Shown here piece by piece: positions 1 to 64,000 of a DNA stretch of 64,000 bases. This stretch comes from Alphaproteobacteria bacterium (GTDB lineage: Bacteria > Pseudomonadota > Alphaproteobacteria > CACIAM-22H2). Made by a program: the position numbers and the translations under genes. Every line of letters starts with the position of its first letter. Positions within the stretch are counted from its first letter, which is position 1. Below the pieces are notes generated by a model that worked only from the letters and a program-made list of their open reading frames with translations, was not told where the DNA came from and made no database searches. Where the stretch lies: contig JAWLHE010000004.1 in NCBI GenBank assembly GCA_041690495.1, positions 341,730 to 405,729 of the forward strand, read 5' to 3'.

Positions 1-1361
1 GCCTCCGCCCCCTCGGGCCGGCCCGGACGCCCGTACGGGTTCCAGGCGAACAGGTCGAAATGAATCCAGGGGATGTCCCTGCCGATGAAGTCCTGCATGA
101 ACAGGGCAGCTGTGATGGCCCCGGCAAACGGGCCGTCGGAGGCGTTGTTGAGGTCGGCGACGCGGCTGTCGAGCCGCTTGCGGTAGGGCCGCCACAGCGG
201 CAGGCGCCACATCGGATCGGCCGCGTCGACGGCATGCCGGGCCAGCGCCTCGGCCAGGGCATCGTCGTTGCAGAACAGGGCGGGCAGCTCCGGCCCGAGG
301 GCGACGCGGGCGGCCCCGGTCAAAGTCGCGAAGTCGATCAGCAGCTCCGGCTTCTCGGCCGATGCCTCGGTCAGCGCATCGGCGAGGACGAGGCGCCCCT
401 CGGCATCGGTATTGCCGATCTCGACCGTCAGCCCCTTGCGCGAGCGAATCACGTCGAGCGGGCGCAGCGCGTTGCCCGATACGGCGTTTTCAACCGCCGG
501 GACGAGCACGCGGAGACGGACCTTGAGCTTGGCCTCGACGATCATCTGCGCGAGGCCGAGTGCATGCGCCGCACCGCCCATGTCCTTCTTCATCAGGCGC
601 ATGCCCGCATCGTTCTTGATGTTCAGGCCGCCGGTGTCGAAGCAAACGCCTTTGCCGACGATCGTCACGCGCGGATGGGCGGGTCTACCCCAGGCGAGGT
701 CGATCAACCGCGGCGCCCGCGCGCTTGCCCGGCCGACCGCGTGGATCATCGGGAAGTTTCTCCGCCGTAGCGCCTCGCCCTCGATCACCCGCGCCGTCAT
801 GCCGAGGCGGCGCGCCATGGCCCGCGCCGCCTGCGCCAGTTCCGCCGGGCCCATGTCTTCGGCCGGCGTATTGACCAGATCGCGCACCAGGGCGTTGGCG
901 CGCGCGGCGCGCTCGACATGGCCGCGGTCGGCGTTGGCCGGCCATACCAGCTCCGCCGGGGTGCGGCCCGGCTTCTTCTTGTAGCGCGCGAAGGAATAGG
1001 CGCCGAGCGCCCAGCCCAGCGCGATGCGGGTCGCCCTGGCGGGGTCCGGCTCGTCCTGCAGGCGGTAGCTGCCGGCGGGAAGGCGCCCGGGCAGTCCCGC
1101 CGCCGTCCATAGATCCTCCGCGCCGCCATCGCCGGCGATGCCCGCCAGCACCGCGGCCGGTATGCCGGCGCGGCCGGGAACGAGGCACAGCTCCCCCGCC
1201 CCGGCCTTGAAGCCGCTGCCCTCGACCCACTTGCGCTGTGCCTCGCCGGCGCGCGCCAGCCACGCAGGCAGCGAGGCCCTGGTCAACAATGTCAGCGGTA
1301 GCGAATTGGCGGCGGGCTTGGTACGAAACGGCAGGGACAAGGCGGACTCCAAGTTTGGCAA
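1..1361 (-). CDS. pepA: M17 leucyl aminopeptidase family protein, partial (C-terminus runs off window start; start probably TTG near 1350-1361)
   Basis: Hand translation of the minus strand gives ...VTIVGKGVCFDTGGLNIKNDAGMRLMKKDMGGAA...EIGNTDAEGRLVLADAL. This includes the NTDAEGRL active-site signature of M17 peptidases. The frame is open to position 1, so it is absent from the complete-ORF track. An upstream in-frame stop at 1368-1370 bounds the start. Confidence 0.75.
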   Translation of the reverse strand, partial: MPNLESALSLPFRTKPAANSLPLTLLTRASLPAWLARAGEAQRKWVEGSGFKAGAGELCLVPGRAGIPAAVLAGIAGDGGAEDLWTAAGLPGRLPAGSYRLQDEPDPARATRIALGWALGAYSFARYKKKPGRTPAELVWPANADRGHVERAARANALVRDLVNTPAEDMGPAELAQAARAMARRLGMTARVIEGEALRRRNFPMIHAVGRASARAPRLIDLAWGRPAHPRVTIVGKGVCFDTGGLNIKNDAGMRLMKKDMGGAAHALGLAQMIVEAKLKVRLRVLVPAVENAVSGNALRPLDVIRSRKGLTVEIGNTDAEGRLVLADALTEASAEKPELLIDFATLTGAARVALGPELPALFCNDDALAEALARHAVDAADPMWRLPLWRPYRKRLDSRVADLNNASDGPFAGAITAALFMQDFIGRDIPWIHFDLFAWNPYGRPGRPEGAE

Positions 1362-1443
1362 GGCGGGTCACACTGCCGAAAATCGCGCGGTCGGACCAGA
1401 GCTTTGCGCTTCGCCCGATCGACACGGATCTGCAGGATCGCGC

Positions 1444-2104
1444 CATGGCTGAGTTCACACTGTATATCGGAAACAGGACCTACTCGTCGTGGTCGCTGCG
1501 CGGCTGGCTCGCCTGCCGATGTGCGGGCATCGACTTCGACGAGGTGGTGATCCCGCTACACCGGCCGGAGACCGCGGCCGAGATCCGCAAATGTTCGCCC
1601 TCGGGCAAGGTGCCGGCGCTGCGCCACGGCGAAGTGCTGGTGTGGGACACCCTGGCAATCGGCGAGTATCTCGCCGAAGTGGCGCCGCAGGCGGAATTGT
1701 GGCCCGAAGGTCGCGCGGCCCGCGCCCATGCGCGGTCGATCGCCGCCGAGATGCATGCCGGCTTTGCCGCCCTGCGCCAGAACATGTGGATGAACCTGCG
1801 TCGCAGTTTTCCCGGGAAGGGCCAGACTCCCGAGACGCTCGCCGAGATCGCGCGAATCTGTGCCATCTGGAGCGACACACGCGCGCGCTTCGGCGAAGGC
1901 GGGGCGTTCCTGTTCGGCAAGCACTTCAACATGGCCGACGTCATGTTCGCGCCGGTCGTGTCACGATTCGTGACCTGGTCGCCGCCGCTGCCGGCGGACG
2001 CCCGCACCTATGTCGCCGCGGTCTGGGATTACCCGTCCATGGTGGAGTGGCGGACGGCCGCCGATGCCGAGCCCTGGTCGATCGAGAAATACGACCGCGC
2101 CTGA
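1444..2104 (+). CDS. glutathione S-transferase family protein
   Basis: Internal ATG of ORF 1238..2104. MAEFTLYIGNRTYSSWSLRGWLA...GKVPALRHGEVLVWDTLAIGEYL is a typical GST N-terminal thioredoxin-like fold with a C-terminal helical domain. Confidence 0.8.
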
Positions 2105-2341
2105 GCCTCAGGCGCCGGAAGGGAGGAATCCGCCTTACGGTGGGCCTCGCATCGTGCTTGAATTCCGGCCGGACAATTGCGCCCGCCGGTCGCAGGCCCG
2201 GCAGGCCGCCGACCTGTAGCGCTCCTTACCGCCGGAACGGGCGCGCGTTTTCCCGCGGATTCGACCTGCGAAAGCCTCCCCCGGCCGAAGCACCGGGGCG
2301 GCGGGAAGGGAAAGCGCGAACTGCAGATTCGCCTGAAGCAG

Positions 2342-2389
2342 TGAAGCAGCCGAAGCTTTATCTCGGAATTCATGGACTTAGCTGCTTCA
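2342..2389. repeat. 9-bp inverted repeat TGAAGCAGC...GCTGCTTCA with about 30-nt spacer, embedded in six GAAGC copies (2330-2440)
   Basis: Read from the sequence between the GST and TAXI genes, whose 3' ends converge here. Confidence 0.4.
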
Positions 2390-2441
2390 CGCCAGAACGC
2401 CGCCGCGAAGCGGGCCGGTGAAGCGGCTGAAAGACCCCGCC

Positions 2442-3473
2442 CTAGCGGATCAGGCCGGCCTCGAAATAATAAAGGGCGGCGCCGGAATGGAGCTGCAGCG
2501 CTATACCGTCGAGGGCGTGCTCGCGGCGGATCAGGCGGCCATAGGGGTGCCCGGCATCGAGCGCGCGACGGTTGTTAGGGTGAAACAGCGCGCGGGTGAG
2601 GCCATAGACGATCTTCTCGTCGGTTTCCGCCCCGACCACCCAGAGCACATTGACGCTGAGCGACGGAATCTCGTCGATGCCTTGATAGGTCTGTGCCGCG
2701 ATGGCGGTTTCGGTGAAAAACGGAAAGGCCCCGCCCAGCTTGCGCGCGTTCTGCCCGTCGATCGGCAGCAGGGCGATCTCGCCGGTGCCAGCAAGGTCCT
2801 GCACGATCGTCGATGGCGTTCCGGACATCAGGAAGAACGCGTCCAGCTTGCCCGCGAGCAGCGCCTCCGCAGCCTCGGCCGGCGCAAGCGAGCGCACCTT
2901 CATATCGCGTTCGGAGACGCCCAGGGTCTGCAGCATCGCCCGCGCGGTCAGCAGGGTCGATGATTGCTCCTCGCCGAGCGACACCGTCTTGCCGCGGAGC
3001 CTGCGGAACTCGCCGATCTTGCGGTCGGCCCGCGTGACGATATGCATCGTCTCGGGATAGAGGCTGGCGATGGCGCGCAGGTTCTCCGCGCCGCCCTGGC
3101 GGCGGAACGGGCCGGTGCCATGGAAGGCCCAATAGGCGATGTCGGCCTGGCACAGCGCCGAATCGAGTTGCCGCTTGGCGATCAGCTCGATGCTCGCGAG
3201 CGGCCCCTCTGTGGTCTGCGTGACCGCGATCAGCCCGGGCACGCCGCAGCTTCCGCCGCGGTCGCACTCACGAGCGCCCGGCGGCGAGCTGACGACATTG
3301 CCGATCAGGGTGCCGACGGCGAAATAGCTGCTGTCGACGGGACCGGTGGCGATGCGGAAGAAGCTGGGTTCCTGGGCCAGGGCGGAACCAAGGCGCAGCG
3401 CGCCCGGCGTCGCAAGCGCCGCCGCGATGGCGCCGCCGCCCGTCATCAAGGCCCGTCTGGTAAGCGTCATCAC
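2442..3473 (-). CDS. TAXI-family TRAP transporter solute-binding protein (Tat signal RRALMTGGG)
   Basis: 343 aa ORF with a twin-arginine signal and an overall TAXI SBP-like sequence. It lies downstream of dctPQM on the same strand. Confidence 0.75.
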   Translation of the reverse strand: MMTLTRRALMTGGGAIAAALATPGALRLGSALAQEPSFFRIATGPVDSSYFAVGTLIGNVVSSPPGARECDRGGSCGVPGLIAVTQTTEGPLASIELIAKRQLDSALCQADIAYWAFHGTGPFRRQGGAENLRAIASLYPETMHIVTRADRKIGEFRRLRGKTVSLGEEQSSTLLTARAMLQTLGVSERDMKVRSLAPAEAAEALLAGKLDAFFLMSGTPSTIVQDLAGTGEIALLPIDGQNARKLGGAFPFFTETAIAAQTYQGIDEIPSLSVNVLWVVGAETDEKIVYGLTRALFHPNNRRALDAGHPYGRLIRREHALDGIALQLHSGAALYYFEAGLIR

Positions 3474-3585
3474 CGCCCGCCGCGGATTTCACCGGCGGCG
3501 TCTCAACCGGAACGTTTTGTTTCAGTTTCCATTATGTAGCCCGCGTGCGCCGGGAATTGAAGCGCGAAGTTCCGGCCGCACCGGT

Positions 3586-4893
3586 TCACGGCCTCGCCAT
3601 CATCTTCTGTGGCAAATAGGTCACGATTTCGGGGAAGACGGTGACGAGGGAGACCGCGACGACCATGAGCAGGAAGAACGGCAGCGCCGCGCGGGCGATG
3701 TAGGTGATCTGATGGCCGGTCATGCCCTGCAGCACGAACAGGTTGAAGCCGACGGGCGGCGTGATCTGCGCCATCTCGACCACCAGCACCACGAAGACGC
3801 CGAACCAGATCAGATCGATCCCCGCCTCCTGAACCGTCGGCAGCACCACCGCCATCGTCAGCACGACCATCGAGATGCCGTCGAGAAAGCAGCCGAGCAC
3901 GAGGTAGAAGACGGTCAGCGCCGCGATCAGCATCCACGGCGACAGATTGAGCGAGTCGATCCATTCGGCCAGACCGCGCGGCAGGCCGGTGAATCCCATC
4001 GCCAGTGTCAGGAACGCGGCACCGGCGAGGATCAGCGCAATCATGCAGGACAGCCGCGTCGCCCCCATCAGCCCGGCGATGAAGGTGTCGCGGTTGAGCG
4101 TGCCCTGGACCGCTGCGATCGCCAGCGCGCCGACCACGCCGACCGCCGCCGCCTCTGTCGCGGTCGCGAAGCCGGCATAGATCGAGCCGAGCACCAGCAC
4201 GATCAGGGACACCGCCGGGATCAGATGGCGCGAGGCGTAGATCTTCTCGACGACCGACATACGGGTATCGGCAACCGGCGTCCTGCCCGGGTGGAGCAGC
4301 GCCCAAATCCCCACATAGCCCATGAACAGGCCGGCCAGCAGCAACCCCGGCAGCACGCCGGCGATGAACAGCTGCGCGATCGAGACCTCCGCGGTGACGC
4401 CGTAGACGATCATGATGATGGAGGGCGGGATCAGCAGGCCGAGCGTGCCCGCGCCGGCGAGCGTGCCGACCGTCAGTATCTCCGGGTAGCCGCGCTTGCG
4501 CAGCTCCGGGATGGTCATCTTGCCGATCGTCGCGCAGGTCGCGGCCGAGGAACCGGAGATCGCCGCGAAGATCGTGCAGCCGATGATGTTGGTATGCAGC
4601 AGCCGGCCGGGCAGTCCGGTCATCCAGGGCGCGAGACCGCGGAACATGTCCTCGGACATCCTGGAGCGGAACAGGATTTCGCCCATCCAGATGAACAGCG
4701 GCAGCGCGGTGAGCGTCCAGCTCGAGCTCGCGCCCCAGATGGTCGTCACCATCGCGTCGCCGACCGGCCGCGTGGTGAACAGCGCCATCGCGATCCAGCC
4801 GACCCCGATCAGCGACAGGCCGATCCATACGCCCGTGCCGAGCAGGAAGAACAGCGCGACCAGGAAGACGAGAGTGAGCGCCAGCTGATCCAT
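3586..4893 (-). CDS. dctM: TRAP transporter large permease DctM
   Basis: Polytopic membrane ORF (internal start MDQLALTLVFL within ORF 3586..4947). It has a typical DctM 12-TM composition and sits directly after dctQ. Confidence 0.85.
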   Translation of the reverse strand: MDQLALTLVFLVALFFLLGTGVWIGLSLIGVGWIAMALFTTRPVGDAMVTTIWGASSSWTLTALPLFIWMGEILFRSRMSEDMFRGLAPWMTGLPGRLLHTNIIGCTIFAAISGSSAATCATIGKMTIPELRKRGYPEILTVGTLAGAGTLGLLIPPSIIMIVYGVTAEVSIAQLFIAGVLPGLLLAGLFMGYVGIWALLHPGRTPVADTRMSVVEKIYASRHLIPAVSLIVLVLGSIYAGFATATEAAAVGVVGALAIAAVQGTLNRDTFIAGLMGATRLSCMIALILAGAAFLTLAMGFTGLPRGLAEWIDSLNLSPWMLIAALTVFYLVLGCFLDGISMVVLTMAVVLPTVQEAGIDLIWFGVFVVLVVEMAQITPPVGFNLFVLQGMTGHQITYIARAALPFFLLMVVAVSLVTVFPEIVTYLPQKMMARP

Positions 4894-4900
4894 GGCGCCT

Positions 4901-5425
4901 CTATTCGATGCGCTGGTCGGTCGCGGACGCTTCCTCCACGATCGCACCGCCGCGCAGCACGCGGATCAGGTTCTCGACGAAGGCGACGAACAGGACGCTG
5001 ACGCCGATCGCCATCGACAGCTCGGGAATCCACAGCGGCGTCGCGTCGTTGGACTGCGAGACGTCGTTGAAGCTGTACGACCACCACACCATCTTGATGC
5101 TGTAATACGCGAACAGGCCGCTCAGCAGGCTCGCGACCGCAAGGCACCAGATCTCGAGCGCGCGGCGCCGCCGGCCGGCGAGACTCTGCAGGACGACCGT
5201 CACGCGAATGTGGTCGCCGTGGCCGAGCGCGTAGGCGAGCGCGAAGAACGACGCAGCCGCCATGCAGTAGCCGGCATAGGCGTCCGCACCACGCAGATAG
5301 AAACCCATCCAGCGGCCGAGAATGTTCGCCAGGATCAGGCCGAGCAGCGCAATCATCGCGACACCCGCGAGTGCGCCGCAAGCGTCGTAGAGCGGCTTCA
5401 GGGGGGATTTCACGCGTGGGTCCAA
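4901..5425 (-). CDS. dctQ: TRAP transporter small permease DctQ (TTG start)
   Basis: 174 aa, 4-TM small permease between dctP and dctM. The start codon reads TTG. Confidence 0.8.
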   Translation of the reverse strand: MDPRVKSPLKPLYDACGALAGVAMIALLGLILANILGRWMGFYLRGADAYAGYCMAAASFFALAYALGHGDHIRVTVVLQSLAGRRRRALEIWCLAVASLLSGLFAYYSIKMVWWSYSFNDVSQSNDATPLWIPELSMAIGVSVLFVAFVENLIRVLRGGAIVEEASATDQRIE

Positions 5426-5464
5426 AGAAGCGGGGCCGGCTCGACCAGAACCGGCCCCTCTTCG

Positions 5465-6439
5465 TCACATCTTCCTGTAGGCGTCGACGATCGCCTTGCC
5501 GTCGGCGCCGGCTTTCTTAAGCCACTCCTGCGTCAGCGTCTCGCCGATTTTCCTGAATCCGGTTGCAAGTTCAGCGCTCGGCGCCGAGACCTTCATGCCG
5601 TTCGTCTTGAGCGCCGCCTTGGCGGCCTCGGCCTCCTCGACGCTCATCTTGCGGCCGCGAATCTCGGCGGCTGCAGCGGCGTCGAGCAGCGCCTTCCTGG
5701 TCGCCGCATCGAGCTTGTTGACGGCGGCGGCGTTGGCGAAGATCACGTTGTTCGGAAGCCAGGCGTTCGTGTCGTAGAAATGCGTCAGTGACTCCCATAC
5801 CTTGCTGTCACGGCCGGTCGAGCCCGACGAAATGAATGAGTCGACCACGCCTGTCGCCAGCGCCTGCGCGAGCTCCGCCGCCTGGATGGTCACCGGTTGC
5901 GCGCCGACGAGCTCGGCGATCCGCGACGTGCCGACGTTATAGGCGCGGAACTTGAGGCCTTTCATATCCCCGATGGAATTGAGCTGCTTCTTGGCGTAGA
6001 TCCCCTGCGGCGGCCACGGCACGGCGTAGAGGAGCGTGAGGCCCTGGGCCGCGAGCTTCTTCTCGATCACGGGACGGGCCGCCTTCCACAGCTTTTCGGC
6101 ATCGGCGTAGCTCGTGGCGAGAAACGGCACGACGTCGACGCCGTAGACGGCGTCCTCGTTCTCCATGACCGACATCAGCAGCTCGCCGACGGGGGCCTGG
6201 CCGGTCTGCACCGCCCGCTTGATCTCCGGCACCTTGAACAGCGACGCGCCCGGATGGACCGTGATGTCGAGCTTGCCGCCGGTCGACTTGCGCACGTCGT
6301 TGGCGAACTCGATGAGATTCTTCGAGTGGAAATTCGTCGCCGGATAGCCTGCCGGCAGGTCCCATTTCGTTTGCGCCGTTGCGGCGCCAGCCCAGAGCGC
6401 GACGGTGCCCGCCAGCGCGAGCGACAAAATCCGAGTCAT
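5465..6439 (-). CDS. dctP: TRAP transporter solute-binding protein DctP (signal peptide)
   Basis: Internal ATG (MTRILSLALAGTVALWAGAATAQ) with a GGGGAAGG RBS. Sequence is DctP-family SBP-like. Confidence 0.85.
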   Translation of the reverse strand: MTRILSLALAGTVALWAGAATAQTKWDLPAGYPATNFHSKNLIEFANDVRKSTGGKLDITVHPGASLFKVPEIKRAVQTGQAPVGELLMSVMENEDAVYGVDVVPFLATSYADAEKLWKAARPVIEKKLAAQGLTLLYAVPWPPQGIYAKKQLNSIGDMKGLKFRAYNVGTSRIAELVGAQPVTIQAAELAQALATGVVDSFISSGSTGRDSKVWESLTHFYDTNAWLPNNVIFANAAAVNKLDAATRKALLDAAAAAEIRGRKMSVEEAEAAKAALKTNGMKVSAPSAELATGFRKIGETLTQEWLKKAGADGKAIVDAYRKM

Positions 6440-6572
6440 GGCCTTCCCCGTTCGGTTGAAGAGATTTCTTGAGCCGATGCGATCGTTCCGTTTGTGAGCG
6501 CGTATGCTGGCGAAGCGCCGGGAAAGCGTCAAGAAACTTCGATTTATCGCGCTTGATCGCAATGTCTTATGG

Positions 6573-7685
6573 TTACCGTCGCGCTTGCATCAGCACGTAG
6601 GCGGCGTGCCACAGCCGGACTCCATCCGCCAGCCCGCCGGGGCCGAGATCGGCGTGCGCCAGGCTGTCGAGGAGAGCGACCCGTGCCTGCGCACTGGGCA
6701 GCGCCCGGGCCAGCGATGTCGTCTCGGTATAGGGAATGATGACATCGTCGCGGCCGTGGATCAGGATGAAATCGGCGCGCAGAACGCCGAGGTCGCGGCC
6801 GGCGAGGTTGAGGCCGGCGAGATCGGCCTGTACGGCGCGCGGCAGGGCCGCGATCAGGCCCGGGACGCGGTCCGGATCGCGGTTGGCGAGCAGGTCGACG
6901 ACCGCCTGCCCTTCCGGCCCGAGCCTGGCCGTCAGGTCGGCGATATCGGCATCGAGATCGTCGAGCTTGCGCCGCGCCATCGCCGCCAGCGCCGCGCGAT
7001 CGCGCGCGTCGTCCAGCCGCTCGGCATTGGCGAGCACGAACACCCATTTGCCGTAAGCATTGGGCACGCCGCGCCGCCATGGCGCGGTTGCTTCCTCGCG
7101 AAAGAATCCGGTCGTGAAGAACGTGACGACCGAAGTCGTGTCGTAGTAACCGCCGATCGCGACGATGACGTCGATGCGCGGCGCGAGGTCCGGAGCAAGG
7201 GCGGCGAGCACCGCCGGCCCGACAGCATAGGACACGCCGGCGATGCCGACCGGTCCCTTCCCTTCGGGACGCGCCAGCAGGTCGCGGACGGCGTCGGCGA
7301 CCAGCTCGCCGTCGTCAGCGGACACGCGCTGCGCCTGGAAATTCGGCACGTCCGGCACCATCACGGCGAACTGCGCGCGTGACAGGGCGCGCGCGAAGTC
7401 GACGACGCGCGCATCGCGCCGCCCGGCGCGCCCGAGACCCGGCATCAGGACGAGGGCCGCCCGCGGCGCGCGCGGCCGATAGAGGTCCGCCGCCAGCACT
7501 TCGCCGCGATGGGTCCAGGTCACGACGTGGCGACCCGATGCTTCGGCCGGGCCCGCCGCACCCGCCTGCAGATCGCGCAGCAGTCCGAGCGCATCGACCG
7601 CATCTTCCATCGGCGCGCAGGCGCCCAGCGCAAGGGCAAGCGCAACAATGCGCAGCCCCAGCGACGGCGGACGCGCGCGTGCCAT
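6573..7685 (-). CDS. alpha/beta hydrolase, predicted lipoprotein/secreted
   Basis: 370 aa with an N-terminal signal/lipobox-like LALALGAC. The alpha/beta-hydrolase core (VLMPGLG...GVSYAVG) is present. It is the last gene of the operon and adjacent to the lactonase stop. Confidence 0.65.
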   Translation of the reverse strand: MARARPPSLGLRIVALALALGACAPMEDAVDALGLLRDLQAGAAGPAEASGRHVVTWTHRGEVLAADLYRPRAPRAALVLMPGLGRAGRRDARVVDFARALSRAQFAVMVPDVPNFQAQRVSADDGELVADAVRDLLARPEGKGPVGIAGVSYAVGPAVLAALAPDLAPRIDVIVAIGGYYDTTSVVTFFTTGFFREEATAPWRRGVPNAYGKWVFVLANAERLDDARDRAALAAMARRKLDDLDADIADLTARLGPEGQAVVDLLANRDPDRVPGLIAALPRAVQADLAGLNLAGRDLGVLRADFILIHGRDDVIIPYTETTSLARALPSAQARVALLDSLAHADLGPGGLADGVRLWHAAYVLMQARR

Positions 7686-8600
7686 CTACATGTGCGAATA
7701 CATCGGCCGGCCTGCGGCCGGCATGGCGCAACACAGGACCGTTCCCGTCGCCGATTCGGTGATGAACAGCGTCCTGTTCCCGGCACCGCCGAAGGCGACA
7801 TTGGTCGCGAAGCTGTCCTCGGGCAGCTCGATCAGATGCGTCGGCCGGCCGCGCGCATCGAAGCGCCAGACGCCGATGCCGAGATGGCACACGACGATGC
7901 CGCCTTCGACGTCGGCCGCCATCCCGTCGGGTCCCGACAGGCCGCCCGAGAGCTGGATCCAGGTGCCCGCTTTCGACACGCTGCCGTCGGCCATCAGCGG
8001 CAGCCGCCACACCGCCATGGCGCGCGTCACCGCGACATAGACCTGGCTCTCGGCCGGATTGAGCACAATGCCGTTCGGGCTCGGGACCGTCGCGATCAGG
8101 CAGTCGAGCCGGCCCGAGGCGTGCAGGCGGAAGACGCGCCCGGTCGGATCGTGCCAGCCGGTTTGCCCCTGGTCGGTGAAATAGAGATCGCCGTTCGTCG
8201 CGAAGACGAGATCGTTGACGCCCTTGAAGCCTTCCGAATGGCGCGTCTCGAGCAGCGCCGCGATCTTGCCGCTTGCGGGATCGAGCCGCATGAGCCCGCG
8301 CCTGTAGTCGGTAATGACGACGTGACCGTCCCTGTGGATCTTGAGCCCGTTGGGCCAGCCGTCATACTCGGTGACCAAGGTCCAGGTCCCGTCGGGGGTC
8401 ACGCGGAACACGCGGCCGAACGGAATGTCGGTGACGTACAGATTGCCGGAGCGGTCGAAGCCCGGACCTTCGAGGAAGCAGTCGATGGCCTCGCCGCCGC
8501 GGTTGGCATCGGCCCAGGCGGTCCGCACCCTGCGCCGGAACTTGTCCGGCATGCGGCTGAATACGCGCGCCTCGATGCGCGCCGGCGGCGCGAAGCACAT
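7686..8600 (-). CDS. SMP-30/gluconolactonase/LRE family protein
   Basis: Beta-propeller lactonase-like repeats (NGLKIHRDGHVVITD, GDLYFTDQG, NGIVLNPAESQVYVA). The start is chosen at MCFAPP, where the GNAT stop and this ATG share one base (TGATG). An alternative start is MPDKF at 8552. Confidence 0.75.
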   Translation of the reverse strand: MCFAPPARIEARVFSRMPDKFRRRVRTAWADANRGGEAIDCFLEGPGFDRSGNLYVTDIPFGRVFRVTPDGTWTLVTEYDGWPNGLKIHRDGHVVITDYRRGLMRLDPASGKIAALLETRHSEGFKGVNDLVFATNGDLYFTDQGQTGWHDPTGRVFRLHASGRLDCLIATVPSPNGIVLNPAESQVYVAVTRAMAVWRLPLMADGSVSKAGTWIQLSGGLSGPDGMAADVEGGIVVCHLGIGVWRFDARGRPTHLIELPEDSFATNVAFGGAGNRTLFITESATGTVLCCAMPAAGRPMYSHM

Positions 8601-9211
8601 CACTTCCGGTCTCCGTCGAGGTCCTTGACCCAGAAGGTCAGCGTCTTGGGCGATTCGGCCGGCTCGTCGAGCTCCTTCCATTCGAAAGTGGCAACGAGGT
8701 CGGGACGCTTCGCATAGCCGCGATGTATCCAGAACGCGTCGAGCGGCGCATAGCCTTTCGGGCGGCGCGGGTGATCGGCCGGCCGGTCGACGGCACAGAA
8801 CGTCGCATGGCGATATCCCAGGGTCCTGGCGCGATCCTCGCGATGTCTGAAGAAGGCGACGCCGATGCCCTGGCCGCGATAGGCGGGAAGCAGAACGGAT
8901 TCGCCCAGATAGTAATATTGCGCCGGGTCGAGGCCGCGCTCGCGGAACGGCTTGATGACCTCGTCGCCGGCCCGCGGCATCGGCAGCGCGGTCGACGCGC
9001 CGACCACTTCGACGCCGTCGCGCGCGACCACGACCGTGCTCTCCGGCAGGTCGGCAAACTTGCGCAGATAGCGGCGCTCGTAGTCGACATCACCGTCATA
9101 GAGATAGGGGAAGTCGCGGAACACGGCGATGCGCAGCCGGGCGAGATCGGCGATGACCGGCTCTACCGCCCGTCCGACCAGGACCTCGATCTGCGCCTTG
9201 GCGCCGCCCAT
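8600..9211 (-). CDS. GNAT family N-acetyltransferase
   Basis: The C-terminal 203 aa of ORF 8600..9871 (from MGGAKAQ) carry acetyl-CoA binding motif A-like RGQGIGVAFF. The upstream 220 codons of that ORF are Arg-rich antisense junk overlapping the SnoaL gene. Confidence 0.7.
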   Translation of the reverse strand: MGGAKAQIEVLVGRAVEPVIADLARLRIAVFRDFPYLYDGDVDYERRYLRKFADLPESTVVVARDGVEVVGASTALPMPRAGDEVIKPFRERGLDPAQYYYLGESVLLPAYRGQGIGVAFFRHREDRARTLGYRHATFCAVDRPADHPRRPKGYAPLDAFWIHRGYAKRPDLVATFEWKELDEPAESPKTLTFWVKDLDGDRK

Positions 9212-9225
9212 GCCCGCTCCGTGCC

Positions 9226-9633
9226 TCAGGTCTTCACCTGGCGCAGCCAGTCCTGGAAATTGTAGTTGTTCGACACGCGCGAGATCTTGCCGTCGCGGAT
9301 ATCGAAGAACGCGCCCACGGTGAGAACGTAGCCCTGCCCGCGCGCCGGCGGCAGGTCGCCATCGGTCACGAGATAATTGCCGTCGAGCTGGAACTCCGCT
9401 GCCGCGCGCGTGCCCGACTCGTCGACCATGACGACCAGGTCGCGCGCCCGCTCGTGATAGCAGCGGTTCATATGCTCGAGGAATCGCCTGAAGGCCGGCT
9501 TGCCGACCTCGCGCGGCCCCTGGCTGAGATCGTGGACGACATCGTCGGTCAACAGGGCGAGGAAGCCGTCGATGTCCTGAGCGTTGAAACGCTCGTAATA
9601 GCGGCGGATCAGGTTTTCCGTGTCGTTGCGCAT
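9226..9633 (-). CDS. SnoaL-like / NTF2-like (ketosteroid-isomerase-fold) protein
   Basis: Internal ATG (MRNDTENLIRRYYERFNAQDIDGFLALLTDDVV) with a GGAGAG RBS. This is a typical SnoaL_2 N-terminus. Confidence 0.7.
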   Translation of the reverse strand: MRNDTENLIRRYYERFNAQDIDGFLALLTDDVVHDLSQGPREVGKPAFRRFLEHMNRCYHERARDLVVMVDESGTRAAAEFQLDGNYLVTDGDLPPARGQGYVLTVGAFFDIRDGKISRVSNNYNFQDWLRQVKT

Positions 9634-10856
9634 GCGCTCTCCTTGGTCGCCGCGACCGCGCCGCCGTCGACGAGTGCGGCGATCGCGGCATCGTCGTAAC
9701 CCAGGCCGCGGAGCACCTCGATGGTATGCTCGCCGAACCGCGGCGCGCCGCGCCGCACTGCCGCCGGCGTCGCGGACAGCTTGACCGGCGCGCCGATGGT
9801 TTCGACCGGACCGACGCCGCCGTGCTCGACGCGCACGACCATGTCGCGGGCGCGGACTTGCGGGTCGGCATGCATCTCGGCGACCGACAGCACAGGGCCG
9901 GCCGGCACGCCGGCGGCCTCGAGCCGCGCCAGCCACTCCGCAGCGGGGCGCGTCCGGAACTTCTCGTCGAGGAGGGCCGTCAGCGCCGTGAGATTGGCCA
10001 TGCGGTCGGCATTGGTCCTGAAGCGAGGATCGCTCTTGAGCGCCTCGCCGCCGATCGCATCCGCGAGCTTTTCCCAGTTCCTCTGGTTGGCGGCGCCGAC
10101 ATTGATCCAGCCGTCCGCCGCCGGAAACGCCTGATAGGGCGCGTTGAGCGGATGGGCCGAGCCCATCGGGCCGGGCGGCACGCCGGTCGCAAGGCAGATC
10201 GCCGACTGCCAGTAGGTATGAACGATGCCGGCCTCGAACAGCGACGTGTCGACGACCTGGCCTTCGCCGGTCTTGAGGCGGTGGACATAGGCCGCGAGCA
10301 CGCCCATCGCGGCAAGGATGCCGGCGGTAATGTCCGTTACGGGTGCGCCGACCTTGACCGGCGGGCGTCCAGGCCCCTCGCCGGTGATGCTCATGAGCCC
10401 GCTCATGCCCTGCGCGATCAGGTCGAACCCGCCGCGGTCCGCATACGGTCCGGTGCGACCGAAACCGGATACGGCGCAGTAGATCAGGCCGGGATTGTCC
10501 TGTCTCAGGGAGTCGTAGCCGAGCCCGAGCCGCTCCATTGTGCCGCGGCGGTGATTCTCGATCAGCACGTCGGCGTTGCGCAGCAGCCGGCGCATGGCCT
10601 CGATGCCACCGGGATTCTTCAGATCGACGGCAATGCCGCGCTTGTTGCGGTTCATCATCATGAACGCCGCGGATTCGTCGCCGATCCTCGGCGGCACCAT
10701 GCGGCGGGTGTCATCCCCGCCGGGGATCTTCTCGACCTTGATCACGTCGGCACCGAGATCGGCGAGCATAAGGCCGCAGACCGGGCCCGCCATGATATGC
10801 GCAAGCTCGACGACCCTGACGCCGGCGAGCGGGCCGGTTGCGCGCGTCGTGCTCAT
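9609..10856 (-). CDS. CoA transferase, family III (CaiB/BaiF)
   Basis: 415 aa. GVRVVELAHIMAGPVCGLMLADLGADVIKVE is the hallmark N-terminus of family III CoA-transferases. There is an ATGA overlap with the upstream crotonase. Confidence 0.85.
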   Translation of the reverse strand: MSTTRATGPLAGVRVVELAHIMAGPVCGLMLADLGADVIKVEKIPGGDDTRRMVPPRIGDESAAFMMMNRNKRGIAVDLKNPGGIEAMRRLLRNADVLIENHRRGTMERLGLGYDSLRQDNPGLIYCAVSGFGRTGPYADRGGFDLIAQGMSGLMSITGEGPGRPPVKVGAPVTDITAGILAAMGVLAAYVHRLKTGEGQVVDTSLFEAGIVHTYWQSAICLATGVPPGPMGSAHPLNAPYQAFPAADGWINVGAANQRNWEKLADAIGGEALKSDPRFRTNADRMANLTALTALLDEKFRTRPAAEWLARLEAAGVPAGPVLSVAEMHADPQVRARDMVVRVEHGGVGPVETIGAPVKLSATPAAVRRGAPRFGEHTIEVLRGLGYDDAAIAALVDGGAVAATKESACATTRKT

Positions 10857-11653
10857 CAGCGCCCCTTGAACTCCGGCTTCCGCTTGGCAAGGAACGCAGC
10901 GACACCGGTCCTGAAGTCGTCGGTGTCATAGCAGGCATAGTTCTCCTCGACATCGGCGCGGGTCAGCGTCCCGCCGGACTCGAGGCGACGGATGAATCGC
11001 TTGTGCCAGCGGTTGACCAGCGGCGCCCCGTCGGCGATGCGCCGGGCCGTGGCGTACGTTTCCTCCTCGACCCTGTCATCGGAAACGACGCGTGTGACCA
11101 GCCCTTTCGCATAAGCTTCGTCTGCTCCGAGAATGCGTCCCTCGAGCAGGATCTCGAGAGCAACGGCGCGGCCGACGAGCGCCAGGAGCCCCTTCAACTC
11201 GGGATAGGCGATGGTGAATCCCAGCCGGTTGATCGGGATGCCGAAACGGCTGGAGACGCCGCAGATGCGCAGGTCGCATACCGATGCGATCTCGAGCCCG
11301 CCGCCGACGCAAGCACCGCGGATCATGGCGATGACCGGATGCGGGCAGCCGACGATCCCGCTGGTCGCGATATTGACGATCTCGTCATAGGCCTGGCACT
11401 GCGCGGCGGTCGCGCGCTCGCTCTTGAACTCCGAGATGTCGGCGCCGGCGGCGAACGCCTGCTCGCCCGCCCCGCGGATCACGATGCAACGCACCGAACC
11501 GTCGGCGCCGAGATCCTGCATGACCGCGCCGAGCCGCTTCCATGCCGGAAGGTTGAGCGCGTTCAGCTTGTCCGGGCGGTTGAGAGTGACGGTGACGATC
11601 GCGTCGTCGCGCCGCACCAGGATTGCTTCGGCCGTAGCCGCACCGTCGTCCAT
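10856..11653 (-). CDS. enoyl-CoA hydratase/isomerase (crotonase) family protein
   Basis: 265 aa with crotonase-fold motifs (LNRPDKLNAL, AFAAGADI, GGGLEIA). An AAGGAGA RBS precedes it. Confidence 0.85.
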   Translation of the reverse strand: MDDGAATAEAILVRRDDAIVTVTLNRPDKLNALNLPAWKRLGAVMQDLGADGSVRCIVIRGAGEQAFAAGADISEFKSERATAAQCQAYDEIVNIATSGIVGCPHPVIAMIRGACVGGGLEIASVCDLRICGVSSRFGIPINRLGFTIAYPELKGLLALVGRAVALEILLEGRILGADEAYAKGLVTRVVSDDRVEEETYATARRIADGAPLVNRWHKRFIRRLESGGTLTRADVEENYACYDTDDFRTGVAAFLAKRKPEFKGR

Positions 11654-11812
11654 GCATCTCCTTCGCCGGACGAAGCTGTTCGGCCGGCCGGACTGGGCTT
11701 AAACGATCGGGCCGCATGCGGTCAATCGCAGATGCTTGAGCCGGTCCGCCCGGCAGCGCGGCGCTGCCGAGGCGGCTATTCCCGTCCGGCTGCCATCCGC
11801 AAATCGTCGCGG

Positions 11813-12328
11813 TCAGGTTTCAGTGCTGGGATGGGCGAAGTGGGCCGGCGCGTCGCCGGGCGCGTCCTTGGGCGGCAGCGCAGGCTGCGGCAGCGGATAG
11901 AATTTCGGCTTCTGATTGTCCCAGCTGCGCTCGAACGGCAGCCGCATGCCCAGCCCGGTGCCCTGCTGCTCGGCCTCGCGGCGCGCGTCCTGGAGCTGCT
12001 TCGCGAGCTCGAGGCTCCAGGGCAGCATATAGGCGCGCGGCTCGGGAATATCGGGCATCTGCAGCCAGACGTATATCGCCTCGCCTTCCCGGACGGTTGC
12101 CCCCAGTACGTTCGCCTCTTCCGTCGAGGCGCGGATCCATTCGAGCGATACCGGCTTGGGCTTCGAAAGCAGGGTGGCAAAGCTCGCATAGCTCAGCGGC
12201 ACGAAGATGGCCGCGACCGCGAGTGCCGCCGACCGGACCGCCACCTTGCGCGGCGCCCAGATGCTGATGCTGGTGAGCACGCAGGCGACGGCGAGCGCAC
12301 CGCCGGCGAAATAGGTCAGGTCGTTCAT
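11813..12328 (-). CDS. hypothetical membrane protein (2 N-terminal TM helices plus about 115 aa soluble domain), third gene of MotA/ExbB-like operon
   Basis: 171 aa ORF lying 10 bp after the ExbD-like gene. Hydrophobic segments are at residues 6-26 and 33-53. No recognisable motif. Confidence 0.5.
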   Translation of the reverse strand: MNDLTYFAGGALAVACVLTSISIWAPRKVAVRSAALAVAAIFVPLSYASFATLLSKPKPVSLEWIRASTEEANVLGATVREGEAIYVWLQMPDIPEPRAYMLPWSLELAKQLQDARREAEQQGTGLGMRLPFERSWDNQKPKFYPLPQPALPPKDAPGDAPAHFAHPSTET

Positions 12329-12338
12329 GAGCCGACCG

Positions 12339-12953
12339 TCAGCGCTTGACCGCTGCCGAGCGCAGCGGCTTGTAGAGATTGTGCACGCTGTCCGACTTCA
12401 GCCGGCCGTTCTGGTCGAGTGCGAAGCGGAAACCGGTCAGCTCCTCGCCTTCGCGCCGCAGGGTCATCTTCGTGGTCAGCAGCGGCCGGGCGCTCGCCTG
12501 CGCCGTCGGCTTGGTGCTGACGGTCATCGTTACGTCGACCGGCTGTCCGTTCGGATTCCTGTAGAGATGGACGTTGGCCGTATACTCGCCCGGCGGCAGC
12601 CCGCGACTGAACGAGATTTCGTGGTTCTGGGTGGTCGGATCGCCGACCCGGCCGAGATCGTCGCGCAGCAGATTGAAGATCGCGCCGCCCTTGTTCGAGT
12701 AGCCGACCGGCACGTCCCCTGGCGCCTGGACCCACAGGTCGATGTCGGAATCGTGACCCTCCGGCCAACGGACCTCGACGATTACGTTGCCCGGTGCGGC
12801 GACGCTTTCGACGGCGTTCGCCTGTGCCGGCGGGTTCAGATGCGGCAGCAGCAGGACGACGATGGCAACGAAGCCGCACAGCGCCAATGTGATGACGTCG
12901 CGGAAGACCGTGCCGCTGTCGTCGTCGTCACCGAAGAGGTCATTGTTCGACAT
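12339..12953 (-). CDS. ExbD/TolR/MotB-like single-pass membrane protein with divergent periplasmic domain
   Basis: 204 aa with a short cytoplasmic N-terminus then a TM helix RDVITLALCGFVAIVVLLL. An Asp sits at the cytoplasmic edge in the same pattern as ExbD/TolR (IDVMLVLL). It overlaps the MotA-like gene by 14 bp. Confidence 0.55.
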   Translation of the reverse strand: MSNNDLFGDDDDSGTVFRDVITLALCGFVAIVVLLLPHLNPPAQANAVESVAAPGNVIVEVRWPEGHDSDIDLWVQAPGDVPVGYSNKGGAIFNLLRDDLGRVGDPTTQNHEISFSRGLPPGEYTANVHLYRNPNGQPVDVTMTVSTKPTAQASARPLLTTKMTLRREGEELTGFRFALDQNGRLKSDSVHNLYKPLRSAAVKR

Positions 12954-13692
12954 CGGCCTCTCCGCGCTCGATGATCGCGGTGACCAGCCGCATCGTGCCG
13001 GACACCAGCACGTGATGGCAGACCATCAGCCAGATGTTGAGCACGGCGCCGACGAGCGTCGTGTAGAGAGCGACCGACATGCCGAGGATCAGCTTCGAGA
13101 TCATCGGCGAGATCGCCTTCGCATCCGCCGCGCCGTCCGGCTTGACGCCGGACAGGGCGATGATGAAACCGACCACGGTGCCGATCAGGCCGAGAATGAC
13201 GAGCGTTCCGGCAATATGGCGAACGATCGCAGTACGCACCATCAGCTTCGATTTCAGGGTTGCCGCGAGCAGCGCACGGCTGTCCCCCTGACGGCCGCGG
13301 ATTTGCGCAAGGTACTGGCCTGCACGCGAGTTGGGCGACGGCCATTTGGCATGCGCCTCGTTCAGCTCCCAGCTGACGCGGATCACCTGCATCGTGCAGA
13401 TAAACAGGCCCGCGAGAAAGACGCCGGCGATGGCGGTGCACAGATGAGTAGGATCGGCGGCGCCGATCGTATCGATCCAGCCGTGCAGATGGGCAGCCGT
13501 CAATGCCGCGCAGGCAGCAAGGTTGATCAACCCGAACCGGAACAGCAAAAGATAGTCGTAGGCATAGCCCTTGACCGGCTTGAACGCCTGACGAACCCTT
13601 TCCTGCTGCGCGTGGACGTCGAGGCCGGCAGCCGCAGTTGCGCCGCTCGCCGGGGCAGGAGACTGCCGCCACCGTGTCGGATCGAATGCCAT
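12940..13692 (-). CDS. MotA/TolQ/ExbB proton-channel family protein
   Basis: 250 aa with 4 hydrophobic segments. The conserved C-terminal channel motifs LGLIGTVVGFIIAL and ALYTTLVGAVLNIW are present. A GGGGAG RBS precedes it. Confidence 0.75.
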   Translation of the reverse strand: MAFDPTRWRQSPAPASGATAAAGLDVHAQQERVRQAFKPVKGYAYDYLLLFRFGLINLAACAALTAAHLHGWIDTIGAADPTHLCTAIAGVFLAGLFICTMQVIRVSWELNEAHAKWPSPNSRAGQYLAQIRGRQGDSRALLAATLKSKLMVRTAIVRHIAGTLVILGLIGTVVGFIIALSGVKPDGAADAKAISPMISKLILGMSVALYTTLVGAVLNIWLMVCHHVLVSGTMRLVTAIIERGEADVEQ

Positions 13693-13737
13693 GCCAAATC
13701 TCCCCGGACTGATCCGAGGTGTAGTTAACGCCCGGTA

Positions 13738-13770
13738 GGCTTAAGGTCGGCTTAAAGCTTGGCTAATTTT
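13738..13770. promoter_or_regulatory. tandem GGCTTAA-type direct repeats (GGCTTAAGGTC GGCTTAAAGCTT GGCTAATTTT) in the promoter region of the MotA/ExbB-like operon
   Basis: Read directly. They sit 45-80 bp upstream of the MotA-like start codon on the coding (minus) side. Confidence 0.3.
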
Positions 13771-13805
13771 GCGTAAATGCCGCACGCGCCGTCTCCGGCC
13801 CTGCT

Positions 13806-15089
13806 TCATCGATAGAACAGCTCGGGCAGGAAGAGCGGAATCGCGGGGATGTAGGTGCAGATCAGCAGCACGGCGAGCAGCACGCCGACGAACCAGACAT
13901 TGACGCGCGTCACTTCCCAGATGTCTGCCTTGGCGATCGCGCAGGCGGTCATCAGCACGCTGGCCACCGGCGGCGTCTGCTGGCCTATGCCGAGATTGAT
14001 GGTCACGACCAGACCGAAATGGACGGGATCGATCCCGACCGAATTGACCAGCGGCATGACGACCGGAACCGTCAGGATGATCGCGGCGGCGGAATGCAGG
14101 AACAGCCCGAGCACCAGGAAGAGCACGTTGAGCAGCGCGAGCACGACCCATTTGTTGCTGGTCCAGCCGGCGATCGTCGTGGCGAGCTGCTGCGGCGCCT
14201 GCATCTCGGTCAGATAGGTGCCGACCAGGGTCGACGTGCCGACCAGGAGCATGACGACCGCGGTCTGCAGGCCGCCCTCGATGATCGCTTCCTTCAGGTG
14301 CCGGAGATTTAGCTCGCGATAGATGAAGAGCCCGATGAACAGCGCCGCGAGCACCGCCATGCAGGCACCTTCGGTCGCGGTGACGATGCCGCCGAAGATG
14401 GTGCCGAGGATGACGACCGGCAGAAAGAAGGCCCAGAACGCCTCGCGGAAGGTGCGGCGGATCTCCGCCAGGTTGAAGGCCTGCTCGACCGGCAGGTTGT
14501 AGATCCGCGCAAACCGGTAGGCCATCAGCATCAGGCCGATTCCGCCGATCAGGCCTGGAACGAGACCGGCGACGAACAGCTGCACGACCGATGTGTCAGC
14601 CATCACCGCATAAAGAATCATGGGGATCGACGGTGGAATTATGACGGCGAGCGTCGCGGACGAGGAAATGACCGATGTCGCCAGCGGCAACGGGTAGCCC
14701 TTCTTCTTCATCGCCGGGATGAGGATTGAACCGAGGGCAGCCACATCGGCGACGGCCGAGCCGGAGATCTCCGCGAAGAAGAGCGATGCGCCGATCGACA
14801 CCATCGCAAGCCCGCCGCGGATGAATCCAAGGATCGCCGAGGCAAACGCGATCAGCCGCTGCGAGATGCCCGAAGCGTTCATGATCGCGCCGGCGAGGAT
14901 AAAGAGCGGGATCGCGATCAGCGGGAAATTCGTGGCCCCGTTGTACATGCCGACCGCGATGTTCGGCAGCATCTCCGGCCCTTGCGTCAGCACGATCGCG
15001 CCGAGGGCGACAATCCCCAGGCCGACCGCGATCGGGACATTGATCAGTGTGATGGCCAGCAGGACCAGGAAGATGAGGAGGATTGCCAT
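13806..15089 (-). CDS. dctM: TRAP transporter large permease DctM (second system)
   Basis: Internal ATG MAILLIFLVLLAITL. Polytopic DctM-like sequence. Confidence 0.85.
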   Translation of the reverse strand: MAILLIFLVLLAITLINVPIAVGLGIVALGAIVLTQGPEMLPNIAVGMYNGATNFPLIAIPLFILAGAIMNASGISQRLIAFASAILGFIRGGLAMVSIGASLFFAEISGSAVADVAALGSILIPAMKKKGYPLPLATSVISSSATLAVIIPPSIPMILYAVMADTSVVQLFVAGLVPGLIGGIGLMLMAYRFARIYNLPVEQAFNLAEIRRTFREAFWAFFLPVVILGTIFGGIVTATEGACMAVLAALFIGLFIYRELNLRHLKEAIIEGGLQTAVVMLLVGTSTLVGTYLTEMQAPQQLATTIAGWTSNKWVVLALLNVLFLVLGLFLHSAAAIILTVPVVMPLVNSVGIDPVHFGLVVTINLGIGQQTPPVASVLMTACAIAKADIWEVTRVNVWFVGVLLAVLLICTYIPAIPLFLPELFYR

Positions 15090-15093
15090 GGCC

Positions 15094-15618
15094 CTACTCC
15101 GTCGCGGCGATTTCGGCGTTGGGATCGACCTTGCGCTCCTGACCGTGCGACATCGTCTTGCGCCATGCATCGGGCAGGCTGAGCGCCTCCGCGATGATGA
15201 ACAGAACGGCGCCGATCGGGATCACGGACTGCGCGACCTGCTCCGGCACGTCGGGCAGGCTGACCAGGGTCGAGCCTTCGAGGATCTGCAGAACCTCCCA
15301 GCCGATCCAGGCGGTGAGCACGAAGAAACCGAAGACGAGGATCTCCGCGACCACGAAGAGGACGGCCCGGATATTGTGCGGCAGCATCCGCATGACTTCC
15401 GGCACGCCGATATGGGCGCGCTTGAGGGCGCCGAGCGCGGCACCATAATAGGTGAGCCAGGCGAGGCCGATCGAGGCGACCTCGTCGTACCAGACCAGCG
15501 CCGCCCCGGCGGTCCGGTAGACGATGCCGAGCGTGACGACCACCGCCATGGCGACCATCAGCACGATGACGACCGCCTCAAGCAGCCACTCGAAGGCGCG
15601 TTTAGCTGACGCGAGCAA
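15094..15618 (-). CDS. dctQ: TRAP transporter small permease DctQ (second system)
   Basis: 174 aa, 4 TM, between dctP and dctM. Confidence 0.8.
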   Translation of the reverse strand: MLASAKRAFEWLLEAVVIVLMVAMAVVVTLGIVYRTAGAALVWYDEVASIGLAWLTYYGAALGALKRAHIGVPEVMRMLPHNIRAVLFVVAEILVFGFFVLTAWIGWEVLQILEGSTLVSLPDVPEQVAQSVIPIGAVLFIIAEALSLPDAWRKTMSHGQERKVDPNAEIAATE

Positions 15619-15716
15619 GAATCCCCCTCCGGCGTTCCGGCCAAAGCCGCTTTCGATCGGCCAAATTCAAGAAGCGCGCCCGGCACACACCGGACGCGCT
15701 TCTCGCAACGCAACGA

Positions 15717-16706
15717 TCAGGACGCGGCGCCGAGCTGCAGCGCCTTGTCGATCAACGCCTTCGCGGACGGCACTTCATTCGAGAACGCCTCGTAGATCGA
15801 CTTGCTGGCCTTGACGAACGCGTCCTTGTTCGCCTCGTTGACCTGCATGCCGGCAGCCTTGAGCTTGTTGAGGAGATCCGTCTCCTCCTTCGCCGCGGTC
15901 GCGTAGACGAAGGATTGCGTTTCCCTCGCCGTCTCCTCGAGGATCTTGCGGACATCCTCGGGCAGGCTGCCGAACTTGCGCGCGCCGACCGTCACATAGG
16001 CGGGCGTATAGACGTGACCCGTCAGCGACAGATACTTCTGCACCTCCTGGAACTTCGCGCTGTAGATCTGGGTGAACGGGTTTTCCTGCCCGTCCATGAC
16101 GCCCGTCTGCAGGGCGACGAACACCTCGGAGAACTTCATGGGGCTCGGGTTCGCGCCATAGGCCTGGAACATCTTGACGCGCCACTTGCCCTCGGGCGTG
16201 CGCAGCTTGATGCCCTTGAGATCGTCGGGGCCGACGATCGGGTGCTTGCTGTTGGTGATGTGGCGGAAGCCGTTTTCCCACACCGCAAGGATCTTGAGAG
16301 CCTTCTTCTCGGCTGCGGGCGCCAGGGCCGGCCAGAACACGTCCTTCTCGATGCGGCTCATGTGCTTGCGGTCCTTAACGAGATACGGCATCTCGAACAT
16401 GCCGAACACGTCGACCTCCGACGACATGACCGTCGACGGCAGCGCCATGTCCACGGTGCCGAGTTTCAACTTCTGGATGAGCTCCTTGTCGCCGCCGAGC
16501 TGGCTGGAGCCGAACACGACCACCTTGCCCTTCGAGCCCAGCTTCGCGTTGGCGCGCTTGGCGAATTCCTCCGCCGACTGGGCGAAGAGCGATCCAGGCT
16601 CGCCAACATGGCCAAATTTTATTTCAACTTGCGCGAAAGCCGCGCCGGCCAGACCGGCCGACACGACGGCGGCCAGGAAGCCTGTAAGTAGCCTCAATCG
16701 TTTCAT
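15717..16706 (-). CDS. dctP: TRAP transporter solute-binding protein DctP (second system)
   Basis: Internal ATG MKRLRLLTGFLAAVVSAGLAGAAFA (signal peptide) with a GGAGGA RBS. DctP-family sequence. Confidence 0.85.
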   Translation of the reverse strand: MKRLRLLTGFLAAVVSAGLAGAAFAQVEIKFGHVGEPGSLFAQSAEEFAKRANAKLGSKGKVVVFGSSQLGGDKELIQKLKLGTVDMALPSTVMSSEVDVFGMFEMPYLVKDRKHMSRIEKDVFWPALAPAAEKKALKILAVWENGFRHITNSKHPIVGPDDLKGIKLRTPEGKWRVKMFQAYGANPSPMKFSEVFVALQTGVMDGQENPFTQIYSAKFQEVQKYLSLTGHVYTPAYVTVGARKFGSLPEDVRKILEETARETQSFVYATAAKEETDLLNKLKAAGMQVNEANKDAFVKASKSIYEAFSNEVPSAKALIDKALQLGAAS

Positions 16707-16909
16707 CGCGCTCCTCCTTGGGTTGAGATCTGGCCCGGTCCGGCCATTCCGTGATTCCAGCGGCATGATGCCTTCCCCATTGCCCCGAAGCAAGGCAGCT
16801 CGCGGCCTTGCGCCGCATCCACGCCCCTGTAACGCACCAATAATCGGGCGCGTCCGTTTCGGGAAAGCGGAATTGCCTGTATCCTCGGGCGGAAGCAAAA
16901 GAGGAAGTC

Positions 16910-17602
16910 ATGTTCGCCATTCGCCCGGCCGCGGAACGCGGCCGCACGCATATCGACTGGCTCGACAGCCGGCACAGCTTCTCGTTCGGCGAGTACATGG
17001 ATCCGCGGCACATGGGGTTCCGGGCGCTGCGGGTGATCAACGAGGACCGTGTCGCGCCGGGCGCCGGATTTCCAACCCATGCCCATCGCGACATGGAGAT
17101 CGTCACCTACGTCCTCGACGGCGCGCTGGAGCACAAGGACAGCCTTGGCAACGGCTCGGTGATCCGGCCTGGCGAGGTGCAACGCATGAGCGCCGGCACC
17201 GGCATCCGCCACAGCGAATTCAACAACTCGAAGAGCGCGCCCGTGCACTTCCTGCAGATCTGGATTCTGCCCGAACGGCAGGGCCTGCCGGCAGGTTACG
17301 AGCAGAAGAGCTTCGAGCACAGTCCGGGCAGGCTGCAGCTGATCGGCTCGCGCGACGGCCGCGACGGCTCCGTCACCATCCACCAGGACATGGATCTCCA
17401 TTGCGGCATGCTGCGCCGAGGCGACCGGATCGAGCACGGGTTGCGCCGCGGCCGCTACGCCTGGATCCAGGTCGCGCGGGGCGCCGTGTCGCTGAACGGC
17501 CAGGATCTGCAGCAGGGCGACGGCGCGGCGGTCGGCGGAGAGGAGCGCCTTGCGCTCGTAGCCGGGAAGGATGCCGAGATCATCCTGTTCGAGCTGGGAT
17601 AA
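16910..17602 (+). CDS. pirin family protein
   Basis: 230 aa with the cupin/pirin N-terminus RHSFSFGEYMDP...GFPTHAHRDMEIVTYVLDG. Confidence 0.85.
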   Translation: MFAIRPAAERGRTHIDWLDSRHSFSFGEYMDPRHMGFRALRVINEDRVAPGAGFPTHAHRDMEIVTYVLDGALEHKDSLGNGSVIRPGEVQRMSAGTGIRHSEFNNSKSAPVHFLQIWILPERQGLPAGYEQKSFEHSPGRLQLIGSRDGRDGSVTIHQDMDLHCGMLRRGDRIEHGLRRGRYAWIQVARGAVSLNGQDLQQGDGAAVGGEERLALVAGKDAEIILFELG

Positions 17603-17604
17603 GC

Positions 17605-18924
17605 CTATCGCCTTTGACCGCTCTCTTTCATCAGCAGCACCGCGATGACGCCGGCGATGCTGCTGACGGCGAGCGCGCCGAACGCGAAACGATACGCCTC
17701 CGCCGAGTAGATCCGCGCGCCGCCGCCCAGGGCTCCGTCCCACCGGAGATCGAGCAGCAGGCCGATCAGCGGCTGAAAGATCGCGCCGCTGCCGACCACC
17801 GCGACATTGACCAGCGCCATCGCCGTGCTGCTCATTCCCGGCGGGTTGTGCTCGCGCACGCTGGCGAAGGCGAGCACCATCCCGGACGCTGTAATGCCAT
17901 GCAGCGCGATCAGCGCCGTGAGCAGCGCCAGCGGCAACTGCGGAAGATAGATCACCGCGATGAATGAAACCGCTGCGACGATCGCGCATCCGACCATGAT
18001 CGGCTTGCGCGCACCCAGGCGGTCCGAAAGCCAGCCGGCCAGCGGCGCGCCAACCGCCCAGCTGACGAAGATAGAGGAGATGACCGTCGCGGCGGTGGCG
18101 CGTTCGAGACCATAGACCGTGGTCAGGTAAGGAACGGCCCACAATCCGCCGAAGCCGAGCATGGGTGCCGCCATTGCCAGCCCGAACACCGCGTTGAGCC
18201 AGGTCTCGCGATTGCGAAGGAGCACGCGGAGGCTGGCGCCGACACTCACCGAGGAAGCGGCGGCGTGCGGCTTGTCACGCAGCACGAGCCACATCAGGCC
18301 GGCCAGGGCCAATCCGACCGCGCCGACGGCCACCAGGGTGGCGCGCCAGCCAATGCCATCGACGGCGACCGAGACCGGAGCCTGGCCGAAGATAGCGCCG
18401 AACATGCCGAAGGCCTGCGCCAGGCCGGTGTAGAGTGCAAAGCGCGTCGCCGGGAACCACTGCGTCAGGACCGTCAGCACGCCGACCCAGCTGAATGCAG
18501 CGCCGGCACCGATAAGCAGCCGGCCGATATAGGCGCCGGCGAGGTGGTCGCTGGCCGCGAAGATCAGGCTGCCGAACGCCGAGACCGCGGCAGCGCCGGT
18601 CATCAGCCGCCGCGGCCCGATGCGGTCCATCAGCAAACCGACCGGAATCTGCAGGCTGGCATAGGCATAAAAATAGAAAGCCGAGAGATTGCCGAGAATG
18701 GCAGCGCCGACGCCGAAATCGCGCATCAGCTCGCCGACCATGACGCTCGGCGTGACGCGCTGCACGAACGCGTAGCAGAAGAACAGTGCGCCTAGGCCCC
18801 AGGCGAGCAGCGGGCGCCAGGATTCCTCAATCTGTGTTCTTGCTGTCGATGCAGTCACTCTTGCGATCGCGTGTGAGGGCCGTCCGGTGCCGCCGCGGCA
18901 ATGCCAAGCTATTGACATGGGCAA
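17605..18924 (-). CDS. MFS transporter (start uncertain, may be a downstream GTG)
   Basis: 439 aa with 12-TM MFS architecture. A GxLxDRxGxR-like motif (MDRIGPRRL) follows TM2. Confidence 0.75.
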   Translation of the reverse strand: MPMSIAWHCRGGTGRPSHAIARVTASTARTQIEESWRPLLAWGLGALFFCYAFVQRVTPSVMVGELMRDFGVGAAILGNLSAFYFYAYASLQIPVGLLMDRIGPRRLMTGAAAVSAFGSLIFAASDHLAGAYIGRLLIGAGAAFSWVGVLTVLTQWFPATRFALYTGLAQAFGMFGAIFGQAPVSVAVDGIGWRATLVAVGAVGLALAGLMWLVLRDKPHAAASSVSVGASLRVLLRNRETWLNAVFGLAMAAPMLGFGGLWAVPYLTTVYGLERATAATVISSIFVSWAVGAPLAGWLSDRLGARKPIMVGCAIVAAVSFIAVIYLPQLPLALLTALIALHGITASGMVLAFASVREHNPPGMSSTAMALVNVAVVGSGAIFQPLIGLLLDLRWDGALGGGARIYSAEAYRFAFGALAVSSIAGVIAVLLMKESGQRR

Positions 18925-20063
18925 GGCGGGTCAACGCGCGTGCCGGGCAGGTCTGCCATTCGCGATCGCGCGGTCGGCGCGGCCCTGTTCGCGACCGATG
19001 CCGCCCATCGAATGCCGCATCGGCGCGAATGCTGTTGACGGCTGACGCGTCGGCCGGAAGCGAAATCGCCCGGCGATATGGCGACACGGAGAAGGCAGGC
19101 TCCCGTCGCAGCCGCGCGACGATGGCGGTGATCACGGATTCCCAGTCCTTCGGGGCGGTCTGACGGAACAGTCGCATGGTTGGATACCAGGGGCTGTCCG
19201 CCCGCCCGGTCATCCATCGCCAGTCCGCCCCCGCGTGAAGCATCGTCCAGACCGGGACACCGAGCGCGCCGGCAAGATGCGCCACCATCGTGTCGACGCT
19301 GACGACGAGGTCAAGGGTCCGGATCGTCGCCGCGGTATCGAGTATATCGTTGGTCCAGGATGCCGCGTCGTCGGCGAACCGCACGCCGTGTCCGGGCGAA
19401 GCAATCTCGGCGAGAGCCGGTCCGCGCTGCAGGTTGAAGAGCGCGACATCCGCGATCGCGGCGACCGGCGCGAAGGCCGCCAGCGGCATCGCCCGTTGTC
19501 TGTCCCAGCCCCCCACCGACCAGGCGATCCCGACCTTGAGGCGCGGTTCATCGCACATGCGCCGCCTCGCAGCCTTGATGCGCGCCGCGTCGACGGCCAG
19601 ATACGGCACCTCGTCTGGAATGGTCGCCAGCGCCGTGCGGAAGGCATGGGGCAGCTCCATCAGCTCGATATCGGCATCGAACGGCGGATCGGGCACGTTG
19701 CGATCGAGCGCGACGATGCGATCGATGCCCGAAACCGCGCGGAGCAGATCGTGAAGCGCCGGTACCGCCTGCACCGTGACGGAAGCAGCGATCCGGTGCA
19801 GCATCGGCATGTAACGGATGAACTGGACCGTATCGCCAAGACCGTGATAGCAGCGCACCAGGACGTGCCGGCCCTCGAGAGGCGCGCCGTTCCACACATG
19901 ACGCAGATGGAATGGCTGGTCGCGGCAATTCAGCGTCGCGTGTCGGCGCCACGCCAGCACGACATCGCTTACGCGCCAGGCCGTCTCGAAATCCCCGAGC
20001 ATCATGGCGCTGGTCCATCGATCCCGCGCTGCAGGATGCTTCAGCGCACCTCGGTTCGTCATC
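18827..20063 (-). CDS. glycosyltransferase family 9 (heptosyltransferase-like) protein with C-terminal extension
   Basis: Internal ATG MTNRGALKHP. The sequence ...VRCYHGLGDTVQFIRYMP... and the GT-B C-terminal half are typical of GT9. About 90 aa of Arg-rich tail overlap the MFS start. Confidence 0.65.
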
Positions 20064-20166
20064 GCCCGCCGTCTTTCGCTGGTTCGGCAACAAGGCAATA
20101 ACCCGATCCGGCGACCGAGGTTTCCGATCAGTCTTGGCGCATGAGCGGCAGGGCTGGCAGCCTGGA

Positions 20167-20793
20167 TCAGGCGGCGAGCGCGCGTTCCGAGGCGGCCAGA
20201 TCGAGGAGCATGGGACGGTGATCGGAGCGCCCGGCGCTCAGAGCCTCCGCCGCGTGGCACGACATGCCGCGGGCGAAGCAGCGATCGATCCGGACCGGCA
20301 GGAGATCCGTCGCAATGTGGGTCGGCTCCCGCGGACCGATATCGCTGAAGCCGGGCAGCACGGCCGGCCCGATCATATTGAAATCGCCAATCACGGCGCC
20401 CGCGCCGGAAATCGCGCCCGCTGCCTCGCGGAGCTGCCGGCGGCAGGTGAGCTGGCCGTGGCCGAGATGGACATTGACGACGGTCACCGCGCCGAATTCC
20501 ACGACCTGGGCGTGGCGCCGTGTGTGCCCGCCGGGCAGGCGCACGAGTCGCGGTCGGCGGACCAGTCGCGGCGACCAGACGGCCGGCCCGTGAATGCGCC
20601 CCGGAAACGGGTCCCGAGCCAGGCTTCCGCCGACGAGTTCGGGCAGCCGCTCCATGCTGCGATCGGCCTCCTGCAGCAGGACCAGGCCGGGACGATGGCG
20701 GGCGATCAGCTCGGCCACGTCTTCGGGTCTGGCGCCGATCTTGCGCAGGACGTTCCAGCTGAGAATGCGGAGAGTGGATGAGGCCGTTGTCAT
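20167..20793 (-). CDS. endonuclease/exonuclease/phosphatase (EEP) family protein
   Basis: Internal ATG MTTASSTLRILSWNV. The EEP N-terminal motif (SWNV) and C-terminal SDHRP catalytic His motif are present. Confidence 0.7.
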   Translation of the reverse strand: MTTASSTLRILSWNVLRKIGARPEDVAELIARHRPGLVLLQEADRSMERLPELVGGSLARDPFPGRIHGPAVWSPRLVRRPRLVRLPGGHTRRHAQVVEFGAVTVVNVHLGHGQLTCRRQLREAAGAISGAGAVIGDFNMIGPAVLPGFSDIGPREPTHIATDLLPVRIDRCFARGMSCHAAEALSAGRSDHRPMLLDLAASERALAA

Positions 20794-21219
20794 GCTGTGG
20801 CGTGCCGGAGCAGGCGATATGCTTACGCCAAAAGACTTAAGGATTCCTACCGCCATTTGGCCGCCACCCGTTTGCCGGCGCAAGATTGGCGCTTGCCTGG
20901 TCAACGCGCCTCGCCTTGCTCAATGTTGCTTGATATGGGTACTCACGCTCAAGACCGCATCCCAGACCTTGCACAGATGGCGCTTGTAGGCCCTCTGCAC
21001 CGGCTTGATCAACAGCAATTGACTCGCCGTCATGGGCCCTGGATCGTGCCATGACGCGCGCGATTCTACCTCGAGCGGTCGTCCCCGGGACTTATTCCCG
21101 ATGGCCGGGTCTGGGGCCGCGCGCCCTCCGGTTGGGCAATGCCGATTCCCTAAAGCATTGCCGTAAGCGACGGAATAGCTCGTAGACGGCGCCGGACCCG
21201 GGCGTGCATTGTCGCGCTT

Positions 21220-22149
21220 GTGCGCCACACCGTCGTCCTCACGCTTCTGGTCAGCATACTCGGGTACGGCTACGGCGCATATTCGCACGCCTTCCGCACA
21301 TTCCCGATCGAGTTGGTAGGCGCCGTAAAGCGGTTCTTCATACCCGACCGTGGCAGGCCGGTGCCGCTGGCCGAAGTGCTCCTGGACCCTACGGGCCGGA
21401 CGGAGATCGAGTGCAACCGTATCAGGCGCGACGCGGCAATCCTGCTGCTCATGGGGCAATCCAATGCCGCCAACTCCGGCGGCCGCGAGTCGCGCTACAG
21501 GGCAATTCACGATGTCATCAACTTCAATTGGGTCAACGGCAAGTGCTACCGAGCCGAGGACCCGCTCCTCGGCACTGACGGCGAAGGCGGGACGATCTGG
21601 ACACGCCTGGGTGACGAGCTGATCGAGAACGCCGGCTACAGGCAGGTCGTGCTGGTCGATATCGCGGCAAGCGGAACGCAGATCCGCACATGGGCCGGTG
21701 AAAACGGCCCGGCGCGACGCGCCGTAGATGCGGCCCAGAAGCTGCGGCATCTCGGCCGGCGATTCACGCACGTGCTTTGGCACCAGGGCGAGGCCGACTG
21801 GGCAACGCCGCCGGCAGTGTATATCCGGCTGTTCAAGGAGATGGCGACGTATCTGCGCACGAACAGCGTGGAGGCACCGATCTTCGTTGCGCAGAGCACG
21901 GTCTGCGCGGCTCGGCGCTCGCCCGGGATCCAGCGAGCGCAATACGATCTGCCCAACCTCGTCGAGAACGTGTTCCCGGGCGCCAACGCCGACACGGTCG
22001 ACCGCTTCCGCGATCGCCAGGCAGACTTCTGTCATTTCAAGGCGAGCGGGCTGGCTCAACTGGCACGCTTGTGGCGCCAGGCGATCGCCGCGCACGAGCC
22101 GATCACGGCCGCGATTCCCGGCGAGACCTTTGCCGGTTCCAAACAATAG
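21220..22149 (+). CDS. SASA-domain (sialate O-acetylesterase-like, SGNH-type) esterase with N-terminal membrane anchor
   Basis: 309 aa. The LLLMGQSNAANSGG motif (GQSN catalytic serine block) and the later HQGEAD block are present. A hydrophobic N-terminus VVLTLLVSILGYGYGAY precedes them. Confidence 0.65.
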   Translation: MRHTVVLTLLVSILGYGYGAYSHAFRTFPIELVGAVKRFFIPDRGRPVPLAEVLLDPTGRTEIECNRIRRDAAILLLMGQSNAANSGGRESRYRAIHDVINFNWVNGKCYRAEDPLLGTDGEGGTIWTRLGDELIENAGYRQVVLVDIAASGTQIRTWAGENGPARRAVDAAQKLRHLGRRFTHVLWHQGEADWATPPAVYIRLFKEMATYLRTNSVEAPIFVAQSTVCAARRSPGIQRAQYDLPNLVENVFPGANADTVDRFRDRQADFCHFKASGLAQLARLWRQAIAAHEPITAAIPGETFAGSKQ

Positions 22150-22265
22150 CGAGCCTCCGGCGGAACGCATCCGCCGGACGGGCACTGGAACCCGGACGCG
22201 CACCCCTCCGTTGCTAGGCGAGGCGCGAATATGCGCCCGCCTTACCCCAACCGGGAGATCTGTCG

Positions 22266-22562
22266 ATGAAACTATTGATTGCCGCGGCCGCTTTTTCGCT
22301 CGCTCTGGGAGGCGCCGCAATGGCACAGACCGGATCTCAGAGCGGTCCCATGACCCGTCCCTCGGCCACGCCGCAGGGCACGGCACCTGGCCAGTCAGGC
22401 ACGATTCTCAGCGAGAACGACATCCGCACCAAGCTGCAGGCGGAAGGATATTCGAACATCAGCGGCCTGAAGCGCGAAGGCAACATGTACTCCGCCAAGG
22501 GTATGAAGGATGGCCGCGCGGTCGATCTCACCATCGACGCGCGCAATGGCAAGATCCGGTAA
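22266..22562 (+). CDS. PepSY domain-containing secreted protein
   Basis: 98 aa with a signal peptide MKLLIAAAAFSLALGGAAMAQ. The C-terminal GYSNISGLKREGNMYSAKGMKDGRAVDLTIDARNGKI is a PepSY-like fold signature. Confidence 0.65.
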   Translation: MKLLIAAAAFSLALGGAAMAQTGSQSGPMTRPSATPQGTAPGQSGTILSENDIRTKLQAEGYSNISGLKREGNMYSAKGMKDGRAVDLTIDARNGKIR

Positions 22563-22800
22563 AGTGCAAAGCGCTGATTCGCGCAGCTCGATCCGGCGCC
22601 GTGGACGCCGGGTCGAGACCGGCAGCCGATCCGGCGGCTTGACAGCCAAGTTGACAAGGACTTCACGCGCCCCCCGTCAGAATTTCTCATAGGCGCGACT
22701 CGTCGCGCACCCGCGAAAAATCGTTGCCAAATGCGATTCTCTGGCGCATACCGTTCGTGGCGGCGCAACGCCGCGTTGCACTGACAGAGGAAAAACCCAA

Positions 22801-23094
22801 ATGGCAGAAGCCAAGCAGGCCGTCGTTTCGCTGAAGCAGATCGTGTCCGATCTCGCCGAGAAGCACGAGCTGCCCAAGAAGCAGATGACCGAGGTTGTCG
22901 ACGGCATGTTCGACAGCCTCGCCAAGAATCTGAAGAAGGGGGCCAAGATCCGCGTCCCGGGCTTCGGGATTTTCGTGGTAGCCAAGCGCGCTGCGCGCAT
23001 GGGCCGCAATCCCGCGACCGGCGAACCGATCAAGATCAAGGCCAGCAAAAAGATCCGCTTCCGGCCCGCAAAGGAACTCAAGGAGTCGATTTGA
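22801..23094 (+). CDS. hup: HU family DNA-binding protein
   Basis: 97 aa. Sequence ...GAKIRVPGFGIFVVAKRAARMGRNPATGEPIKIKASKKIRFRPAKELK matches the HU/IHF beta-arm signature (R-N-P-x-T). Confidence 0.85.
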   Translation: MAEAKQAVVSLKQIVSDLAEKHELPKKQMTEVVDGMFDSLAKNLKKGAKIRVPGFGIFVVAKRAARMGRNPATGEPIKIKASKKIRFRPAKELKESI

Positions 23095-23305
23095 CGGCTG
23101 GACGGCGCCCGCGCCGCGGCGCGGTGACGATCGACGACGAAGCTCTCGGCCCTGCGGCCGGGAGCTTTTCGTTTGCGCGGCCCCGTGCAGTACAGCCAGC
23201 GGGCTGCTATCCTCTCGCTTTCGCAGCGTCCGCAGGCGCGCTTCGCGGCCGATAGGCCGGCCCATCGCGCCCCCGGCACGGCGAATCGGGGGCGCAATAG
23301 ATCAG

Positions 23306-23971
23306 ATGCAAGACATGCATTCGCCACGGTCGGCTGGCCCACCGGCCCTGCCGTCGGCTGTCTGGCCCGAGGAGGTCCGGCTGAAGCAGGCTGGCGATCC
23401 GACGATCGTCACCGCATTTTTCAATGACGCGCCCTCGTGGCACCCGCGGATGATCCGGCAGCTGCTCGATCTCGCGCGCGACCCGAATTTCGGACGGCGC
23501 TATCAAGGATGCCGCGGCATCAAGATCGATGGAATCGACCGGCTCGAATCGCCGGAGCTGCGGCTCGCCACGGCCCGCGCGGAGGCGCTGTTTCGGCGCG
23601 TGCTGGGGGCTGCCAACGCGGTCGTCGATGCCGCATGGGCGAACATTTACCACCGCGGCGACTACTGCATGCCGCATAGCCACATGCGCGCGACGGCGAG
23701 TCTCGTCTACTGCGTCGATCCGGGCGAGAGCGACCCGCACGACCCTGTTAGCGGGCGGCTGTTCATCGCGGACCCGCGAATCGCCGCCTGCTGCCGCCCC
23801 TCGCCCGGCTACATGACCACGCCGCTGATCCCGGCGATGCGCGCGGGAACTCTCATCATCTTTCCCGCACAGATCGTCCATGCCGTGAACCCCTATGCCG
23901 GCGAGCGTCCGCGCATCACGCTCGCATGGAACATCGGCCCGGAAGCAATTCCAATCGCGCCACAGCAGTGA
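23306..23971 (+). CDS. 2OG-Fe(II) oxygenase-like family protein (TIGR02466-type), hypothetical function
   Basis: 221 aa. HxD...H-like residues (MPHSHMRAT...IVHAVNP) sit in a cupin/2OG context. The call rests on resemblance only. Confidence 0.5.
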   Translation: MQDMHSPRSAGPPALPSAVWPEEVRLKQAGDPTIVTAFFNDAPSWHPRMIRQLLDLARDPNFGRRYQGCRGIKIDGIDRLESPELRLATARAEALFRRVLGAANAVVDAAWANIYHRGDYCMPHSHMRATASLVYCVDPGESDPHDPVSGRLFIADPRIAACCRPSPGYMTTPLIPAMRAGTLIIFPAQIVHAVNPYAGERPRITLAWNIGPEAIPIAPQQ

Positions 23972-24297
23972 GCCATCGGGTTGAACGAACGTTCGCCGGC
24001 CGGCAACCCGCCCGCCGCGCTGGCGCCGGACCGATTCGTGAAATCGTGTCCTGTGAAGACGACAGACGCTTCGCTCCGATGCTCGGTGAAAAGTCGATCT
24101 GACAATCTGCCATCCACCGCCCTGTTGCGTCCGGGCGGCTTGACGCGTCGTCTCGGCGGGCCGCTGCGTACCGGACGGGTGGGGCGCCAACCGTCCTCGT
24201 TGAGTCAACGGGTGGTGCAAGCCCGGTCCGGTTGTGCCACGATATGCTCGGTTCCGCCCCGAGTCGGATGCAAATTGTCGCCATGGAAGCGCTGTAT

Positions 24298-24765
24298 ATG
24301 AACGATGAGTCCGCATCCATAATGTCGTTTCACTTGCCGAAAGCAGTCGCCGAGCTGTTCGAGCAACTGTCGCGCGCCCTCTATAGCCTGTCGTTCTCGG
24401 AAGGTCTCAATCCGGCGCAATGGAACGCGCTGCGCTACCTGAGCCGCGCGGACGCGGACTCGCGCACGATGTCGTCATTTGCCAAGTTCCACGTGACGAC
24501 GCGGAGCACGGCCTCGCAGACGCTGGCAGCTCTTGTGCGCAAGAAGCTGATCAGGAAGTTGCGCGATGCGGAAGATGGCCGCGTCGTCCGGCTCGAGCTT
24601 ACGCCGAAAGGCCGCAAGCTTCTGGAACGCGACCCGGTCAACCATCTGGTGGCAGCACTGGCGACGCTGCCGCCGGATCGCCAGCGTGTCGCCGCCGATA
24701 CGGTCGAAAGACTGATCAAGGCGGTATTTGCCAGGATGCCCCACGCCCGGCATCTGTCGCCATAG
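24298..24765 (+). CDS. MarR family transcriptional regulator
   Basis: Internal ATG MNDESASIMS. A winged-HTH pattern (...TQSTLAALVRKKLIRKLRDAEDGRVVRLELTPKGRKLL) is present. It is oriented opposite to the SDR/TauD/Gfo operon, stop-to-stop. Confidence 0.8.
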   Translation: MNDESASIMSFHLPKAVAELFEQLSRALYSLSFSEGLNPAQWNALRYLSRADADSRTMSSFAKFHVTTRSTASQTLAALVRKKLIRKLRDAEDGRVVRLELTPKGRKLLERDPVNHLVAALATLPPDRQRVAADTVERLIKAVFARMPHARHLSP

Positions 24766-24822
24766 GTCGAAAGACGTCGTTCCGGCAGCCGCGAGCGGCG
24801 GGCGGCCGGCCCTTGCAGCGTC

Positions 24823-25629
24823 TCACGGCATCAGCTGGCCGCCGTTCACCTCGACAATCTGGCCGGTCACATAACCGCTCAGCGCGTCCGACGCCAGATA
24901 GAGGTAGGTACCGACGCATTCCTCGCTGGTGCCCAGCCGGCCCATCGGGATCGTCGCCGTCATCGCCTTGATCTGCTCCGCCGTGCTGAAACGCTCGTGA
25001 AATGGCGTCGCGATTACACCGGGCGAAACGGCGTTGACCCGAACGTTGTCCTTGACTAGCTCCTTGGCCAGCCCGCGCGTGAGCGTACTCACGAAGCCCT
25101 TCGCGGCAGCATAGAGCACAGCTCCGCCGGCACCGCCATGCCGGGCGGCAATGGAAGTCGTGTTGATGATGTTGCCGCGCCCGGCCTTGCGAAAGTGTGG
25201 AATCACCGCGCGGCATGCCGCAAACACCGAACGAGCATTGATGTCCATCACGGCGTCGTAGTGATCGTCCGATGCCTCCGCGACCGGCACGCGCCTGACC
25301 AAGCTGCCGGCGTTGTTGATCAGCACGTCGATGCCGCCGAAATGCGCCGCGGCGCGATCGACGATCTCGGTCACCGCTTCCGCGCGCGCAACGTCGCCGC
25401 CGACGGCAAAGCCTTCGCCGCCTGCGCTCCTGATCGCTGCGACGATGGCGCTCGCGGCGTCCTTGCTCTGATTGTAGTGAACGGCCACGCGGGCGCCTTG
25501 CGCGCCCAGGGCGCGCGCGACGACAGCGCCGATGCCGGTCGAGGCGCCGGTAACAAGGAATACGCGATTCTCGAGATCGGCGATTCGCGGGAAGCCGATC
25601 GCATCCGCAGGACTGGTCAGGGCTGTCAT
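24823..25629 (-). CDS. SDR family oxidoreductase
   Basis: TGASTGIGAVVARAL Rossmann motif, NNAG motif, and a catalytic Y-x3-K (YAAAK). Confidence 0.85.
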   Translation of the reverse strand: MTALTSPADAIGFPRIADLENRVFLVTGASTGIGAVVARALGAQGARVAVHYNQSKDAASAIVAAIRSAGGEGFAVGGDVARAEAVTEIVDRAAAHFGGIDVLINNAGSLVRRVPVAEASDDHYDAVMDINARSVFAACRAVIPHFRKAGRGNIINTTSIAARHGGAGGAVLYAAAKGFVSTLTRGLAKELVKDNVRVNAVSPGVIATPFHERFSTAEQIKAMTATIPMGRLGTSEECVGTYLYLASDALSGYVTGQIVEVNGGQLMP

Positions 25630-25654
25630 GGGGGTTCCTTCTGATTCCTCCGGT

Positions 25655-26518
25655 TCAGGCGCGGACGGCCGCGGCGGAGCCGGGCTCCTTGACGGTGATG
25701 CGCCACAGCGTGCGCGGATCGGCAGGATCGGTCAGCGTCGCCGAATGCAGCAGCGACAGATCGTCCCACAGAACCACCTCACCCGGCTCGTATGCGTGGC
25801 TGTAGCGATATTTCTCCTGAAGCGCATGCCGCTTCAGCTCGTCGAGCAGCTGCACCGCCTCATCCTGCGGCATGCCCTCGATCCCGAACGAGCTGCCGGA
25901 GACCGCATAGAGCGCCTTACGCCCCGAGCCGTAATGCCTGCGGACGAGCCGGTGACGGACCCAGCCCATCTTCATCTTCTGATCGTCGGTCAGCTTCGAC
26001 GCAGCCGTGCGCGAGTCCTCGTCGAGATCGTCCCGGTTACCGTAATGATGCAGCACGACGAGATCGCCGATCCGGCGCTTCGTCGTATCGGGCAGGTCGT
26101 CGTAAGCCGCGTACATGTCGGCGAACAGCGTATTGCCGCCGCGCCTGGGCACTTCGATCGAATAGAGCATGGTCACGCGCGCCGGGATCTCGAGATAGGA
26201 ATAGTCGGTGTGGAAATAGCTTCCGGCATCGGCAAGTCCGAGCGGCTTGCCGTCCTGCGTGCGGTTCGACAGGACAAGAATGTCCGGATATCCGGGATGG
26301 TGGAACTGGTCGATGACGTGCGGCTCGGGATTGCCGAAGCGGCGCGCAAACGCGAGGAGGTGCTGCGGCTCGAGACGCTGGCCCCTGATCGCCAGGACCT
26401 GGCCGTCGAAGAAAGCCTGCTCGATCTCGCGAAAGGTCGCATCGTCGACAGGCTTCGACAGATCGACCCCGTCAAGACCGATCCCCAGGACATCAGAGAG
26501 CTTCCGCCGGCTCAGCAT
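25655..26518 (-). CDS. TauD/TfdA family Fe(II)/2-oxoglutarate dioxygenase
   Basis: 287 aa. HTDYSY (HxD iron ligand) and the C-terminal ...HSATL... arrangement are typical of taurine-dioxygenase-like enzymes. Confidence 0.8.
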   Translation of the reverse strand: MLSRRKLSDVLGIGLDGVDLSKPVDDATFREIEQAFFDGQVLAIRGQRLEPQHLLAFARRFGNPEPHVIDQFHHPGYPDILVLSNRTQDGKPLGLADAGSYFHTDYSYLEIPARVTMLYSIEVPRRGGNTLFADMYAAYDDLPDTTKRRIGDLVVLHHYGNRDDLDEDSRTAASKLTDDQKMKMGWVRHRLVRRHYGSGRKALYAVSGSSFGIEGMPQDEAVQLLDELKRHALQEKYRYSHAYEPGEVVLWDDLSLLHSATLTDPADPRTLWRITVKEPGSAAAVRA

Positions 26519-27519
26519 CAGGGCTTCTCCCAGCCGCCCGATTTTTCGGATCGGAACAGCGCATCGATGACGCGCATGTTCAGGATGGAATCATCGAGCG
26601 TAACCGCGGGTCTCGTTCCGTCGCGGATGCAGGCCGAGAATGCGTCCCCCTGCAATGTGTACTGATTGCAGACCGGCAGCTCGATAATCTCGGCACCCGA
26701 GCCGAGCACATCGCGGCCGTCGTCCACGATGAGCCGGCACGGCCGGTCAGGCGGCGCATTGATCGGAATCTCGACGGTAATGTGGCCGGAGGTGCCGAGC
26801 ACCTGGAAGCGCTGGGAACGCGCGATCTGCGTCGAGCACAGGAACGTCGCGTGCCCCTGGGGGAAGTCCAGGACCGCGCTGGCGAGACGGTCGGTCTTCA
26901 TCGCCGGGTCGCGCTCAATTCTGCTCATGACCTGTCGCGGCTCCGCCCCGAAGACGAATCGCGCGAAATAGATCATGTAGCAGCCGATATCCATGATGCC
27001 GCCGCCGCCGGCATCGACGATATTGCGGATATTGGCCGGATCGGGATTGTTGTAGGTAACGACACCATGTACCGCGCGCACCGTGCCGAGGCGGCCGGAG
27101 GCGATCAGCTCGCGCACGCGCAGCCATTGCGGATGGAAGCGGACCATGAATCCTTCCATGACCAGGCGCCCGCTGCGCTGCTGTGCTGCGGCGAGGCGCT
27201 TGCCTTCGGCGGCATTCATGGCAATCGGCTTCTCGCACAGGACGTGCTTGCCGGCCTGGAGCGCCTTTTCCGTCCAGGCGACATGGAGATTGTTCGGCAA
27301 CGGATTGTAGATCGCCTCGACGGCGGGGTCGGCAAGCAGCTCCTCGTAGGAGCCGTAGGACCTGGGAATGCCAAGCTGCCGTGCGCAGGCCTCGGCACGA
27401 TCGGACTCGCGCGAAGCGATTGCATCGATCCGGCTCAGCGAGCCCTGCTGCATAGCCGGAATGGTGCGCTCGACAGCCATTTTCGAGACGCCGAGCACGC
27501 CCCATGACACCTTGTCCAT
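26518..27519 (-). CDS. Gfo/Idh/MocA family oxidoreductase
   Basis: N-terminal Rossmann GVLGVSKMA and the EKPIA motif. There is a 1-nt stop/start overlap with TauD. Confidence 0.85.
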   Translation of the reverse strand: MDKVSWGVLGVSKMAVERTIPAMQQGSLSRIDAIASRESDRAEACARQLGIPRSYGSYEELLADPAVEAIYNPLPNNLHVAWTEKALQAGKHVLCEKPIAMNAAEGKRLAAAQQRSGRLVMEGFMVRFHPQWLRVRELIASGRLGTVRAVHGVVTYNNPDPANIRNIVDAGGGGIMDIGCYMIYFARFVFGAEPRQVMSRIERDPAMKTDRLASAVLDFPQGHATFLCSTQIARSQRFQVLGTSGHITVEIPINAPPDRPCRLIVDDGRDVLGSGAEIIELPVCNQYTLQGDAFSACIRDGTRPAVTLDDSILNMRVIDALFRSEKSGGWEKP

Positions 27520-27645
27520 TCGCCAGACCTCCCGTGCCAGCCGGCTGGTTTTAGATCGATCTAAAGGCTAGCCTGTCGCAGCGCGGACGGTCAATCATCA
27601 GCGGTCCACGGTCGCGAGAGAAAGCGGGTTCTGTTAAGGACGGGC

Positions 27646-29922
27646 ATGGGAGGCATGATGGGGAACGGACCGGAGGGCGCCGCGGACGATCCACGCAAGG
27701 CCGAACTGGCGCCTGCCTCCGCCGGCGCCGATATGCTCGCGCTGCTCACCAGTGTGCTTGAGCACGCCGACCAGGGCATTGCGGTCTATGACGCGGCATA
27801 TGTGCTGCGTTGCTGCAATGCGCGCTATGCAGCCCTGCTCGGCCTGCCGGCGGCCTCGCTACGGCCGGGCGAGACGAAGCTCCCGGACATCCTGCGGCGG
27901 CTTGCGGCTCGCGGCGACTATGGCGACGGGGACTGCGAGGCGCTGGCGGTCGTGCGCTTTGCGATGATGCGCTCGGGTGCCGAGCAACGCTACGAACGCC
28001 GCATGCCGGACGGGAAATGGGTGCAGTTCAATCGCAACTCCCTCCCGGGCGGCGGCCTGGTCGTAACGCTCACCGACGTTACGGCGATCAAGGAAGCGGA
28101 GCAAACGTCGATCGCCTCGCGCGACGAGGCTATGCGAACGCGCCTTCAGCTGACCGCGGCAATCGAATCAATATCGGAAGGATTCATCCTGTGGGATCGA
28201 CAGGACAGGCTGGTGATGTTCAACACCCGCTACCGCGACGAATATTCCTTTGCGCCCGACCTCCTCACGCCGGGCATCTCCTTCGAGGCGATTCTGCGCG
28301 CCGGCATCGCGCGCGGCGCCGTACCGGTCGGCTATGATCCCGAGGAATGGGTCCGGGACCGCCTCCGTCAGCACCTCAATCCGCCCGCGCCCTATGTCGT
28401 CGAGCGGCGCGACGGGCGCTCGGTCCTGATCACCGAATATCGCACGCATGATGGCGGCATCGTCGGGATCCGGACCGACGTGACACTGATCAAGGACAGC
28501 GAACGCGCAGCGCGCGAGGCGCGCCAGCGGCTGATCGACGCGATTGAGGCAATTCCGCAGGGCTTCGCCATTTTCGACCCGGACGATCGCCTCGTCCTGT
28601 TCAACCGGCAGTACAAGGAGCGCTATTCGCTGGTGCCCGATATGGTGCGCCCCGGCGTGAAGTACGAAGAACTACCTCGCGAGATCGCGCGCCGCGGCCT
28701 TCTCAGTATCCCGCCCGACCAGCACGAGGCCTGGATCGCGGAGCGGGTGGCTCTCCACCGCGAGGGCAAGCGCAAGCTTCTGGATCAGAGGAAAGGGCGC
28801 TGGATCGCGATCGAGGAATCGCGGACCGCGAGCGGATATATCGTCGTCATTCATACCGACGTAACCGAGTTGAAACACCGCGAGGAGGAAGCGCGGCGCA
28901 GCCGGCGCATGCTGCGCGGGGTCATCGACGCCGTGCCGGCGATCATCAGCGTGAAGGACCGCGATTCGCGCTATGTGCTGATGAACCGGTTCCAGGGCGA
29001 GGTTTATGGCATCGAGCCGGGGGCGGCGATCGGCAAGACCAGTGCGGAAGTGGTCGGCTCCAATTACGGCGGCCAGTCCCAGGAACTGGACAAACGCGTG
29101 ATCAGCGCCGGCACGGCGCTGCCCTGGGCGGAGCGCGACTTCATCACCCCGCATGGCAGGACGTATACCTGGCTCACGACCAAGGTCCCGCTCAAGGACG
29201 ACAACGGGCGCGTCGAGAACGTGCTGACCGTAGCGCTCGATATCAGCGCGCTCAAGGCGACGGAGCGCGCCCGCGCCAATCTCGCCCGCTATGTGGCGCC
29301 GACCATGGTCGATCTTCTTGCCGGCGCCGACGAGCCGTTCGGCCCCGCCCGCAGCCAGAGCATCGGCATATTGTTTGCCGACATGGTCGGCTTCACCCAG
29401 TTCGCCGCCGAAGCCTCCGCCGATCTCGTCTTCGCGCTGCTGCGTGACTTTCAGCGCCGGCTCGCCAAGCTCGTCTTCGCCTGGGGCGGCACGCTCGACA
29501 AGTTCACCGGCGACGGCATCATGGCCACATTCGGAACCCCCGCATCGACCGGCCGCGATGCGGCCAATGCGTTGCAGTGCGCCCGCGCGATCGCCGTCGA
29601 GACTGCCGCACTCGACCGCGAGCGCCGCGCGCGCGGAGAACCGAGCCTGCGCGCGAGCGTCGGCGTGCACTGGGGGCCTGCATTGATGGGGAATATCGGC
29701 GACGAGAGCCGTCTGGAATTCGCCGTGGTCGGCGACACCGTGAACGTCGCCAGCCGGCTCGAAAGCCTGACGCGCGATCTCGCGGCCGACATCGTCGCCA
29801 GCGAAGCCGTCATAGAGCGTGCGGCAAGCGAAGGACTCGTTCTGACGGAGTTTGCTGCGCGCGGCGCGCAAACGCTGCGCGGGCGCGATGCGCCGGTCCC
29901 GGTCTGGACATTTACCGCGTGA
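27646..29922 (+). CDS. sensor adenylate/guanylate cyclase with four PAS-like repeats and C-terminal class III cyclase (CHD) domain
   Basis: 758 aa. Four repeated PAS-type blocks end in ...LxxFNxRYxxxY (ARYAALLG, FNTRYRDEYS, FNRQYKERYS, MNRFQGEVYG). The C-terminus IGILFADMVGFT...DKFTGDGIMATFG...VGDTVNVASRLE is canonical CHD. Confidence 0.85.
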   Translation: MGGMMGNGPEGAADDPRKAELAPASAGADMLALLTSVLEHADQGIAVYDAAYVLRCCNARYAALLGLPAASLRPGETKLPDILRRLAARGDYGDGDCEALAVVRFAMMRSGAEQRYERRMPDGKWVQFNRNSLPGGGLVVTLTDVTAIKEAEQTSIASRDEAMRTRLQLTAAIESISEGFILWDRQDRLVMFNTRYRDEYSFAPDLLTPGISFEAILRAGIARGAVPVGYDPEEWVRDRLRQHLNPPAPYVVERRDGRSVLITEYRTHDGGIVGIRTDVTLIKDSERAAREARQRLIDAIEAIPQGFAIFDPDDRLVLFNRQYKERYSLVPDMVRPGVKYEELPREIARRGLLSIPPDQHEAWIAERVALHREGKRKLLDQRKGRWIAIEESRTASGYIVVIHTDVTELKHREEEARRSRRMLRGVIDAVPAIISVKDRDSRYVLMNRFQGEVYGIEPGAAIGKTSAEVVGSNYGGQSQELDKRVISAGTALPWAERDFITPHGRTYTWLTTKVPLKDDNGRVENVLTVALDISALKATERARANLARYVAPTMVDLLAGADEPFGPARSQSIGILFADMVGFTQFAAEASADLVFALLRDFQRRLAKLVFAWGGTLDKFTGDGIMATFGTPASTGRDAANALQCARAIAVETAALDRERRARGEPSLRASVGVHWGPALMGNIGDESRLEFAVVGDTVNVASRLESLTRDLAADIVASEAVIERAASEGLVLTEFAARGAQTLRGRDAPVPVWTFTA

Positions 29923-30013
29923 CACGGTCAAGGAACGGTGAAGGCTGGTAAATCCCTCCGCGCCGTTGGGCGAGTGCATGGAACTGCACTTTCCGGACGG
30001 ACGTTGCCGCGGC

Positions 30014-30361
30014 ATGTGTGGAGGTCCGATCATATTCCTTCGCCTCGTCACGGCCGCGCTGCCCGCAGCGTTTGTCCTGGTAGCCGGTTCTGCATTCGGA
30101 CAGCCGAGCGAACCGGCAAGCGAGATTCCCGCGGCCACGCCGCGCGACGAACAGATCGACAAGATTCGCGAGCGTGAGCGAACCGGTATCGACCCGGATG
30201 TCGCGACCGGCACCATCGGCACGACCGGGCGCGGCAGCGCATCGGGCGCCGCCGACAGCGCCCCCGCCAAGGGCGGCCACGGCACCGGCGAGGACGCCAT
30301 GTCGGAGCCGTCGGGTCCTGCAAGCGCGGAGCGCCGGCCCGGCACGGCCACCGCCCAATAG
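30014..30361 (+). CDS. hypothetical small secreted Gly/Ala/Pro-rich protein
   Basis: ORF 29966..30361. A signal-peptide-like LVTAALPAAFVLVAGSAFGQ is followed by a low-complexity region. Weak call. Confidence 0.3.
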   Translation: MCGGPIIFLRLVTAALPAAFVLVAGSAFGQPSEPASEIPAATPRDEQIDKIRERERTGIDPDVATGTIGTTGRGSASGAADSAPAKGGHGTGEDAMSEPSGPASAERRPGTATAQ

Positions 30362-30471
30362 TCCGCCGCACCGCTCGCGGCGACACCTCCGCCCGTGGCG
30401 CATCATGCGCCCCGGAGCACGCAAGACGCTGCCCACTCGCCACTTGGCCGCGCCGCACCGTCCTAGGATAA

Positions 30472-32057
<1,586 letters not shown>

Positions 32058-32127
32058 TTTCCACAGCCGCAGCAGTGCGATAGAGTCGCTTTGTGGCGAC
32101 GTCCCCACCGACACGCGAGGGCCCCGC

Positions 32128-32856
32128 ATGGTGAGGTGGCGCAGATTGGCTTCAGTCCTCCTGATCGCCTTGGCCTTCGCGCGACCGGTCGGCGCGGAAA
32201 CCGTCGATTTACAGCTCGTCCTTGCGGCGGACGTCTCACGCAGCGTCGACGAGGGCGAATTCCAGCTGCAACGTCAAGGCTACGCCGCCGCCTTCCAGGA
32301 CCCGCGCGTGCTGCGCGCCATCCGCTCGGGCCAGACCGGAAAGATCGCCGTGTGCTACGTCGAATGGTCCGGAACGGAATCGATGGCGGTCATCGCCGAC
32401 TGGACCGTGATCGGCGATGACGAGACCGCCGGTGCCTTCGCCGAGGCAATCCTTGCGCCGCAGCGGCCGTTCGCGAACCGCACCGCGATCGGCGCCGCCG
32501 TGGGCTTTGCGATGGCGCAGTTCGAGCGCAGCGGCGTCGATAGCCTGCGCCGCACCATCGACGTTTCCGGCGACGGCACGAACACGAATGGACCTCAGCC
32601 GGTTCTCATGCGCGATATTGCGGTCGGCGAGGGCGTCACGATCAACGGTCTCGTGATCCTCAGTCCCGAACCGATGCCCTGGAACCCGCATCACACGCAT
32701 CCGCCCGAAGGACTGGAAAGCTATTACCGCGAGAATGTCGTCGGCGGCCCGGGAGCCTTCGTCATGGTGGTCGACGACTTCACCTCGTTCGCCTATGCGA
32801 TTTCCAACAAGCTGATCCGCGAAATCGCCGCACTCGGTCAGCCGGGCGACCGCTGA
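32128..32856 (+). CDS. DUF1194 domain-containing protein (vWA-like), secreted
   Basis: 242 aa with a signal peptide. LVLAADVSRSVDEGEF and IDVSGDGTNTNG are vWA/MIDAS-like blocks characteristic of DUF1194. Confidence 0.6.
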   Translation: MVRWRRLASVLLIALAFARPVGAETVDLQLVLAADVSRSVDEGEFQLQRQGYAAAFQDPRVLRAIRSGQTGKIAVCYVEWSGTESMAVIADWTVIGDDETAGAFAEAILAPQRPFANRTAIGAAVGFAMAQFERSGVDSLRRTIDVSGDGTNTNGPQPVLMRDIAVGEGVTINGLVILSPEPMPWNPHHTHPPEGLESYYRENVVGGPGAFVMVVDDFTSFAYAISNKLIREIAALGQPGDR

Positions 32857-32898
32857 CGGGCACCGGATCCAGGCGACGCGGATTCGACGGCAGGCGAC

Positions 32899-34404
32899 TC
32901 AGCTCTCCTCCTGGAAGGCCGCTTCGCGCGTCTTGCGCACGGACGGGCTCAGAACCAGAACCAGGGCGATCACAGCGATTACCAGCATCGCCGCGCTGAT
33001 CGGGCGCGTGACGAACACCGTAAAATCGCCGCGAGCGAGCACCAACGCGCGGCGCAGGTTCTCCTCCATCATCGGGCCGAGAATGAAGCCGAGCATCAAG
33101 GGGGCCGGTTCGCATTCGAGCTTGGAGAGCAGATAGCCGAGCACGCCGAATATGGCGATGAGATAGACATCGAAGCCGCTGTTGTTGACACTGAATACGC
33201 CGATCGCGCTGAACACCAGGATGATCGGGAACAGCAGATGATAGGGAAGGGTCAGCAGCCGCACCCACATCCCGATCAACGGCAGGTTGAGGACGACGAG
33301 GAAGAAGTTTCCGATCCACATCGAAACGATGACGCCCCAGAACAGCGCCGGCTGCTCCGTGATCACCGACGGCCCTGGCTTGATGCCCTGGATGATCATC
33401 GCGCCGATCATCAGCGCCATGACCGGGTTCGAGGGTATGCCGAGGGTGAGCATCGGAATGAACGAGGTCTGCGCGCCGGCATTGTTTGCCGATTCCGGCC
33501 CGGCCACGCCCTCTATGGCCCCCTTGCCGAACCGCTCCGGCGTCCGGGATACCTTCTTTTCCATCGAGTACGATGCGAAGGAGGACAGCATTGCACCGCC
33601 GCCCGGCAGGATCCCGAGCGCCGACCCCAGGATCGTACCGCGAAGGATGGGCGCCAACATACGCTTGAAATCCTCCATGGTCGGCAGCAGCCCGGTCACC
33701 TTGCGTACCAGCACCGCGCGCTCGTGTTCGTCCTCCAGATTACGGATGATCTCGCCGAGGCCGAACATGCCCATTGCGACGATGACGAAGCTGATGCCTT
33801 CGGCCAGCTCGGGGAAGCCGAGCGTGAAGCGATGCCTGCCGGTTTCGACGTCGGCGCCGACCAGGCCGAGCAGCAGCCCCAGTACGATCATGCCGATCGC
33901 CTTGAGCAGCGAGCCGTGCGCCAGTACGACCGAGGCGACGAGACCGACGACCATGAGCGAGAAATACTCGGCTGGTCCGAATTTCAGGGCCACCTCGGCG
34001 AGCGGGGGCGCGAACATCGCGAGCAGGAAGGTTGCGACCGTGCCGGCAAAGAACGAGCCGAGCGCCGCTGTCGCCAGCGCGGCACCGGCGCGGCCCTGCC
34101 GCGCCATCTGGTAGCCGTCGAGCGCCGTCACCACCGACGCGGATTCGCCGGGCAGGTTGATCAGGATGGCGGTGGTCGAGCCGCCGTACTGGGCGCCGTA
34201 ATAAATGCCGGCCAGCATGATGAGGGCCGAGATCGGCGGCAGCGCGAAGGTCGCCGGCAGCAGCATGGCGATCGTCGCCGTGGGGCCCAGCCCCGGCAGG
34301 ACGCCGATCAAGGTGCCGAGGAGAACGCCGCCGAAACAATAGAACAGGTTGATCGGCGTGATCGCCGTGTCGAAACCGAGCGCGAGGCTGGCGATAAGGT
34401 CCAT
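32899..34404 (-). CDS. tctA: tripartite tricarboxylate transporter permease TctA
   Basis: 501 aa polytopic permease. Operon order tctC-tctB-tctA. Confidence 0.85.
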   Translation of the reverse strand: MDLIASLALGFDTAITPINLFYCFGGVLLGTLIGVLPGLGPTATIAMLLPATFALPPISALIMLAGIYYGAQYGGSTTAILINLPGESASVVTALDGYQMARQGRAGAALATAALGSFFAGTVATFLLAMFAPPLAEVALKFGPAEYFSLMVVGLVASVVLAHGSLLKAIGMIVLGLLLGLVGADVETGRHRFTLGFPELAEGISFVIVAMGMFGLGEIIRNLEDEHERAVLVRKVTGLLPTMEDFKRMLAPILRGTILGSALGILPGGGAMLSSFASYSMEKKVSRTPERFGKGAIEGVAGPESANNAGAQTSFIPMLTLGIPSNPVMALMIGAMIIQGIKPGPSVITEQPALFWGVIVSMWIGNFFLVVLNLPLIGMWVRLLTLPYHLLFPIILVFSAIGVFSVNNSGFDVYLIAIFGVLGYLLSKLECEPAPLMLGFILGPMMEENLRRALVLARGDFTVFVTRPISAAMLVIAVIALVLVLSPSVRKTREAAFQEES

Positions 34405-34416
34405 CGGATCAGCTCC

Positions 34417-34878
34417 TCAGCCGCCCAGGATCGGCCCGATCACCGGGATCGGCAGGCCGAGGCCGTAGACGAAAACGGCTACGCAAAATACGGCCATTGC
34501 GACGGCCAGCAGGGCCGCTCGCCGCCAGGCAAAGTGGACGCTGGCGTAGGAGCTGATCATGACCAGAAGGATGATGCTGCCGACCATGCCGACGTCGCGA
34601 ATCAGCAGGCCGAACAGAACCGCGGCGAGGAAGACCAGCGCCATGGGCTTGAGCGCGAATCCGCTGAGCCGGCTTCCATGGCCGAAGAACGAACGGATCG
34701 CGGCCGCGAGGCCGATCAGCATGAGCACGCAACTGAGGATGGTCGGGAAATAGGCGGGCCCCATCCGCCGCGCCGACCCCATCGGATAGTCCTGAGCGAA
34801 CAGGAAAAACGCCAGCCCGAAGCCGATGAAGGCGATTCCGGTCCAGAAGTCCTTTGGATTGCGGATGATGGCTGGCAT
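34417..34878 (-). CDS. tctB: tripartite tricarboxylate transporter TctB
   Basis: Internal ATG MPAIIRNPKDFW. About 150 aa, 4-TM small subunit. Confidence 0.75.
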   Translation of the reverse strand: MPAIIRNPKDFWTGIAFIGFGLAFFLFAQDYPMGSARRMGPAYFPTILSCVLMLIGLAAAIRSFFGHGSRLSGFALKPMALVFLAAVLFGLLIRDVGMVGSIILLVMISSYASVHFAWRRAALLAVAMAVFCVAVFVYGLGLPIPVIGPILGG

Positions 34879-35077
34879 GCTCTCCCCCTGCCGGCTAATT
34901 GTCACCAGGCGTCCCGGCTCGCGAGGCGTGATCATGCCTCATCCGGTACGCCGCGAGAACCATCGGAGCCGCGCCGAAGTCCACCGTTCCGGTCGCGGAC
35001 TTCGCGTCTCGACGAAGCTCCGATGCGTGCCTGCCTCGCATCAATAAGCAGGCGCGAAAATGCGCATGCGGAACCGG

Positions 35078-36079
35078 TCAATCCGCGTAGATCCCGGCCT
35101 TCTTGATGATCGGCGCCCACTTCGCGATTTCAGCCTCGAGATGAGCCTGGAGCGCAGCGGGCGTCGCCCGGTCCTTCTTTACCGGCTCCGTACCAAGTTC
35201 GGAGAAGCGCTGTTTCACGTTCCCGTCCTCGAGCGCCGACCGCAGTGCCTCGGCCAGCTTTTCGACGACCGGCCTCGGCGTGCCCTTGGGCGCGTAGAGT
35301 CCGTGCCACACACCCACCCGGAGGCCGGGCAGGCCCGCCTCCGCGCTGGTCGGCACATCCGGCAGCGACGGTACGCGCGTCGACGTGGTCACCGCGTAAA
35401 CCTTGATTTTGCCCGCCTTTATCTGGCTGGCCGTGTTCGTCGTCTGGTCGCACATCAGGTCGACCTGACCGCCGAGCAGATCGTTCATGGCGGGACCGGT
35501 TCCGCGATAGGCAACGGTCGTGAGCTCGGTGCCGATGGCGCTCATGAACAGCATGCCGCACAGATGCGACGCCGCACCGATGCCGGCATTGGCGTAGGAA
35601 ACCTTATCCCTGTTCTTCTTGACGTACTCGACCAGCGAAGCCAGGTCGTCCGGCGGGAAGTCGGCCTTCGCCACCAGCGTCATCGGCACATCGGTGACGA
35701 GGCCGATCGGCGCAAAATCATTCACCGCATCGTAGGGTAACTCGCGGTAAAGCGTGGGAGCCGTGGACTGCCCGATGTGGTGCAGGAACACCGTATAGCC
35801 ATCGGGCGCCGCTTTCGCCGCACGCGCAGCGCCCAACGTACCGCCCGCACCGCCGACATTCTCTATGACGATCGTCCGGCCGAGCGTCTTGCTCATCGAC
35901 TGACCGATCAGCCGCGCGACCGTATCTGTCGGGCCACCCGCAGCGAACGGTACGATCATCGTGATCGACTTCGTCGGATAGCTCTGCGCCGCTGCCGGCA
36001 CGGTCGCCGCGGCGGTGAGTGCAACGATGCCGGAAAGAAGTGCGGCCGCCGAACGCAGAGCCGAACGATGCTTCCGCAT
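35078..36079 (-). CDS. tctC: tripartite tricarboxylate transporter substrate-binding protein TctC (Bug family)
   Basis: Internal ATG MRKHRSALRSAAALLSG (signal peptide). Bug-family SBP sequence. Confidence 0.85.
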   Translation of the reverse strand: MRKHRSALRSAAALLSGIVALTAAATVPAAAQSYPTKSITMIVPFAAGGPTDTVARLIGQSMSKTLGRTIVIENVGGAGGTLGAARAAKAAPDGYTVFLHHIGQSTAPTLYRELPYDAVNDFAPIGLVTDVPMTLVAKADFPPDDLASLVEYVKKNRDKVSYANAGIGAASHLCGMLFMSAIGTELTTVAYRGTGPAMNDLLGGQVDLMCDQTTNTASQIKAGKIKVYAVTTSTRVPSLPDVPTSAEAGLPGLRVGVWHGLYAPKGTPRPVVEKLAEALRSALEDGNVKQRFSELGTEPVKKDRATPAALQAHLEAEIAKWAPIIKKAGIYAD

Positions 36080-36517
36080 ATAAGAACGAACTTCCCTTCC
36101 AATCGGTGGGAACGGGAGCGTGCCTGTCCTTCGGCCGGGACAAGGACGAACCCCTTCCATGGCGCTTGCTGGCGGTGCTCATACCCCCCGTCCTAGTCGG
36201 AATCAAGATCAATCAGGAGATTCTCCCGTACGTAAGACCGCTCCTCGGAAGTCATACGACACACGAATGTCCGCTCTGCTCTCAGCAGTGCGAACCGCTC
36301 ATCGACTGCTCGATCCGATTGCCTGATATCGAATCATATTCGACGTCCTGCCAGGCAGGGCGTTCGAGGACGCATCCCGGTTCAGCGGCCGCACTTGTTC
36401 CGCCAACTCGCCTCGGTTGAGTCGCGACACTGGCGAGGCGGCCGCGGCTTGCGCGCCATCGCCGAGGATGATCGCATCAATTTTTCCGGTGAGACTCTGC
36501 GGCGTCTCTCGGCGCGG

Positions 36518-36751
36518 TCAGGCCGGATCGGCGCGGTGCGCGAGACGGAAGCGGACCTCTTGATCGATATGGTGCGCCCATGAATCCGCCTGTCCCTCAC
36601 TCAACCCGTGCTCCATGGCAAGATTGCGCAGAATGCGCTTGGTGTCGCCAAGCCAGGCTTCGCGCTCGGCCTCCGGCACGGAACGAACCTTGGCGATGAT
36701 GTTGCCAAGAAGCCGCTCGAAGGTCTCGCGGGCTTGTTCGTCGGCTGTCAT
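36518..36751 (-). CDS. hypothetical small protein (77 aa)
   Basis: C-terminal part of ORF 36518..37018 from MTADEQARETFERLLGNII. A GGAGGA RBS lies 6 nt upstream. Balanced composition. Confidence 0.45.
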   Translation of the reverse strand: MTADEQARETFERLLGNIIAKVRSVPEAEREAWLGDTKRILRNLAMEHGLSEGQADSWAHHIDQEVRFRLAHRADPA

Positions 36752-36983
36752 CGCTCCTCCCTGCCTGGCGCGGCCATGTTTCGCTACTGGCAGAACGCAT
36801 CGCGGCGCGCTTCGTTGGCGTCGCCGCCGGGCGCCCGAATCCGGGAACGGCCGTCGACGCTTGGCGTTGCGAAGAAGTGCAATGGGCCTTGTCGCTGCTC
36901 TTGCGGCACACGGAGCGACATGGAACCGCAGCCCAGCCGCGCCACCCATGCGCCTGGGCTTTTTCGTTGAAGGAGATGATGCA

Positions 36984-37541
36984 ATGAACCACCTCGTTAT
37001 TTCTACCGCGCTGGCCATCGCCTTGGCAGTGCCGGCAGCCTACGCCCAGACAACCCAGGCGCCGCCCCAGCAGACTCCGACCATGAACCAGAGCCCGAGT
37101 GGAGCCGCAGGCGTGGGTGCCGTGCAGCAACAGCCCGGCGATTTCATGGTCGACGACATCATCGGCACCAGCGTGCGCAACCAGCAGAACGAGGATATCG
37201 GCTCGGTGACCGATCTTCTCATCGACCGCAACGGGCAGGTGAAGGCCGCCGTGCTGTCGGTCGGCGGCTTCCTTGGCATTGGCGACAAGGATGTCGCGGT
37301 GCCATGGAATCAGGTGCAGGTGCGCGCCGATCCCAGCACGTACAGCGGCACGACGACCACCGGCAGCGCCGCCGCCGAGCGCGAACCGATACTCTCGGTT
37401 AACATAACGAAGGACCAGCTGGAGCAGGCGCCCGCTTTCCAGACCATCGGCCAACAGTCGCGCGGAAGCCGCGGCACCGGTCCAAGCGGTTCCGGCTCCT
37501 CCACCATGCCCCCGGCCGGCACGACCTCACCGGCCCGCTGA
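36984..37541 (+). CDS. PRC-barrel domain-containing protein (secreted)
   Basis: Internal ATG MNHLVISTALAIALAVPAAYAQ with an AAGGAG RBS. DDIIGTSVRNQQNEDIGSVTDLLIDRNGQVKAAVLSVGGFLGIGDKDVAVPW is a PRC-barrel signature. Confidence 0.75.
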   Translation: MNHLVISTALAIALAVPAAYAQTTQAPPQQTPTMNQSPSGAAGVGAVQQQPGDFMVDDIIGTSVRNQQNEDIGSVTDLLIDRNGQVKAAVLSVGGFLGIGDKDVAVPWNQVQVRADPSTYSGTTTTGSAAAEREPILSVNITKDQLEQAPAFQTIGQQSRGSRGTGPSGSGSSTMPPAGTTSPAR

Positions 37542-37649
37542 CCGTGATGGCGCGCGAAGGGCCGCGCCGCGGCCCTTCGCCGCTTTTCCATTGGACATGA
37601 CCGCAAGCCGATGCCTGCCGGCCCCGCGGCGGATGCTACACTGGCAGGC

Positions 37650-39026
37650 ATGCAGAGCCCCGATGTCACGCGCCTTCTGAAGCCGGTCGCACGGCGGACA
37701 CTCGACCGCAATGTCACGATCGCGGTCACCGGGCTCGCGCGCGCCGGCAAGACCGTATTCACCACGGCACTCGTGCATAATCTCATGCTTGCGCCGGGGC
37801 GCGGCGCCGAATTGCTGCCGTTCCTCGCCCCGGCGCGCGACGGCCGCATCATCGCCGCGCGTCGCGAGGAGCACGGCCCGCGCCCGTTTCCCTTCGAGGC
37901 CGCGCTGGGACGTCTCCTCGCCAGTCCGCCGAGCTGGCCACCGAGCACCAAAGGCGTCAGCGCCCTCACCCTGGAGATCGCGTATCGCGTCGCCAATCCA
38001 GTGCTGAAGCGCGCCGTCCGCCAGAGCCGCCTGACACTCAATATCGTCGACTATCCCGGCGAATGGCTGCTCGACCTGCCGCTGCTGCAGCGATCCTATG
38101 CCGCGTGGTCCGACGAGACGCTGGCGCTATGCCGGGCCGAGCCGCGTGCGGCATTCGCTGGCGAGTTCCTTGCGGCAATCGGCGCGATCGATCCGGCCGG
38201 CGCGGCGACGAACGATACCCTCGCGCAGCTCGCGCGGCTCTATCGCGATTTCCTGAAGCGCTGCCGCGATAGCGAGGCCGGCATCGCCCTCTTGCAGCCC
38301 GGCCGATTTCTCGTACCCGGCGAACTCGGCGAAGACGATGTCTTGCTGCAGTTCTGCCCGCTTCCTGCCGGCGCCGCGCCGACCGGCTCGCTCCGGGCAG
38401 AAGCGGCAAGGCGCTACGAAGCGTATCGCCGCGACGTCGTCGAGCGCTTCTATCGCGAGCATTTCCGCCGCTTTACCCGCCAGATCGTGCTGGTGGACCT
38501 GCTCACGGCATTCGCGAAGGGTCCCCAGGCGGTGGCGGAGACGCAACTTGCTCTCAAGCGCGTCCTCGACAATTTCCATGCACGGCGCGGCCGCATCCTT
38601 CATCGCCTGTTCGGAGCGCGAACCGAACGCTTGCTCTTCGCCTGCTCGAAAGCCGATCACATCACCAGCGGCCAGTATGGCAATCTGCGCAACCTGCTGC
38701 GCGCGACCGTGGAGCCGCAGGCCGTGCAAATGCACGAGAGCGGCGCCCTCGTCGGCTACGAGGTCGTCGCCGCGGTCAAGTGCACGAACAATCTGCGCAA
38801 CGCGCATGGCACGCCGATCCTGCGCGGCCGGCCGCTCGGTGAAGCGAGCGAGAAGGATCTCGACCCCGGCGACATTCCTGAGAACATGCCTGACCCGGCG
38901 CACTGGCCGGACCTGCGCATCGGCGCCTTCGCGCCGCCGGCCATGCCCAACGCGCGCGAGCGTGGCTTGCCGAGCGTTTATCTCGACAAGGCCGCGTCGT
39001 TCCTGATCGAGGATCTGTTCCGATGA
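37650..39026 (+). CDS. ycjX: YcjX-like P-loop NTPase (DUF463)
   Basis: Walker A IAVTGLARAGKTVFTTALVHNL near the N-terminus. Length and the following ycjF partner match the E. coli ycjXF pair. Confidence 0.8.
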   Translation: MQSPDVTRLLKPVARRTLDRNVTIAVTGLARAGKTVFTTALVHNLMLAPGRGAELLPFLAPARDGRIIAARREEHGPRPFPFEAALGRLLASPPSWPPSTKGVSALTLEIAYRVANPVLKRAVRQSRLTLNIVDYPGEWLLDLPLLQRSYAAWSDETLALCRAEPRAAFAGEFLAAIGAIDPAGAATNDTLAQLARLYRDFLKRCRDSEAGIALLQPGRFLVPGELGEDDVLLQFCPLPAGAAPTGSLRAEAARRYEAYRRDVVERFYREHFRRFTRQIVLVDLLTAFAKGPQAVAETQLALKRVLDNFHARRGRILHRLFGARTERLLFACSKADHITSGQYGNLRNLLRATVEPQAVQMHESGALVGYEVVAAVKCTNNLRNAHGTPILRGRPLGEASEKDLDPGDIPENMPDPAHWPDLRIGAFAPPAMPNARERGLPSVYLDKAASFLIEDLFR

Positions 39027-39364
39027 GGCGCCAGAATGGGCCGGGCCGCCCGCCGCACGATATTATCGCTTGTCTCGGCGCACCATGACGAGTCCGGTGA
39101 GGCGACCGCGCCAGCGAGGCTGGCCGAACCAAGTAGTCGCGTGCGCCGTATTGTCACTTCGCCCTCCGGTGCGTTCCCGGGTTTTCCATCGCTTGTCCGG
39201 TCAATCTCCTGACCAATCTTCTAGACAGTTGGAAATATTGGCATTCTGGAAGGCCTTACGGAAGATCGAGCGTCCCCGGAAGCGGTCTGTTCACACCGGC
39301 AACGCTGATGCGCGCCACCCGCGGCCCTCGACGCCGCGGCATCAATGACCGAGAATCGGCACCG

Positions 39365-40348
39365 ATGACCCGAGAGCTCGGCTTCCGCCCCGTCGATCCC
39401 GCCGCCGTGCCGATCGACACCGCGGCCCTCGCACAGATGCCCGTGCCGATCGATGAAGAGACGCAGGCGGCGAACCTTCCGGCCGTGCCGCAGGCGTCGC
39501 AGCCGCGCAAACGCTCGCCGGCGCGCTGGTTCGGATTCTCGTTGGCGCTGTTCGTCGGCGGCGTGCTCGCGGTCGAGAGCATTGAATGGGTGCGCGCCAT
39601 GTACGCGCGCAACGAGGCCCTCGGCTTCGGCTTCTCGGCCCTGCTCGGCCTTGTGCTGGCAAGTGCCGCGTGGTGGACCGCGTCGGAGGTGGCGCAGATC
39701 CGCAGATTGAAAGTGGTCGAGGCGCTGCGGGCCGAGGCCGACCTGCTCGGCGGCGAAGGCTCGGAGCGCGCGCGCATGTGGATCGCCAAGGTCGAGAGCG
39801 CTACAGCGACGACGGCGGAGCGCGCGCGGCTGTTCGCGCAGGCGAACGACACAATTCTCGATACACACAGCGATGCGGACGCCCTGCAGATCTTCCGCCG
39901 CACGGTGCTGACACCGCTCGACGAGGCCGCCTATCGCGCGGTGGCGCGCGCCGCACGCGCGACGGCCCTTGGCGTGTCGGTCAGTCCGGTTGCAAGCATC
40001 GATGCAGCACTGATGATCTGGCGCAGCGTCCGGATGGTGCGACAGATCGCGCAGATTTACGGTCTGCGGCCGGGCGCCGCCGCGACGATCACGCTCGTGC
40101 GACGGTTGCTCTACGGCGCGCTGCAGTCGGTTGCCGTGGACGTGCTCGGTGATGCCTGGGTCCAGCTCCTCGGCCATCGCTTCGCCTCCGTCCTGTCGGC
40201 GCGGCTCGGCGAAGGCGTCTTCGCCGCCGTGCGTGTCGCGCGGCTCGGCATTCTCGCCATCGAGCAGTGCCGTCCCCTGCCCTTCGCCGAGGCGGACCGC
40301 CCAAGCCTGATGAAGCTGCGTAGCGAAATCATGGACTGGCGCGCCTGA
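39365..40348 (+). CDS. ycjF: YcjF family membrane protein (DUF697)
   Basis: Internal ATG MTRELGFRPVD. A central TM pair (WFGFSLALFVGGVLAV / LGFGFSALLGLVLASAAWW) and a C-terminal DUF697-like region sit directly after ycjX. Confidence 0.75.
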   Translation: MTRELGFRPVDPAAVPIDTAALAQMPVPIDEETQAANLPAVPQASQPRKRSPARWFGFSLALFVGGVLAVESIEWVRAMYARNEALGFGFSALLGLVLASAAWWTASEVAQIRRLKVVEALRAEADLLGGEGSERARMWIAKVESATATTAERARLFAQANDTILDTHSDADALQIFRRTVLTPLDEAAYRAVARAARATALGVSVSPVASIDAALMIWRSVRMVRQIAQIYGLRPGAAATITLVRRLLYGALQSVAVDVLGDAWVQLLGHRFASVLSARLGEGVFAAVRVARLGILAIEQCRPLPFAEADRPSLMKLRSEIMDWRA

Positions 40349-40543
40349 CCCGAAGGGCGCCGAAACGCCGGCGGCCGCCCCTTGTAACTTTGCGCCTTTG
40401 GCTCTATGTTATCTCAGTCAACTCGATTTGGGTCGGCCCCGGTTATCGGTTCTTCATTGGCCCGACCCCCGTTTCCCTTCCAGATCCCGCTGACCCGCTG
40501 CGCAGGTGCACAGCGGCGTTATTATACATCTGAAGGACGTTTC

Positions 40544-40753
40544 ATGACTGTCGGTACTGTAAAATGGTTCAATTCGACCAAGGGCTTCGGGTTCATCGCG
40601 CCTGAGGACGGCTCCCAGGATGTGTTCGTACACATCTCCGCCGTCGAGCGCGCCGGACTCAGCACGCTCAACGAGGGTCAGCGCGTAAGCTTCGAGGCTC
40701 AGCGCAACCCGAAGAATGGCAAGACGGCGGCCGAGAACCTCGCCGTCGCCTGA
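40544..40753 (+). CDS. cspA: cold-shock protein (CspA family)
   Basis: [34 protein letters not shown] with RNP1/RNP2 motifs. A GAAGGA RBS precedes it. Confidence 0.95.
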
Positions 40754-40757
40754 CCTG

Positions 40758-40805
40758 GGCAAGACCGGGTCTTGAAGTCAGCCGCGGGCGCCAGCGCGCC
40801 CGCGG
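40758..40805 (+). terminator. two consecutive GC-rich hairpins after cspA (AAGACC-G-GGTCTT and CCGCGGGCGC-CAG-CGCGCCCGCGG)
   Basis: Inverted repeats were read directly. No strong T-run follows, so this is a terminator-like structure only. Confidence 0.4.
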
Positions 40806-40855
40806 AATGCCTTGTGCCGGCCCGGGAAGGGCTGGTCAGGTCGAAGGATCGTGTC

Positions 40856-41089
40856 ATGGCAACTCACAAGCGGCGCGTGGAACGCAACGACCTGTTCGGA
40901 ATGGCAGGCGCCAAGCCCGAATGGGAACAGCAACGCGACGACGCGCGCGATCTTGAGCTTGAGAAGACCCGAAGGCTACGGGCGATGCGCCTGGCGGCGC
41001 AGGCGGCGAATGCGGCCAAGCCTGCGGCCCCGCCGCGCGTTGCAGCGAAGCCTGTCCAGAAACCGCGCCGCATCGCACGGGCATCCTGA
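40856..41089 (+). CDS. hypothetical small basic protein (77 aa)
   Basis: MATHKRRVERNDLFGMAGAKPEWEQQRDDARDLELEKTRRL... This is a charged helical protein, with no other support. Confidence 0.35.
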   Translation: MATHKRRVERNDLFGMAGAKPEWEQQRDDARDLELEKTRRLRAMRLAAQAANAAKPAAPPRVAAKPVQKPRRIARAS

Positions 41090-41129
41090 ACGGCGGCGCC
41101 ATACCGCGATGCAAACCGAAAGCTCTGGA

Positions 41130-41315
41130 ATGACCGCCAACAAGTACCAGCCCGGACAGACCGTGACGATGGTCGTGCGGCGTTACGAGCGCACGCCCGG
41201 CGGAAGCTTCCGCATCGTCCGGCGGCTGCCATCGGAAAACGGCATAGCACAATATCGCGTACAGTCCGTGGTCGACGGCCACGAGCGCGTGGTCAGCGAG
41301 TCCGAGCTCGTCTAG
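41130..41315 (+). CDS. hypothetical small protein (61 aa)
   Basis: MTANKYQPGQTVTMVVRRYERTPGGSFRIVRRLPSENGIAQYRVQSVVDGHERVVSESELV. Beta-rich, with an alternative start at 41109. Confidence 0.35.
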   Translation: MTANKYQPGQTVTMVVRRYERTPGGSFRIVRRLPSENGIAQYRVQSVVDGHERVVSESELV

Positions 41316-41733
41316 CCTCAGCTGAATCCGCCGACCTCGATTGCAATCCTGTCTTCGCGCGACAGCGCTATACCCGTCGCTACGGCAAGCCGGAGCGCAG
41401 GTCCGTCCGGCACCGGGCTGATCGAGCGATAGGCCTTGCACGCGAGATCGAACGCGACATGAATCGAGGCGCCGCCCGCAACCGCGCGGGCATAGACATC
41501 CCTGGCCGCTGCCGCTGCCTGATTTGCCGACTGATCCATGAGGCCGCTCCAAGCCGAATCCATGCGCGCGAACCTACGCCTTGCCCCTGCCGCCTCCCAT
41601 GACTACTCCGAGACAGCGCGCATGCGACAGTATTAAGCCCGCGGCGCTGGACCATTGATCCAGGCCGCAGAACAACCCTAATCTGCATGCCTTCGCCGCC
41701 GCCAACGTCCCTGCGCGAAGTGATCGAAGCGTC

Positions 41734-42435
41734 ATGGTCGAACGAGTCGCCATAGTCACAGCCGCCGGCAAAGGAATCGGCGCCGGCATCGCTCGCGCCC
41801 TGCATGCCGACGGATATCGCCTTGTTCTGCTGTCTCCATCCGGAAACGCGGAGAAGCTGGCGAAAGAACTGGGCGGATTCGGCGTCACCGGAAGCGTCAG
41901 CATCCCGAGCGACCTCGAGCGTCTGGTCCAGACGGCACTCGACGCCTGCGGGCGTATCGACGCCGTCGTCAACAGCACCGGCCATCCGCCAAAAGGCAGC
42001 CTGCTCGAGATCGCCGACGCCGACTGGCATGTCGGGCTCGACATGATCCTGCTCAACGTCATCCGCATGGCTCGTCTGGTGACACCGGTCATGCAGCGTC
42101 AGGGCGGCGGCGCGTTCGTGAACCTGTCGACTTACGCGGCGTTCGAGCCCGAACCCGACTTCGCGCTTTCCGCCGCATTCCGCGCCGCGCTGGCGAGCTG
42201 GGCCAAGGTCTACTCCGACCAGAACGCCGCCAGCGGCATCCGCATGAACAATGTGCTGCCGGGCTTTGTCGACAGTCTGCCCGCGAAGCCCGAGCGCAAG
42301 GCCCGCATACCGATGGGACGCTATGCGACGGTGGCCGAGATCGCGAATGTCGTCGCCTTCCTGGTGTCGGACAAGGCGAGCTACATCACCGGCCAGAACA
42401 TCCGCGTGGATGGCGGAATCACGCGAGCGGTGTGA
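41734..42435 (+). CDS. SDR family oxidoreductase
   Basis: VAIVTAAGKGIGAGIARAL Rossmann motif, and S...Y-x3-K (YAAFEPE region). Confidence 0.8.
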   Translation: MVERVAIVTAAGKGIGAGIARALHADGYRLVLLSPSGNAEKLAKELGGFGVTGSVSIPSDLERLVQTALDACGRIDAVVNSTGHPPKGSLLEIADADWHVGLDMILLNVIRMARLVTPVMQRQGGGAFVNLSTYAAFEPEPDFALSAAFRAALASWAKVYSDQNAASGIRMNNVLPGFVDSLPAKPERKARIPMGRYATVAEIANVVAFLVSDKASYITGQNIRVDGGITRAV

Positions 42436-42899
42436 GAGCCAGCCCGTCGAGACAGCCGCCGACGGCGCCAGGCAACGCAGCCCGCGACAGATCCGCATTC
42501 GGCCTTGCAGCGATTCGCCCCGGAAGGAGATCGCGCCGTCGGCAGTTTGCGGACAGGCGATGTCGGCCGCTTGGTGTCCCGCGAGCATCCGTCCCGAATG
42601 GCTTCCTTGAACGCCGGGCCGAATTTACGAAGCGTTCAGCCATGGCGCGTTACAATTGAGGGTTTCAGAAATGAGGGGGATCACATGAGTTCGTCGTTGC
42701 GCGCACTTACGATACTTGCACTCATCACCCTGGCGATCGGTGCTTGTGCGAAGAAGCAGGAATACAGCCACGATGGCTGGTATGCCGTCTACGGACCTGG
42801 CGGCGGGATAGAGTAAGCCGTCCGTCGGCATTCGTTACTTGAACTGTCGATTTGCGCGAAGCCCCGGGCCGGACATGGACCGGAGCGGGGCGTCCGCAT

Positions 42900-43361
42900 T
42901 CACGCCGCAGACGCGCGGGCGACGGCGGCGCGCCGCCCGGCCCGGATCTCGTTGATCGCGTTGCTTGCGGCAGCCGGATCTCGCACGCCAGGAATCCGGA
43001 CACGTGTGTCGTCGACGAGGAGAATCGCGACCTCGCCGCAGCGGCCGCCGAACCAGGGCCGGCGCGGCGAAACCTCAGCCTCGCGCACATCATCCCATGC
43101 GATTTTGTAGATCGGATCGAGCGCCGCGCCGCGCATCGCGATGTGGGTCATTCGCAGGTGGAAGATGAAGCTGCGGCGGCTCCACGTGCAGGCGCCGGCT
43201 GCCAGCGTCAAGCCGCAAGCCGCCATCACGGGATCGAGCGGCGCAAAGGGCAGGATTGCGAAAGCGCCGATCGCGAATGGAACCCAGTAATAGGCAGCGT
43301 CCCGCTCGGCCCAGAACAGTATCGTGTCCTCTGAATTCCCGTCGCGGTCGTCCCGGAACAT
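42900..43361 (-). CDS. hypothetical membrane protein, bacterial PH (bPH_2)-like
   Basis: 153 aa with two N-terminal TM helices then a about 90 aa domain (IAMRGAALDPIYKIAWDDVREAEVS...VAILLVDDTRVRIPGV) resembling membrane-flanked PH domains. Confidence 0.45.
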   Translation of the reverse strand: MFRDDRDGNSEDTILFWAERDAAYYWVPFAIGAFAILPFAPLDPVMAACGLTLAAGACTWSRRSFIFHLRMTHIAMRGAALDPIYKIAWDDVREAEVSPRRPWFGGRCGEVAILLVDDTRVRIPGVRDPAAASNAINEIRAGRRAAVARASAA

Positions 43362-43762
43362 GTGACCTCTTGGCGTAGCATGACTTCCGCAATGCCAAGC
43401 TCACCTGCCCGTTCTTGATTCCTCCGAGCCTCTCCCAACGCGCAGCGCGCGATCCGGGTCCGCAGCCGCCCAGACGCATTGTCGCGGCATGCGGCAGTCG
43501 AACCGGGGCGGTCTCCCGGCCGGTCCGAGCTTGGCGCATGGACGAGCCGCCCGCCTTGAGCGCCGATCTCTTGCAGTCAGCGACCTTCAACGCATCGGGA
43601 GTTCATGCCTGTCGGTTGCGTCAGGGCCATGTCCGATGGACTGGCAGAGCTGAGAGCGTGTCATGACCATTTGGACAGTGGCGGTTTCGGGATTCGAAGC
43701 GATGCTGGAGCGCGGGCAAGCTTGCTTTGTCCTGCCGCCGGACCTCCAGGAAGACCGGACAT

Positions 43763-45214
43763 ATGAATCATCTCGGCACCATTCTGACCGTTGCGCTTGG
43801 CCTCTATGCGCTGGTGACGACCGTGTTCCTCATCTCGGAGAATCGCAGGCCGCAAGCGACGCTGGCCTGGATGCTAGCTCTGTTCTTCACGCCCGGTTTC
43901 GGGCTGCTGATCTACTTCCTGTTCGGCCGGGACCGGAAGGCCTTCAGCAAGCAGAATAGGCTCCTGAGCCAGAATCTCGAGGCAAACGCGCTGCCTCTGC
44001 TCTCGACCGTTCTTTCGCACCAGGACGAGCGGATCGGACGTCTCGAGGACGGCAGCCCGGTGCGCAGGAGGCTGATGATGCTGGTCCGGCGGAATTCCCA
44101 TTCCGCGCTCACCACCGGGAACGCCATCGACATCCGGCAGAACGCATCCAGCTTTTATGCCAGCATGATCGCGGACATGAAGGCGGCGCGCCACTCGATT
44201 CACCTGCAGTATTTTATCTGGGGCGCCGACGAATTCACGCGCAGCCTGAAAGACCTGCTCGCTGCCAAGGCCAGGGAGGGCATCGAGGTACGGTTGCTCT
44301 ACGACCCGATCGGCTCGTTGCTCCATCTGCGGCCCGGCTATATCCGCGAGATGCGCGCCGCGGGCGTGCGGATGGTCCCGACATCGCCGCTCTATCGCCT
44401 GCACACGATCAGCTACCGCAACCACCGCAAGATCACCGTGATCGATGGGGCGGTCGGCTACACCGGCGGCATGAATATCGGCCAGGAGCACATCGATGGC
44501 GGCAAGGGCTTCGAGTCCTGGCGCGACACCCAGCTCCGCGTTCTCGGCGAAGGCGCCGCCATGCTGCAGACCGTGTTCATGATCGACTGGTACAACGCCA
44601 CCGGAGAGGACCTGTTCGCCGGGGCATACTTCCAGCAGCCCGTGAAGGAGTCCGCCGGATCCGGTGTGCCGGTCCAGATACTGACTTCGGGCCCGGATTC
44701 GGAATGGGCGGCGATCCGACAGCTCTATTCTTCGATGATCGTTGCGGCGCAGCGTCACGTCTTCATCCAGTCTCCGTTCTTCATTCCCGACGCAACCATC
44801 GCCGAGGCGCTGAAGCAGGCAGCGCTGGCCGGTATCGACGTTCGGGTCATGCTAAGTGCCCGTGCCTCCGGCAATCCGGTTCCCAATTGGGCCGGAAACA
44901 CCTATATCGCGGACGTTGCCGCCGCCGGAGTGCGCGTGTTTTTCTATGAGAAGGGGTATCTGCACGCCAAAACGATCAGCATCGATTCCGAAATCTGTTC
45001 GATCGGCTCGGCGAACATCGACATCCGCAGTTTCAGCATCAACTACGAGATCAACGCCGTGCTCTACGATGAACGTCATGCGCAGGCGCTCGAGGCGGAT
45101 TTCGAGCGCGACCTCGCCCACTGTACCGAATTCGATCTGGCGGAGTACAGGAAGCGCAACGCTGCCATTCGCTTCAGGGACTCCGTGGCACGACTGTTGT
45201 CGCCATTGCTGTAA
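43763..45214 (+). CDS. cls: cardiolipin synthase
   Basis: Two N-terminal TM helices and two HKD motifs (HRKITVIDG...GGMNIG and HAKTISIDSEICSIGSANID). Confidence 0.9.
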   Translation: MNHLGTILTVALGLYALVTTVFLISENRRPQATLAWMLALFFTPGFGLLIYFLFGRDRKAFSKQNRLLSQNLEANALPLLSTVLSHQDERIGRLEDGSPVRRRLMMLVRRNSHSALTTGNAIDIRQNASSFYASMIADMKAARHSIHLQYFIWGADEFTRSLKDLLAAKAREGIEVRLLYDPIGSLLHLRPGYIREMRAAGVRMVPTSPLYRLHTISYRNHRKITVIDGAVGYTGGMNIGQEHIDGGKGFESWRDTQLRVLGEGAAMLQTVFMIDWYNATGEDLFAGAYFQQPVKESAGSGVPVQILTSGPDSEWAAIRQLYSSMIVAAQRHVFIQSPFFIPDATIAEALKQAALAGIDVRVMLSARASGNPVPNWAGNTYIADVAAAGVRVFFYEKGYLHAKTISIDSEICSIGSANIDIRSFSINYEINAVLYDERHAQALEADFERDLAHCTEFDLAEYRKRNAAIRFRDSVARLLSPLL

Positions 45215-45496
45215 GCCTTATCTGTTCAACCTGGCCTCCGCGGTCGCTGCGGCCGAAGAAAATCGCGTCCGGATCGACGCGGAACTCCGCGAGTGCAACG
45301 ATCTGCCGGACCGGCGCACGGACGGATGGGCTCGATTCGCGTCGGTCCGATGGGGTTCGCTCCGCGGAATCTGCATATCCGGCGTTCCCGATCTCAGGGC
45401 AGTATTGCCCTATCGTCGATCACCGGCTCCTGCCGGCCCGGGAAGACGCCGAAATGTATTGCCCCTTCCCCCGTCCCCAACTATCCAGTCCGTCCC

Positions 45497-46603
45497 ATGA
45501 CACTCCACGAACGCTACGGGCTCACGAGAGTCATCAATGCCGCCGGATCGTTCACACCTGTTGGCGTGTCCCGGTCCTCGCCCGGCGTTGCGCAAGCTGC
45601 TGCCGAGGCCCTGGGGAACTTCTTCGTCATTGACGAGCTTCAGGGCGCGGCCAGCGTCGCACTGGCCCGCTGGACGGGTGCGGAAGCAGGGGCGGTGACC
45701 CACTGCGCCGCAGCCGGAATAACGGTGGCCATCGCGGCGGCCATGACGGGCATGCGAGCCGAGGCCGTGGCCGCCCTGCCCGATACGACCGGAATGGCGA
45801 ATCGCGTGGTGCTGCCGGCAAATCACGCGGTCAATTATGGCCATCCGATCGTGCAGGATGTCCGTCTCGCCGGCGCGCAGCCCGTGTTCGCCGGAACCGC
45901 CGGAGCATGCACGACTGCGGACATCGAGAGGTCGATTTCGCACCCCGAGACGTCCTGCCTGCTCCTGGTTTCATCGCGACTGACGACCGGCGGACCCGTG
46001 GATCTGGCGGGCGCGGTGGCTGCAGCCCAACGTCGCGGCGTGCCGGCGATCATCGACGGGGCAGCCCAGGACATGCGCATCGGGGAGCTGCTTGCCACGG
46101 GCGCCGACCTTGTTGTGATCAGCGCCCACAAGTACCTGGCATCACCGACTGCGGGTCTGATCATCGGCCGTAGCAAGTGGGTACAAGCCGCCCGCGCGCA
46201 GGAGAAAGGCATCGGCCGGGCGATGAAGCCCACGAAGGAGGCGATATGCGGCGTTCTGGCCGCGATCGAGGAACGCGAGCGGCTCGATCTCGCGGCCTGG
46301 CGCCGAAAGCAGGAGGACAGGGTCATCCATTTCGTTCAGCTCGCGAACGCGCTGGATGGAGTGAACGCGCGGGCTCAGCCCGACGCGGTCGGGATGCCTT
46401 TTTCGCGGGCGCACCTCTCCATAGACAGCGGCCGCGCGCGCCTCGACGCGCGTGCACTCGCCGCCGCGTTGAAATCGGGAGCGCCCTCGATCTGGATCAT
46501 GGAGCACCGGCTCGCCGAGGCAGAGCTCATCCTCGAGTTGGTTCAGCTCGGAGACGATGAGATCGACACCATTCTCGCGCGCCTGTCCGAGCTGCTGGCT
46601 TGA
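45497..46603 (+). CDS. SelA-like / DgaE-like PLP-dependent enzyme (aminotransferase class V fold)
   Basis: Internal ATG MTLHERYGLTRVINAAGSFTPVGV. ISAHKYLASPTAGLI has the PLP-lysine context typical of SelA/DgaE family. Confidence 0.6.
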   Translation: MTLHERYGLTRVINAAGSFTPVGVSRSSPGVAQAAAEALGNFFVIDELQGAASVALARWTGAEAGAVTHCAAAGITVAIAAAMTGMRAEAVAALPDTTGMANRVVLPANHAVNYGHPIVQDVRLAGAQPVFAGTAGACTTADIERSISHPETSCLLLVSSRLTTGGPVDLAGAVAAAQRRGVPAIIDGAAQDMRIGELLATGADLVVISAHKYLASPTAGLIIGRSKWVQAARAQEKGIGRAMKPTKEAICGVLAAIEERERLDLAAWRRKQEDRVIHFVQLANALDGVNARAQPDAVGMPFSRAHLSIDSGRARLDARALAAALKSGAPSIWIMEHRLAEAELILELVQLGDDEIDTILARLSELLA

Positions 46604-46609
46604 AGGCGG

Positions 46610-48430
46610 CTACGCCGCCTCGGCCACCCGCACGCCGGCGCCCTTCACCAGCATCACCTTGTTGAGCAGCTTCACCAGCGCGTAGACGGACTCGATCGCG
46701 GGGGCGGGCGTCTCGGTGACGCGCGCCATTTCGAGGATCGAGCCGATCAGCGCCTCGGTCTCGAGCGAGCGGCCCGCCTCGACGTCCTGGAGCATCGACG
46801 TCTTGTGGGCGCCGACGCTCTCGGCCCCGGCGATGCGCTTCTCGATCGTCACGCGGAAGGTGACGCCGAGCTTCTTGGCGATCGTCTCGGCCTCCTCCAT
46901 CATCCGCGCCGCCAGCTTGCGCGTCTCCGGGAACTGGCAGATATCGACCAGGGTCGCGTGCGTGAGCGCGCTGATCGGGTTGAAGGACAGGTTGCCCCAA
47001 GCCTTGAGCCAGATCTCGGACCGGATATCCTTGAGCACGCGCGACTTGAGGCCGGACTTTACCAGCACGTCGTGGAGCAGCCTGACGCGATCCGTCTCCT
47101 TGCCATCGAGCTCGCCGATCGGGAAGCGGTCGCCTTCCACATGGTGGATGACGCCGGGCGCCGTCACTGCGGCGGCCGGGTAGACGACGCAGCCGATGAT
47201 GCGGTTGGCGTCGATCTTCTTCGTCAGGATGCCGGTCGGATCGAGGCTCTCCAGTTTCCTGTTGTCGTACTTGCCGCCGAGTTTCTGGAAATACCACCAC
47301 GGCAGCCCGTTCTGGACGGTCATCACCATGGTGTCGGGGCCGAGCATGTGCTCGATGTTCTTGGCGACATTGTCGAGATAGTGCGCCTTGACCGCGAGGA
47401 TCACGAGATCCTGCTTGCCGGCCTCCGCGACATTGTCGACGGCCTTGACCTTCGCGGTCTCGACCTTGCCGTCATGCCATTCAAGCTTCAAACCGCTCTT
47501 CTTGATCGCCGCAAGGTGCGGGCCGAGGTCGATGACGGTCACCTCGTTCCCGGCGAGCGCCAGCTTCGCCGCCATCAGGCCGCCGATGGCGCCGGCGCCG
47601 ACCACGCCGACCTTGATCGGCTTCGGCGCTGCGCCGAGCAGATACGGGCTGGGCAGAACCTGGTTGAACGGATTGCTGAGCGTGCCGACACCGTCGATGA
47701 CGATATCGATCATGTTGTTCGCCTCGCCCATGACGCCGGCGCCCAGCGAAGTGCCGCAGGCGATGACGTCACCCGGCATCAGGGTCATGTCGCGCGAGAT
47801 CGCCGCCACCAGCTTGTACGGCGGGAAGAACATGTCTGATACGGGATAGTTCTGCACCTCCTTGCCGTTGAGGATGGTGCGGATCCTGAGCTGCATCGGG
47901 TCGACGCCGGTCGCGATCGCCGGCCCGAACACGCCGAACGTGTCAAAGCTCTTGGACCGGACCCACTGGTCGAAGGTCGGGTTCTTCTTGAGCAGGTCGA
48001 CCGCTGTGACGTCATTCACGCAGGTGTAACCGAAGATGTAGTCCTTGGCCTCCGCCTCGGTGACGTTCGAGCATTTCTTGCCGATGACGACGCCAAGCTC
48101 GCCCTCGTAGATGATCCGGCCGCTATAGGTCTTCGGCCGCTCGATCGGCGCGCCGTGCGGGTGATAGGCGTTCGGCGCCTTGAGGAAGTAGAGCGGCTCC
48201 TCCGGGACCAGGAAGTTGTTCTTGGCGGCGAGCTGATGGAAGTTGTTCCACAGGCAGACCATCTTCGACGGCTCGCACGGCGTGAGCACGCGCACGTCTG
48301 CAAGCGACACGGCCTCTCCGGACGGCTCGTTCTCGCCGAACATCTCCCCGGTATGGACGACGATCTTTCCATCCACGAGGGTGCCGAACCCGACCTGTCC
48401 GCCCCGCTCGAACCTCACCCAATGCGCCAT
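46610..48430 (-). CDS. bifunctional fusion: fumarylacetoacetate-hydrolase (FAH) family domain plus 2-dehydropantoate 2-reductase (ApbA/PanE) domain
   Basis: The N-terminal 280 aa carry FAH-fold blocks (EGELGVVIGKK, GYTCVNDVTA). The C-terminal 320 aa carry KPR blocks (KVGVVGAGAIGGLMAAKLALAGNEV, ...NGLPW..., ...SMLQDVEAGRSLE). Confidence 0.75.
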   Translation of the reverse strand: MAHWVRFERGGQVGFGTLVDGKIVVHTGEMFGENEPSGEAVSLADVRVLTPCEPSKMVCLWNNFHQLAAKNNFLVPEEPLYFLKAPNAYHPHGAPIERPKTYSGRIIYEGELGVVIGKKCSNVTEAEAKDYIFGYTCVNDVTAVDLLKKNPTFDQWVRSKSFDTFGVFGPAIATGVDPMQLRIRTILNGKEVQNYPVSDMFFPPYKLVAAISRDMTLMPGDVIACGTSLGAGVMGEANNMIDIVIDGVGTLSNPFNQVLPSPYLLGAAPKPIKVGVVGAGAIGGLMAAKLALAGNEVTVIDLGPHLAAIKKSGLKLEWHDGKVETAKVKAVDNVAEAGKQDLVILAVKAHYLDNVAKNIEHMLGPDTMVMTVQNGLPWWYFQKLGGKYDNRKLESLDPTGILTKKIDANRIIGCVVYPAAAVTAPGVIHHVEGDRFPIGELDGKETDRVRLLHDVLVKSGLKSRVLKDIRSEIWLKAWGNLSFNPISALTHATLVDICQFPETRKLAARMMEEAETIAKKLGVTFRVTIEKRIAGAESVGAHKTSMLQDVEAGRSLETEALIGSILEMARVTETPAPAIESVYALVKLLNKVMLVKGAGVRVAEAA

Positions 48431-48825
48431 GGCTCGCTCCCGTGCTGCCGGTCAAACGCCTCGAAGGAACGCCGGACGCTTTCGTCGGGAGTGGTCGGCC
48501 CGGACCGCGGGCGCCACCGCCGCATCTCGGCGGCCGGCGCCGTGTTCGGTGCATCGGCCGGAGTTGGAGCGGAAAGCCGCCGGCTTCCGCCGCAGCGCGC
48601 TCCAGCGCCCTCCCTCGCAAGCATTCGGTCTGGCCGTCGAGGCTCTTGGCCTGCATGCAATAGGGCTGCTTTCAGGCTGTCAAGGCGAACTTCGCTTGGC
48701 GGCTGCATCCTCCTTTCGGGCAGTACACTTCTGTCGCGAATGCCCGTCAGGAACAGAATTGCCAAGCCTTCGTTGCAATCTTCGGTTCGGATGCGCCGCG
48801 ACCCGGCCTTATCGGGGGATGTCCC

Positions 48826-49110
48826 ATGAGATACCACCATATCGTGTCAGAAGAGCCACGCGATGCCGCAATCGAGAACCTGCGCGTGATGGTCACCGCA
48901 CAATCGGCCCTGATCCTGGGCCTGCTCACGGTTCTTGGCGAATCCCGGATAATGCCGCGCGCCGGGTTGCGCGCCGTGCTCGAGGCGGCGCTGGACATGG
49001 TCGACAATGTCGATCTCGACGGCGCCGATCCGACTCCACGCGGCCTCCATGCAGCCAGGACCTGGCTGCAGCAGCTCCTCGACGACTTGCCCGAGAGTTG
49101 GGCGGCCTAG
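48826..49110 (+). CDS. hypothetical small protein (94 aa)
   Basis: GGGGGA RBS 6 nt upstream. Balanced amphipathic sequence with no family recognised. Confidence 0.35.
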   Translation: MRYHHIVSEEPRDAAIENLRVMVTAQSALILGLLTVLGESRIMPRAGLRAVLEAALDMVDNVDLDGADPTPRGLHAARTWLQQLLDDLPESWAA

Positions 49111-49431
49111 CCGCCCTGAAGAATGGAGCGTAGATTGAGCGACCAGGTAACGCCGCATGGCATCGTCACCTCCTGGTCGCCGACTTCCTCGATCGCGACA
49201 AGACATTCGCAGCGAACGCAGCGCACGATCGCCGGCCCTTCGAAATAGCGCCTGATCGTTCTGAACTTGCATCCGGGCTCGCGCGGCGGCGCGGCACGGA
49301 CATGGAGAGGGCGGCTATCGTCACGGGTCATCGTGGCGCGATAGATGCGCATCACCCCGTTAGCAGGTCGTTAATCGTGGTCGCGATGCGATCCCGCAAG
49401 AAAGCTTGGCTGCGAGGTCATCGTCTTTGCG

Positions 49432-52400
49432 CTATTCCGCCGGCTGGCTGTGCGCCGCCGCCGGCGCATGTGCCTTGCGCGTGCGCGCGAGCAGCGTGTA
49501 CGCGGTCGGCACGATGAACAACGTGAAGAAGGTGCCCAGAAGCAGGCCGCCGACAATGACCCAGCCGATCTGCTGGCGGCTCTCCGCACCGGCACCCGTC
49601 GCCAGCGCCAGCGGAATCGAGCCGAGCACCATCGCGCCGGTCGTCATCAGGATGGGGCGCAGGCGCAGGACGGCCGCCTCGACCACCGCCTCCACCTTCG
49701 ACATCCCGCGCTCCTGCAGCTGATTGGCGAACTCAACGATCAGAATGCCGTGCTTTGTGATCAGGCCGACCAGCGTCACCAACCCGATCTGGCTGTAGAC
49801 ATTGAGCGTGCCGCCGGTCAGCTTGAGCGCCAGCAGCGCGCCGGTCATCGACAACGGCACCGTCAGCATGATCACGAACGGGTCGATGAAGCTCTCGAAC
49901 TGCGCCGACAGCACGAGGTAGATGAACACCAGCGCCAGCAGGAAGGTGACGTAGATGCCGCCGGTCGAGGTGCGGTACTCGCGACTCTCGCCCGACAGGT
50001 CGTTGATGATGTTCGACGGCAGCTTCTCCGCCTCTGCCTGCAGGAAGGTCAGCGCCTCGCCCAGCGTGTAGCCCGGCGCCAGGGTCGCGGTGATGGTGGC
50101 GGAACGCAGCTTGTTGAAGTGGTTGAGCTCCTTCGGGGCCACCGTCTCCTGGATCGTCACCAGGTTGGACAGCGCCACCATGTCGCCGCCGCCGGCGCGG
50201 ACATAGATCTGGTTTAGATCGTCGGGCCGCGCGCGCTCGGGGTCGGCGAGCTGGACCATCACGTCATATTGCTTGCCGTTCTGCTTGAAGCGCGTCACCT
50301 GGCGGCCGCCGAGCAATGTCTCCAGCGTGCGCCCGATCGTGTCGACATCGACGCCGAGGTCGGACGCCTTCTCGCGGTTGACCGAGACGCGCAGCTCCGG
50401 CTTGTTGAGCTTGAGATCGGAATCGAGGTTGAGCAGCCGCGGATTTTCCCGTGCCGCGGCCATGAACTGATCCACCGCCTTCTGCAGATCGGCATAGGGC
50501 GCGGAGGTCTGCAGCACGAACGAGATCGGCTTGTCGATCGGGCTCTGGCCCAGAGAAGGCGGGTTGACCGGGAAGGCGAGGATGCCGGGAATTGCGCCGA
50601 ACAGCTTCGGCGCCAGCTCGGCCACAACCTGCTGGACCTTGATCTCGCGCTCGTCCCAGTCCTTCAGCCCCATGAAGGAGATGGCCTGCGTCACCACCGG
50701 AAAGCCCACGACCATGAAGAACTTATCGATTGCCGGCGTCTGCGCATAGAAGGACTCCATGCGCCGCGCCGAGGCGTCGGTGAAATCGATGGTCGATCCC
50801 TCCGGCGCGATGCCGATCGCAATGAAGAAGCCGCGGTCCTCGGTCGGCGACAGCTCGGACGGCAGCGACGCGAACAGGAAGCCCGCCGCCCCCGCCACCA
50901 TCAGCATGACCACGACGACGGCGGCCCGGACCGTCAGGGTGAAGCGCAGAGTACGGCGATAGAAGCGGTTGAGCCCTTCGAGGCCGCGCTCGACAGTACG
51001 GTACGCCCAGCCGTGCCGCTCCTGGTGGCGCAGCAGCTTCGACGACATCATCGGCGACAGGGTCAGCGCCACGAAGCCGGAGACGATCACCGCGCCGGCC
51101 AGTGTCAGCGCGAACTCGCCGAAGAGCCGCCCGGTGCGGCCGGTCTGGAACGCGACGGGCGCGTAGACGGCGGCGAGCGTGATGGTCATGGCGACGATCG
51201 CGAAGGCGATCTCGCGCGAGCCCTTGAGGGCCGCCTCGAAAGGCCGCATGCCCTGCTCGACATAGCGGCTGATGTTCTCGAGCATGACAATCGCGTCGTC
51301 GACGACGAGGCCGACCGCCAGCACCAGCGCCAGCAGGGTCAGGGTGTTGATGGAGAACCCGCACAGCAGCATCAGCGAGAACGCGCCGACCAGCGACACC
51401 GGGATAGTGACGAGCGGGATCAGGGTCGCGCGAAGGCTGCGCAGGAAGATGAAGATGACGAGGATGACGAGGACGATCGCTTCTCCGATCGCGCTGAACA
51501 CGTTCTCGATCGATTTCTCGATGAAGACCGACGAATCGTAGGCGTTGTTGACCGTCATGCCCTCGGGCAGGCCCTCGATGATCTTCGGCAGGGTCTCGTT
51601 GACCGCGTTCGATACCTCGAGCGGATTGGCGGTGGACTGTTTGACGACGCCGATCGCCACTGCGCTGTTGCCCTTGTAGCGGGCGATGACGCGCTTGTCG
51701 CGCGCATCGATCTCGGCATGGCCGACATCCTTGAGACGGATCGGGTATCCCGCCGCATCGCGGATGATCATTTCGTTGAACTGCGCGGGCGTGCGCAGGT
51801 CGGTCTCGGTCAGCACCGTGAATTCGCGCGACGTGCTCTCTATCCGGCCGGCCGGAACCTCGACGTTCTGGCGGCGCAGCGCGTTCTCGACGTCCTGTAC
51901 GGTCAGCGAATAGGCCGCCAGCCGCATGGGATCGAGCCAGATACGCATGGCATAGCGCCGCTCGCCGAAGATGCGCACGTCGGCGACGCCGGGCAGGTTC
52001 TGCAGCCGGTCCTTGACGAAGCGGTCGGCATAATCGGTGACGTCGAGTGCCGAATGCCGGTCAGAGGAGAAGGCAAGATAGATGATCGGCTGCGCGTCGG
52101 CCTCGACCTTGGCGATCACCGGCTCGTCGATCTCGTCGGGGAGCTGGCCACGCACGCGCCCGACCCGGTCGCGCACGTCGGAAGCGGCGCCGTCGGGATC
52201 GCGGTCAAGCCGGAAGCGGATCGTGATCTGGCTCTCCTCCGGCCGGCTGATCGAACTCATCACGTCGATGCCCTCGATGCCCGCCAGCGAGTCCTCGAGC
52301 GGCACCGTCACCTGGCTTTCGATGATTTCCGCCGAGGCACCGCGATAGGTCGTTTCGACCGTGATCACCGGCTCGTCGATGTTCGGGTATTCGCGCACGC

Positions 52401-52497
52401 TGAGTCGGCTGTAGGCCATCAGCCCGACCAGCACGATCGCGAGGCTCATCACGGTGGCCAGCACAGGCCGGCGGATGGAGATGTCGGAGAGAGTCAT
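49432..52497 (-). CDS. efflux RND transporter permease (AcrB/MexB-like)
   Basis: Internal ATG MTLSDISIRRPVLATVMSLAIVLVGL. About 1020 aa with 12-TM RND architecture. Confidence 0.9.
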   Translation of the reverse strand: MTLSDISIRRPVLATVMSLAIVLVGLMAYSRLSVREYPNIDEPVITVETTYRGASAEIIESQVTVPLEDSLAGIEGIDVMSSISRPEESQITIRFRLDRDPDGAASDVRDRVGRVRGQLPDEIDEPVIAKVEADAQPIIYLAFSSDRHSALDVTDYADRFVKDRLQNLPGVADVRIFGERRYAMRIWLDPMRLAAYSLTVQDVENALRRQNVEVPAGRIESTSREFTVLTETDLRTPAQFNEMIIRDAAGYPIRLKDVGHAEIDARDKRVIARYKGNSAVAIGVVKQSTANPLEVSNAVNETLPKIIEGLPEGMTVNNAYDSSVFIEKSIENVFSAIGEAIVLVILVIFIFLRSLRATLIPLVTIPVSLVGAFSLMLLCGFSINTLTLLALVLAVGLVVDDAIVMLENISRYVEQGMRPFEAALKGSREIAFAIVAMTITLAAVYAPVAFQTGRTGRLFGEFALTLAGAVIVSGFVALTLSPMMSSKLLRHQERHGWAYRTVERGLEGLNRFYRRTLRFTLTVRAAVVVVMLMVAGAAGFLFASLPSELSPTEDRGFFIAIGIAPEGSTIDFTDASARRMESFYAQTPAIDKFFMVVGFPVVTQAISFMGLKDWDEREIKVQQVVAELAPKLFGAIPGILAFPVNPPSLGQSPIDKPISFVLQTSAPYADLQKAVDQFMAAARENPRLLNLDSDLKLNKPELRVSVNREKASDLGVDVDTIGRTLETLLGGRQVTRFKQNGKQYDVMVQLADPERARPDDLNQIYVRAGGGDMVALSNLVTIQETVAPKELNHFNKLRSATITATLAPGYTLGEALTFLQAEAEKLPSNIINDLSGESREYRTSTGGIYVTFLLALVFIYLVLSAQFESFIDPFVIMLTVPLSMTGALLALKLTGGTLNVYSQIGLVTLVGLITKHGILIVEFANQLQERGMSKVEAVVEAAVLRLRPILMTTGAMVLGSIPLALATGAGAESRQQIGWVIVGGLLLGTFFTLFIVPTAYTLLARTRKAHAPAAAHSQPAE

Positions 52498-52528
52498 CTT
52501 GGTTCCAATCGACGGAAGCGGGTCGGCT

Positions 52529-53659
52529 TCAGCCGCGATGGGCGTTGCCGTCGGCCACCGCGGGCGCCTTGGCACCGGGCTGCGGCGGCATCACCTGGAC
52601 CGGCATGCCGTCGCGCACCTTGAGCAGGCCTGCGGTGACGACGACGTCGCCTGGGCTCAGGCCTTCCACGATCTCGACCTCACCCGTGCGGCGCTCGCCC
52701 AGCTTGACGCGGGTGAAGGCGACCGCCTTCCCGCCCTGCTCGCCGTCGACGACCTTGAACACGAAGTGCTGGTCGTTGACCGGCACCAGCGACTGCTCGG
52801 GGACGAATACCGCCTCCTGCCTCTGCTCGACGATCAGCGCGACGCGCGCGAACAGGCCGGGCCGCAGCACGTCGTCGGGGTTGGCGATGCGCGCCCGGAT
52901 GACGACGGCGCGGCCGCCGGCATCGACCAGCGGGTCGATGGCATAGACTTCGCCCGCAAACTCGCGACCCGGCAGCGCATCGACGGTCAGGCCGATGCGC
53001 TGGCCGACCCGCAACGAGGCAAGGAAGACCTCCGGCACGCGGAAGTCGACCTTGAGCGGATCGATCTGCTCGAGATTGACGATCTCGGTCCCGGCATCGA
53101 CGAAGTCGCCGACGCTGACCTTGCGCAGGCCGATGACACCGTCGAACGCAGCGTTCAGCGTGTATTTCTCCAACCGCGCCTCTGCCAGCCGCACCGCCGC
53201 CTCGTCGTTGCGCAGCTTCCAGCGCGCTTCGTCCAGCGCGCGCTCCGTCCCGGCGCTGCGCTTGACCAGTTCCTGGGCACGGTCGTAGTTCGCCTTGGCA
53301 AGCGCCAGCGAGGCCTGCGCCTGGGCCAGCTCCGCACGCGGCACCGAGGCGTCGAGCTGGATCAGCACCTGGCCCTTGCCCACCTTCTCTCCCTCGATGA
53401 AATTGATCTGGGCGATGCGGCCGGCGAGCTCGGGGCGCAAGGTGACCGACTCGTTCGAGCGCAGCGAGCCGACCGCAAGGATCTGGCGCTGGCTGGGTCC
53501 CACGCGTACCGGCGCTGCCTCGACGGGCATGGCGAAGCCCGCCGGCGCCCCGCCGGCGTTGCCGGCGGTTTCGGCCGGCCGGCCGATCAGATACCAGTAC
53601 GCCCCGCCAATGCCTGCGCCGGCCAGAAGAACGACAAGGATTGCGACGATCGACCGCAT
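52529..53659 (-). CDS. efflux RND transporter periplasmic adaptor subunit (MFP)
   Basis: 376 aa with an N-terminal anchor, a coiled-coil hairpin (RAELAQAQASLALAKANYDRAQEL) and a beta-barrel domain. Confidence 0.85.
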   Translation of the reverse strand: MRSIVAILVVLLAGAGIGGAYWYLIGRPAETAGNAGGAPAGFAMPVEAAPVRVGPSQRQILAVGSLRSNESVTLRPELAGRIAQINFIEGEKVGKGQVLIQLDASVPRAELAQAQASLALAKANYDRAQELVKRSAGTERALDEARWKLRNDEAAVRLAEARLEKYTLNAAFDGVIGLRKVSVGDFVDAGTEIVNLEQIDPLKVDFRVPEVFLASLRVGQRIGLTVDALPGREFAGEVYAIDPLVDAGGRAVVIRARIANPDDVLRPGLFARVALIVEQRQEAVFVPEQSLVPVNDQHFVFKVVDGEQGGKAVAFTRVKLGERRTGEVEIVEGLSPGDVVVTAGLLKVRDGMPVQVMPPQPGAKAPAVADGNAHRG

Positions 53660-53784
53660 GAAAACCTGACCTCTGTTCGCCGCGGCACCGCCGCGGTCCT
53701 TGACCGCCCGCAGACCGGGGACTATCTAGGTATTCGGGCCTGAACTGAACCGTTCAGTACAGCCGGATAATAGGTTTTCTTGCA

Positions 53785-54465
53785 GTGCACAACAAGGCTG
53801 GGCGCATACCCCCTATCGAAAAAGATGAAGCCTCCTCGTCGGACAGGACGTCCGACCGCGCCGACAGCCCTCCCACCAAGCGCGACATGATCGTTTGCGC
53901 AGGCGCCAAAACCTTTATGGAACAAGGCTTTGAAGCGGCCAGCATGGACATGGTCGCGCGTCGCGCCGGGGTTTCCAAAGCGACCATCTACAGCCATTTC
54001 GAAAACAAGCACACGCTGTTCGGCGCGATCGTCAGTGGCCGCTGCCAGGCGATGATTCCCGTGATCACGGCGGCAGCGCTGACCGATCAGCCCCCCGCCG
54101 ATGCCTTGCGATCGACCGGCCGGAGATTCCTCGACCTGATCCTCAGCCCGGGCCCGCTATCCCTGTACCGGACGGTGCTCGCCGAAGCGGCGCGCTTTCC
54201 CGAGCTCGGCCGCAAGTTCTACGAGGCCGGACCGGACCTGGTCGCGCAGGCGCTCGCCGACTATCTGGCACGCCAGCATGCACAGGGCGTGCTCGACGTC
54301 CCGGAGCCGCGTATTTCGGCGGAGCAGTTCTTCGGCATGGTGCTCGGCCATGCGCATTTGCGCATGCTGCTTGGCATCGCCGATGCCGCGCCGGGCGCCG
54401 ATGAGCGCGACCGTGTCATCGAACTTGCCGTGCAGACGTTTCTCCGCGGTGTCGCACGACGCTGA
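53785..54465 (+). CDS. TetR/AcrR family transcriptional regulator (possible later start at about 53887)
   Basis: HTH GFEAASMDMVARRAGVSKATIYSHFENK. It lies opposite the RND operon in divergent orientation. Confidence 0.8.
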   Translation: MHNKAGRIPPIEKDEASSSDRTSDRADSPPTKRDMIVCAGAKTFMEQGFEAASMDMVARRAGVSKATIYSHFENKHTLFGAIVSGRCQAMIPVITAAALTDQPPADALRSTGRRFLDLILSPGPLSLYRTVLAEAARFPELGRKFYEAGPDLVAQALADYLARQHAQGVLDVPEPRISAEQFFGMVLGHAHLRMLLGIADAAPGADERDRVIELAVQTFLRGVARR

Positions 54466-54561
54466 CGCTCTGCGCGGCGGTTGCGCCGCGCCGTTGCACG
54501 CCCTATCTTCCCCGCGCATTTCCCCCTTAGGACTGACGCCCGCCGCGGCCTGACTCCGCCG

Positions 54562-56364
<1,803 letters not shown>

Positions 56365-56383
56365 ACGCGGGGCAGCCGCTGCA

Positions 56384-56740
56384 TCAGGTGAAGCTGCGCC
56401 CGCGATAGCGCCGTCGACGCCTGCGGAACGCGAGGGCCAGAGCGAAGCCGATCCCCAGGAACAGCAGGGCGGCCGGCAGGCGCAGCACGCTGAAGATGAC
56501 CGGATCCCACAGCAGCGGGTGGAGGTAGCGCTCGACCACCGCCTGGACGAGGTTGAGCGAGCCGGCGTGGAGCGAGAACCAGAGCTGGCCGAGCGGCGTC
56601 ATCGCCACCGCGCCGCTCTCGAGGAACACCCACACGTCGCGGGCGAACACCGCCAGACCGAGCGCGATGAAGATCCAAGCGAAGACGCGTCCGATCACGT
56701 TCCCTCCCCTCCGCCCGCGATCGGGCGGAGCCAGTGTCAA
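56384..56740 (-). CDS. hypothetical small membrane protein
   Basis: 118 aa with two to three hydrophobic helices (VFAWIFIALGLAVFA, LLFLGIGFALALAF). No motif found. Confidence 0.4.
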   Translation of the reverse strand: MTLAPPDRGRRGGNVIGRVFAWIFIALGLAVFARDVWVFLESGAVAMTPLGQLWFSLHAGSLNLVQAVVERYLHPLLWDPVIFSVLRLPAALLFLGIGFALALAFRRRRRRYRGRSFT

Positions 56741-56925
56741 TCGGGTTGCGGGGTCTAGCCAAGCTTCAGGATAGCACCGCCGGGCGCGGCGGCAAAAGCG
56801 CGGCGCCTCAAGGGGCTAGTCACGCCTGCGCGAGCCGCCGCCGGCTCGCGGGCGGATGCGAGCGGGGTGTTGGCAGGGCGACGCCTTGGGCTGTATGGTG
56901 CGCCGCCTGCACCGCAGGGCGAGCC

Positions 56926-57015
56926 GGAGGGATGGCCGAGTGGCTTAAGGCGCACGCTTGGAAAGCGTGTTTACGGGCAACCGTAACGTGGGTTCGAATC
57001 CCACTCCCTCCGCCA
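56926..57015 (+). tRNA. tRNA-Ser (anticodon GGA), 90 nt with long variable arm
   Basis: Hand-folded cloverleaf. Acceptor GGAGGGA/TCCCTCC is followed by discriminator G and encoded CCA. The anticodon stem CACGC/GCGTG carries loop TTGGAAA. The variable arm is 18 nt. The T-arm is GTGGG-TTCGAAT-CCCAC. Confidence 0.9.
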
Positions 57016-57139
57016 GTCATATCCGTAAACTATAACTAAATCAATGTATTATAGTGGAATTCGTTAACGGTTGGCGGGCATACCCACGCCCGTACCCACA
57101 ACGCCTCCACCGCTACTATCGGAGCCTGCACCGATACTG

Positions 57140-58312
57140 ATGTCGAAGAAAGTTCTGTTTCAGGGCGTTACCCCCGACAATCATTTAGCTGCCGTCCGGC
57201 AGGTCCTTTCGATTCCAGATCCGCAAAGGCTCCTCATAAGTGCAGCGTTCATGAATGAAGCGGGCTTGACGTTGCTCGAAGAAGCCCTGGCCCCGGTCGC
57301 CACTCACACAACAATCCTCGCCGGGATTCGCAACGGCATTACGTCGGCCCAAGGGCTTCGGAAGAGCCTCGCGATTGGCTGCTCCACTTACGCGGTGGAT
57401 ACTGGATCGCGCACAGTGATCTTTCACCCGAAAATCTACTATTCGCGGAACGAGAATGAGGCGCGCCTTATCGTCGGCAGCGCGAACCTCACGATTGGGG
57501 GCCTAAACGGAAACATCGAGGCGAGTCTGCTCCTGACGCTTGATCTTGATGACGAGGAAAACACGGCGCTTGCCGACGAGTTGGAAGAGAAGATCGACGG
57601 GATGATCGCCGAATACGAAGAGCATGTCTTCGTTGTGCCGGACGAAGCGATGATCCAGCGGCTGCTCGATTCCGGCAGACTCATCGATGAATCCCTTGTC
57701 GCTGCGCCCACGCCGTCCGGCGCATCAAGGGATCGCGATCTCGATACCGTGCCACGAATGAAGCTCAAGACGAGGGCTATCCTACGACCGCGTGTGCCAT
57801 CTCTTCCGGCACCGCCTGCACCCGCACCGCCCGCCCCTGCGCCTGCAGGCATTGCGGCACCGGTCCGGAAGAGGCTCGCGCTCGTGTGGGAAAGCAGCCC
57901 GCTCACGCGGCGTTATCTGACCATTCCGACCGGAGAGAACACGAACCCGACCGGTTCGATGCTCTTCGCGAAAGGGGCAATGAAGGATATCGACCAGAGG
58001 CACTATTTCCGGGACGAGGTGTTTGCCGGACTGGACTGGCACTTCGACACGGCTGCCGGACGCGAGCATATGGAACGGGCGGAAGCCCGGATTCAGCTCG
58101 TCATTCGGGACGTGGATTATGGCGTTTTCACGCTGCGGCTTTCGCATAACAGCCGCACCGATACGCGCGCCTACGAGCAGCGCAACAGCATGACACAGCT
58201 TCATTGGGGAGAGGCGCGTCCGTTGGTCGCGCGCGAAGACCTTCTCGGTCGGACAATGTATCTTTATCGGGACGAAGTAGACGAAGGCTTGTTCGTGATG
58301 GAAATCGACTAG
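57140..58312 (+). CDS. phospholipase-D-family (single HKD) nuclease with Pro/Ala linker and C-terminal domain of unknown fold; candidate restriction endonuclease
   Basis: Internal ATG MSKKVLFQG of ORF 57071..58312. The HKD motif TVIFHPKIYYSRNENEARLIVGSANLTIGGL fits HxK(x4)D...GSxN. A linker PAPPAPAPPAPAPAG is followed by a about 170 aa C-terminal domain. The gene converges on the MTase with a 4-bp overlap. Confidence 0.6.
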   Translation: MSKKVLFQGVTPDNHLAAVRQVLSIPDPQRLLISAAFMNEAGLTLLEEALAPVATHTTILAGIRNGITSAQGLRKSLAIGCSTYAVDTGSRTVIFHPKIYYSRNENEARLIVGSANLTIGGLNGNIEASLLLTLDLDDEENTALADELEEKIDGMIAEYEEHVFVVPDEAMIQRLLDSGRLIDESLVAAPTPSGASRDRDLDTVPRMKLKTRAILRPRVPSLPAPPAPAPPAPAPAGIAAPVRKRLALVWESSPLTRRYLTIPTGENTNPTGSMLFAKGAMKDIDQRHYFRDEVFAGLDWHFDTAAGREHMERAEARIQLVIRDVDYGVFTLRLSHNSRTDTRAYEQRNSMTQLHWGEARPLVAREDLLGRTMYLYRDEVDEGLFVMEID

Positions 58313-59943
58313 GCCGCCTCGGAGGAAACCCGGTGCCGCCTATCCCGTAGCTTCTTCCAGCCACTCATCAGTTCGTCCTGATCCGGCTTGGAAACACCGA
58401 TCGCGCCAAGAACAATCCTGCCCTGCCGCTCGAGAACCGCATCCATCGGCATCGACCGTATTGCCTTATCGAGAGATTCCAGTTTCGGTTCGATCTTTTT
58501 CGGGGCTGGAACTAGAAGCCTTTCGATTTCCGACGGGATAAGTTCAAGAACGCCACCGCCGTAATGACGGCCCTCAAGTTCAGCGCTCAGGGCCGTCAGC
58601 GGATTCATAAACCCAAATACAAGCTGGTCCGCCGAACCTTCCTTAACCGTGATGCGGTAGGCGGTGTCAGTCGTGTAGGCGCGCAGTCTGTTTAGAATCA
58701 GACGCGGCGTGTCGTGGCAGCGTTTAAGCATGCCGACTTCGGTCGCATAAACAGAGGGTACGGTGTACCAAGGGCTGCGGATACGGCACTTGTAGCGGGT
58801 ATGAAGCTTTTCGTCCTCGCCCTTGCGGATATAGGCTTTGCCGGTGCTGGATTTTTCTACGCTGGTGTCCTGAAACCAGACGAAGTTGGTAGGATTGCCC
58901 TTGGCGGCATTAGCCCTGTGCTGCGCCTCGTCATAGATTACGCCGGGGCAATGCTCGCTGCGCCCAAACATGGGGTGCGCCCATTTGCCCAGCCTAAATC
59001 GCTCAATGACTTCATCATTAACAAGGAAGAAGCTGTTGGCACCCGTCACGATGCCAACATCAACTTCTGCAATCTCGTCAAACCGGCTGACGGCATGCTC
59101 GTCGATCAGCCCGTCGAGCAAAGAGCGCGTATGCGGCTCCAATAGCGCCCGCGTCCACTTTCCCTCAACGGTCTTCCCGTTGATCGACTGGGGAGCGTTG
59201 AATATTTCCTCAGGGTTCTGCTTGATGAAGTCGCGTCCGCGCACTGGATAAATGCCGAGTCCCTCAGCGCGGTCGCTCGGTCCTCGCTTTTTTTCCACGA
59301 GAAGCAGAACAGCCCCTTGAAGCGTCCCCGGAAACCAAAGGTCCTCGGGATCGATGACGACCAGCCGCCGGGCGTTAGCGCCTAAATATGAGCGCAGCGA
59401 CTGCGCGTGCGTGACATGGATGATCTCGGCGGGCACAACCATTGCCAGCCGACCGCCGGGGCGCAGCAGGGCAAACGATGCCAGAATGAACGGCACCCAG
59501 GCGTTGGTGTGCTTTGTGAATTTGCAGGCCAGTTCGCTAAAGATCCGCTCAGCGCGGCCTTGAAACGGCGGCGGCAGATACTGATAACGAATAAAGGGCG
59601 GATTCCCGAGCACTGCGTCGAAGCGCGCCCCTTCATCGCCGAGAGCGTCGATTGCCCAGCCCAGAAAATCACCATCCCTGATGGTGACACGCGAGAGGCC
59701 GGAGCTCTTTGCACGCTTGGAAGCCTTCCGGGCCTCGGCGCTGTTGATCTCAAAGCCCGTGACCAAAGGATTGCCAAGAGTGTCTGCGATCTTGTCGAAG
59801 AAGACCCCGTCGCCGCAACTCGGCTCCAGGATCGATTCCGGGGCGCCTTTTGCGATCCAGCGCACCAGAAAACCCGCAAGATCGTCGGGCGTATAGTACC
59901 CGCCGCGAAGTTTCTGCTCTGTCTGAAATTCTCTGAAATTCAT
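58309..59943 (-). CDS. N6-adenine DNA methyltransferase, gamma class (motif I before motif IV), with C-terminal target-recognition region
   Basis: Internal ATG MNFREFQTEQ. Motif I is ILEPSCGDGVFF (FxGxG) and motif IV is LGNPPFIRY (NPPF/Y). About 300 aa of C-terminal extension follows. Confidence 0.8.
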   Translation of the reverse strand: MNFREFQTEQKLRGGYYTPDDLAGFLVRWIAKGAPESILEPSCGDGVFFDKIADTLGNPLVTGFEINSAEARKASKRAKSSGLSRVTIRDGDFLGWAIDALGDEGARFDAVLGNPPFIRYQYLPPPFQGRAERIFSELACKFTKHTNAWVPFILASFALLRPGGRLAMVVPAEIIHVTHAQSLRSYLGANARRLVVIDPEDLWFPGTLQGAVLLLVEKKRGPSDRAEGLGIYPVRGRDFIKQNPEEIFNAPQSINGKTVEGKWTRALLEPHTRSLLDGLIDEHAVSRFDEIAEVDVGIVTGANSFFLVNDEVIERFRLGKWAHPMFGRSEHCPGVIYDEAQHRANAAKGNPTNFVWFQDTSVEKSSTGKAYIRKGEDEKLHTRYKCRIRSPWYTVPSVYATEVGMLKRCHDTPRLILNRLRAYTTDTAYRITVKEGSADQLVFGFMNPLTALSAELEGRHYGGGVLELIPSEIERLLVPAPKKIEPKLESLDKAIRSMPMDAVLERQGRIVLGAIGVSKPDQDELMSGWKKLRDRRHRVSSEAA

Positions 59944-60128
59944 TTGGCCGATCCCTTCTTTGGGGTTTGAGGGCTCGGCGTGCGCCGTTCTTCGAGGTAA
60001 CGTCCGGCGGCCTGGATAAACCATTCCTTGAGGGTGGAGTCCTCCATAGCCAAAGCGCTGTAGAGCCGCCGCTTGAGCGTGGGGTCTACGTCAACAACGA
60101 TTCGGCCTGACTCTCCTTTGGGCATCAA
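59940..60128 (-). CDS. ribbon-helix-helix (CopG/Arc-like) DNA-binding protein, candidate controller of the MTase
   Basis: 62 aa. RIVVDVDPTLKRRLYSALAMEDSTLKEWFIQAAGRYLEE is a beta-strand followed by two helices. Its TGA overlaps the MTase ATG (ATGA at 59940-59943). Confidence 0.55.
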   Translation of the reverse strand: MMPKGESGRIVVDVDPTLKRRLYSALAMEDSTLKEWFIQAAGRYLEERRTPSPQTPKKGSAK

Positions 60129-60155
60129 TGGGTTCCAACCCGACTCAGATAACTT

Positions 60156-60173
60156 ATGTTACATAGCTAACAT
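60156..60173. promoter_or_regulatory. perfect inverted repeat ATGTTA-CATAGC-TAACAT about 28 bp upstream of the RHH gene start; candidate operator
   Basis: Read directly from the sequence in an AT-rich intergenic region (60129-60435). Confidence 0.4.
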
Positions 60174-60435
60174 GAGTCGCGTGGAATCGTCCAGCGGAGA
60201 TGTCGATCCATTCTAGGCCATATCATGGCGCACCACTTGTCATGGCGAACGCCGTCCTCAATCCAACGGGGCTTGAATCGAGCTATTCCTTAATCATCGG
60301 GGCATTGACGTTCTCGTTGTAACACAAGCTCTCGTGTCCTGTGTTGCAGGGCGATCGATAAAGAAGCAAACCAGCTTGCCAGCGTAGAGAGGCAAGAGCG
60401 CCTTCAACGTGTGTAGGTTCCCATCGACGGATCGG

Positions 60436-61563
60436 TTATGAAGAACCCAAGATGCGCTCAGCGGCCGCCAATCCCTCCCGAAGTTTGGCAATGGTTTCGA
60501 GCCGCTCGGCGGGTGCGCTACCAAGGCCCTGAATTATCTCCGCCTGCCGCTCACATGGGACTTGGCCATAGCTCATGAATGTGGTCATTACGTTGTCGTG
60601 GCCGACATTCTGACTCCAGGCCTTGAACTCCTCGGGAGTCCGGCACCGCTGCTGTCCGAGCCGGATCAGCGTTTTACGGAATCTGTGCGGCGGGAAGTAC
60701 GGCATGCCGCTGCTGGTGAACGCTTCGCGGAATATGCTTCGGATCGGCGACGCGTTGCTCCAGTGCTTGCGGTCGAGTCCATCTGAGGCGAACAAGCCGT
60801 TGCTATCGACGCAGAGCCGAGTAGCCGGAAAAAGAGGATCGTCAGGCCCCCATAGAAGCGAGGTCTGCAAGTAACCGACCCAATCGGCCACGATCTCTTG
60901 AACGTCCCCTCCGACCGGAAAGAAGTACGTCACAAATGTTTTGCTGAACTTGGTGCGGACCTCACGGGCGTCCTGCACTACCCGTCCCTTAGACAATTCC
61001 ACGTGTTTCAGCTTGAGAGATGCCAACGCGCCGTCGCGCACTCCGGTAAGTATCGTGAAGGCAATGAGAGCTCGATTCCGCCGCTCGATAGCCGTAGCCC
61101 GTGGCATGGAAGCAAGGACGTATTTGACCTGCTCGACCGTGGGAACGGGCTGTTCCCGGGTCGCCTTCGCCACTCGCATCTCCTTTTCGGAAAGATTGAA
61201 ATACTCCGCGTCTGCATAGCGAAGCCGGGAACGGAACCCCGGTTCTCCCGCGAGCCATTGGAAGAACTTCTTGAGCGCGGCGAGGGTCGAATATCGGCTG
61301 GCCTCGCTCAGTCGCCCTTTGGCGCGCCGGCTGTCCTGCTGTGCGAGCTGCTTCTTGAACGCGATCGCCTGTTGGATGTGGAACGACCGGAAGTCCCGAT
61401 ATTTCGTGTAAACCTCGAACTTATGCAGCGCGGATGCGACTCCATCCAGAGAGGAGTCGCTGTAACGCTTGGCCTCGCGCAGATATGAAAAGTACCGTCG
61501 CTTGACGCGTTCATTGTTTGGGTTGTTCGTCTGCATTGCCTTCACCCGCGTTCTCCAAGTCAC
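60436..61563 (-). CDS. tyrosine-type site-specific recombinase/integrase (375 aa)
   Basis: The catalytic region has ...ILTGVRDGALASL... (Arg), HRFRKTLIRLG (HxxR) and a C-terminal ...MSYGQV (Tyr). Confidence 0.75.
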   Translation of the reverse strand: MTWRTRVKAMQTNNPNNERVKRRYFSYLREAKRYSDSSLDGVASALHKFEVYTKYRDFRSFHIQQAIAFKKQLAQQDSRRAKGRLSEASRYSTLAALKKFFQWLAGEPGFRSRLRYADAEYFNLSEKEMRVAKATREQPVPTVEQVKYVLASMPRATAIERRNRALIAFTILTGVRDGALASLKLKHVELSKGRVVQDAREVRTKFSKTFVTYFFPVGGDVQEIVADWVGYLQTSLLWGPDDPLFPATRLCVDSNGLFASDGLDRKHWSNASPIRSIFREAFTSSGMPYFPPHRFRKTLIRLGQQRCRTPEEFKAWSQNVGHDNVMTTFMSYGQVPCERQAEIIQGLGSAPAERLETIAKLREGLAAAERILGSS

Positions 61564-62020
61564 AACTCACGCACTGTCCGTTACGACCTTCTATGTGCTG
61601 TTCGCCCTCCGGATACGTCACGTCCATATCGGACGCAATCGTCGCCAACCTGCAACGAGAGACCCGGCGATAGATCAGAGTCGAGCAGTCTGGACACAAG
61701 GCTCGAAGATTCCCGCCGGACGCCGTCAATGGCAGATACTCCGCCATGCCTTCAGCCGGCCGCCTGGGCGCGCGACACTTAACGCAATAGATTTCGCCCG
61801 GCGCACAGACTCGCCTTGCAGCAACACGTCGCTTTTGTAGGAAGGCCTGGAGATCGGCACCAAAAATCAACGTGGGCCGGCGGCGGTCGATGGCGGGCAG
61901 ACCGGACCTCAGCCAATTGCGAACCGTATTCTTATGAACGTCAAATAAGCGGCCGACCTCTTCGACCGTATAGTTTCGATGGATCTTGACCAGCCGAGGG
62001 TTGGGATTGCGGCGCCCCAT
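61511..62020 (-). CDS. HTH DNA-binding protein with C-terminal Cys-rich (zinc-ribbon-like) region
   Basis: An N-terminal HTH YTVEEVGRLFDVHKNTVRNWLRSGLPA is followed by Cys pairs CVKC...CPDC...CVSC. The 3' end overlaps the integrase start by about 26-53 bp. Confidence 0.5.
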   Translation of the reverse strand: MGRRNPNPRLVKIHRNYTVEEVGRLFDVHKNTVRNWLRSGLPAIDRRRPTLIFGADLQAFLQKRRVAARRVCAPGEIYCVKCRAPRRPAEGMAEYLPLTASGGNLRALCPDCSTLIYRRVSRCRLATIASDMDVTYPEGEQHIEGRNGQCVSCDLENAGEGNADEQPKQ

Positions 62021-62047
62021 CGCGGACCAGAATGCGATAGGCGTATA

Positions 62048-62245
62048 CTAAACGCGTCGCTTTTGGGTCTGACTGGCCTCACGTAGTGCGTTGAACCAGG
62101 CGTCGCCATCCACCGTCGCGATGATTGAACGCCTGCCAATCTTCGTGAGGTGCAGGCGCCCCTCAGCGATCTCTTGGTAAAGCCGCGTGCGGCTGATGCC
62201 GTAATGCTCGCAAGCTTCGACAATCGAAAATCCGGCCTTGTTCAT
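62048..62245 (-). CDS. AlpA/excisionase-like small HTH protein
   Basis: 65 aa. FSIVEACEHYGISRTRLYQEIAEGRLHLTKIGRRSII is an MerR/AlpA-like HTH typical of island excisionases. Confidence 0.55.
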   Translation of the reverse strand: MNKAGFSIVEACEHYGISRTRLYQEIAEGRLHLTKIGRRSIIATVDGDAWFNALREASQTQKRRV

Positions 62246-62330
62246 GTCCACCGTTCCTTTCTGCGGGATACAACCGCGTGTCGGTGAACACAATGTCGTC
62301 CAGAGAACGCCCGAAGAATATATGGTCAAA

Positions 62331-63146
62331 TCAGGATTTGCGAAAATCGCTCGCGTACATGCGGAGGATGCGCAAACGCAACGCATTGACGCTTGGGCCG
62401 TCGCCGTCCCTTCGTAGATTCAATAGCGCCAATCCCGCCACTACGAAGCGCAGCAGAGGGCCAGCCGCTCGCCCTTGTATCGAGACCGATGTTTGAACGC
62501 GGCGCCCAAGCACGTCTATCCAAATTCGCAACATGCCGGCCATAGCATCATTGAGGGGTTGACCGGTCCAAGGGTCGAGCCATCTTTCGAGGTCGTCCGC
62601 GCGTTTCCCCTTCCGCGCGCGAGTGTGGCTTTGGAGGTTGAGCGCCCACGCCCGAAGTTGGCGAATGGCGCTTATGTTGTCGCGCAACTGCGAATCGCTT
62701 TGGTAGTCCTTGAACACCTCACCGCCAATCGAGAATGTCCTCGGCGGATGGTGCTCGAAGCCATTGCGGCGTTCGCCATCTCGTTCTGCTTCCCATCGAA
62801 GCCCGTCACGTACTTGGCGGGGAACATCGATCAACTCACTGTGGCCACCGACTCCTATCGCACTAAGTAGCTTATCGGCAGCCGCCCCGATTGCGTGAAA
62901 CCGCTTTTCCAGTTTGCTCGGTGACAGGTCATTCAGATGTTGCAGATTGATTTGCGTCAGCTCATGGATGACTTCGAGTCGTTTAACGATTGCCACCGCA
63001 CGTAGGACCTCGGCCCTCTTACCGGTCTCGTGGTCGTCAATCTCAATGCTGCCCGGTGGAATTGGAGCCGCAGCACGAAGGACGCGGAGAACGTCCTCTC
63101 GGGCAAACTTTCCTGTGTAGACCGGTTCTTCCATTACGCCAGTCAC
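62331..63146 (-). CDS. hypothetical protein (271 aa), island cargo
   Basis: Long ORF with balanced composition. No recognisable motif. Confidence 0.45.
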   Translation of the reverse strand: MTGVMEEPVYTGKFAREDVLRVLRAAAPIPPGSIEIDDHETGKRAEVLRAVAIVKRLEVIHELTQINLQHLNDLSPSKLEKRFHAIGAAADKLLSAIGVGGHSELIDVPRQVRDGLRWEAERDGERRNGFEHHPPRTFSIGGEVFKDYQSDSQLRDNISAIRQLRAWALNLQSHTRARKGKRADDLERWLDPWTGQPLNDAMAGMLRIWIDVLGRRVQTSVSIQGRAAGPLLRFVVAGLALLNLRRDGDGPSVNALRLRILRMYASDFRKS

Positions 63147-63173
63147 GGCTCAGAAAGCGAGCAAGCGCGCTTT

Positions 63174-64000
63174 TTAGGCGCGAAGCCTGACGACACTCCC
63201 GCTCTTTCGCGGCGTGCCGCAGAACCTCGCCCACTCTGACATGAGGCGCCGTCGCTTCTCCAGGAGATCGCCGCGCCGATAGGCAGCCTCTACTTTGTCG
63301 GGAATAGAATGCGCTAGAGCCTGCTCCGCAACCTCGCGCGGATAGTTGGTCCGCTCAGCCGCCCAGTCGCGGAACGTAGACCGGAACCCGTGCACGGTCA
63401 GGTCGGACCGACCCATGCGATTCAACAGCGCAAGCAGCGCCATGTTGGAAAGCGGCTTACCGGACTTGCCGCCCGGGAATACCCAATCCGACAGTTGCTC
63501 CTTTTTCAGGGCTAACAAAATCCGAATGGCCCGGTCGGGAAGGGGAATACGGTGTTCGCGCCCCGCCTTAATACGGTCAGCAGGGATCGTCCACATGGCG
63601 TTCGGAAGATCGATCTCGCTCCAGCGCGCCCCGATGGTTTCGCTGGTTCGGGTGGCCGTCAAAATCAGAAACTCCAACGCTTGGGCAGCTACCCCGTCCT
63701 GGTCGCGAAGCTGACCTATGAACGGCCCGATGTCGTCATAGGGCAGCGCTGGTCGGTGAACCACCTTTTGCACCTTAGACCGGTTGGGCAGGAGGTTTTC
63801 CAGATGGCCCTTCCAGCGCGCCGGATTGTCTCCGGTGCGGTGCCCGCGCGCCGCCGCCCAGTCCAGTACCGACTCGATGCGCCCGCGCACGCGACTGGCC
63901 GTCTCGGTCTTGGTGGCCCAGATCGGCTCCAACGCCTTCGCGACTAGGCCCGTGTCAATTTCCTTGACCGAGAGCCGCCCGAATACCGGCGAGGCATAGG
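63174..64000 (-). CDS. int: P4-type tyrosine integrase, partial (N-terminus beyond window end)
   Basis: ...LILTATRTSETIGARWSEIDL...HGFRSTFRDWA...AYRRGD... gives the R...HxxR...Y catalytic set. The reading frame stays open past 64000. Confidence 0.85.
   Translation of the reverse strand, partial: YASPVFGRLSVKEIDTGLVAKALEPIWATKTETASRVRGRIESVLDWAAARGHRTGDNPARWKGHLENLLPNRSKVQKVVHRPALPYDDIGPFIGQLRDQDGVAAQALEFLILTATRTSETIGARWSEIDLPNAMWTIPADRIKAGREHRIPLPDRAIRILLALKKEQLSDWVFPGGKSGKPLSNMALLALLNRMGRSDLTVHGFRSTFRDWAAERTNYPREVAEQALAHSIPDKVEAAYRRGDLLEKRRRLMSEWARFCGTPRKSGSVVRLRA

What the first reader, a model, noticed from the sequence alone, without database searches (positions are those of the whole stretch)
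11813..13770. Orphan MotA/ExbB-like proton channel operon with an ExbD/TolR-like partner carrying a novel periplasmic domain and a third unknown membrane protein
Three tightly packed minus-strand genes (14-bp overlap, 10-bp gap) form the operon. The first is a 250-aa MotA/TolQ/ExbB-family channel with the conserved LGxIGTVxG and ALxTT motifs. The second is a 204-aa single-pass protein whose TM helix starts with an Asp in the same pattern as the essential ExbD/TolR/MotB Asp (RDVITLAL vs IDVMLVLL). Its 150-aa periplasmic domain is unlike ExbD, TolR or the OmpA-like domain of MotB. The third is a 171-aa protein with two TM helices and a soluble tail. There is no TonB, TolA/Pal, TonB-dependent receptor or flagellar/gliding gene nearby. 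This resembles the stator-unit-driven modules recently found in anti-phage systems such as Zorya, and other orphan ion-driven machines, but matches none I recognise. Tandem GGCTTAA-type repeats sit in its promoter.
Basis: partly seen in the sequence, partly recalled or inferred. Interest (0 to 1): 0.7.

Follow-up and report, generated by a model that had tools for sequence, protein, structure and literature searches.

The report
Uncharacterised MotA/ExbB-type trio shared with phages
Three tightly packed genes encode a previously undescribed relative of the ion-driven motors behind flagella and TonB uptake; the trio occurs in hundreds of alphaproteobacterial genomes and in their phages, often behind a cell-cycle-regulator (CtrA)-type DNA box, and its function is unknown.

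Summary
Three minus-strand genes (12940-13692, 12339-12953, 11813-12328) sit with a 14-bp overlap and a 10-bp gap.

- **Gene 1** passes Pfam MotA_ExbB and keeps the invariant TM3 and TM4 threonines.
- **Gene 2** matches no family. It has one TM helix with an Asp kept in 94% of 316 relatives. Its periplasmic domain is a beta-sandwich with a near-invariant acidic cluster, weakly like PPC, DUF2135 and TerD domains. It is not ExbD, TolR or MotB.
- **Gene 3** also matches no family. It has a TM hairpin, a small domain and a conserved proline-rich tail.

The trio keeps its order in 79 of 81 loci fetched from at least 596 species genomes. No fourth gene is conserved, and there is no TonB, receptor, flagellar or defence context.

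- Minimal versions of all three genes occur in Rhizobium and Sinorhizobium phages (16-3 p038/p040/p042) and in 41 IMG/VR contigs, sometimes behind a periplasmic trypsin-like protease.
- The promoter "repeat" is TTAA-N7-TTAA, the core of the CtrA box. It is strongly enriched upstream of gene 1 (16 exact sites against 0.4 expected).

Most likely this is a new family of ion-driven 5:2-type envelope machines. The physiological role is unknown.

The parts
13741..13755 (-). Direct repeat TTAAGCCGACCTTAA, i.e. TTAA-N7-TTAA, the core of a CtrA-type box. It lies in the 113-bp intergenic region, centred about 56 bp upstream of the g1 ATG.
   Evidence: it is the only TTAA-N7-TTAA in the 64-kb window. The same element sits at the same position in relative L003. 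Family-wide enrichment is shown.
13724..13728 (-). Additional TTAAC half-site 12 bp downstream of the box. L003 has one at the same spacing.
   Evidence: Read. Not tested statistically.
13700..13705 (-). Shine-Dalgarno-like GGGGAG, 7 nt upstream of the g1 ATG.
   Evidence: Sequence.
12940..13692 (-). g1: a 250-aa, 4-TM MotA/TolQ/ExbB-family channel subunit. It has a short cytoplasmic loop of about 50 aa and a short C-terminal tail.
   Evidence: Pfam PF01618 scores 36.6 bits against a cut-off of 22.9. In 82 family members G168, G171, T172, G175, F176, A208, L209, T212, L213 and G215 are invariant. The best PDB sequence hits are ZorA-like and PomA cores, and both are weak.
12339..12953 (-). g2: a 204-aa B-subunit-like protein. 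It has an acidic N-terminus, a TM helix (residues 13-39), a short linker, and a periplasmic beta-sandwich (residues 56-198) with a near-invariant acidic/polar cluster.
12897..12899 (-). Codon of Asp19 of g2, the candidate ion-binding residue at the cytoplasmic end of the TM helix.
   Evidence: Kept in 297 of 316 relatives, including 41 of 45 viral ones. It aligns with MotB D32, ExbD D25 and the ZorB Asp in profile comparisons, which are not significant on their own.
11813..12328 (-). g3: a 171-aa protein with a TM hairpin (4-24, 29-55), a small alpha/beta domain (about 71-145) and a conserved Pro-rich tail (PKFYxLPQPxLPPK).
   Evidence: No family hit. AF2 model, pLDDT 70. Alignment A3 gives the invariant residues. 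Charge distribution favours a cytoplasmic loop and a periplasmic C-terminus. Fold searches were uninformative.
11739..11791 (-). GC-rich hairpin 22-76 nt after the g3 stop codon. It is the probable end of the transcript and has no U tract.
   Evidence: -42.1 kcal/mol for the 81-nt stretch, z -2.58. The consensus terminator scan found nothing.

Best explanation
The three genes encode one inner-membrane complex of the MotA/ExbB (5:2 rotary motor) kind.

- g1 would form the ion-conducting ring, by analogy a pentamer.
- g2 would be the inner B subunit, by analogy a dimer. Its TM Asp19 would take up the translocated ion next to the invariant g1 threonines T172 and T212.
- g2 carries a membrane-proximal periplasmic beta-sandwich, probably Ca2+-binding.
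- g3 is a third subunit, a TM hairpin whose small domain and conserved Pro-rich tail face the periplasm.

g1 has almost no cytoplasmic mass, and in phages it has none. The work of the machine must therefore be delivered in the periplasm or envelope, not to a cytoplasmic rotor.

In many alphaproteobacteria the operon appears to be driven from a promoter carrying a CtrA-type box. That would make it part of the cell-cycle/motility regulon. Phages of alphaproteobacteria carry stripped-down copies, sometimes with a secreted trypsin-like protease, presumably to impose the same envelope activity during infection.

Shown here: family membership of g1, residue conservation, synteny, phage occurrence and motif enrichment. 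Inferred: stoichiometry, ion coupling, topology, Ca2+ binding, CtrA binding and the envelope target.
For: - **g1.** Passes Pfam MotA_ExbB. It keeps the TM3 GxxGT and TM4 ALxTT residues invariant in 82 relatives.
- **g2 Asp.** Kept in 94% of 316 relatives. It aligns in register with the MotB, ExbD and ZorB Asp.
- **Coupling and synteny.** The 14-bp overlap and 10-bp gap suggest translational coupling. Strict g1-g2-g3 order holds in 79 of 81 loci, and the two exceptions are contig ends. Most of 41 viral loci keep the order too. This argues for one complex.
- **Self-contained unit.** No fourth gene is conserved.
- **No cytoplasmic output.** Phage g1 homologues are as small as 129-140 aa. 16-3 p038 has a loop of about 10 aa between TM2 and TM3.
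- **g2 domain.** A beta-sandwich with weak TerD, PPC and DUF2135 similarity and an invariant Asp/Asn/Glu cluster.
- **g3 topology.** The charge bias puts the inter-helix loop inside the cell.
- **CtrA-type box.**
  - There is one site in the window, exactly in the g1 promoter, conserved in L003.
  - Exact sites sit upstream of 16 of 82 trios against 0.42 expected. Sites with at most 1 mismatch sit upstream of 44 of 82, against 1.5 expected.
  - Only the N7 spacing is enriched, and the extended consensus is TTAA-N7-TTAACC(A/T).
Against: - No complex was modelled or measured. Stoichiometry and ion coupling rest on analogy.
- The similarities of g2 to MotB, ExbD and ZorB are confined to about 24 residues of TM helix and are statistically insignificant (HHsuite probability below 4%).
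- g3 has no structural relative.
- The window's own box reads TTAAG, not TTAAC, in the second half-site.
- Azospirillum and 38 of the 82 trios lack a site within 1 mismatch.
- No CtrA binding data exist for any of these promoters.
- Phage copies have no such box.
- The physiological target is unknown.
Confidence: 0.55

Rival explanations
1. The trio is an anti-phage or superinfection-exclusion system working like Zorya. A stator-like complex senses envelope perturbation by an incoming phage and blocks it. Phage copies would protect the infected cell or lysogen against competitors.
For: - The best partial matches of g1 are ZorA models.
- The top PDB hit of the g2 profile is ZorB, at E 1.1.
- Temperate phage 16-3 carries the genes in its accessory region near immX.
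- Some genomes hold two or more copies.
Against: - The ZorA hits cover only the generic TM3-TM4 core and lie far below the cut-offs, at 21 bits against 100-750.
- g1 lacks the long ZorA tail.
- No ZorC/D/E-like or other effector gene is conserved nearby.
- g2 and g3 have no PADLOC hit.
- Flanks are housekeeping genes that differ between lineages while the proteins stay 60-85% identical. That pattern is atypical for defence islands.
- Virulent T4-like and other lytic phages carry the trio among replication genes.
- A CtrA-type box points to cell-cycle control.
Confidence: 0.12
2. The trio is a divergent Ton/Tol-type energiser. g1/g2 replace ExbBD or TolQR, and g3 is a short TonB/TolA analogue that carries force to an outer-membrane or peptidoglycan-associated partner encoded elsewhere.
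For: - The layout is a three-gene operon of channel, Asp-bearing single-pass partner, and a membrane-anchored periplasmic protein with a conserved Pro-rich segment.
- Non-canonical partners of TolQ-like rings, the TPH-vWA proteins, have been proposed in the literature (PMC12204202).
Against: - No ExbD hit in any of 32 diverse g2 members.
- g3 has a TM hairpin rather than one helix with an SHLS/His motif, and it has no TonB_C-like domain.
- The g3 periplasmic part is only about 115 aa, with a tail of about 25 residues. By my own estimate that is short for spanning the periplasm.
- No TonB-dependent receptor, Pal or TolB is linked in 81 loci.
Confidence: 0.08
3. The complex is not a motor but a gated ion leak. 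g1/g2 form a channel whose opening, controlled by the periplasmic domains of g2 and g3, tunes or collapses the membrane potential. Possible uses are phage takeover or lysis timing, or a cell-cycle checkpoint.
For: - Phage g1 homologues are bare 4-TM bundles without any cytoplasmic domain.
- In RHph_X2_25 the genes lie about 3 kb downstream of a lysozyme gene on the same strand.
- Nothing identifies an output partner.
Against: The periplasmic domains of g2 and g3 are more conserved than the channel itself: g2 is 60-85% identical across orders, with an invariant polar cluster. That fits a specific ligand or partner better than a simple gate. All characterised MotA/ExbB-family complexes do mechanical work (established knowledge; review PMC9389320 listed).
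Confidence: 0.1
4. The trio is an accessory of a CtrA-controlled polar organelle (flagellum, Tad pilus or holdfast), for example an auxiliary stator-like unit. Flagellotropic or pilitropic phages would copy it to manipulate that organelle.
For: - A CtrA-type box is enriched upstream.
- CtrA ancestrally controls motility in Alphaproteobacteria (established knowledge).
- CtrA sites and homologues are known in alphaproteobacterial phages that use pili or flagella (PMC9437464, listed, abstract only).
Against: - g1 lacks the large cytoplasmic torque-generating domain of MotA, and g2 lacks plug and OmpA domains.
- No flagellar, pilus or chemotaxis gene is conserved next to the trio in 81 loci.
- The phage trios carry no CtrA box.
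Confidence: 0.1

Closest known systems
ExbB-ExbD-TonB and TolQ-TolR-TolA (Ton and Tol energisers)
   Same: Both are three-gene operons. Each has a PF01618 channel subunit with conserved TM threonines and a single-pass partner with an essential-type Asp near the cytoplasmic end of its TM helix, joined by a short linker to a compact periplasmic domain. Each also has a third inner-membrane-anchored periplasmic protein with a Pro-rich segment.
   Different: g1 has 4 TM helices, like MotA, whereas ExbB and TolQ have 3. The g2 periplasmic domain is a beta-sandwich and gives no ExbD Pfam hit. g3 is a TM hairpin without an SHLS motif or a TonB/TolA C-terminal domain. It is not linked to receptors or to Pal/TolB.
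MotAB / PomAB flagellar stator units
   Same: The A subunit has 4 TM helices. The TM3 and TM4 motifs align with PomA. The B-subunit TM pattern is [FY]-x-D-[FV]-[MI]-T (g2 FRDVIT against MotB YADFMT).
   Different: There is no large cytoplasmic torque-generating domain and no OmpA-like peptidoglycan-binding domain. There is no convincing plug: 1 of 32 members gives a weak MotB_plug hit. No flagellar genes are nearby.
ZorAB core of the Zorya anti-phage system
   Same: ZorA gives the highest-scoring, though weak, matches to the g1 core. ZorB gives the top match to the g2 TM helix.
   Different: g1 has no long ZorA cytoplasmic tail. There are no ZorC, ZorD or ZorE genes. Scores are far below the family cut-offs. 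The genes are not in defence islands, and phages carry them too.
TolQ-like rings paired with transpore-helix vWA proteins (Williams-Jones et al. 2025, PMC12204202)
   Same: A MotA/ExbB-family gene lacks any tolR/exbD/motB neighbour. Its partner instead carries an Asp-bearing transpore-type helix fused to an unrelated periplasmic domain.
   Different: The periplasmic domain here is a PPC/TerD-like beta-sandwich, not vWA. The partner is a single gene rather than a heterologous pair. A conserved third subunit (g3) is present, and phage homologues exist.
GldLM / PorLM motors of gliding and type IX secretion
   Same: Both are ion-driven 5:2-type complexes. The inner subunit has one TM helix and beta-sandwich periplasmic domains, and the output is periplasmic. 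This comparison rests on established knowledge and the review PMC9389320.
   Different: There is no sequence relationship. GldL has 2 TM helices. GldM spans the whole periplasm with four domains. These motors are restricted to Bacteroidota and are linked to T9SS genes.
PPC (pre-peptidase C-terminal), DUF2135 and TerD Ca2+-binding beta-sandwiches
   Same: The g2 domain shares the DxDL[WYH]-x-x-P-x-G ... G-x-Y-x-x-x-V pattern. It also shows weak fold and profile similarity.
   Different: It falls below every family threshold. It has its own invariant LLRDDxG loop and extra C-terminal strands, and it is fused to a stator-type TM helix.

Membership tests
MotA/TolQ/ExbB proton channel family (PF01618), for g1 | Match to the family HMM above the curated threshold | tested here: met
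   36.6 bits against a cut-off of 22.9, covering residues 147-238. All 120 closest homologues carry PF01618.
MotA/TolQ/ExbB proton channel family (PF01618), for g1 | Conserved channel-lining Thr residues in the last two TM helices (GxxGT and ALxTT) | tested here: met
   T172 and T212, with G168, G171, G175, A208, L209 and G215, are invariant in 82 relatives.
MotA/TolQ/ExbB proton channel family (PF01618), for g1 | Pentameric ring enclosing a dimer of the partner's TM helices (5:2) | not testable with these tools
   No multimer prediction or experiment was available.
ExbD/TolR (PF02472), for g2 | Match to the ExbD HMM, and an ExbD-type alpha/beta periplasmic domain | tested here: not met
   No ExbD hit at E <= 1 for g2 or for any of 32 diverse relatives. 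The AF2 model is an all-beta sandwich.
ExbD/TolR/MotB-type B subunits, for g2 | Single N-terminal TM helix with a conserved Asp near its cytoplasmic end | tested here: met
   The helix spans residues 13-39. D19 is kept in 297 of 316 relatives. Alignments are Asp-to-Asp.
MotB/PomB, for g2 | C-terminal OmpA-like peptidoglycan-binding domain and periplasmic plug helix | tested here: not met
   No OmpA hit was found. MotB_plug appears in 1 of 32 members, at E 0.0087.
TonB/TolA force transducers, for g3 | Single N-terminal TM helix with an SHLS/His motif, a long periplasm-spanning linker, and a TonB_C/TolA_III domain | tested here: not met
   g3 has two TM helices. Alignment A3 shows no His-containing motif in them. 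Pfam gave no hit. The periplasmic part is only about 115 aa.
Ton system | Genomic or regulon linkage to TonB-dependent receptors | tested here: not met
   No conserved neighbour was found beyond the trio in 81 loci. The window flanks are metabolic. Regulon-level linkage elsewhere in the genome could not be tested.
Zorya (ZorAB plus ZorC/D/E) | Full-length ZorA with long C-terminal tail, ZorB, and adjacent effector genes | tested here: not met
   NCBIfam ZorA models score at most 21 bits against cut-offs of 100-750. The PADLOC hits cover only about 70 residues of g1, and g2 and g3 have none. No effector gene is adjacent.
CtrA regulon (Alphaproteobacteria) | TTAA-N7-TTAAC box in the promoter | tested here: met
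   The window has TTAA-N7-TTAAG at 13741-13755, the only core site in 64 kb. Canonical TTAA-N7-TTAACC(A/T) appears in many relatives, with 16 exact sites against 0.42 expected, and only the N7 spacing is enriched.
CtrA regulon (Alphaproteobacteria) | CtrA binding and CtrA-dependent transcription | not testable with these tools
   This needs ChIP-seq, EMSA or depletion transcriptomics. No paper found links these genes to CtrA.
PPC / DUF2135 / TerD-like Ca2+-binding beta-sandwich, for the g2 periplasmic domain | Family HMM match or strong fold match | tested here: inconclusive

The most novel reading that the evidence does not exclude
The trio is a distinct, ancient class of ion-driven periplasmic machine with its own B subunit and third subunit. 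In Alphaproteobacteria it performs a CtrA-timed envelope task, for example at the division site or pole. Phages have captured and miniaturised it, down to a roughly 130-aa 4-TM ring subunit, and sometimes couple it to a secreted protease. They would use it to remodel the host envelope for exclusion of rivals or for egress.
Probability: 0.3. Interest if true: 0.8.

Novelty: new variant of a known kind. Interest (0 to 1): 0.68.

Why it matters
Only a handful of functional classes of MotA/ExbB-type motors are known: Mot/Pom, Ton, Tol, Agl, Gld/Por and Zorya. Each new class has revealed a new way of delivering membrane energy to the envelope.

This family is large. g2 has 4,826 clusters at 90% identity and 1,481 at 50% identity. 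It occurs in at least 596 species genomes, including the model Azospirillum brasilense. In public records only g1 is sometimes given the generic "MotA/TolQ/ExbB proton channel family" name; g2 and g3 are unnamed or "hypothetical protein".

Its presence in well-known phages, including 16-3 and T4-like rhizobiophages, would make it the first stator-like module I am aware of that is routinely phage-encoded. The phage g1 proteins would be the smallest members of the family, which suits them for structural and mechanistic work.

The CtrA-type box gives a concrete, testable entry point to its physiology.

Tried and rejected
- **Family libraries.** Pfam, NCBIfam, PADLOC and PHROGs gave nothing for g2 and g3. 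PHROGs also gave nothing for 16-3 p038-p042.
- **Exact look-ups.** The look-up of encoding contigs had no record for the window's g2. The cluster look-up gave no names.
- **Genome scan.** The scan with the diverse alignment A2 failed for lack of a conserved stretch. I repeated it with A1.
- **Fold searches.**
  - The afdb50 library was unavailable.
  - Foldseek for g3 found nothing at E <= 0.001.
- **Flank clustering.** It first suggested extra genes linked to g1. These turned out to be shadow ORFs of high-GC DNA plus glmU/glmS in a subset of related MAGs, not a conserved partner.
- **Consensus scans.** The sigma-70 and terminator scans found nothing useful.
- **Rfam.** It found no RNA element near the operon.
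- **Literature.** Four searches found no description of this trio and no CtrA link.
- **Prophage remnant reading, rejected.** No phage gene lies within about 5 kb. The only mobile island, at tRNA-Ser, is 43 kb away.
- **Polysaccharide-lyase-like catalytic reading of the g2 cluster, dropped.** I considered it from memory of PL7 motifs, but no fold hit supports it.
Full report
**The observation**

The three ORFs exist exactly as described: g1 at 12940-13692, g2 at 12339-12953 and g3 at 11813-12328, all on the minus strand. They have a 14-bp overlap and a 10-bp gap. A GGGGAG Shine-Dalgarno-like sequence precedes the g1 ATG. A stable GC-rich hairpin follows the g3 stop.

The neighbours within about 5 kb are a CoA-transferase, an enoyl-CoA hydratase, a TRAP DctPQM transporter and a pirin. 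No Ton, Tol, OmpA, flagellar or gliding gene is nearby.

**The proteins**

*g1* passes the Pfam MotA_ExbB threshold, at 36.6 bits against 22.9. In 82 relatives the TM3 motif (G168, G171, T172, G175, F176) and the TM4 motif (A208, L209, T212, L213, G215) are invariant. These positions align with the PomA "MGMIGTLVG" and "ALLTTLYGA" segments. g1 has four TM helices, a cytoplasmic loop of about 50 aa and a 25-aa tail. It therefore lacks the cytoplasmic domain of flagellar MotA. Its best hits to specific subfamilies (ZorA, PomA, ExbB2) cover only this core and lie far below their cut-offs.

*g2* hits no family in four libraries. The AF2 model (pLDDT 71) shows a TM helix at 13-39, a linker of about 15 residues and a beta-sandwich at 56-198.

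Asp19, at the cytoplasmic end of the helix, is kept in 297 of 316 relatives. Profile comparisons with ZorB, E. coli MotB and E. coli ExbD align only this helix, Asp to Asp, without statistical significance.

The domain carries a striking near-invariant polar cluster: W63, D70, D72, W74, R97, D98, D99, G101, D105, N110, E112, R117, N127 and H129. I read this as a metal (Ca2+) or ligand site. That is an inference.

*g3* also hits no family. AF2 (pLDDT 70) gives a TM hairpin (4-24, 29-55), a small alpha/beta domain and a disordered tail. The tail carries a conserved PKFYxLPQPxLPPK motif. The inter-helix loop has a net charge of +2.9 and the N-terminus -0.7. This favours a periplasmic C-terminus. 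Fold searches found no relative.

**Distribution and synteny**

The g2 family has 4,826 members at E <= 0.001 among clusters at 90% identity. It has 1,481 representatives at 50% identity. Where a source names them at all, they are called "hypothetical protein", and none has a Pfam domain.

The best 80 are mostly Azospirillum spp., Geminicoccaceae, Kiloniellales, Sneathiellales and unclassified Alphaproteobacteria, with a few MAGs labelled otherwise.

- In 79 of 81 loci, g1, g2 and g3 lie in the same order. The two exceptions are contig ends.
- Clustering all flanking ORFs found no fourth conserved gene. Apparent extras were shadow ORFs or glmU/glmS in one group of MAGs.
- Flanks differ between lineages, while g2 stays 60-85% identical.
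- Some genomes carry two trios.
- In A. brasilense the trio sits on the 1.75-2 Mb chromid.

**Phage copies (new)**

A tblastn search of GenBank phages found g2 relatives in 29 records. All are Rhizobium or Sinorhizobium phages of several unrelated types: temperate 16-3 and its kin, 60-68-kb phages, and 153-171-kb T4-like Pootjesviridae.

In 16-3 the region reads as follows:

| Gene | Identity |
|---|---|
| p036 | trypsin-like serine protease, annotated as typically periplasmic |
| p038, p039, p040, p041, p042 | the trio homologues plus two small intervening genes |

Family HMMs built from the chromosomal genes identify three of these:

| Phage gene | Matches | E-value | Note |
|---|---|---|---|
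| p038 (138 aa) | g1 | 6e-9 | four TM helices, virtually no cytoplasmic loop |
| p040 | g2 | 1e-46 | Asp retained |
| p042 | g3 | 3e-13 | |

IMG/VR holds 41 further loci with GC content from 0.35 to 0.69. Most keep the g1-g2-g3 order, with g1 of only 129-210 aa. Several are flanked by phage primase, DNA polymerase, helicase, terminase or tail genes. A trypsin-like protease gene lies directly upstream of g1 in nine viral loci and in no chromosomal locus. In lytic phages the trio sits among replication genes.

**The promoter repeat (reinterpreted)**

The two TTAAGCC copies form TTAA-N7-TTAA at 13741-13755. This is the only such site in the 64-kb window. It lies in the 113-bp g1 leader. The 75-85%-identical relative L003 has the same element at the same distance, followed by the same TTAAC half-site.

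Counts across 82 chromosomal trios:

| Match to TTAA-N7-TTAA upstream of g1 | Observed | Expected from the rest of the loci |
|---|---|---|
| Exact | 16 | 0.42 |
| At most 1 mismatch | 44 | 1.5 |

With spacers N3 to N12, only N7 is enriched: 16 exact sites against 0-1 for each other spacer. On the coding strand the extended consensus is TTAA-N7-TTAACC(A/T). The sites cluster about 235-245 bp upstream of the first TM codon.

TTAA-N7-TTAAC, with half-site TTAACCAT, is the established recognition sequence of the alphaproteobacterial cell-cycle regulator CtrA. That identification rests on my own knowledge. The four loci labelled Gammaproteobacteria, Azospirillum and the phage copies all lack the box. 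CtrA binding itself is untested.

**Mechanism**

The best-supported reading is one inner-membrane complex of the MotA/ExbB 5:2 type. A g1 ring would surround the g2 TM helices, with ion transfer through D19 next to T172 and T212. Output would go to the periplasm through the membrane-proximal g2 sandwich and through g3.

The phage versions show that no cytoplasmic domain is needed, so a rotor-type cytoplasmic output is excluded. The conserved g3 tail peptide could dock on g2, as TonB-linker peptides dock on ExbD. This is speculation.

The physiological target is unknown. The CtrA-type box suggests a cell-cycle-timed or motility-regulon envelope function in the bacteria. The phage linkage to a secreted protease suggests envelope remodelling during infection.

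**Comparison with known systems and novelty**

The trio works like Ton, Tol, Mot and Zor cores, but it fails the membership tests of each:
- no ExbD fold
- no OmpA domain
- no TonB/TolA features
- no Zorya tail or effectors

Conceptually, the nearest published case is the TolQ-like ring with transpore-helix vWA partners (PMC12204202). That case has a different domain and no third subunit. Four literature searches found no description of this trio. I therefore class it as a new variant (a new family) of a known kind of machine.

**Limits**

- Stoichiometry, ion coupling, topology, Ca2+ binding and CtrA control are inferences.
- Both structural models are of moderate confidence. The most conserved g2 loop (residues 89-108) is poorly modelled.
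- The genome survey shows only the best 80 of at least 596 loci.

Noticed in passing
window 56926-64000: A tRNA-Ser(GGA) lies at 56926-57015. Behind it is a low-GC stretch (0.57-0.60, against about 0.65 elsewhere). The stretch encodes a PLD-like nuclease, an Eco57I-type N6-methyltransferase, two tyrosine integrases and an HTH_17 excisionase-like protein. This looks like an integrated island carrying a restriction-modification system. It is 43 kb from the trio and unrelated to it.
   Followed up: partly
window 11739-11791 (-): A GC-rich hairpin lies 22-76 nt after the g3 stop, with core stem CGGCAGCG/CGCTGCCG at 11751-11769. It has no U tract. It is the probable operon end, and the consensus terminator scan missed it.
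   Followed up: partly
L019 7208-9103 and 14658-16547; L073 1937-3761 and 7397-9493; L029 and L058 (same MAG); Azospirillum chromids: Some genomes carry two paralogous trios, in two cases on one contig. Each of the seven Azospirillum replicons hit in the plasmid collection shows two matching places.
   Followed up: partly
L126 (Rhizobium phage RHph_X2_25) 6547-7089: An HNH homing-endonuclease gene is inserted between the g2 and g3 homologues. A Seg-like endonuclease gene lies upstream of the protease gene.
   Followed up: no
L125 5241-6140 (16-3 p036), L126, L094, L103, L108, L111, L115, L118, L122: A trypsin-like serine protease gene, annotated in 16-3 as typically periplasmic, sits directly upstream of the phage g1 homologue in nine viral loci. 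It is found in none of the chromosomal loci.
   Followed up: partly
L125 6702-6992 (p039) and 7522-7707 (p041): In phage 16-3, small genes with no detectable relatives in any other fetched locus are interleaved between the three trio homologues.
   Followed up: no
L019, L027, L037, L039, L053, L056, L060, L067, L070, L077: In one group of related soil Alphaproteobacteria MAGs the trio lies next to glmU (confirmed by Pfam in L067 and L037) and a glmS-like ORF (read from its N-terminal sequence). These are cell-wall precursor genes. The linkage is lineage-restricted.
   Followed up: partly
window 11696-11702 (-): A third TTAAGCC copy lies between the trio and the downstream enoyl-CoA hydratase gene. 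The heptamer occurs 6 times in the window against 1.8 expected, and 1 of 100 shuffles reached 6.
   Followed up: no
L028, L031, L040, L041, L062, L076, L080: Close trio homologues (59-62% g2 identity) sit on MAG contigs labelled Nitrospiraceae, Gammaproteobacteria, Phycisphaeraceae and Patescibacteria. This could reflect horizontal transfer or mis-binning, and I did not resolve which.
   Followed up: no

What the first reader, a model, noticed from the sequence alone, without database searches (positions are those of the whole stretch)
56926..64000. tRNA-Ser(GGA)-flanked integrative island carrying two different tyrosine recombinases
Immediately after the tRNA CCA the sequence becomes AT-rich (57016-57070), typical of an att junction. 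The next 7 kb are all mobile-element-type genes. These include a 375-aa tyrosine recombinase preceded by an overlapping HTH/zinc-ribbon protein and an AlpA-like excisionase candidate. A P4-type integrase at the window edge reads toward the tRNA. Two recombinases about 2.5 kb apart suggest a composite or tandemly inserted element. The R-M-like module and a 271-aa orphan protein are the cargo. The right end, and therefore the true size, lies outside the window.
Basis: partly seen in the sequence, partly recalled or inferred. Interest (0 to 1): 0.6.

Follow-up and report, generated by a model that had tools for sequence, protein, structure and literature searches.

The report
Small tRNA-Ser defence island, two recombinases
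This is an ordinary small mobile island of about 7.6 kb, inserted at the end of a serine tRNA gene, that carries a restriction-modification system and, unusually, a second recombinase module that turns up inside similar islands in many other bacteria.

Summary
tRNA-Ser(GGA) is at 56926-57015. It is followed by a 55-nt stretch of 31% GC and about 7 kb of 58% GC DNA, against a 66% GC core.

The P4-type integrase at the window edge belongs to a clade specific for tRNA-Ser. About half of 73 relatives share the window's layout, with the integrase at the tRNA-distal end reading inward. In those, an inverted tRNA 3' fragment (TGGCGGA-N7-TCCGCCA) lies 560-620 nt upstream of the aligned integrase region. 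The window's tRNA-proximal junction carries two TACCCAC heptamers 12 nt apart. Their reverse complement occurs three times upstream of the closest relative's integrase gene.

So this is one P4-type island, not a tandem array, and no internal att copy exists. Its right end is predicted about 0.55-0.62 kb beyond the window.

The interior is a mosaic of separately conserved modules:
- orf271 plus AlpA;
- a zinc-ribbon HTH protein plus an intact Xer-like recombinase;
- a 3-kb cassette with a BfiI-like PLD endonuclease, an M.Eco57I-like methylase and a small ORF.

The second recombinase pair sits near another integrase in 8 of 11 contexts examined. Its role is unresolved.

The parts
56926..57015 (+). 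tRNA-Ser(GGA), the integration target (attL side). The last 14 nt, CACTCCCTCCGCCA (57002-57015), are the predicted identity segment shared with attR.
   Evidence: ARAGORN and Rfam at 60.9 bits. In 7 of 7 relatives with the same layout, an 11-16 nt repeat of the tRNA-Ser 3' end lies just upstream of int.
57016..57070 (.). AT-rich spacer of the island's tRNA-proximal att arm.
   Evidence: 30.9% GC. No 55-nt window in the core is at or below 35%. Relatives have the same AT-rich stretch after the tRNA.
57081..57099 (+). Two arm-type integrase-binding heptamers, TACCCAC, at 57081-57087 and 57093-57099, 12 nt start to start.
   Evidence: These are the only TACCCA[CT] copies on either strand in 56900-64000. 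Relatives carry paired 6-9-mers at exactly 12-nt spacing, 43-66 nt from the tRNA end. The closest int relative, L069 (70% identity), has GTGGGTA three times just before its int ATG.
57140..58312 (+). BfiI/NgoAVII-like PLD-family restriction endonuclease (390 aa): an N-terminal HxK...GSxN nuclease domain and a C-terminal DNA-binding domain.
   Evidence: Pfam PLDc_2 and RE_NgoFVII, both weak. Best PDB sequence hit is BfiI 2c1l. The AF2 model (pLDDT 76.9) has BfiI as best fold match at E=4e-11 over the full length, then SauUSI and R.NgoAVII. The source's own protein P0123 starts at 57140.
58309..59943 (-). Type II N6-adenine DNA methyltransferase, M.Eco57I type (544 aa from M28, NPPF motif). It is convergent with the endonuclease gene and overlaps it by 4 nt.
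   Evidence: Pfam M_Eco57I_C at 6e-90, plus N6_Mtase and Eco57I. PADLOC MTase_II at 2.8e-188 over residues 28-565. The same gene pair occurs in L102 and L101.
59940..60128 (-). 62-aa ORF coupled to the methylase by an ATGA stop/start overlap. It is a putative controller of the R-M cassette, and its function is inferred.
   Evidence: Sequence reading. A 64-aa ORF sits in the same position in L102. 72% nucleotide identity with L101 runs from 57145 to 60174. No family hit.
60436..61563 (-). Xer-like 'simple' tyrosine recombinase (375 aa; the source aa) with an intact catalytic set. Its target site is unknown.
   Evidence: Pfam Phage_int_SAM_1 plus Phage_integrase. R176, K205, H293, R296, H322 and Y332 are conserved in alignment A1. 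The 120 homologues listed are 59-67% identical, apart from the source's own protein at 100%.
61511..62020 (-). 169-aa HTH_17 (excisionase-family) plus Cys4 zinc-ribbon protein. It overlaps the recombinase start and is its constant partner.
   Evidence: Pfam HTH_17 at 9e-9. C79, C82, C109 and C112 are invariant in alignment A2. It is found directly upstream of the recombinase in L055, L081-L083, L085-L088, L090, L094-L098 and L100.
62048..62245 (-). AlpA-like 65-aa HTH protein, the probable activator or directionality factor for the P4-type integrase (inferred).
   Evidence: HTH_17 and the TIGR01764 excisionase domain. 47% identity to small genes 0.6-1.4 kb downstream of int in L047 and L007. 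About 67-70% identity to the L099 gene that follows the orf271 homologue.
62331..63146 (-). orf271, an orphan of unknown function that forms a two-gene unit with the AlpA-like gene.
   Evidence: Only 2 proteins in 5.8 billion: itself and P0122 at 72%. L099 carries both genes, at 71% nucleotide identity over window 63135-62073. No Pfam, NCBIfam, PHROG, PADLOC or PDB hit. The AF2 model is unusable at pLDDT 43.5.
63174..64000 (-). P4-type (arm-binding) tyrosine integrase, C-terminal about 275 aa. The reading frame is open to the window edge, and the start is predicted near 64,409.
   Evidence: Translation. Pfam Phage_int_M plus Phage_integrase. NF007246 at 3e-29 and phrog_1 at 5e-43. The 80 relatives at 55-70% identity are almost all next to tRNA-Ser.

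Best explanation
The segment from 57016 to about 64,600 is a single small genomic island of about 7.6 kb. A P4-type tyrosine integrase integrated it into the 3' end of tRNA-Ser(GGA).

The integrase gene sits at the tRNA-distal end, with its 5' end next to attR, and reads into the island. The core site is inverted relative to int compared with the textbook tRNA->int layout.

Inferred mechanism:
- Int binds arm-type heptamers (TACCCAC/GTGGGTA) in both arms.
- Int also binds a core of the form TGGCGGA-CACTCCC-TCCGCCA.
- Recombination between attL (the tRNA 3' end) and attR (predicted at about 64,535-64,621) excises a circle and leaves the tRNA intact.
- The AlpA-like protein acts as activator or directionality factor.

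The interior is a mosaic of three independently conserved modules:
- orf271 plus AlpA.
- A zinc-ribbon HTH protein plus an intact Xer-like recombinase, probably an excisionase/integrase pair from a different island lineage. Its site and role here are unknown.
- A 3-kb type II R-M cassette (BfiI-like PLD endonuclease, M.Eco57I-like methylase, small ORF). It gives phage defence and post-segregational stability.

Shown: the gene identities, the tRNA specificity of the integrase clade, the arm sites, the module boundaries, and the absence of an internal att. Inferred: the position of attR, excision activity, and the roles of AlpA, orf271 and the second recombinase.
For: Integrase clade and layout:
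- Integrase relatives sit at tRNA-Ser genes with GGA, TGA, CGA or GCT anticodons.
- Roughly 30 of 73 informative loci have a full tRNA-Ser directly upstream of int. Roughly 30 have TGGCGGA-N7-(G)TCCGC(CA) 557-623 nt upstream of the aligned region.
- All 7 loci with a convergent tRNA-Ser within 10 kb have an exact 11-16-nt direct repeat of the tRNA 3' end at that spot.
- The bounded segments are 3-10 kb. In 6 of 7, their GC is below that of both flanks.
- L007 and L011 carry exactly the reverse complement of the window's 14-mer.

Arm sites:
- TACCCAC occurs twice, 12 nt apart, 66 nt after the tRNA. These are the only copies in the island.
- Relatives have pairs with the same 12-nt spacing.
- L069 has GTGGGTA three times before its int.

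No internal att copy.

Module boundaries:
- L099 shares only orf271 plus AlpA.
- L101 shares only 57145-60174, lying between crcB/DUF190 and argG with no integrase nearby.
- The HTHZn-Rec pair recurs on its own in more than 10 loci.

R-M identity.

Catalytic residues of the second recombinase are intact.
Against: - attR and the integrase N-terminus lie outside the window, and the source contig could not be retrieved. The right boundary is therefore a prediction by analogy.
- No empty-site comparison with related strains was possible.
- The integrase gene is 63% GC against about 58% for the rest of the island. The integrase and its cargo may have different histories.
- More elements could follow beyond attR.
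- A homologue of the second recombinase is the only recombinase in a tRNA-Phe island bounded by a repeat of at least 40 nt (L093). Rec375 could therefore be an active integrase in its own right, with sites I failed to recognise.
Confidence: 0.75

Rival explanations
1. This is a tandem (accreted) array. An element driven by the 375-aa recombinase (R-M, Rec375, HTHZn) lies next to the tRNA, and a separate P4-type element (AlpA, orf271, int) follows it. Each has its own att sites.
For: There are two different recombinases, each with an HTH partner. In L093, a Rec375 homologue is the only recombinase inside an island bounded by tRNA-Phe and a direct repeat of at least 40 nt. The modules are independently conserved.
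Against: No tRNA-derived or other repeat lies between the two sets of genes. The AlpA stop and the HTHZn start are 27 nt apart. The arm-type heptamers beside the tRNA match the distal P4-type integrase clade. Rec375 homologues are 56-64% identical to one another yet sit near tRNA-Ser, -Asp, -Asn and -Phe or near no tRNA, which does not fit a fixed tRNA specificity. L093 lacks the HTHZn partner and may be a decayed island.
Confidence: 0.1
2. The integrase belongs to an island anchored on a second tRNA-Ser gene on the minus strand just beyond the window (the textbook tRNA->int layout). On this reading, the tRNA-Ser(GGA) at 56926 merely happens to lie at that island's far end.
For: About half of the integrase relatives have a full tRNA-Ser directly upstream of int. 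A TGGCGGG heptamer at 57073 could be read as a degenerate inverted tRNA end.
Against: The implied tRNA end (GGGTATGCCCGCCA) matches no tRNA-Ser acceptor seen in the relatives, all of which start with GGA. The TACCCAC pair would then lie only 2-20 nt from the core, whereas relatives have it 43-66 nt away. Measured from the GGA tRNA it is 66 nt away, as in layout-B relatives. The AT-rich stretch directly abuts the GGA tRNA, as it does in the layout-B relatives.
Confidence: 0.07
3. The two recombinases are a functional pair in a conserved dual-recombinase island design. One possibility is that the P4-type Int handles tRNA integration while the zinc-ribbon-HTH/Xer-like pair resolves multimers of the excised replicon. 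Another is that the pair exchanges the cargo placed downstream of it.
For: 8 of 11 contexts with enough flanking DNA have another integrase within 10 kb, and 7 of those are P4-type. The order int-X-AlpA-HTHZn-Rec recurs in the window, L055, L086, L094 and the Ruegeria plasmid locus L100. Defence genes directly follow Rec in the window, L055, L081, L082 and L093; in L094 a cpYpsA gene follows. In L081 and L096, HTHZn-Rec is co-linear with AlpA and an 850-aa protein at 71% nucleotide identity.
Against: Integrase identity to the window varies from 29% to 61% while Rec stays at 56-64%, so the two do not co-diverge. The orientation of Rec relative to int varies: same direction, convergent and divergent. 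Only 1 of 80 relatives of the window's integrase carries the pair. No conserved flanking site was found. tRNA loci accumulate islands anyway, so co-occurrence could be passive.
Confidence: 0.2

Closest known systems
P4 / CP4-57-type tRNA- or tmRNA-integrated islands (arm-binding integrase plus AlpA)
   Same: An arm-type tyrosine integrase (Phage_int_M plus catalytic domain; NF007246). An AlpA-family small HTH gene lies downstream of int. Insertion is at the extreme 3' end of a tRNA. The island is small and of atypical composition.
   Different: int is at the tRNA-distal end, with the core site inverted relative to int; this layout is shared by about half of this integrase clade. There are no primase or capsid-redirecting genes. 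The island carries a second recombinase module.
BfiI and NgoAVII restriction enzymes (PLD nuclease plus B3-like DNA-binding domain)
   Same: These are the best full-length fold matches (2c1l at E=4e-11; 4rct at 3.6e-5). The HxK...GSxN residues are invariant. The gene is convergent with and overlaps a methylase gene.
   Different: Only 12-15% sequence identity. The partner is a single M.Eco57I-type gamma-class methylase plus a 62-aa ORF. The recognition sequence is unknown.
Simple (Xer-like) tyrosine recombinases of mobile elements, as classified by Smyshlyaev et al. 2021 (PMC8138268)
   Same: A core-binding (SAM-like) domain plus a catalytic domain, with no arm-binding domain and a complete RKHRHY set. 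[quoted passage not shown]
   Different: That survey found Xis partners only with arm-binding recombinases. Here a simple recombinase has a constant, overlapping excisionase-family HTH/zinc-ribbon partner. No PDB relative is found by sequence. The pair is not on phages or IMG/VR contigs and is rare on plasmids.
Accreted or tandem islands at tRNA loci (several integrases from successive insertions)
   Same: More than one tyrosine recombinase lies downstream of one tRNA gene.
   Different: An internal att copy separating the units is the defining feature, and it is absent here.

Membership tests
P4-type tRNA-integrated genomic island | Arm-binding tyrosine integrase of the P4 type | tested here: met
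   Phage_int_M plus Phage_integrase. NF007246 aligns to model positions 140-402. The N-terminal arm-binding domain lies outside the window and was not seen.
P4-type tRNA-integrated genomic island | Insertion at the 3' end of an intact tRNA gene that the integrase clade targets | tested here: met
   The tRNA is intact. Relatives at 55-70% identity are next to tRNA-Ser genes.
P4-type tRNA-integrated genomic island | Direct repeat of the tRNA 3' end at the other boundary (attR) | not testable with these tools
   It is predicted at about 64,535-64,621, outside the window. The source contig was not retrievable. The repeat is present in 7 of 7 analogous relatives.
P4-type tRNA-integrated genomic island | Arm-type integrase binding sites in the att arms | tested here: met
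   TACCCAC occurs twice at 57081 and 57093, 12 nt apart. This matches GTGGGTA occurring three times in L069, and paired repeats in 6 relatives.
P4-type tRNA-integrated genomic island | Composition unlike the host, and absence from related strains | tested here: inconclusive
   GC is 58.3% against 65.9% for the core. Presence or absence in related strains could not be tested, because the genome scan did not recover the host species.
Type II restriction-modification system | N6-adenine methylase with catalytic NPPF and a full-length match to type II methylases | tested here: met
   PADLOC MTase_II at 2.8e-188 and Pfam M_Eco57I_C at 6e-90. GNPPF is visible in the translation.
Type II restriction-modification system | Adjacent endonuclease with a nuclease fold, and a gene pair conserved elsewhere | tested here: met
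   The fold matches BfiI and NgoAVII. The same three-gene unit occurs in L102, and there is 72% nucleotide identity across the unit in L101. Cleavage activity itself was not tested.
Tandem or accreted island array | Internal att copy between the units | tested here: not met
   No match to the 14-mer with 2 or fewer mismatches in 57016-64000. The best local alignment of the tRNA plus junction scores the same as the shuffled null.
Tyrosine recombinase, simple (Xer-like) class | RKHRHY catalytic residues, a core-binding domain and no arm-binding domain | tested here: met
   R176, K205, H293, R296, H322 and Y332 are conserved. The SAM-like domain starts at residue 23.
Tyrosine recombinase, simple (Xer-like) class | An identifiable recombination site | tested here: inconclusive
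   No conserved flanking motif or repeat was found in 13 loci.

The most novel reading that the evidence does not exclude
The overlapping zinc-ribbon-HTH/Xer-like recombinase pair is an uncharacterised recombination system. It is widespread in alpha-, beta- and gammaproteobacteria, and the 120 homologues listed are 59-67% identical. On this reading it is functionally tied to P4-type tRNA islands, for example as a second integration specificity, a resolution system for the excised circle, or a device that swaps the defence cargo placed directly downstream of it. The window would then be one example of a conserved dual-recombinase defence-island design rather than a chance mosaic.
Probability: 0.2. 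Interest if true: 0.6.

Novelty: new member of a known kind. Interest (0 to 1): 0.33.

Why it matters
As it stands, this is a routine tRNA-linked defence island. Its value is practical:
- It gives a precise, testable boundary prediction.
- It identifies the arm and core sites for a tRNA-Ser-specific integrase clade.
- It shows that integrases of this clade work in two mirror-image layouts.

The more interesting lead is the second recombinase pair. It repeatedly sits inside islands that already have their own integrase, next to variable defence genes. If the two are functionally linked, that would point to an unrecognised way in which small islands manage or exchange their cargo.

Tried and rejected
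- **Source contig.** Exact look-ups of three island proteins and of the 100%-identical database protein P0001 found no contig. The cluster look-up gave no accession. The single genome scan returned only relatives at 70% identity or less.
- **Metagenome scan with Rec375.** It gave 9 loci, mostly short. The IMG/VR scan gave none. There were no phage hits, 4 plasmid hits and no E. coli DNA hit.
- **Rec375 recombination site.** I compared the DNA downstream of the gene across 13 loci and ran a k-mer enrichment scan. The only hits were tRNA-Phe sequence and coding homology. Inverted and direct repeats around the R-M cassette were not above chance.
- **Homology of orf271 to the roughly 270-aa genes in the same position in L082, L094, L096 and L055.** None found. 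Its structure model was unusable at pLDDT 43.5, so no fold search was run.
- **L094 against L095 for a cargo breakpoint.** They are the same sequence.
- **Literature searches for dual-recombinase islands.** Nothing specific was found.
- **Promoter and terminator scans.** Counts were at chance level.
- **Inversion-switch reading of Rec375 next to the R-M genes.** Rejected for lack of inverted repeats.
Full report
**Observation.** ARAGORN finds a single tRNA in the window, tRNA-Ser(GGA) at 56926-57015 (+). Rfam confirms it at 60.9 bits. The next 55 nt (57016-57070) are 30.9% GC, and no 55-nt window in the 56.9-kb upstream core is at or below 35%. GC falls from 65.9% in the core to 58.3% over 57016-64000. 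Upstream lie lepA and a small membrane-protein ORF, which look like core genes.

**Gene content**:
- PLD-family protein, 57140-58312 (+).
- M.Eco57I-type N6-adenine methylase, 58309-59943 (-). It is convergent with the PLD gene and overlaps it by 4 nt.
- 62-aa ORF, 59940-60128 (-). Its stop overlaps the methylase ATG (ATGA).
- 375-aa tyrosine recombinase ('Rec375'), 60436-61563 (-).
- 169-aa HTH_17 protein ('HTHZn'), 61511-62020 (-), overlapping the Rec375 start.
- 65-aa AlpA-like HTH protein, 62048-62245 (-).
- 271-aa protein with no family hit ('orf271'), 62331-63146 (-).
- P4-type integrase, 63174 to the window edge (-), about 275 aa with the frame still open.

The five minus-strand genes from int to Rec375 are separated by 28, 85 and 27 nt and then an overlap. 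They could be one transcription unit; that is an inference.

**Which recombinase owns the tRNA junction?** A genome scan with the integrase fragment returned 80 loci at 55-70% identity. The source genome was not among them. These integrases are tRNA-Ser specialists. They occur in two mirror layouts.
- Layout A: a complete tRNA-Ser lies directly upstream of int on the same strand.
- Layout B: the same position holds the reverse complement of a tRNA-Ser 3' end, TGGCGGA-N7-(G)TCCGC(CA). It lies 557-623 nt upstream of the aligned region.
- Roughly 30 of 73 informative loci fall in each class.

In all 7 layout-B loci with a tRNA-Ser within reach, that tRNA lies 2-9 kb downstream of int, convergent with it. 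An exact 11-16-nt direct repeat of its 3' end sits at the upstream spot. The bounded segments are 3-10 kb, and in 6 of 7 their GC is below that of both flanks.

The window has layout B. L007 and L011 carry exactly the reverse complement of the window's CACTCCCTCCGCCA. By analogy, the window's attR core should lie at about 64,535-64,621 and the int start near 64,409. That gives an island of about 7.6 kb.

**Arm sites.** In layout-B relatives, the island side of the tRNA carries two identical 6-9-mers exactly 12 nt apart, 43-66 nt from the tRNA end. Examples are TACCCATAC in L047, ACCCATC in L075 and L042, and TACCGTACT in L045. The same motifs recur next to the int start on the other arm.

The window has TACCCAC at 57081 and 57093, 12 nt apart and 66 nt from the tRNA. 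These are the only TACCCA[CT] copies in the island on either strand. The closest integrase relative, L069 (70% identity), has the reverse complement GTGGGTA three times immediately before its int ATG.

So the tRNA-proximal junction is an att arm of the distal P4-type integrase. Everything in between lies inside one element. These sites overlap the long TTG-start ORF at 57071. That fits the source's own gene call, which starts at 57140 (P0123).

**No tandem array.** No copy of the 14-mer with 2 or fewer mismatches exists in 57016-64000. The best local alignment of the tRNA plus junction against the island scores the same as the shuffled null.

**Mosaic interior.**
1. *orf271 plus AlpA.* orf271 has one homologue in 5.8 billion proteins (P0122, 72%). 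Its contig, L099, carries the orf271 homologue followed by an AlpA-like gene at about 67-70% amino-acid identity. Nucleotide identity of 71% runs exactly over window 63135-62073. The neighbours on both sides differ. AlpA-like genes also follow int in relatives that lack Rec375 (L047, L007).
2. *HTHZn plus Rec375.* The 120 homologues listed are 59-67% identical to Rec375, apart from the source's own protein at 100%. The catalytic residues R176, K205, H293, R296, H322 and Y332 are conserved. HTHZn has invariant C79, C82, C109 and C112. It precedes the recombinase in every locus examined with enough sequence, except L093 and L084.
3. *R-M cassette.* L101 shares 72% nucleotide identity over 57145-60174. 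There the cassette lies between crcB/DUF190 and argG, with no integrase nearby. L102 has the same PLD / methylase / 64-aa unit.
 - The methylase matches a type II model over its full length (PADLOC, 2.8e-188).
 - The PLD protein model (pLDDT 76.9) has BfiI as its best fold match (2c1l, E=4e-11, full length). SauUSI and R.NgoAVII follow.

**The second recombinase.** Eleven contexts of Rec375 homologues have enough flanking DNA to judge. Eight of them have another integrase within 10 kb, and seven of those are P4-type.
- With another integrase: the window; L055 (tRNA-Asp); L081 and L087 (tRNA-Ser); L086; L094 (tRNA-Asn); L100 (a Ruegeria conchae plasmid, where the order is arm-type int, hyp, hyp, AlpA, HTH, Rec); and L083 (tRNA-Phe, with a different integrase).
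- Without: L082, L093 and L096.

Defence genes directly follow Rec in the window (type II R-M), L055 (type III-like R-M), L081 (a deaminase, with BREX genes elsewhere in the locus), L082 (SNF2, type I R-M, GmrSD) and L093 (type I R-M plus HigBA). In L094 a cpYpsA gene follows.

Several facts argue against a fixed functional partnership:
- Integrase identity to the window varies from 29% to 61% while Rec stays at 56-64%.
- The relative orientation varies.
- Only 1 of 80 relatives of the window's integrase has the pair.
- I found no conserved site.

L093 shows a Rec homologue as the sole recombinase in an island bounded by tRNA-Phe and a repeat of at least 40 nt. It lacks HTHZn, though, and may be decayed.

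I therefore treat the pair as an integration/excision module from another island lineage that recurrently ends up inside P4-type islands. Its role here is unresolved. The family is absent from phage records and IMG/VR contigs, and rare on plasmids. A published survey found Xis partners only with arm-binding recombinases (PMC8138268). A simple recombinase with a constant excisionase-family partner is therefore mildly unusual.

**Verdict.** This is one small P4-type, tRNA-Ser-integrated defence island, and a new member of a well-known kind. The 'tandem insertion' reading is not supported, and 'composite' holds only as a mosaic of modules. The main weakness is that attR and the integrase N-terminus lie outside the window and the source contig could not be fetched. 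Interest is modest. The recurring dual-recombinase arrangement is the only part that might repay further work.

Noticed in passing
L001-L080 (integrase relatives); window 57002-57015: Integrases of one clade (55-70% identical) use the tRNA-Ser 3' end in two mirror layouts. In one, a full tRNA lies directly upstream of int. In the other, an inverted fragment forms a near-perfect 7-7-7 palindrome-armed core, TGGCGGA-N7-TCCGCCA, with the tRNA at the far end of the island. So the core site has flipped relative to int within a single clade.
   Followed up: yes
L055, L081-L083, L086, L087, L094, L100 (NZ_CP081104.1 523223-544230): The zinc-ribbon-HTH plus Xer-like recombinase pair is nearly always found within 10 kb of another integrase, usually P4-type. 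These loci sit at different tRNAs (Ser, Asp, Asn, Phe) or at none. Variable defence genes often lie directly downstream of the pair.
   Followed up: partly
L081 6605-11034 and L096 2170-6515: A block of AlpA, an 850-868-aa protein with no Pfam hit (77% identical between the two loci), HTHZn and Rec is conserved at 71% nucleotide identity. It looks like the backbone of a separate island type. The large protein may be a replication protein, but this is untested.
   Followed up: partly
L101 2658-5677: The same 3-kb PLD/methylase cassette sits between crcB/DUF190 and argG with no recombinase nearby, and the methylase is called truncated (305 aa). This suggests the R-M cassette moves or decays independently of islands.
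   Followed up: partly
L093 9031-18818: A 9.8-kb island is bounded by tRNA-Phe and a direct repeat of at least 40 nt. It carries a type I R-M, HigBA and a Rec375 homologue as the only recombinase, but no HTHZn partner.
   Followed up: partly
window 60129-60435: A 307-bp non-coding gap of 52% GC, the lowest in the island interior, lies between Rec375 and the R-M cassette. It contains short palindromic stretches just upstream of the 62-aa ORF (TAGCTA; ATGTAACAT is near-palindromic). This may be the R-M promoter/operator.
   Followed up: no
window 63174-64000 vs 57140-63146: The integrase gene is 63.1% GC while all other island genes are 57.6-59.3%. This hints that the integrase and its present cargo have different histories.
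   Followed up: no

Follow-up and report, generated by a model that had tools for sequence, protein, structure and literature searches.

A BfiI-type nuclease, an M.Eco57I-family methylase and a predicted repressor-operator pair as a probable restriction-modification system on a tRNA-Ser-linked island

Directly downstream of a tRNA gene, the gene of a PLD-family nuclease converges on the gene of an N6-adenine DNA methylase, which is itself preceded by a small ORF and an inverted repeat. Do these elements form a restriction-modification (R-M) system with its own regulator, or are they independent neighbours? The original prediction was an uncharacterised Type II-like R-M system, and this reading is largely supported, at the level of sequence analysis, by the nuclease fold, the linkage of the genes and the conservation of the operator. 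We consider it likely that the window (the whole stretch of DNA that was analysed, 64 kb) carries an intact two-enzyme R-M system with its own regulator, consisting of a BfiI-type nuclease, an M.Eco57I-family methylase and a predicted repressor-operator pair, on an island linked to tRNA-Ser. This view builds on the gene structure, the folds, the catalytic residues, the strict linkage, the operator conservation and the sharing of a cassette with Type IIG systems, each observed here. The features of the locus are:

56926-57015, plus strand: tRNA-Ser(GGA), boundary of the genomic island carrying the module (ARAGORN)
57140-58312, plus strand: putative restriction endonuclease gene with PLD/HKD and B3-like architecture, 390 aa (391 codons including the stop)
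57140-57694, plus strand: N-terminal PLD (Nuc-like) nuclease domain, aa 1-185 (Foldseek, Pfam)
57425-57520, plus strand: single HKD catalytic motif, H96-x-K98 ... GSAN116LT ... NIE127AS (alignment with BfiI)
57695-57871, plus strand: Pro/Ala-rich interdomain linker, aa 186-244, variable (pLDDT, alignment)
57872-58309, plus strand: C-terminal B3-like DNA-binding pseudobarrel, aa 245-390, presumed sequence-recognition domain
58309-58312, no strand: CTAG, overlapping stop codons of nuclease and methylase (direct sequence reading)
58309-59943, minus strand: M.Eco57I-family gamma-class N6-adenine DNA methyltransferase, 544 aa (Pfam, PADLOC)
59940-60125, minus strand: small gene of a probable ribbon-helix-helix protein, presumed autorepressor (ORF, ATGA overlap)
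60156-60173, no strand: candidate operator, inverted repeat ATGTTA-N6-TAACAT (conservation across loci)

The tRNA-Ser(GGA) lies directly upstream of the nuclease gene, and the G+C content, about 0.66-0.70 before the tRNA, is about 0.58 directly downstream of it, in agreement with the mobile element that had been proposed as the setting. The nuclease had been described as a protein of 391 aa; its coordinates stand, while the length is 390 aa. We place the start at 57140 and not at the alternative upstream TTG at 57071, because the homologues begin at the same Met.

The translation contains FHPKIYY...GSANLT...NIEAS followed by the Pro/Ala linker, and the four catalytic residues of the predicted single HKD motif, H96, K98, N116 and E127, are invariant across 41 homologues. 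They align with H105, K107, N125 and E136, given as the catalytic residues of BfiI in PMC4081073. The AF2 model has a pLDDT of 81, falling below 50 in the linker at aa 207-244, and the linker is also the least conserved and most indel-rich part of the homologue alignment. In a Foldseek search the PLD domain matches BfiI (E 2.3e-10), SauUSI (2.4e-9), NucT (2.5e-5) and Nuc (1.1e-4), and also Zucchini and PLD3; for the whole protein the best PDB fold matches are BfiI, the PLD domain of SauUSI and the NgoAVII R-protein. The HKD domain groups with the nucleases BfiI, SauUSI, NgoAVII, Nuc, NucT and Zucchini rather than with lipid PLDs. The C-terminal region, in which no motif had been recognised, is modelled as a B3-like DNA-binding pseudobarrel, the domain that BfiI-type enzymes carry at this end. 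BfiI is the top PDB match both by sequence and by fold, which agrees with the BfiI-like build suggested originally, and the similarity in sequence, confined to the HKD region, is marginal, with E 0.004 and an identity of about 16%. The Pfam matches to PLDc_2 (E 5.5e-5, 23.4 bits, gathering cut-off 27) and RE_NgoFVII (E 0.0019, 18 bits, cut-off 23.8) stay under their thresholds, no PADLOC REase model covers the full length and those for REase_II align with no more than about 65 residues. The nuclease therefore represents a distinct sequence family with the BfiI architecture. A total of 802 homologues were found, the best 120 of them nearly all full length, and no characterised member of this PLD-B3 family appeared in the literature searched.

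The nuclease and methylase genes overlap by 4 bp, both stops falling within the palindrome CTAG, just as first read. No terminator-like site was found between them; the overlapping stops leave no space for one. The 544-aa methylase has the motif order EPSCGDG, then NPPF, and its assignment to the gamma N6-adenine class can be refined to the M.Eco57I family: M_Eco57I_C (PF22837) matches with E 5e-90 and 302 bits against a cut-off of 27, N6_Mtase (PF02384) and Eco57I (PF07669) also exceed their cut-offs, and PADLOC MTase_II PDLC03267 matches over the full length with 625 bits. On the K. pneumoniae plasmid pMJ4-2, an Eco57I-like Type IIG system has a methylase that is 53% identical over the full length, and the colinearity extends through the C-terminal domain. 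Methylases separated by about 53% identity can have different specificities.

Among about 185,000 species-representative genomes, 264 contain relatives of the nuclease. Linkage was studied in the best 80 loci, drawn from Chloroflexota, Alpha-, Beta- and Gammaproteobacteria, Spirochaetia, Acidobacteriota, CPR bacteria and one archaeon. The methylase adjoins the nuclease gene in 79 of these and is convergent with it in 78, so it is not an orphan.

The small gene encodes 61 aa from its ATG, or 62 aa if translation begins at the TTG at 60128. Its stop codon, TGA, and the ATG of the methylase gene overlap in ATGA, the translational coupling read in the sequence from the start, and the same overlap is seen in most loci that carry the gene. 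A gene of this family sits at the equivalent position in 26 of the 80 loci, Pfam RHH_1 proteins take the place in 10 others, and about half lack any small regulator gene, so the regulator is dispensable. In three of three additional contexts examined the family precedes the same methylase family.

What kind of protein is it? The 61-aa product has no match in Pfam, NCBIfam or the PDB, and no HTH family matches it even when E values up to 10 are allowed. Its family comprises 2,124 members with 13 invariant positions and has no Pfam model; the sequence pattern of the protein is strand-helix-helix. The HicB-like phrog_9151 weakly matches the C-terminal region in seven of 14 family members (best E 0.018), other weak matches are to RelB/DinJ (0.063) and ParD (0.089), and one UniRef name within the family reads 'CopG family'. 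Aligned by hhalign with the RHH_1 proteins found at the same position, the family is in register at a non-significant E of 0.095. For the ribbon-helix-helix (RHH) protein of 62 aa that had been predicted, the length thus depends on the start codon, and the fold, judged from these weak matches to antitoxin families, is probable, not proven.

The inverted repeat ATGTTA-CATAGC-TAACAT lies upstream of the small gene, 30 nt from its ATG and 27 nt from its TTG. It is present as predicted, but the conserved unit is a 9-bp palindrome, ATGTTACAT (60156-60164, consensus ATGTWACAT), flanked by ATGT/ACAT half-sites, and not the 18-bp repeat. Perfect 6+6+6 inverted repeats number 39 in the window, so this one is not significant alone; what makes it significant is that it is conserved across loci. 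The exact ATGTWACAT occurs once in the window. Upstream of 25 homologous small genes it is found 17 times in 2.6 kb, compared with once in the other 920 kb, an enrichment of about 6,000-fold; the copies ahead of the small genes lie at -24 to -43 relative to the ATG. In several loci it overlaps or abuts promoter-like elements (TTGAC-N17-TATGTT or TAnnAT); the window itself yielded no sigma-70-like promoter. Proteins of the RHH superfamily typically have a palindromic or repeated operator at the promoter of their own gene, and this element would be such an operator.

If the small protein is a regulator, which gene does it control? In many Type II systems a dedicated controller delays the nuclease (PMC3874152, PMC2632904, PMC6237814), and the small protein could accordingly be a C-protein-like activator of the nuclease gene. 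We find this very improbable. The small gene is co-transcribed with the methylase and not with the nuclease, whose promoter lies on the opposite strand at a distance of 3 kb. In every locus with this regulator, the 250 nt ahead of the nuclease gene lack the motif, and the overlap of the motif with the promoter-like -10 of the regulator in several loci is the geometry of a repressor. We therefore describe the protein as the presumed autorepressor of the methylase operon rather than as a classical C protein, because its gene precedes the methylase and not the nuclease.

The C proteins (C.PvuII, C.AhdI, C.Esp1396I, C.Kpn2I) resemble it in being small DNA-binding proteins of R-M modules with a palindromic operator at their own promoter, which is presumed here. 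However, they are HTH proteins whose genes usually precede the nuclease gene in the same transcript, and they act as activator-repressors at C-boxes, whereas the island protein is RHH-like and coupled to the methylase gene, and ATGTWACAT is unrelated to C-boxes. A classical C protein was considered and rejected, on the missing HTH match, the ATGA overlap and the location of the nuclease gene on the other strand. An RHH protein in the controller position had been regarded as unusual, which holds relative to the HTH C proteins; it is not unique, since at least two unrelated RHH families precede the methylase in other loci, and such a protein also recurs in Eco57I-type Type IIG systems.

The nuclease invites two other readings. 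The NgoAVII R-protein combines a PLD domain with a B3-like domain (PMC4267654), and the island nuclease could be the R subunit of such an ATP-dependent enzyme that needs a separate ATPase/helicase. When all ORFs of 90 aa or more in the 80 loci were clustered, no third conserved gene family emerged beside nuclease and methylase, the next genuine neighbour family being present in just nine loci; there is therefore no conserved ATPase partner. In the window, the stretch from the tRNA to the recombinase genes likewise has no ATPase gene, and BfiI matches better, both in sequence and in fold, which makes this reading very unlikely.

NgoAVII and CglI are ATP-dependent PLD-B3 restriction enzymes for GCSGC; the R-protein gives significant fold matches to the island nuclease, but these enzymes require N.NgoAVII or H.CglI as the separate subunit. 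BfiI/BmrI, on the other hand, are metal-independent Type IIS enzymes of the PLD family for ACTGGG and, like the island system, have no ATPase partner. Size (358 aa in BfiI, 390 aa here), the order of N-terminal single-HKD Nuc-like domain, linker and C-terminal B3-like domain, and the catalytic H, K, N and E, including the NIEASLLL stretch, are also shared. The differences are the low overall identity, a recognition domain of different sequence and presumably another target, and the partners: BfiI is accompanied by two cytosine methylases, whereas the island nuclease has a single M.Eco57I-type N6-adenine methylase and, upstream of it, an RHH-like regulator with its own predicted operator.

We give equally little credence to a modification-dependent (Type IV-like) or other defence nuclease that happens to lie beside an independent, non-protective methylase. 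The second-best fold match of the PLD domain is the Type IV enzyme SauUSI, B3-like domains are found in LlaJI.R1 too, and there are weak PADLOC matches to ZacB, DrmC and PbeA; the latter, however, span only about 30-70 residues around the HKD motif. Adjacency as strict as that observed, across phyla, with tight convergent spacing and co-conservation of both genes, is the pattern expected of a cognate toxin-antidote pair, and a nuclease attacking the product of its neighbour methylase would be self-lethal.

The upstream part of the system is found in other company. On plasmids of Klebsiella and Acinetobacter, the same unit of presumed repressor, operator and methylase accompanies Eco57I-like Type IIG nucleases; in the pMJ4-2 system the small upstream protein is 55% identical and the operator, ATGTAACAT, is the same. 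Given that this palindrome is kept there and enriched at a fixed distance, that the small family is large, has invariant positions and recurs before the same methylase family, and that recognised RHH_1 proteins substitute for it elsewhere, it is highly improbable that the ORF is a leader peptide or spurious and the repeat due to chance or a mere promoter element, as the missing database matches, the many chance repeats and the loci without the gene might suggest. The Eco57I system (R.Eco57I and M.Eco57I, CTGAAG / CTNNAG) shares the methylase family PF22837 and the length of 544 aa, and pMJ4-2 has the same kind of convergent layout. In contrast, the nuclease there is a fusion of about 1,000 aa of PD-(D/E)XK, gamma methylase and target-recognition parts, compared with 390 aa of PLD-B3 here.

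M.Eco57I is reported to be CTNNAG-specific and to methylate both strands (PMC3874165). By analogy, and from the 53% identity to the pMJ4-2 homologue, our guess is that the island methylase most likely targets CTNNAG or a close sequence and that the nuclease would read a subset of CTNNAG sites. For M.DfeI, too, CTNNAG m6A activity is on record (PMC4752239 supplement).

On these grounds we propose how the system may work. By analogy with BfiI, the single-HKD domain would pair with a second copy in a homodimer to form one active site, and the nuclease would cut near its site, independently of metal and through a covalent phosphohistidine intermediate, with the flexible linker joining the catalytic domain to the B3-like domain that would read the DNA. 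The methylase would protect host DNA by N6-adenine methylation. The small protein, probably as an RHH dimer, would bind ATGTWACAT at its own promoter and repress the regulator-methylase operon; upon entry into a new cell the methylase would be made at full rate until the repressor builds up and brings it to a maintenance level. Reduced transcription of this operon could also relieve interference with transcription of the nuclease, because the genes converge, their stops overlap and there is no terminator.

Characterised metal-independent PLD-type restriction enzymes are few (BfiI/BmrI, NgoAVII, CglI). This widespread family, with more than 800 protein clusters, would supply a second independent BfiI-like enzyme of different specificity for studies of mechanism and for engineering. 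It would also illustrate modular R-M evolution, in which a regulator-methylase cassette is common with the textbook Eco57I system and the nuclease is swapped for one of a different fold, and the observations predict a family of non-HTH R-M regulators with a stated operator sequence. More tentatively, and less likely than not, the unit of regulator, operator and methylase may be a portable self-regulating cassette, adopted independently by the Eco57I Type IIG fusions and by the PLD-B3 family. If so, the small protein would found a class of non-HTH R-M regulators acting via ATGTWACAT, the PLD-B3 proteins would make up a large and so far untapped family of enzymes that cut a subset of CTNNAG independently of metal, and nuclease timing would be indirect, via convergent transcription and not a C-protein switch at the nuclease promoter.

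The closest models for the small protein are the RHH autorepressors (Omega, ParD, RelB, the HicB C-terminal domain, CopG). They are alike in size, in the beta-alpha-alpha pattern, in being encoded by the first gene of an operon and in having a repeated or palindromic operator at their own promoter. The match to them is not significant in sequence, and the controlled protein here would be a DNA methylase and not a toxin-antitoxin pair, but the weak matches of the small protein fall on exactly those families.

In the window, a tRNA-Ser(GGA) gene is followed by a nuclease gene that converges on an M.Eco57I-type methylase gene, with a small ORF before the methylase. The coordinates originally assigned to the three genes of this module and to its inverted repeat were borne out on reading the window:

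56926-57015, tRNA-Ser(GGA), directly before the drop in G+C
57140-58312, plus strand, nuclease gene, 390 aa; homologues start at the same Met
58309-59943, minus strand, methylase gene, 544 aa, convergent with the nuclease gene
59940-60125, small ORF, 61 aa from its ATG; its TGA overlaps the methylase ATG
60156-60173, inverted repeat ATGTTA-N6-TAACAT

The palindrome CTAG is common to both stop codons of the convergent genes. A sigma-70/terminator scan of 56900-60500 found no intergenic terminator and, by the sigma-70 consensus, no promoter.

Homologues of the nuclease form 802 clusters at 90% identity, the best 120 of which are nearly all full length, and relatives are present in 264 species-representative genomes. 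Cultured carriers include Shinella daejeonensis JCM 16236, Chitinibacter tainanensis DSM 15459, Acetobacter syzygii 9H-2, Burkholderia lata R-18110 and Yoonia sp. BS5-3. The best 80 loci cover many bacterial phyla and one archaeon. A full-length methylase homologue (47-78% identity) directly adjoins the nuclease gene in 79 of them, convergently in 78, and the sole unlinked locus is a truncated contig. Co-inheritance as strict as this, in so many phyla, is what marks a cognate R-M pair, as had been proposed, and it counters the alternative that the nuclease is a Type IV or unrelated enzyme merely lying beside a methylase. Clustering of all ORFs from the 80 loci gave no other conserved gene, which rules out an ATPase partner of the NgoAVII/CglI type. 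Only one of the 79 linked pairs is in tandem on the same strand (L062, 2426-5413). More than 40 putative PLD-type enzymes of unknown organisation are already noted in REBASE (Type II review, PMC4081073), which makes genes of this kind unsurprising.

By sequence, the nuclease has only marginal matches. The Pfam models PLDc_2 and RE_NgoFVII both score under their gathering thresholds, the PADLOC models match only the surroundings of the HKD motif, and BfiI, the top PDB sequence match, is marginal (E 0.004). The residues H96, K98, N116 and E127 align with H105, K107, N125 and E136 of BfiI, which form its catalytic site (PMC4081073), and are invariant in an alignment of 41 nuclease homologues. The AlphaFold model built from this alignment (pLDDT 81) has two folded domains separated by a disordered Pro/Ala linker. 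When the model is compared with the PDB by Foldseek, BfiI comes first (E 2e-10), followed by the SauUSI PLD domain and the NgoAVII R-protein, and then by Nuc, NucT, Zucchini and PLD3. The C-terminal 151 residues, modelled separately (pLDDT 90.5, pTM 0.84), give EcoRII-N, EcoRII and BfiI as top matches with weak E-values. The central claim of the original prediction, a BfiI-style fusion of PLD and B3 domains, thus holds at the level of the fold, as seen by Foldseek on the AlphaFold models; despite the common fold, the nuclease is a sequence family separate from BfiI.

With few exceptions, the B3-like domain forms the C-terminus of proteins about 380-400 aa long. A free-standing B3-like protein of 144 aa, without a PLD domain, is encoded on the Lysinibacillus capsici plasmid pFN9A (NZ_CP106863; locus L089, 4019-4453) and is 35% identical to the B3-like domain of the nuclease (aa 243-389 of the window protein). 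Its gene is divergent from that of a 549-aa M_Eco57I_C methylase, followed in turn by a "DNA methyltransferase" longer than 1,000 aa. The recognition domain thus seems to accompany the M_Eco57I_C methylase family whether or not a PLD domain is attached.

The methylase of the window matches the Pfam families M_Eco57I_C (302 bits), N6_Mtase and Eco57I, and the PADLOC Type II methylase model matches it from end to end. A homologue of 541 aa (611 bits to M_Eco57I_C), encoded on the K. pneumoniae plasmid pMJ4-2, is 53% identical and colinear with it, C-terminal domain included. Its gene is convergent with that of an Eco57I-type Type IIG protein of 998 aa, which has HSDR_N, Eco57I and N6_Mtase domains, and the same arrangement is present on an Acinetobacter plasmid. 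R.Eco57I has 997 aa, and M.Eco57I methylates both strands of CTGAAG through a degenerate specificity, CTNNAG (Loenen et al., PMC3874165). Going by this specificity and the 53% identity only, our guess would be that the methylase targets CTNNAG or a close sequence, of which the nuclease may read a subset. In the methylome supplements of Blow et al. 2016, Chitinibacter, Thiohalocapsa, Nitrospina and Devosia are not represented; only M.DfeI (CTNNAG) is listed. Of all hexamers, CTCGAG is the one most strongly depleted in the pooled flanks (535 kb); hexamer depletion says nothing on the recognition site, since the twelve most depleted hexamers are all generic palindromes and the window alone lacks power.

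The family of the small 61-aa protein has 2,124 members and no Pfam model. In 26 of the 80 loci the small gene stands before that of the methylase, and almost always the two share the ATGA overlap that had been noticed in the window; the protein is again found before the methylase-nuclease pair in three further contexts (Brucella, Nitrospina and one metagenome). It had been predicted to be a ribbon-helix-helix (RHH) controller. The strand-helix-helix pattern of the sequence agrees with this, and the weak matches are only to antitoxin families that contain RHH domains (the HicB C-terminal region in 7 of 14 members, RelB/DinJ and ParD), those in PHROGs being HicB-like only. However, no significant match was obtained in Pfam, NCBIfam, PADLOC or PDB sequence searches, and hhalign places the family in register with RHH_1 proteins of the same genomic position without reaching significance. 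On these sequence patterns, an RHH fold is probable.

Proteins above the Pfam RHH_1 threshold hold the same slot in ten other loci, upstream of the methylase and with the ATGA overlap (L038, L040-L042, L044, L060, L073; L057, L064, L072). An RHH protein annotated by PGAP is in this slot in a Type IIG-like system on a Xanthomonas citri plasmid (L092, 3720-3914). The RHH_1 family is unrelated to the 61-aa family, so the regulator slot has been filled more than once. About half the loci have no small regulator gene and others carry HTH-like or LexA-like genes there; regulation is therefore an exchangeable add-on. In four loci from CPR bacteria and a Woesearchaeota MAG (L036, L047, L055, L059), the ORF that precedes the methylase on the same strand, at a distance of 16-54 nt, resembles a LexA/S24-peptidase-type repressor in its sequence pattern; it may represent a third type of regulator or be a mere neighbour.

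The inverted repeat proposed upstream of the small gene is present but is not significant alone, as the window contains 39 perfect repeats of this kind. Its 9-bp core, ATGTWACAT, is conserved across loci: the 2.6 kb of sequence preceding 25 small genes hold 17 exact copies, always at -24 to -43, against one copy in the rest of these loci (920 kb). The window has a single copy, at 60156-60164. The case for this candidate operator is made by phylogenetic footprinting and not by the single repeat. ATGT/ACAT half-sites flank the core, and several loci have a TTGAC-N17-TATGTT or TAnnAT promoter that overlaps the motif or lies right next to it. In the loci with this regulator, no copy of the motif lies within 250 nt upstream of the nuclease gene, which rules out that the regulator controls the nuclease promoter directly by this motif.

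The Klebsiella and Acinetobacter Eco57I-type systems have the same small protein (55% identity) and the same motif; no regulator of such systems is reported in the literature searched. In both plasmids (L088, 3780-8692, in pMJ4-2, and L091 in Acinetobacter) the ATGTAACAT operator lies within a longer near-perfect palindrome before the M.Eco57I-like methylase.

The closest known relatives are BfiI and BmrI, which have the same architecture and catalytic residues and likewise no ATPase partner; the system of the window differs from them in its distinct sequence family, its single M.Eco57I-type adenine methylase and its RHH-like regulator. Because it has no ATPase, it is not NgoAVII/CglI-like. 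The regulator departs from a classical C protein in three respects: it is not of the HTH type, its gene is coupled to that of the methylase, and the nuclease promoter lacks its motif. Neither the pairing of a PLD-B3 nuclease with an Eco57I-like methylase nor an RHH-type R-M controller appeared in the literature searched, an incomplete set with REBASE outside it.

Beyond the architecture, catalytic residues, linkage, operator conservation and cassette sharing observed here, the nuclease would, by analogy with BfiI, form a dimer via its PLD domain, with a single active site, and cut near its recognition site without metal ions, while the methylase would protect both strands. The small protein would repress its own operon, so that much methylase is made when the module enters a new host and little later on. 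As the genes are convergent, with overlapping stop codons and no terminator found, lower transcription of the methylase operon might, speculatively, also relieve interference with transcription of the nuclease.

Directly behind the tRNA gene the G+C content drops from about 66% to about 58%, and it does not recover before the window ends. This drop, and the recombinase and excisionase-like genes of the low-G+C stretch, indicate that the module is island-borne:

60436-61563, XerC/D-like tyrosine recombinase gene
61511-62020 and 62048-62386, two HTH_17 (excisionase-like) genes, the first overlapping the recombinase gene by 53 nt
63174-63932, second integrase (tyrosine recombinase) ORF

The second integrase has matches to the catalytic domain and to just the end of the Phage_int_M domain, so that it looks N-terminally truncated. 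A search of 56900-64000 for direct repeats of the tRNA 3' end gave none, and no att repeat of the tRNA end is present inside the window, which places the far end of the island beyond it. A 271-aa island ORF (62331-63146, minus strand) has no match in Pfam, PADLOC or NCBIfam. In three unclassified Brucella loci (L081-L083) the same three-gene module adjoins TrbL and NikA-like conjugation genes, and the right flank varies by sample, being an iron-transport operon or an Arm-DNA-binding integrase fragment; these flanks are consistent with carriage on a conjugative element.
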